Shown one piece after another: positions 1 to 16,963 of a stretch of DNA of 16,963 bases. This DNA is from an uncultured archaeon. Lineage in GTDB: Archaea; Asgardarchaeota; Lokiarchaeia; Sigyniarchaeales; SOKP01. The first letter of the stretch is position 1; every line of letters begins with the position of its first letter. Both the position numbers and the translations under genes were made by a program. The stretch spans positions 1 to 16,963 of the forward strand of contig CAYUTF010000074.1 of the NCBI GenBank assembly GCA_964447495.1. The letters are read 5' to 3'. Below the pieces are notes generated by a model that was not told the origin of the DNA, made no database searches, and saw nothing but the letters and a program-made list of their open reading frames with translations.

Positions 1-92
1 TTATCGGGCAGAAACTCTTCTACTACTCCTAAGTATTGTCCAGTAAGAACTATATCTTTATTTTTCACTGATTCTTTCATTGTATTCAACAT
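1..92 (-). CDS. csl4: Exosome complex RNA-binding protein Csl4, N-terminal fragment (runs off the window's left edge; alternative ATG at 80)
   Basis: Hand translation of the minus strand gives MLNTMKESVKNKDIVLTGQYLGVVEEFLPD. This matches the typical Csl4 N-terminus (V-x-PG-x-x-LG-x-x-EEF-x-PG). csl4 is commonly adjacent to the METTL5-like gene in archaea. Only 30 codons are visible. Confidence 0.75.
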   Translation of the reverse strand, partial: MLNTMKESVKNKDIVLTGQYLGVVEEFLPD

Positions 93-185
93 AAATCTTT
101 TAAATTCTCTATTTAATTAATATTAAATAAAATAAATAAATTTAATGATAATATTTCAAAAAAATTCGAATAGAGTGAAATTAAA

Positions 186-191
186 AGGCGA
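186..191 (+). promoter_or_regulatory. Possible Shine-Dalgarno-like site (AGGCGA) for the METTL5 gene
   Basis: One mismatch to AGGTGA. It sits about the same distance from ATT-197 as the AGGTG site does from the rfcS ATG. Confidence 0.4.
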
Positions 192-196
192 TATTA

Positions 197-838
197 ATTA
201 ATAAAAAAGATCTTGTTTCAATAATTCAAAACACAGACTCATTTTCACATCCTAAAATTGAGTTAGAACAATATTGCATAGATGCCGTTAGTACAGTTGA
301 TATAGTATATTTTGCAGGGTTTGAATTTAATGATATCGAAAATAGTATCCTTTTTGATTTAGGGACAGGCACGGGGAGGTTATCGATTGCAAGCGCATAT
401 TTTCGACCAAAATTTATCATTAGCGTAGATATTGACCCATTAGCATTGCAAATTTTAAAGAAGAACACCTTAAAGCTTGAACTTAACCATATTATAAATC
501 CTTTATGTGCAGACATTAGTTCATTTGAAATTTCGAAACCTGAATTTTTTATGCAATCACAAATAACGACTATAATGAATCCCCCCTTTGGGGTACAAAA
601 AAGAAAAGCCGACCGGCAATTTCTGGAACAAGCTTTTAAATTATCCAACGTAATCTATTCCATTCATTTAGCAAATAATAAAGTGCATAGGTTCATTTTA
701 GAATACGCGTCTAAATTTAACTGGGATGTGGATTATGCTTTACCTTTTAAAATGGTTTTAGAAAGAAGTTTTTATTTTCATACAAAAAAAATTAAAAAAA
801 TAGATGTGACTATTTATCGATTTATAAAAAAGGCTTAA
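197..838 (+). CDS. METTL5-family N6-adenine RNA methyltransferase (about 213 aa; the ORF-track 446..838 call is 5'-truncated)
   Basis: The frame is open from 185 (after TAA at 182-184). It reads INKKDLVSIIQNTDSFSHPKIELEQYCID...DLGTGTGRL...VDID...MNPPFG, which contains the PKxxLEQY motif, the SAM-binding motif I and the catalytic NPPF. The start at 197 (ATT) is inferred. Confidence 0.88.
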   Translation: MNKKDLVSIIQNTDSFSHPKIELEQYCIDAVSTVDIVYFAGFEFNDIENSILFDLGTGTGRLSIASAYFRPKFIISVDIDPLALQILKKNTLKLELNHIINPLCADISSFEISKPEFFMQSQITTIMNPPFGVQKRKADRQFLEQAFKLSNVIYSIHLANNKVHRFILEYASKFNWDVDYALPFKMVLERSFYFHTKKIKKIDVTIYRFIKKA

Positions 839-848
839 AAATTGAATT

Positions 849-855
849 AAAAAAA
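849..855 (-). terminator. Oligo-T tract immediately after the enolase stop; candidate archaeal terminator
   Basis: T7 on the minus strand, 3 nt downstream of the eno stop codon, in the short convergent gap. Confidence 0.4.
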
Positions 856-858
856 CCA

Positions 859-2166
859 TTATTGATAATCTTTCCAAGAATCGAAAGTAGTAGGATACTT
901 GGCTTTTTTTCCTAAATATTCTTCAATTCTAAGAAGTTGGTTATATTTTGAATTCCTATCACTTCTACATGGAGCTCCACTTTTAATCTGCCCTGTACAT
1001 AAGCCAACTGCTAAATCTGCGATGAAAGGGTCCTCTGTTTCACCGGAACGATGTGAAACCATTACATTGAATTCATTTTGAAACGACATTTTACACGCTT
1101 CGATTGCTTCTGTTAATGAACCAATCTGATTTACTTTTAATAATAATGCATTTCCTGCTTTTTGTTGTATCGCTTTTTTAAGAATTTCGATATTTGTTAC
1201 AGTAATATCATCATCGACTATTTGGACAGAAGAATTTACTTTACGGGTTAATTCACTAAAACTTTTAAAAGCAGTTTGATCAAATGGATCTTCAATAGAT
1301 TTAATATGAGGGTATTGATTAAGAAGTTCAAGATAATAATCTAATAATTCTTCATCCGTGAGTTTTTTATTGTCAATAAAATATAAGTTGTTTTGATAAA
1401 ATTCGCTAGCAGCCGCATCCATACCGATATTAAACTCTTTTCCAAGACTAAACCCGGCTTCTTCAATTGCTTTTCCTATAACATTGAGAGCTTCTCTTGT
1501 AGTGGAAAGATTTGGAGCAAAGCCCCCTTCATCTCCAACATTGATCGCGGTTTTTCCATACTGTTGCGATAATATCTTTTTTAAAGTTTGATACACCTCT
1601 ACAACATTTTTAATTGCTTCTGAAAAGTTAGCTGCTTTTACTGGAAGAATCATAAATTCTTGAACGTTAAGATCATTTCCTGCATGTTCTCCTCCATTGA
1701 TAATATTACAACATGGTAATGGCATTAAATAATATTCTCGAGTGGTATGATGTACGAGTTCATAAATATGCTCAAAAATGTGTTTATTCGATAATTCTGC
1801 TGCTAATTTAGCAACTCCAATCGAAACTGATAAAATTGCATTAGCACCTAAATTGCTTTTATTTCTTGTACCATCTAAGGATATCATTTCTTTATCTATT
1901 TTAATCTGATCTCTAACATCAAATCCTAGTAATTTCTTCCCTAATATGGTATTAACATTTGAAACAGCCTTAGTAACATGTTTACCAAGAAAATCATGTC
2001 CTCCATCTCGTAATTCAAGCGCTTCTAAAACCCCTTTAGATGCGCCTGAAGGAACTGCAGCACGAGCAAAATGATTTCCACTGAAAACATCCGTTTCGAC
2101 AGTAGGATTTCCTCTGGAATCCAATATCCAACGAGACCTTATCTTAGTTATTTTAAAATCAGTCAT
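859..2166 (-). CDS. eno: Enolase (phosphopyruvate hydratase)
   Basis: Motifs ILDSRGNPTVE, VPSGAS, NIINGGEHA, QEFMI, VGDEGGFAP, DAAASEFY, SIEDPF, LLKVNQIGSLTE, SHRSGETED, GQIKSGAPCRSDRNSKYNQLLRIEE; 435 aa. Confidence 0.99.
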   Translation of the reverse strand: MTDFKITKIRSRWILDSRGNPTVETDVFSGNHFARAAVPSGASKGVLEALELRDGGHDFLGKHVTKAVSNVNTILGKKLLGFDVRDQIKIDKEMISLDGTRNKSNLGANAILSVSIGVAKLAAELSNKHIFEHIYELVHHTTREYYLMPLPCCNIINGGEHAGNDLNVQEFMILPVKAANFSEAIKNVVEVYQTLKKILSQQYGKTAINVGDEGGFAPNLSTTREALNVIGKAIEEAGFSLGKEFNIGMDAAASEFYQNNLYFIDNKKLTDEELLDYYLELLNQYPHIKSIEDPFDQTAFKSFSELTRKVNSSVQIVDDDITVTNIEILKKAIQQKAGNALLLKVNQIGSLTEAIEACKMSFQNEFNVMVSHRSGETEDPFIADLAVGLCTGQIKSGAPCRSDRNSKYNQLLRIEEYLGKKAKYPTTFDSWKDYQ

Positions 2167-2272
2167 AAACTTCTTATCATAGTTTTTATTATGCTTTAAA
2201 TAATTAATTAAGAATTAAGAAATCTTTATTCTTAATGTTTTTTTAAATAAATTATTACAAATCATCCAATAA

Positions 2273-2277
2273 AGGTG
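2273..2277 (+). promoter_or_regulatory. Shine-Dalgarno-like site (AGGTG) for rfcS
   Basis: AGGTG lies 5 nt upstream of the ATG at 2283, in an otherwise very AT-rich spacer. Confidence 0.55.
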
Positions 2278-2282
2278 TAAAT

Positions 2283-3254
2283 ATGTCAACTGAAAACAGA
2301 CCATGGGTTGAAAAATATAGACCACGCGTTTTAGATGATCTTGTCAATCAAAAAGGGATCATTAAGCGTTTAAAACAATTTATTAAAAATAAATCGATGC
2401 CCCATCTTATTTTTGCTGGTCCTGCTGGTACTGGAAAGACCACTTCTGGCTTAGCTATGATCAGAGAATTATATGGAAGGAAAATGGCAATTAATTCTAC
2501 TTATTTAGAACTAAATGCCAGTGATGCCCGAGGAATTGATGTGATCCGCACCTATATTAAAGATTTTGCAAAAGCTAAACCTCCCGTTGATATACCATTT
2601 AAGATACTAGTTTTAGATGAAGCTGATAACATGACTTCCGCTGCTCAACAAGCTCTTAGAAGAACAATGGAAAAATATACAAAAAATTGTCGTATGATCC
2701 TAATTTGCAATTATTCTAATAAGATTATACCTCCAATTCAATCCAGGTGTGTAGTATTTCGATTTTCCTCATTAAATGACAAAGATATAAGTGAGAGAAT
2801 AAAATTCATTGCTCAACAAGAAAACTTAAGTATTACAATTGGTGGCATAAATGCATTAGTAAAAGTTTCAAGAGGAGATGCCAGGAGAGCAATTAATTAT
2901 CTGCAATCTTGTGGCACAGTATCCACAAAAATTAATGAGGACTTAGTTTTTAGGGTAGCAGGAGAGGTTCCCTCTGAAAAAATAAAAGAAATTCTAGTAA
3001 ATGCAATAGATGGTCAATTACAGTTATCGATTAAAATCCTTGATGATATTATCAATGAATACGGTCTCTCGGGAATAAATATCATAAAAAATATTCATAG
3101 AGAAATTTATGATTTAGAGACTTCAGAAGAAAATAAGATACACATTTCCAAATTGCTAGCAGAATATGAATATCGACTAAGTCAAGGCGCAACAGAGGAA
3201 ATCCAGTTGAAAGCTTTATTAGCTAATATTGTCATGCTGAAGGATCTTGAATAA
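2283..3254 (+). CDS. rfcS: Replication factor C small subunit (clamp loader), intein-free
   Basis: PWVEKYRP box, Walker A GPAGTGKT, ELNASDARG, Walker B LDEAD, SRC arginine finger, GDARRAIN; 323 aa. Confidence 0.98.
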   Translation: MSTENRPWVEKYRPRVLDDLVNQKGIIKRLKQFIKNKSMPHLIFAGPAGTGKTTSGLAMIRELYGRKMAINSTYLELNASDARGIDVIRTYIKDFAKAKPPVDIPFKILVLDEADNMTSAAQQALRRTMEKYTKNCRMILICNYSNKIIPPIQSRCVVFRFSSLNDKDISERIKFIAQQENLSITIGGINALVKVSRGDARRAINYLQSCGTVSTKINEDLVFRVAGEVPSEKIKEILVNAIDGQLQLSIKILDDIINEYGLSGINIIKNIHREIYDLETSEENKIHISKLLAEYEYRLSQGATEEIQLKALLANIVMLKDLE

Positions 3255-4061
3255 CATCTGTTTTATGTTAAATTTATAAAACTCATCTGAAAAAAATTGG
3301 TTCATTCTTTCACGAGATTTAAGATCAATTATAAATTGAACATTCTCATCATACATAATGTCCCATAATATTAAACATGTGGGATCTGCGGGTTGATATG
3401 ATGTATAACCATCAGAACTAAATAAACTCGTAAAAGATTCAAGATTTGATTCACGTTTTCCTACTTCTAAAAGTTTTGCCACCATTCTTCTTATCTGTTG
3501 CCTTAAAAATGCTTTACTTTTGAAATCAAATATTATAAACTGGTCCTCGACTTTTAAGGTTGCCAATAGGATGTCTCTAATTGTATTAATATCTTCCTTT
3601 TCCCTTTTAGAGAAATTGAGAAAGTCATGGCGACCTTCAAATATCTCACATGCTTTTGCCATTAATCTAAAATCATATACTTTAGATTCTTCATGTCCAA
3701 TCGGTAGAGGAAATATGTATTTGTAATGACGATATTGAGCATTAAATCTAGATAAAAAATCGTGATGTACTTTACAATATGCCCAAAGACCAATATCACG
3801 GGGTAAAGCCGAATTTATCTCCATTAAAATCGGAAATTTTTCAGAGATAAAAGAAAAACACGCCCCTCGAGCTGAAACAAATCTATCTGTTCTACTAGCA
3901 ACTTCAAATCCAGCGGATTTTAAATCCTTAATGTATTCTTTCTCAAGTAAACTAGCAATAATACGATCTTCAATTGTTTCAAATTCAAGTTGTCGTTGAG
4001 ATCCAAAATACTTCCCAGAACCAATATAATAAAATTTAATTAGATATCTTTGCCTTTCCAT
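3219..4061 (-). CDS. truA: tRNA pseudouridine(38-40) synthase TruA
   Basis: YIGSGKYFGSQRQ, catalytic ASRTDRFVSA, INSALPRDI, RHYKY, FEGRHDFLNFS, FLRQQIRRMV. Confidence 0.93.
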   Translation of the reverse strand: MERQRYLIKFYYIGSGKYFGSQRQLEFETIEDRIIASLLEKEYIKDLKSAGFEVASRTDRFVSARGACFSFISEKFPILMEINSALPRDIGLWAYCKVHHDFLSRFNAQYRHYKYIFPLPIGHEESKVYDFRLMAKACEIFEGRHDFLNFSKREKEDINTIRDILLATLKVEDQFIIFDFKSKAFLRQQIRRMVAKLLEVGKRESNLESFTSLFSSDGYTSYQPADPTCLILWDIMYDENVQFIIDLKSRERMNQFFSDEFYKFNIKQMLFKILQHDNIS

Positions 4062-4235
4062 GATTGTAATAAAATTTATTTTCTGATGGAATATTCAAAC
4101 ATCTTAAATTCATGTTATAATATCAAGACCAATAATTATTTTAAAAAATAATCTTTTAATGATAAGGAATTTTTTATAATCTAAATTTTAATTAAAAATT
4201 TAATTACGATTTATTAAAAAACTTTTGAATAAAAA

Positions 4236-7200
4236 ATGTCGAAAATCGGGTCTTCAATAAAGAATCTCAGAGATCGCACACGAGCTAGTGTAAATGTAAA
4301 ATCTAAGAATTTATTGTTCTTTTTTGCGCTATTTTTAGTTGTTTTCATTGCAATCTTGATTAGATTATCACCAATTATCGTTGAAAACTATTTAATCAAG
4401 GCATTCGATCCATGGATTCAATATTATAACGCTGAATATCTATCTACGCATTCTATTTTTGAATATTTTAATTGGCATGATTTTAAAAGTTGGTTTCCAG
4501 AAGGATATCAAAGAGCTAATCTACGGCCTGGCCTGACTTTTACAGTAGTTCTTATATATCAAGCAATTAACGCAATTGGAATACCTGTTTCCCTATATAA
4601 TATCTGTTATTATTTTCCTGCAATAATGGGAGGCGCAACAGTACTTGCTACTTATCTTGTTGGAAAAGAAGCACTCGATAGAAAGTGTGGATTGATTGCA
4701 GCATTTTTTATGGCATTTAATACGGGATTTATGCAAAGAACTACTGCTGGATTTTTTGATAATGAAACGATAGGAGTTTTCGCCACATTAATGACCTTAT
4801 ACTTCTTTTTAAGAACCATGCGAACAGGTAGAGTTCTTGATTCTGTGTTAGGTGGCTTTTTTCTAGGGTATTTAACATTAAGTTGGGGAGGATATTACTT
4901 TGTATTTTATCTTATACCAATTGTAGTTGGTATTTTGGTATTAATTAAAAAATACAATACTAATGTTTTAATCGCATACGGTGGAATTATAGGAACAGGA
5001 TTGTTAATTTTTGCATTTTATTATGGGTTTGATTACAATGACCTCTTCACTTCTCTAAATATTGGAGGAATTTTCATTTTTTCAATTATCTTATCAATTT
5101 ATCATATTATTTACTCAAAAAGAGAAAGTTTTCCACGATTCTATCAAGGTTTACTCAATTTTCTAAAATGGGTGTTAATCCCTGCAATTATCATTTTAGC
5201 AGTAATTATATGGATAGAGCCAAATATCATTCCCTTTGGTTTTGGAGGAAGAATCCAAAGCATACTTAGCCCTTTAATTCGTGATCAGATGCATCTTACC
5301 GCCTCCGTGGCAGAACATATGCCAAGTGCTTGGAGTGTATTTTATTATAACACCTTGATCCCACTAATTGTACTCCCTCTCGGACTATTCTTTTTGTTTC
5401 GAAGAGCTAATGCTGCGGATATATTACTAATTGTCTTTATGTTAACATTATTTTATTTTACAGGAAGTATGATTCGGATTATTTTATTATTTGCCCCCGC
5501 TGCTTGTTTAGTTGGAGCTTATGGGTTATCAAATATCCTAAAAATATTTGGCAGTTTTTTTGCCGAAAAAAGTCAAGGAGTAAGCAGAAAACGGAGAAGA
5601 CAATTAAAAAGAATGGTTGGCAAATCAGAAATCGCCATAGTATATTTCATTATAGGATTTATGTGTTTTGCTCAAGTAATGCATGCCTCGGAAATTGCGA
5701 CTGGAAGCTTGAGTACTAGTCAGATTGCGCCTGGTGGCGTGTATCATGATTGGGAAGAATCTTTAACATGGATGAAGACAAATCTTCCAGGTGATACTGT
5801 GGTAGTAAGTTGGTGGGACTATGGTTACTGGCTAACGCCTATTGGAAATATGACCACAGTAAACGATAATGGGACAATTAACTCCACGAGAATCGGCCTA
5901 ACAGGCATGGCATTGATGCAATCAAACGAGTTATATAGTGCAAAAATATTTAAGATCTTAAAAGCAGACTACGTATTGGTCTATTTCGGTTATTTATTTG
6001 AGCCATTGGGCGGTGACGAGGGAAAGTGGCCCTGGATGGTTCGAATCGCGAATGATCATTACACAAAATATAAAAGCTGGGGTTTAGAAGAAGATAATTG
6101 GGGTAGGAACTCGGTTTTTGACGAAACAAAATATTACAACGAAACTTCTGGACGAGCAGAACCCTTGTGGTTTGATAGTCAATTAGTTAAAATGATGTTT
6201 TGGGGTATAGATACTACTCCGTACACAGGAACCAACCCAGCAAATTTTCAGGAGTATTATCGAAAAGAAATTGGAACTAGAAAAACCGATGATGGTCAAA
6301 GTTGGAGTTATTATATCCCAGATCATGGGTATTATGATTCTGATGTGTTTATTCCTGCATTTTATTCTTCCTCCGGCTTAGTTAAAGTCTTCAAGGTTGA
6401 CTATACCGCATTAGATTCAAGCTTTGAAATAAAAAGTCCTGAAGTATTCGATTCGGGGTATGCCACATTTAAGTTAGAGAATACTGGCAAAAAGAATCTC
6501 ACGATATTAGATGTTAAAGTTAACAATGTAAGTCTCAACTATTATCTAGGCAAAGGAATAAATACAAATATCGTAGAAGCTGGAGATAATGATTATGTGT
6601 GGGCAGATATAAAATCAAGTGGAAGAGAGTATAAACCTAATGATGTTGTTAAAATAGAAGTTGAGGCTCAATCTGAAGCATCAGAAGGGGGAACTTATAC
6701 ATTTACTGAAAAAACAAGTAATTTCTTCGTGAAAAAAGCTAAAGAGGGAGAAATACAGATTAACAAGGAAAACAGTTATGTTCTGCAACTAGACGATACT
6801 AGAGCAGATGTATATCTTGAAGTAGAGAATATTGGTGATAGTACTGTAATTTTAAGCAACTATTATGCAGATAAATGGGTTAATGAATTACAAGTATCCA
6901 AATATTGGAGCGGTTCCCCAATTTTAGCTCCCGGAGAAAAAGCTTTTGTCCAAGTTTATAATTACACCATATCATTTGCGACATCAGGAGCAGTAGGAAA
7001 AGAACACAAAATAGGAGTAATTACCCCAAACGAAATTAAAGACGAAATTTTATTGACATCCCATTATGAGAATTATGACTTATCTATAATAGCTAGGAAT
7101 AGGATTATATCTCCCGAAGCAGTTGTAGCTAGAAATAGTAATTTCAGAAAACATATACCCGTTTCATTTGATGGAACCTATGCGTATACATATAATAACG

Positions 7201-8108
7201 GAACTACAAGAATTTATATTAAGCTTGAGAATACGGGAGAAAAACTTTTGGGATTAGACTCGATTTACTTATCTCAGACGGGTCCATGGGTTTCAGTGGA
7301 CACCATACCATCATTATTACTCTTCCCCGGTGATGTCAAATATGTCTCTATTGTAGCTCCAGATGATATTGACATTAATGATGAGATTGGAATTAAAGTA
7401 ACGGGAAATTTTGACGAGTCTACAAAAGCATCCGATATTGGATATACCCATACCATCAGTGAAGATCCAGACCTCCAAATCCTTAAAAATGTAGAAGGGG
7501 ATACCCTCTCTTACATTGCTGCTAATGAAACAGGACAGCTTTTAGTTAAAAACACTGGAAATGTACCATTATCCCTTGAAGAGATATATATAAACTCAAC
7601 TACCGTATTGGATATAGATAGCGATGTTGAATTCCTCTATGGTGATGCCACATTAGAAGTACAAGAATGTGCTTTAATATCCTTTGATGTAACTGATTTC
7701 AAGATTAACTTTACTAACCAAATTAACGTAAATGTCACAACAAATACTACTGCAATGGCGTATACAGAATTCTCAGCAAGTGTCGATTCCTACTATTACA
7801 ATATAGATATTGACGGTGTTGGTACTGATGCGCGAAACTCCCAAAATTTAAAAATAGAAATTGATAATATAGGAGCTTTAAATGTAACGGTAGATGCAAT
7901 ATATATCAATGGTACTTATATTCCTCTTGGACAATTCACTGAAACTATTTATGAGGTAGGCATTGGTGGTTCTGTAACATTCACAATAAGTATCACTCTT
8001 AAATTAGAAAACTTTATTGGTCCTGTTGATACTAACGATAAGCTGGAAATATTAGTTAGAACCATTGAAGGCGCTGAGGATACGCATATAGAAACGGTTA
8101 GGGATTAA
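4236..8108 (+). CDS. aglB: Oligosaccharyltransferase catalytic subunit STT3/AglB with a long C-terminal extracellular extension
   Basis: The multi-pass membrane N-terminal half has FDPW, GFFDNE, SWGGY and SVAEH. The soluble domain has SWWDYGY, DNGTINST and GDEGKWPWMVRIA (DK motif). About 560 extra beta-rich residues follow. Confidence 0.96.
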   Translation: MSKIGSSIKNLRDRTRASVNVKSKNLLFFFALFLVVFIAILIRLSPIIVENYLIKAFDPWIQYYNAEYLSTHSIFEYFNWHDFKSWFPEGYQRANLRPGLTFTVVLIYQAINAIGIPVSLYNICYYFPAIMGGATVLATYLVGKEALDRKCGLIAAFFMAFNTGFMQRTTAGFFDNETIGVFATLMTLYFFLRTMRTGRVLDSVLGGFFLGYLTLSWGGYYFVFYLIPIVVGILVLIKKYNTNVLIAYGGIIGTGLLIFAFYYGFDYNDLFTSLNIGGIFIFSIILSIYHIIYSKRESFPRFYQGLLNFLKWVLIPAIIILAVIIWIEPNIIPFGFGGRIQSILSPLIRDQMHLTASVAEHMPSAWSVFYYNTLIPLIVLPLGLFFLFRRANAADILLIVFMLTLFYFTGSMIRIILLFAPAACLVGAYGLSNILKIFGSFFAEKSQGVSRKRRRQLKRMVGKSEIAIVYFIIGFMCFAQVMHASEIATGSLSTSQIAPGGVYHDWEESLTWMKTNLPGDTVVVSWWDYGYWLTPIGNMTTVNDNGTINSTRIGLTGMALMQSNELYSAKIFKILKADYVLVYFGYLFEPLGGDEGKWPWMVRIANDHYTKYKSWGLEEDNWGRNSVFDETKYYNETSGRAEPLWFDSQLVKMMFWGIDTTPYTGTNPANFQEYYRKEIGTRKTDDGQSWSYYIPDHGYYDSDVFIPAFYSSSGLVKVFKVDYTALDSSFEIKSPEVFDSGYATFKLENTGKKNLTILDVKVNNVSLNYYLGKGINTNIVEAGDNDYVWADIKSSGREYKPNDVVKIEVEAQSEASEGGTYTFTEKTSNFFVKKAKEGEIQINKENSYVLQLDDTRADVYLEVENIGDSTVILSNYYADKWVNELQVSKYWSGSPILAPGEKAFVQVYNYTISFATSGAVGKEHKIGVITPNEIKDEILLTSHYENYDLSIIARNRIISPEAVVARNSNFRKHIPVSFDGTYAYTYNNGTTRIYIKLENTGEKLLGLDSIYLSQTGPWVSVDTIPSLLLFPGDVKYVSIVAPDDIDINDEIGIKVTGNFDESTKASDIGYTHTISEDPDLQILKNVEGDTLSYIAANETGQLLVKNTGNVPLSLEEIYINSTTVLDIDSDVEFLYGDATLEVQECALISFDVTDFKINFTNQINVNVTTNTTAMAYTEFSASVDSYYYNIDIDGVGTDARNSQNLKIEIDNIGALNVTVDAIYINGTYIPLGQFTETIYEVGIGGSVTFTISITLKLENFIGPVDTNDKLEILVRTIEGAEDTHIETVRD

Positions 8109-8132
8109 TCTTTTCTCTTTTTCCTAATTTTA
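8109..8132 (+). terminator. Pyrimidine/T-rich tract after aglB; candidate terminator
   Basis: TCTTTTCTCTTTTTCCTAATTTT directly follows the stop codon. Confidence 0.45.
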
Positions 8133-8278
8133 TTAAACCTTTTTAATAGATTTTTAATCTTTCTCAAATTCAAATTTTTGTCGTAAAAGTCATAAGTTAT
8201 CATTCATTAGAATATCTTAACACTTATCGCATATAAATTAATTCTAGTAGATCTTAATTTGAGTAAAATATATTATCA

Positions 8279-10294
8279 ATGGACTTTATGAGTGTTAATT
8301 TCAAAATACAATCTGATTTTCAGCCAAGAGGAGATCAACCACAAGCAATAAGTGCTCTGGCAAAGAATATCAGAAATGGAAAGAAATTTCAAACGTTATT
8401 AGGTGCTACCGGCACTGGTAAAACGTTCACAATTGCTAATATAATAGAAGAAATCAGAAAGCCAACTTTATTAATGGCTCCGAATAAAACATTAGCCGCT
8501 CAATTATATAATGAACTCAAAGAGCTGTTTCCTGATAATGCTGTCCATTACTTTGTATCTTATTATGATTATTTTCAACCAGAGTCATACTTGCCGGTAA
8601 CTGGGCTATATATCGAAAAAGATTTCTCAGTAAATGAAGAAATTGAAAAACTCCGGTTAGCAGCAACTCACGCAATACGAACCAGGAATGATGTAATCAT
8701 AGTAGCGACAGTATCATGTATATATGGGATTGGAGATCCGGAATATTGGGATAAAACGACCTTGTATGTGGAAAAGGGTCAAAATATCAAGAGAACAGCC
8801 ATCATTAAACAATTGATTAAGATGAATTATGAGCGTTCAAGCGTAGAGTTTAAAAGAGGAATTGTGAGAGTTAAGGGAGATATAGTCGATATTTATCCTG
8901 CCTATTTAGATAATGGTCTAAGAATTTCATTATTCGGAGATGAGATTGAAAGCATTCATGAAATCCATCCTGTTTCTAATTCTATTATAAAAGAAGTCCC
9001 GAATTATCGTATTTTTCCCGCGACTCATTTTATCATTCCTGAAGAAAATAAAGTTAAAGCCTTGGAATTTATTGAACAAGAATTAGAAGAGCAATTGGAG
9101 TTTTTTAAATCCGAACAGAAATTTGCTGAGGCTCAGAGATTAGAGCGGAGAGTGAGGTTTGATCTTGAAATGATGAGAGAGATGGGATATTGCAAAGGAA
9201 TTGAAAATTATTCGAGACATTTAGATGGCAGGGCTCCAGGTTCTCCTCCAATGTGCTTGATCGATTACTTTCCAGAAGATTTCCTTATTGTGGCCGATGA
9301 AAGTCATATAACTATCCCCCAAATACATGGGATGATTGGTGGTGATCGATCACGTAAGAAAAATCTTATTGATTACGGTTGGCGATTGCCGAGCGCCTAT
9401 GATAATCGTCCTTTGACATTTGAAGAATGGGAAAATAAGATTCAATATATTGTATTTATGAGTGCTACACCAGGCTCATATGAGTTAAAGCGATCTGGAG
9501 GTATTTCTGCTGAACAGATAATCAGACCAACTGGACTTGTTGATCCACAGATTGAAGTGAGGCCAGCTACCAATCAAATTGATGATCTGTTAGGGGAAAT
9601 TAGAAAAGTTGTGGAAAACAAAGGAAGAGTATTAATCACTACATTGACTAAACGTATGTCAGAAGATATCGCTGAATATTACGCTGAACTTGGAGTTAAA
9701 ATCGAATATTTACATAGTGAGGTAAACACTGTTGAGAGGTTCGAGATATTGAGGAAATTAAGAGATGGAACCTATGATGTGGTTGTAGGAATAAATTTAC
9801 TTAGAGAAGGACTCGATTTACCAGAAGTTCAACTTGTTGCAATCTTGGATGCTGATAAGTTAGGATTTTTACGAGATACTCGTTCATTGATTCAAACGAT
9901 TGGTAGAGCATCGAGAAATGTAAATGGAAAAGCAATACTTTATGCGGACAGAATGTCACCTGCAATGAAGGAAGCAATTGAGGAAACGAATAGAAGAAGA
10001 AATAAACAAATTGAATATAACAAAACCAATAATATAACGCCTCAAACGATTCAAAAGAACATTTTGGAATCTCTTTCAGAAGAACACGAATTTAAAGAAA
10101 AAGAAGTTAAACGGTTAAAACAACATGTCAAAGATAAAATTGAGGAATTAGAAGTAAAAGGAGATCTTGATGTCATAGTCCAATACCTTGAAAATAAAAT
10201 GTTATTAGCAGCAAAAGAACTTAGGTTTGAAGATGCTGCATTTCTAAGAGATAAAATAATAGAATTCAAGGAAGATTATAAAGCGCAAGCATAA
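8279..10294 (+). CDS. uvrB: Excinuclease ABC subunit B (alternative ATG at 8288)
   Basis: PRGDQPQAI, LLGATGTGKTFT, NKTLAAQLY, FVSYYDYFQPE, GIENYSRH, DESH, SATPG, NLLREGLDLPEV, LIQTIGRASRN, and a C-terminal UVR domain (LRFEDAAFLRD). Confidence 0.99.
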   Translation: MDFMSVNFKIQSDFQPRGDQPQAISALAKNIRNGKKFQTLLGATGTGKTFTIANIIEEIRKPTLLMAPNKTLAAQLYNELKELFPDNAVHYFVSYYDYFQPESYLPVTGLYIEKDFSVNEEIEKLRLAATHAIRTRNDVIIVATVSCIYGIGDPEYWDKTTLYVEKGQNIKRTAIIKQLIKMNYERSSVEFKRGIVRVKGDIVDIYPAYLDNGLRISLFGDEIESIHEIHPVSNSIIKEVPNYRIFPATHFIIPEENKVKALEFIEQELEEQLEFFKSEQKFAEAQRLERRVRFDLEMMREMGYCKGIENYSRHLDGRAPGSPPMCLIDYFPEDFLIVADESHITIPQIHGMIGGDRSRKKNLIDYGWRLPSAYDNRPLTFEEWENKIQYIVFMSATPGSYELKRSGGISAEQIIRPTGLVDPQIEVRPATNQIDDLLGEIRKVVENKGRVLITTLTKRMSEDIAEYYAELGVKIEYLHSEVNTVERFEILRKLRDGTYDVVVGINLLREGLDLPEVQLVAILDADKLGFLRDTRSLIQTIGRASRNVNGKAILYADRMSPAMKEAIEETNRRRNKQIEYNKTNNITPQTIQKNILESLSEEHEFKEKEVKRLKQHVKDKIEELEVKGDLDVIVQYLENKMLLAAKELRFEDAAFLRDKIIEFKEDYKAQA

Positions 10295-10321
10295 TTTTGG
10301 GTATAATTTTATATTCTTTTG

Positions 10322-10951
10322 CTAATTTATAGCAATATTATATTTCTTTAAATCATCAATTAATTTTTCAGTATAGTAAAAATGTATTCCGCTAAAGCCC
10401 AAAGATCGTGCTAATGCTATATTTTTCTTCTCATCATCAATTACTAGTGCCTCAGAAGGTTTACATTCTATATGTTTAATTAATTCTTTATAAAATTCAA
10501 TATCATTCTTATTTTTTTGATAGTCAAAACTAAACACCGTATCATCAAAGTATCTTAAAAAATTACATTTTTTTTCTAAATATTCAATACGTTCTCTTAT
10601 ATTTCCGCTAAAAATCAATAACCTATAATTTCTTTTTAAAATTTGTAATAAATCTTCTATTCCATAATGAATACAATAAGAACCAAACCATATATATCGC
10701 GTGTGCTTTTTCTGCTTTCTATTTATTCCCAATTTTAGAAATAATTGTTCTTCAAAATCATCAATAGTTATCAAACCCTTTCTTAATAAATAACCTGCTG
10801 AATTCGGTTTATCACTAAAGATTTCACGTAATAAAGTTTCATCTTCAATATTATAAATTTCTTTGATCTTCTCTATTGCCAAAATAGTGCCCAAAGTGAA
10901 AAATACTCCACCTAAGTCAAATATGATTGTTTTTATATGATAACTGCTCAT
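10322..10951 (-). CDS. HAD-superfamily hydrolase, subfamily IA (YihX-like phosphatase)
   Basis: Motif I IIFDLGGV, motif II LIFSGN, Lys at QKNK, motif IV VIDDEKKNI...ARSLGF. Confidence 0.88.
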   Translation of the reverse strand: MSSYHIKTIIFDLGGVFFTLGTILAIEKIKEIYNIEDETLLREIFSDKPNSAGYLLRKGLITIDDFEEQLFLKLGINRKQKKHTRYIWFGSYCIHYGIEDLLQILKRNYRLLIFSGNIRERIEYLEKKCNFLRYFDDTVFSFDYQKNKNDIEFYKELIKHIECKPSEALVIDDEKKNIALARSLGFSGIHFYYTEKLIDDLKKYNIAIN

Positions 10952-10973
10952 AATTGAATTAAAAAAATGTACG

Positions 10974-11023
10974 TATTCAAATTTTTGTGTTTTATTAACA
11001 ACTTTCGTAAGGAATTTGATAAT
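10974..11023 (+). repeat. Dispersed intergenic element, copy A (left half plus TTGATAAT core)
   Basis: 46 of 51 aligned columns are identical to 12471-12520 (manual alignment: 3 substitutions, 2 single-base gaps). Confidence 0.9.
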
Positions 11024-11168
11024 CTTAGGAAAATTTTTTCTTTTTTTTTCAATTACCTATAAATAGATGCGTATCCTATCTTCATAATAGCGATTTCGAC
11101 AAAAAGACATTTTTTGTTGAGGAGGGAAAATTGATTAGTAATTAGATGTAGTTGATTGTTCCTGTTTA

Positions 11169-11534
11169 TTATTTCAAGATGGTATAATATAAGAATCCTA
11201 GTCCTCTTGGGGTTGCTTTCCATCCGCTTTCTGTATTCATGAGAAAAAATAATTGTTCTAGCATAGATAAATGATAATGTAAATGCTCATCCTCTAATTG
11301 GAATTTATCCTTTATTTCAACAAAAGACCTAGCATTAGTATCTATAAATTTTAGAAGTTCTCGTCTCGTTTCATTTGTCATTACTGAATAAAGGTGATCA
11401 TGTTCTTCCTTAGGATCAACTTGCTCTGTTTTCTTTAAGTATTCGTTCATCTCTTCCTCTTTTAAACAGCACTTATCTAAAATATCACGACTTCCAATAA
11501 AAGTTGAATGATAAATATCTTCGTCCTCTTTCAT
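11169..11534 (-). CDS. Winged helix-turn-helix (ArsR-like) protein, putative transcriptional regulator
   Basis: NETRRELLKFI...RSFVEIKDKFQLEDEHLHYHLSMLEQ...WKATPRG fits the ArsR/wHTH pattern. The N-terminal CC and HDH residues could bind metal. It is divergent from the ICMT-family gene. Confidence 0.72.
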   Translation of the reverse strand: MKEDEDIYHSTFIGSRDILDKCCLKEEEMNEYLKKTEQVDPKEEHDHLYSVMTNETRRELLKFIDTNARSFVEIKDKFQLEDEHLHYHLSMLEQLFFLMNTESGWKATPRGLGFLYYTILK

Positions 11535-11690
11535 ATTGAATGATAAGATGAGCTTATTTATAATTCTTTTATAAGTTAAATTAATTGATTACAATAATTT
11601 CCACCAAATGGTCTTTTTGAACCAGTTTTTCGAGATATTATTTTAATTAAATTTTATTAAAGGATAATATAGATTAAAAAAAATATGATT

Positions 11691-11695
11691 GGTGA
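11691..11695 (+). promoter_or_regulatory. Shine-Dalgarno-like site (GGTGA) supporting the TTG start at 11705
   Basis: GGTGA lies 9 nt upstream of the TTG. In-frame TGA codons at 11693 and 11696 preclude an upstream start. Confidence 0.5.
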
Positions 11696-11704
11696 TGAGT
11701 TGAT

Positions 11705-12322
11705 TTGATCGTTGCTCTTATTAATTTTATTGTATTAATTATTTCATTTTTGATAATGGGGTACCTTTATATTTTAAGTATCCAACCTATGAAAAGAGAA
11801 GAAAAACGAGGAATTAAAGCTTGGAAAGAATGTAGGATGTTTCGCTCAATTGGTGGTATTTTTGAATTTATTTCGGTTCTTAATTTAGTACTGTGGATTT
11901 GGTTTCCTCTTCCTATAATAAGTGAGTGGAAAGTTAACCCCAATTTCTGGGTTGGAATCATAATAGGGGCTTTTATAATGGTTCCTTGTTTAATTATTCT
12001 TGGAAAGGGGATATTGGATGCAGGAACTGAAACATTATCACCGTTAAAGGACACAGTAATGTATGGAGGTATCTACAATTATATTCGACATCCTCAGACT
12101 CTTGGGGAATTCCCTTTATTCGTTGCGATTAGTTTTATGCTTAATTCATGGTTTCTCATAATAATCTCTGCAATCTCGATCTTTGGATATATTCCAATTA
12201 TGATGTATTATGAAGAAAAAGATTTGATTCGTCGATTTGGAAATCTTTATAAAGAATACCGAGAGCATATGGGAGCTTTCTTTCCAAAATCAAGAAAAAA
12301 TAGAAATCAACATAATTTCTAA
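11705..12322 (+). CDS. Isoprenylcysteine carboxyl methyltransferase (ICMT/Ste14/PEMT) family membrane methyltransferase
   Basis: Several hydrophobic helices, plus the family motifs GGIYNYIRHPQTLG and YEEKDLIRRFGNLYKEYREHMGAFFP. Confidence 0.85.
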   Translation: MIVALINFIVLIISFLIMGYLYILSIQPMKREEKRGIKAWKECRMFRSIGGIFEFISVLNLVLWIWFPLPIISEWKVNPNFWVGIIIGAFIMVPCLIILGKGILDAGTETLSPLKDTVMYGGIYNYIRHPQTLGEFPLFVAISFMLNSWFLIIISAISIFGYIPIMMYYEEKDLIRRFGNLYKEYREHMGAFFPKSRKNRNQHNF

Positions 12323-12470
12323 AACATGAGATTAATTAATTAAACCAATTTATTTAAAAAACACTACTTTTCCAAAAGATATTTTTTAATTAATAAAATT
12401 TAGACCTTTTATTTAATAATTAATGTGATTTAACATTTGGGAGGGAACAAAAGAAGAATCAGATCATATA

Positions 12471-12547
12471 TATTCAAATTTTGTGTTTTATGAACAACTT
12501 TCATGAGGGAATTTGATAATTCATAAATTGAATACTAAATTTCATTA
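12471..12547 (+). repeat. Dispersed intergenic element, copy B (complete; nested inverted repeats)
   Basis: The left 50 bp match copy A and the right 35 bp match copy C. It contains the inverted pairs TATTCAA/TTGAATA and TTTATGAA/TTCATAAA. Confidence 0.9.
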
Positions 12548-12658
12548 GTGTCTAAAAAATTAGTTCCTATTTTTTATTTCTGAAAATACATTTAAATACT
12601 AACTTAACAAAATAGATCTTAATTCAATTAAGACAAAAATTTTGAATTGGGACACAAA

Positions 12659-14311
12659 ATGAAAATTAAAAAATCATATGTTATTTTAAGTCTTCTCATC
12701 TTTACTATCTCATTTTCTATAACTGGCAGAAAATATCAAACTTTTAGAACTCAATATAACTTTGCAACTCCAAAGTTAAGTGTAGGAGAAATATCTATCA
12801 TTACTCCTGAAAACAAAACTTACACTCAACCTGATAATGGATATTATCCCGGTAGTATTGGATTTGAAGATGATCTTATAGGTACAATTCCTGATGATTG
12901 GTGGTATCGTGTTCCAGATGGTGGGAGTTTTTATCGAGTTGTGGATGAATGGCAAGGTCGGAAGAATGTTTATGAAATCAGAAAAAACGGTGGTTCGATT
13001 AAAATTGAAACAAATGTTAATTTTTCTACACCAGCTACAATAGGCTCTGTTGATTTTTGGCTTTATAAGGATACTGGTTCAGGTATAGATCCAAGTAGGA
13101 TTAATTTAGAGGATGGTTATGAAACAGATTATTTTACTTTTGGTTTTGAAGCAGAAACCTTCTATACTGGACCATGGGAAGATAAGCAACAAATTTTTCC
13201 AAATGCATTTTCAGAAGATGAATGGCATTACGTTAGGGTTGATTTCAATATGTCTAAAGGGTGGCAGGTTCAAATAGACGATACACTTTATGGAGCTGGA
13301 TATGCGTTTACAACTTATGTTGGAAATCCTACGCAGGTTATGAATTTTCAGTTAGAATCAATCTGGTCAGGAGATTATCCTAATTATGGTGCATGGCTCG
13401 ATTCTATCGGATACTCTTGGGATCCGAATTACAATATAGGTGATAATTCAGACGAAGGATTACTTCTAAGCTTTAATTCTAATATTGATTTAGATTGGCA
13501 AGGATATTCGCTAGATGGACAAGCTAACAAGACGATCTTAGGAAATACTACGATCCCCATGCCCTCGGATGGGCTCCATTCGATTCAAGTATTTGGAAAT
13601 GATACCATGGGTTCAATGTATGAATCAGACATCCAATACTTCACCACCAATGTATTAGGGCCTTCAATATCCGTAAATTCTCCTCTATCAAATGTTCTAT
13701 CTGGAGTTATAGCCCCATCTTTCACATTAACAATACCCGATGCAGACCTTGATACTACATGGTATTCACTTGACGGTGGAACGACCACTATTCCTTTCAC
13801 TGGTTTATCTGGAAGTATTGATCAAACAGAATGGAATAAGATTGGCAATGGCACGGCCACTATTACATTTTATGCGAATGATACCGCAAATAATATAGCT
13901 CAAGCTTCAGTAACGGTAAGGAAGGACATCATAGTTCCATTAATAAGTATTAATGATCCAAGTAGCACCGAAGAGTTTGAGTTTACTCCAATCTATGATA
14001 TCACTGTAGATGAAGCAAATTTGGATGAAGTTTGGTACACAATTGACGGAGGAGCTCATAATTATACAATTACGGAGTTCTTAGGAACGATAAATTCTGA
14101 AGCATGGGCATACGCGCCCTCTGGTCCCGTGACTATTCGATTTTACGCCCGTGATTTAGCGGGAAATGTAGGCACTGCGTATTTGATTGTTGTGAAAACT
14201 TCTACTCAACAGCAACCCCCTCCTGCAATTCCAGGGTACAATCTTTTCTTGGTAGTTGGAGTGATAAGTTTGATATCGATTATGATACTTCGAAAGCGCC
14301 CTAAATCCTAA
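12659..14311 (+). CDS. Secreted, C-terminally anchored surface glycoprotein with a ConA/LamG-like domain, Ig-like repeats and a Loki-CTERM sorting signal (ORF track starts at TTG 12647)
   Basis: Signal peptide MKIKKSYVILSLLIFTISFSI. Three repeats of LD..(W/G)Y(S/T)(L/I)DG...(F/Y)(A/G)(N/R)D..(G/N). The C-terminus PAIPGYNLFLVVGVISLISIMILRKRPKS (IPGY, TM helix, basic tail) is typical of Loki-CTERM. Many N-x-S/T sequons. Confidence 0.85.
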   Translation: MKIKKSYVILSLLIFTISFSITGRKYQTFRTQYNFATPKLSVGEISIITPENKTYTQPDNGYYPGSIGFEDDLIGTIPDDWWYRVPDGGSFYRVVDEWQGRKNVYEIRKNGGSIKIETNVNFSTPATIGSVDFWLYKDTGSGIDPSRINLEDGYETDYFTFGFEAETFYTGPWEDKQQIFPNAFSEDEWHYVRVDFNMSKGWQVQIDDTLYGAGYAFTTYVGNPTQVMNFQLESIWSGDYPNYGAWLDSIGYSWDPNYNIGDNSDEGLLLSFNSNIDLDWQGYSLDGQANKTILGNTTIPMPSDGLHSIQVFGNDTMGSMYESDIQYFTTNVLGPSISVNSPLSNVLSGVIAPSFTLTIPDADLDTTWYSLDGGTTTIPFTGLSGSIDQTEWNKIGNGTATITFYANDTANNIAQASVTVRKDIIVPLISINDPSSTEEFEFTPIYDITVDEANLDEVWYTIDGGAHNYTITEFLGTINSEAWAYAPSGPVTIRFYARDLAGNVGTAYLIVVKTSTQQQPPPAIPGYNLFLVVGVISLISIMILRKRPKS

Positions 14312-14315
14312 AAAT

Positions 14316-14335
14316 CTTTATTTTTTCTTTTTTTA
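14316..14335 (+). terminator. T-rich tract after the surface-protein gene; candidate terminator
   Basis: CTTTATTTTTTCTTTTTTT begins 5 nt after the stop codon. Confidence 0.5.
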
Positions 14336-14357
14336 TATTATAAAAGAATAGTAAAAC

Positions 14358-14405
14358 TATGAATTAGATGTTGATAATTCATAAATTGAATACCCAGTTT
14401 CATTA
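14358..14405 (+). repeat. Dispersed intergenic element, copy C (core plus right half; perfect 9-bp hairpin)
   Basis: 14371-14405 is identical to 12513-12547 at 32 of 35 positions, the first 23 bp exactly. TATGAATTA (14358-14366) and TAATTCATA (14375-14383) form a perfect inverted repeat. Confidence 0.9.
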
Positions 14406-14497
14406 TTTTATTTTTAATATGCAAATATAAGTAGAAGGTTTTTATTTATCGCAGTAAAACTTTTTTGATCTCCAGAATTATATGAAAATATCAGAAT

Positions 14498-16963
14498 ATG
14501 AATGAAAATATTGTTATTAAAGGAGCTAGACAAAATAATCTAAAGAACATTAATGTTACAATTCCAAGGAATAAACTAGTAATAATTACTGGAATTAGTG
14601 GTAGCGGAAAATCTAGCTTAGCAATGGATACTTTATATGCGGAAGGGCAGAGGAGATTTTTAGAATCCCTTTCAAGTTATGCTAGACAATTTCTTGGAGA
14701 GATGGATAAACCTGATGTCGATTCTATTGAAGGCTTATCTCCTGCAATCGCAATAGAACAAAAACCGCTCTCAAAGAACCCAAGAAGTACTGTAGGTACT
14801 GTAACTGAGATATATGACTATTATAGGCTTCTTTATGCTAATATAGGAATACCTCATTGCCCAAACTGTGGGAAAGAAATAAAACCTCAGACTCCCCAGC
14901 AGATCATTGACCAAATTTTTGGTACATTAAAAGAGGGACAAAAATTCATTATAAAGGCACCAATAATTCGGGATAGAAAAGGAGAGTATAAAGATCTTCT
15001 TGCAGACCTCAAAAAGCAAGGATATGTTCGTGTCGAAATTGATGATATTCAATATACGCTTGATGAGGAAATATCGATGGAAAAAAATATCAAACATAAT
15101 ATTAACGTCATTATCGACCGTTTAGTTATGAAAAAAGACATTAAAACAAGATTAGCCGATTCGATCGAAACTGCCTTAGAATTAACAGATGGTATTGTAA
15201 TTATTGATATTGTAGATGAGGAGGAGCAAATTTTTTCAGAACACCTTGCTTGTGTTGATTGTGGCATTTCTTTTCCGGCAATTGATCATAAAATGTTCTC
15301 CTTTAATATCCCCCATGGAAGTTGTAAATATTGTAATGGTTTAGGAAATGTGATGGAATTTGATTATGGTTTAGTATTGGGAAACGATTTAGATGTCCCA
15401 ATACAGGAAACTCCCATTAGAGACATACCTGGTTTTGGTTCCTTAACAGGATATTTTTGGCAATCATTAGTTCAAGTTGGAAAACATTTAGGGTTTAATG
15501 TAAATAAAACTCCGATCAAGGATATTGACCCCAATCTCCTCCATAAATTATTATTCGGAACAGGGGAAGAACTAATAGATTTTCATTTCGAAAGCGAAAA
15601 TAATGGATATAACAACGGTAAAAGTGAAATAAAATCTTCCTATAGAGTGACACGACCTTTTGAAGGAATTATCCCTATGTTACATAGAAGATATATGGAT
15701 ACACGCTCTGAATGGGCTCGTGGAGTCTATGAGAGTTTCATGAAACAAGCTGATTGCCCTCAATGCAATGGGAATAGGTTAAAAGCGGAAAGCTTAGCTG
15801 TAACAATAGAAAAGTTAAATATCGCAGAATTAACTAAACTTTCAGTTAAAGATGGGCTAAAATTTTTTAATAATTTACACTTAGATGATACTCAAAAAAT
15901 AATTGTAAAAGATATATTAAAAGAAATTTTTGATCGGTTGTCATTTTTAGAGAATGTGGGATTAGATTATATTTCTTTAAGTAGACGATCACATACTTTA
16001 TCAGTTGGAGAAGCAGAAAGAATTCGCTTAGCAACCCAACTTGGGTCTAGTTTAGTGGGAGTATTATATGTTCTTGATGAACCTAGTGTGGGGCTTCATC
16101 AACGAGATATCTCTCGATTGATCAATATGCTTAAGAAACTCAGGGATTTGGGAAACACCGTGATAGTTGTTGAGCATGATGATGAAATAATGAGAAATGC
16201 CGACCATATTATTGATTTAGGCCCTTTAGCAGGAGAAAGCGGTGGTGAAGTGGTTGCTCAAGGTCCTCTTGAAAGCATTTTGAGTTCAAGAACATTAACA
16301 GGAAAATATCTTTCAGGGAAGAAAAAAATCGAATTGCCCAAACAACGACGAAATTTGAATGGAAACTATCTTGAAATAACAGGTGCTCGAGAGAATAATT
16401 TAAAGAATATCAATGTGAAAATTCCACTGGGAGTTTTTACTTGTATAACAGGAGTTTCAGGAGCAGGCAAAACTAGCCTAATAATCGATTGTCTGTATAA
16501 AGGACTTCATAATAAAGTAAATACTCGTAGTACTCGTATAAATCCTGGAGAGTTTGATGATATTAGAGGATTTGAAGAGATTGATAAAATTATTAATATT
16601 GATCAATCACCTATTGGAAGAACTCCGCGTTCTGTTCCCTCAACATATACTAAGGCTTTAGATTACATTCGAGAAATTTTTGCTGGGCTCCCTCAAGCAA
16701 GGGAAAGAGGATACAAAAAAGGAAGATTTAGTTTTAACACCAAATCTGGGCATTGCAAAAAATGTAATGGAACGGGGTACATCCTAAAAGAGATGTACTT
16801 TTTACCCGATGTATATATAAAATGTGATTTATGCAAAGGCAAAAGATACAATGCTGAAACACTTGAAATAAAGTATAGGGGAAAAACGATCTCAGATGTT
16901 CTAGAGATGACCTTTCATCAAGCTCTTGAATTTTTTGACAGTTTTCCTAAACTTAAAAGAACA
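14498..16963 (+). CDS. uvrA: Excinuclease ABC subunit A, 3'-truncated by the window edge (missing from the ORF track)
   Basis: Hand translation gives MNENIVIKGARQNNLKNI...TGISGSGKSSLAMDTLYAEGQRRFLESLSSYARQFL...GLSPAIAIEQK...NPRSTVGTVTEIYDY. CxxC zinc modules, LDEPSVGLHQRD, VVEHD, a second Walker A GVSGAGKT and IDQSPIGRTPRS follow. Confidence 0.98.
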   Translation, partial: MNENIVIKGARQNNLKNINVTIPRNKLVIITGISGSGKSSLAMDTLYAEGQRRFLESLSSYARQFLGEMDKPDVDSIEGLSPAIAIEQKPLSKNPRSTVGTVTEIYDYYRLLYANIGIPHCPNCGKEIKPQTPQQIIDQIFGTLKEGQKFIIKAPIIRDRKGEYKDLLADLKKQGYVRVEIDDIQYTLDEEISMEKNIKHNINVIIDRLVMKKDIKTRLADSIETALELTDGIVIIDIVDEEEQIFSEHLACVDCGISFPAIDHKMFSFNIPHGSCKYCNGLGNVMEFDYGLVLGNDLDVPIQETPIRDIPGFGSLTGYFWQSLVQVGKHLGFNVNKTPIKDIDPNLLHKLLFGTGEELIDFHFESENNGYNNGKSEIKSSYRVTRPFEGIIPMLHRRYMDTRSEWARGVYESFMKQADCPQCNGNRLKAESLAVTIEKLNIAELTKLSVKDGLKFFNNLHLDDTQKIIVKDILKEIFDRLSFLENVGLDYISLSRRSHTLSVGEAERIRLATQLGSSLVGVLYVLDEPSVGLHQRDISRLINMLKKLRDLGNTVIVVEHDDEIMRNADHIIDLGPLAGESGGEVVAQGPLESILSSRTLTGKYLSGKKKIELPKQRRNLNGNYLEITGARENNLKNINVKIPLGVFTCITGVSGAGKTSLIIDCLYKGLHNKVNTRSTRINPGEFDDIRGFEEIDKIINIDQSPIGRTPRSVPSTYTKALDYIREIFAGLPQARERGYKKGRFSFNTKSGHCKKCNGTGYILKEMYFLPDVYIKCDLCKGKRYNAETLEIKYRGKTISDVLEMTFHQALEFFDSFPKLKRT

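Follow-up and report, generated by a model that had tools for sequence, protein, structure and literature searches.

The interval between uvrB and uvrA is supported as a gene gain/loss hotspot in an Asgard (Promethearchaeota) genus, and three direct repeats lying among its accessory genes in one genome are probably insertion-duplication scars, left when DNA from related strains was taken up through a single crossover or through homology-facilitated illegitimate recombination. The repeats occur in the window, by which we mean the whole 16,963-nt stretch analysed; G000 designates the genome that holds it and all other G-numbers its congeners. The initial annotation had suggested that they may be a split recombination site with TTGATAAT as core, reminiscent of integrons. 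The variable gene-gain/loss interval that this implied is supported, but dedicated site-specific or integron-like recombination is not: the arms of the repeats are native flanks of the neighbouring genes, and neither a site family nor, on the contig or among 18 cargo ORFs of relatives, a recombinase was found.

Three repeats built from the flanks of HAD and uvrA

Copies A, B and C are all present at the positions in Table 1, and pairwise matches and whole-genome E-values confirm them as originally placed. The longest exact run between B and C is 23 nt. A and C have just the 8 bp of TTGATAAT in common, so that, as had been noted, the A–B match stops and the B–C match starts at the same 8 bp. 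The gene content described earlier was also confirmed, with A and B enclosing a wHTH(−)/ICMT(+) pair and B and C a single surface-protein gene with a Loki-CTERM-like tail; to this we add the HAD hydrolase gene between uvrB and copy A.

Table 1. Genes and segments of the window
Feature	Position	Strand	Remarks
uvrB	8279..10294	+	Left anchor, conserved; Pfam UvrB_inter, UvrB, Helicase_C, UVR
HAD-family hydrolase gene	10322..10951	−	Captured cargo; Pfam HAD_2, Hydrolase
Copy A: left arm L (native HAD 5' flank) + TTGATAAT	10974..11023	+	46/50 identical to B (12471–12520), two 1-nt indels
Module x: T-tract + TATAAATAG (TATA-like)	11031..11105	+	Promoter/leader-like relic, orphan with no gene behind it
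Small winged-HTH regulator gene	11169..11534	−	Cargo; DUF7347/HTH_20, SdpR/ArsR-like models
PEMT/ICMT-like membrane methyltransferase gene	11705..12322	+	Cargo; PF04191, 37.1 bits (cut-off 25)
Copy B: complete L-core-R	12471..12547	+	77-nt homology island to fused HAD-uvrA spacer
Surface-protein gene, Loki-CTERM-like tail	12647..14311	+	Cargo; likely ATG 12660
Segment y, immediately left of core in copy C	14326..14370	+	
Copy C: core + right arm R	14371..14405	+	Opens conserved uvrA leader; 32/35 identical to B (12513–12547), no gaps
Type-1 uvrA upstream leader, ~125 nt	14371..14497	+	
uvrA	14498..16963, runs off contig	+	Right anchor, conserved; Pfam UvrA_inter, UvrA_DNA-bind

When 101 nt around B were searched against the whole 3.81-Mb genome (a metagenome bin of 223 contigs), A (E = 3.0e-11) and C (E = 1.8e-7) were recovered, followed by an 18-nt match (E = 0.028), and in the 42 genus genomes (this one and 41 congeners) the same query found beyond A, B and C only matches of at most 26 nt (E ≥ 6.7e-4). 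Neither the rest of the 3.8-Mb genome nor the 41 congeners hold any significant copy of B besides the three in the window, and the genome-wide scatter that, by the initial annotation, would have counted against its own reading was not observed. Beyond its 77 nt, B has flanks without similarity to the HAD region or the uvrA leader (183 and 122 of 200 shuffles, respectively, score equally well). The sites had been called palindromic, but no significant hairpin was detected in the copies (DNA fold z-scores −0.72, −0.83 and −1.70).

The left arm L is the sequence that natively precedes the HAD hydrolase gene on its 5' side. Only G000, G023, G057 and G015 have HAD between uvrB and uvrA; of 22 homologous loci, 20 are situated elsewhere. 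L adjoins HAD in G000, G015 and G023 (L of copy A matches G015 at 39/50 and G023 at 38/50 positions) and was absent upstream of HAD homologues at the other loci compared (10, plus three in another comparison). The L of B is 46/50 identical to that of A but 37/50 to that of G023. In G023, the arrangement is uvrB–HAD(−)–uvrA, with no insert between the last two and a 194-bp spacer containing L'-TTTGATAAT-R', that is, a single fused, empty L-core-R site.

The core and right arm R are the native, conserved upstream leader of uvrA, which we aligned across G000, G010, G052, G057 (two copies), G023 and G016; copy C is identical to the orthologous leader of G010 at 33 of 35 positions. R resembles ATAAATTGAATATTAAAT, the ancestral uvrB-uvrA spacer motif of genomes in which the two genes are adjacent, where it starts ~38 nt and ends ~20 nt before the uvrA ATG. 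L and R may both serve as promoters. The core does not bound the five other leader copies in G010, G052, G016 and G057 (two copies), where leader homology runs on for 12–45 nt to its left, and in G042 the homology starts ~90 nt right of the core. Segment y shares its ~45 nt with G057 copy a, which sits behind a PIN gene, and its last ~12 nt with G010, G052, G016 and G057 copy b. Matches to uvrA were found in 36 of the 41 congeners, with a second one (38% identical) in G023.

A variable interval between uvrB and uvrA

Of the genus loci compared, 25 have uvrB ahead of uvrA. We surveyed the interval in 34 genus genomes with readable uvrA-upstream DNA: the two genes are at most 70 bp apart in 18, separated by a 200-bp spacer in one and by 0.76–6 kb of mutually different cargo in 10, while in three the cargo (at least 2.3–6.9 kb) reaches the end of the available DNA and two were too short to classify. 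Cargo types include PIN, Fic, Imm5, an Ars set and surface proteins, all accessory or defence-like. As a control, the AglB–uvrB junction was intact, with a gap of 124–191 nt, in 23 of 24 readable genomes, and in these same 24 the uvrB–uvrA junction was broken by at least 0.7 kb in seven. The proposed gene-gain/loss hotspot is supported by the 18 adjacent pairs, the at least 13 genomes with different cargo and the intact control; relatives do not have identical gene content and order at this position. Hotspot features are patchily distributed on the uvrB tree: the sister of G000 (support 100/99) is G046, whose uvrB and uvrA are adjacent and which has no HAD, and G010 and G042, both carrying the leader, fall within groups of genomes with adjacent genes. 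The uvrA 5' end of G042 is 85–87% identical to those of its sisters, which are 95% identical among themselves.

Diverged internal duplicates of the uvrA upstream/5' region occur in G024 (239 nt, 75%), G042 (53 nt, 79%), G045 (50 nt, 82%) and G057 (149 nt, 70%). Truncated uvrA 5' copies stop at about nt 80, 93 and 110, and in G044 a uvrB 5' fragment is duplicated next to a 1.8-kb insert. Outside G000, breakpoints are scattered and duplicate extents unequal (50–239 nt). The expected tie of breakpoints to the core did not hold up, given the differing extents of these four duplicates and the homology that crosses the core in G010, G052, G016 and G057.

Proposed insertion-duplication and its alternatives

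The reading of the copies as insertion-duplication scars draws on the native-flank arms, the empty site of G023, the variability of the interval, the unequal duplicates and the lack of a recombinase or site family. When a circular molecule integrates by single crossover, the segment of homology is duplicated, and homology-facilitated illegitimate recombination anchors one end via homology (PMC3240628); gene arrays have been proposed to grow by successive events of this kind (PMC5361080). We infer the following succession of events, with its crossover type and donors. Adjacent uvrB and uvrA would be the starting state in the genus. In some lineages, a HAD gene with its 5' flank L would have been placed beside the uvrA leader (core-R), thus creating the fused spacer L-TTGATAAT-R still visible in G023. 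Two more DNA blocks, probably from related strains or species, would have recombined into this spacer in the G000 lineage: the wHTH/methyltransferase pair, brought in with an L-core copy as homologous anchor, and the surface-protein gene, brought in with a core-R copy as native y-core-R leader. Each event may have been a single (Campbell-type) crossover with a circularised fragment or one homologous crossover combined with one illegitimate joint, either of which would leave one copy of the anchor at each end of the insert. Copy B would then be the remnant of the recipient's fused spacer and A and C the anchors beside HAD and uvrA, while the 8-bp overlap would mark the point where HAD-side and uvrA-side sequence met in that spacer, through fusion microhomology or through two breakpoints 8 nt apart. 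HAD and uvrA each retain a whole upstream region, and insertions with this outcome are probably those that survive a selective filter. Because no genome with HAD-L-core-x...wHTH...ICMT, or with a surface gene followed by y-core-R, was found, the donors are hypothetical. Against insertion-duplication, anchors of 50 and 35 nt that are ~90% identical are a poor substrate for homologous recombination by bacterial standards, and two breakpoints 8 nt apart in a ~190-nt spacer would be, by rough estimate, a one-in-twelve coincidence. Moreover, G023 and copy B have the R-side breakpoint of the fusion in one position, to within ~2 nt. With the L of B being much nearer to A than to G023, this hints, unless A and B were made alike by gene conversion, at two independent fusions; two such fusions at one spot would be better explained by a preferred site.

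That shared breakpoint also favours L-TTGATAAT-R as a true attachment site, at which a tyrosine/serine recombinase encoded elsewhere would cross over in the 8-bp core. The wHTH/ICMT and surface-gene blocks would then be two integrated non-autonomous cassettes, each attP carrying one arm of the chromosomal site so that the upstream regions of HAD and uvrA are made whole again upon integration. The composition of A (L-O-x), B (L-O-R) and C (y-O-R) fits tandem integration, a single L-O-R is present in G023, and the genome encodes two PF00589 recombinases, albeit outside the window on contigs C199 and C177. We nonetheless regard an attachment site as quite unlikely. A Pfam scan of the 10 largest of the 20 listed ORFs on the contig revealed no recombinase, in line with the earlier statement that the window lacks an integrase, and in relatives' cargo none of 18 ORFs scanned encodes a tyrosine/serine recombinase and one is an 84-aa DDE transposase fragment. 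No dispersed site family was found in the genome or the 41 congeners, neither a reciprocal junction nor TTGATAAT was found at loci where y-like and x-like sequences abut, and no excision joints were seen in data weak for such a purpose. Dyad symmetry is not above chance, and the cargo blocks of 1.5–1.9 kb have no mobility function. Also contrary to an attachment site, homology continues leftward past the core in G010, G052, G016 and G057, and the duplicates of G024, G042, G045 and G057 differ in extent and end points.

An origin in place, requiring no foreign donors, seems unlikely. The 77-nt fused spacer would have been copied into the middle of an island inserted once at TTGATAAT through faulty replication or repair (by template switching, microhomology-mediated break-induced replication or a templated patch), or gene conversion would keep three older copies alike. 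B is indeed a clean island whose homology ends at both sides, the 8 bp common to A and C fit target duplication or microhomology at a single 3.4-kb insertion, and the L arms of A and B are nearer to each other than to any orthologue. Yet B could come to lie precisely between the cargo blocks only through a further, unexplained event; C is more than a plain target duplication, as segment y and core-R are one unbroken stretch of native leader in G057 copy a and in G010; and insertion-duplication is the simpler fit to the one duplicate per insert in other genomes. It is very unlikely that the repeats are operator or promoter modules, bound for instance by the wHTH protein and alike through selection rather than recent common descent. 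R is conserved upstream of uvrA across species, every copy is intergenic and 23–113 nt from a gene start, and a regulator gene lies between A and B, but identity of at least 90% over 35–50 nt, spacer positions included, far exceeds what an operator requires, L in copy B is turned towards the ICMT gene's 3' end with nothing there to regulate, HAD homologues elsewhere have no L and G023 has the site without the regulator. It is just as improbable that the contig is a strain chimera mis-joined at short shared sequences. The genome is a metagenome bin of many contigs, a ~95% identical variant strain co-occurs in run X4, and B and C share their 23-nt exact run; however, a contig of run X2, possibly from the same sampling campaign, spans 10793–13238 with 0 differences and bridges A and B, another spans 14216–15000 and links C into uvrA, and similar structures occur in independent assemblies of other species. 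Exact runs of at most 23 nt between copies ~90% alike would also be short for a mis-join by a modern assembler.

Known systems and the cargo genes

Integron cassette arrays (attI/attC, IntI) likewise have single genes or pairs parted by short repeats at one chromosomal spot, with no recombinase inside the cassettes. The consensus core of integron sites is GTTRRRY, which TTGATAAT is not; here, moreover, intI is absent, none of the sites folds in the manner of attC (z-scores −0.7 to −1.7), cargo is oriented both ways, and the repeats copy the flanks of neighbouring genes, with no site family elsewhere. Integrative elements such as those targeting tRNA genes have in their attP a duplicate of the end of the target, and the insert is flanked by direct repeats of tens of bases whose duplicated segment restores the function of the interrupted target, which here would be the HAD and uvrA upstream regions. 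Unlike these elements, our inserts have no integrase, the two use different, only partly overlapping repeat segments, and the genomes do not share breakpoints. The interval resembles the horizontal-transfer hotspots or flexible genomic islets flanked by core genes that Oliveira, Touchon and Rocha (2017) reportedly described from bacterial comparative genomics: uvrB and uvrA are conserved flanks, gene content at one position varies among relatives, most instances have no mobility genes and cargo is accessory or defence-like. It differs in splitting an otherwise tight gene pair, in an Asgard genus, and in the diverged extra copies of the uvrA leader or 5' end that inserts commonly leave behind. 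As in published accounts of insertion-duplication and homology-facilitated illegitimate recombination (PMC3240628, PMC5361080), a target-homologous segment is present on both insert sides and the remaining joints are variable and non-homologous, and, as proposed there for Vibrio T6SS immunity arrays and Rhs orphan arrays (PMC5361080), successive events would give arrays with leftover fragments; unlike in those accounts, the anchors in G000 are only 35–50 nt and the donors hypothetical. Insertion-duplication is a process not known from any Asgard archaeon.

Homologues of module x, which lies between copy A and the wHTH gene, come after the ends of Loki-CTERM-type genes at G000:C30 and G023:C18; there is another at G015:C10, and TTGATAAT is missing from all three. 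The wHTH gene matches DUF7347 and an SdpR/ArsR-type model (both E = 2.1e-5), with all its model matches, including HTH_20, below cut-offs, as are the NCBIfam isoprenylcysteine and related methyltransferase models that match the PEMT/ICMT-like gene. The surface-protein gene matches Big_13 (E = 2.6e-4) and Loki-CTERM (18.3 bits, slightly below the 19.9 cut-off), and fragments of its paralogues are widespread across the genus.

Repeat copies and gene flux between uvrB and uvrA

The three repeat copies proposed in the initial annotation were all recovered (see table). In terms of a left arm (L, on the side of the HAD gene), an 8-bp core (TTGATAAT) and a right arm (R, on the side of uvrA), copy A consists of L and core, copy B of L, core and R, and copy C of core and R. 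Alignment of A with positions 12471–12520 of B gave 46 identities out of 50 with two 1-nt indels, and B (12513–12547) matched C at 32 of 35 positions, A and C having only TTGATAAT in common. As direct repeats, L–core (50 nt) brackets the wHTH/ICMT block and core–R (35 nt) the surface-protein gene, and homology to B ends sharply on either side. When B was compared with the entire source genome (G000; 3.81 Mb in 223 contigs, contig C74 being the 16,963-bp window, with 32% G+C), A and C scored E = 3.0e-11 and 1.8e-7 and the next match, of 18 nt, 0.028, values on which the repeat was judged to be well beyond chance. This search, recommended earlier along with one of the congeners, returned three copies, all in the window, and nothing significant in 41 congeners; copies are thus not scattered outside the window, and a dispersed MITE- or REP-like family was not found.

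Features of the window and further copies of an intergenic module (window coordinates unless another contig or locus is named)
Feature	Position	Strand	Placement
enolase		−	upstream part of window
RFC			between enolase and TruA-like gene
TruA-like		−	precedes AglB/STT3
AglB/STT3			left neighbour of uvrB
uvrB	8279–10294
HAD hydrolase	10322–10951	−
copy A (L–core)	10974–11023
module x (T-tract/TATAAATAG)	11031–11105		right of copy A
small wHTH	11169–11534	−	between copies A and B
PEMT/ICMT-like methyltransferase	11705–12322	+	between wHTH and copy B
copy B (L–core–R)	12471–12547
surface protein, 554 aa, Loki-CTERM-like tail	12647–14311	+	between copies B and C
segment y	14326–14370		left of core in copy C
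copy C (core–R)	14371–14405
uvrA	14498 to contig end		right of copy C
T-tract/TATAAATAG module, G000:C30	19911–20085
T-tract/TATAAATAG module, L085 (G023:C18)	~2058–2267
T-tract/TATAAATAG module, L086 (G015:C10)	172–234

Exact matches to a 28-nt stretch across the core numbered zero in metagenome_contigs and genome_contigs, as did those to a 23-nt stretch in metagenome_contigs, in searches from which records of the window's own genome were possibly excluded. Rfam gave no match at E ≤ 1 over 10200–14700, and the window has no tRNA gene. Two other resemblances were discarded: a weak 29-nt repeat (D9; 10669–10697 versus 12445–12473), considered as a HAD relic beside B, was equalled in score by 183 of 200 shuffles and is attributable to chance, and the likeness of a segment at 12386–12443 to G015:C142 is confined to a motif of ~45 nt in another arrangement and is uninformative.

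That the uvrB–uvrA interval gains and loses genes, as had been proposed, held up across the genus. A uvrA gene was identified in 36 of 41 congeners, and the DNA upstream of it could be read in 34 genomes including the source genome. uvrB ends at most 70 bp before uvrA in 18 of these, and G053 has a 200-bp spacer in which a remnant of the former uvrB 3' end survives; ten (G000, G023, G057, G015, G014, G042, G010, G045, G011 and G013) contain 0.76–6 kb of insert DNA, in three (G016, G003 and G024) cargo reaches the end of the readable DNA, and in G052 and G001 the upstream DNA is too short to classify the interval. Differing cargo thus lies upstream of uvrA in 13 of 34 genomes, these tallies being plain counts over relatives that are not independent samples. 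As a control, the gap between AglB and uvrB measured 124–191 nt in 23 of 24 readable genomes, and in seven of those same 24 the uvrB–uvrA pair is broken by at least 0.7 kb, with seven different cargos. These comparisons support the reading of the interval as a hotspot of gene flux flanked by core genes. In the uvrB tree, G046, with adjacent uvrB and uvrA and no HAD gene, is the sister of the source genome (support 100/99), and the leader carriers G010 and G042 are nested among genomes with the adjacent arrangement, a patchiness that recombinational exchange of the interval would be expected to produce.

Native flanks in the two arms

L is the HAD gene's native 5' flank. It adjoins this gene in G000, G015 and G023, with 39 (G015) and 38 (G023) of 50 positions identical to copy A, and was not found upstream of HAD homologues at the other loci compared. 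Since only two (G015 and G023) of the 22 homologous HAD loci in the species collection are flanked by uvrB and uvrA, the HAD gene counts as cargo itself. The core and R, for their part, form the start of a conserved uvrA leader of ~125 nt, which could be aligned in G010, G052, G016, G057 (two copies), G023 and G000, copy C being identical to the G010 leader at 33 of 35 positions. Moreover, R resembles the ancestral uvrB–uvrA spacer ATAAATTGAATATTAAAT of genomes with the two genes adjacent, where it starts ~38 nt and ends ~20 nt before the uvrA ATG, and because of this likeness R is probably promoter-proximal. A promoter role is proposed for both L and R.

In G023 the order is uvrB, HAD (minus strand), 194 bp with L'-TTTGATAAT-R', and uvrA, with no other DNA between, so that a single-copy, unoccupied site is present in a relative, though not one that is sister to the source genome in the uvrB tree. 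Given this fused HAD–uvrA spacer, copy B is a copy of it, copy A being its HAD-side part and copy C native uvrA leader. G023 also has, besides the syntenic uvrA, a second, distant uvrA-like match (G023:C45:5426–6235; 38% identity, in an open frame of 484 aa).

In copy C, an inverted repeat of 7 bp (TGAATTA...TAATTCA; 14360–14381) lies on both sides of the core's left edge, with a GAATT...AATTC pair around TGAT as its counterpart in copy B. A small operator-like dyad within the uvrA leader is one possible reading; the fold (z = −1.7) is not significant. Another element, an intergenic module made up of a T-tract, then TATAAATAG and, farther on, CGATTTTGACAAAAATC, lies ~5–15 nt before ATGs at several loci. 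At two loci it stands behind Loki-CTERM-type gene ends, and the window copy is an orphan that no gene follows; the module may be a shared promoter and leader of the surface-protein gene family. The apparent contiguity of y-like and x-like sequence at G000:C30 and G023:C18, considered as the reciprocal junction of an attachment site, was set aside, as it corresponds to a conserved Loki-CTERM gene end, T-tract and TATA/leader module without TTGATAAT.

Probable insertion-duplication scars and the alternatives

Copies A, B and C are best explained as scars of insertion with duplication. The HAD module would have been joined to the uvrA leader, giving the fused spacer L–core–R, and two blocks would later have recombined in, each anchored by short homology to one side of the spacer and each duplicating its anchor upon insertion; the surviving events would be those that spared intact HAD and uvrA upstream regions. 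One study describes how a segment of homology becomes duplicated when circular DNA integrates by a single crossover (PMC3240628), and in another, homology-facilitated illegitimate recombination is proposed to build Vibrio T6SS and Rhs arrays (PMC5361080). The anchor duplicates on the two sides of inserts are ~90% identical in the source genome and 70–82% in G024, G042, G045 and G057. That no pair is identical fits divergence between donor and recipient, unlike a fresh duplication made in place, and repair in place or by a templated patch is held to be unlikely. It was nonetheless retained, together with site-specific recombination, which we regard as improbable, because of three points: none of the genomes searched has the arrangement expected of a donor, either L-core-x...wHTH...ICMT or this surface gene followed by y-core-R; the anchors are short, a weak point of the scar reading; and, as a further weak point, G023 and B have their R-side breakpoint in common, yet the L arm of B resembles that of A much more closely than that of G023. 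The last combination would require that gene conversion took place or that fusion occurred twice at the one position.

The evidence on TTGATAAT as a crossover core, as initially proposed for a split recombination site, is mostly against it. The breakpoint is common to G023 and copy B only, and a single crossover point across independent insertions was not borne out. In G010, G052, G016 and both G057 copies, leader homology reaches 12–45 nt past the core on the left side, and in G042 it starts ~90 nt to the right of the core; the ~45-nt segment y of copy C is common to copy a of G057, where it lies behind a PIN gene and not a surface gene. Around their inserts, G024 (239 nt, 75%), G042 (53 nt, 79%), G045 (50 nt, 82%) and G057 (149 nt, 70%) carry internal duplicates, diverged in sequence, of DNA from upstream of uvrA or from its 5' end, with truncated uvrA 5' copies ending at about nt 80, 93 and 110. 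With boundaries scattered in this way, no recombinase in the window or in the relatives' scanned cargo, and neither a site family nor a significant fold, the split site is not supported. Nor are the sites significantly palindromic: A, B and C folded as DNA gave z = −0.83, −0.72 and −1.70, with 41, 52 and 15 of 200 shuffles each folding at least as well, hence no hairpin beyond chance. Integration of the attL/attR type retains its flanking direct repeats and, in G023, its empty site, features of a recombinase-borne integrated element, but neither the recombinase nor the common crossover point of such an element was found.

A bolder variant, to which we give little credence, would make L-TTGATAAT-R a reusable docking site, at which one-arm gene blocks loop out and re-insert, by a recombinase encoded elsewhere or by host recombination on the 35–50-nt anchors, and so move between strains and species of the Promethearchaeota genus. 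On this view a single site would have been used repeatedly, which would account for the R-side breakpoint that G023 and copy B have in common and for the similarity between the L arms of A and B. If true, the closest archaeal relatives of eukaryotes would have a gene-capture platform that is embedded in promoter DNA and lacks a linked integrase. Contigs from four other runs confirm the gene order, one (X2) spanning 10793–13238 with no differences, and a variant (X4) of ~95% identity also has the HAD–A–x junction. Over the parts that they cover they contain no credible excision joint, at a depth of 2–7x and in assemblies that drop rare variants; two listed joints, each with 21-nt sides in a single contig, one at depth 112.6, were dismissed as foreign or spurious.

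Two observations concern neighbouring breakpoints. In L054 (G044:C100; oriented positions 4353–4496 and 6024–7937) AglB and uvrB are separated by a 1.8-kb insert, with a duplicated uvrB 5' fragment (aa 3–50) before a gene match that starts at aa 31, the same insertion-duplication signature at another junction, the uvrB 5' end. A second, 'type-2' region at ~250 nt upstream of uvrA, which retains a remnant of the uvrB 3' end with its stop (ATAAAATAAAGCCATGAAATTTTT), is found in L062 (G053), L063 (G045), L055 (G024) and L084 (G015), where the point of entry of the insertions evidently fell among the final uvrB codons.

Cargo, mobility genes and known systems

Cargo in the relatives comprises a CLC channel with an alpha/beta-hydrolase, an antitoxin-like gene with a PIN toxin, Fic and Imm5-like proteins, LAGLIDADG-bearing proteins of 764 and 1469 aa, an ABC permease with a B12/radical-SAM protein, an ArsP–thioredoxin–ArsR set and, in G015, a metallophosphoesterase-like ORF, named from its sequence and outside the scanned set. 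Among the 18 cargo ORFs scanned in relatives there was no tyrosine or serine recombinase, and the 10 proteins scanned from the window showed no recombinase domain, the window being a whole contig within which alone linkage is visible. The source genome has two PF00589 matches, on contigs C199 and C177; the suggested co-occurrence of a recombinase with the element was not seen in the window or in the relatives' cargo ORFs. The sole trace of a mobility gene in any interval is an 84-aa DDE_Tnp_1 transposase fragment in the 3.2-kb insert of G042 (L076 6873–7127 and surroundings).

Integron cassettes are bounded by a GTTRRRY core and mostly share one orientation, beside an IntI-type tyrosine recombinase and with attC sites that form imperfect single-strand hairpins. 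The interval differs in having no such recombinase in the window, no significant hairpin in A, B or C, TTGATAAT as its core, and wHTH on the minus but ICMT and the surface gene on the plus strand, and the likeness to an integron array fails on all these features. Hotspots of gene flux flanked by core genes and bearing recombination scars are a known kind in bacteria, whereas this one lies in an Asgard genus, inside an otherwise tight uvrB–uvrA pair. It provides a multi-genome example of accessory genes (surface proteins, toxin–antitoxin and immunity genes, transporters and small regulators) entering and leaving Asgard chromosomes at one set position, flanked by two conserved repair genes, where the remaining scars make single events readable, and is a clean, checkable case of gene capture, most likely produced by ordinary recombination. 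It also advises caution, since hybrid half-sites meeting at a common core, the usual mark of site-specific integration, can also arise from fused native flanks partly duplicated by ordinary recombination.

Immediately before the type-1 uvrA leader, L074:5569–7863 (G010) and L079:2764–7173 (G016) encode a large LAGLIDADG_3 protein of unassigned family, with no PDB or NCBIfam match for either. Its full-length homologues are restricted to this locus in these two genomes, with a 59-aa C-terminal relic at G057:C22:22313–22480, and it is conceivable, as a guess, that a homing endonuclease contributes to breaks at the hotspot.
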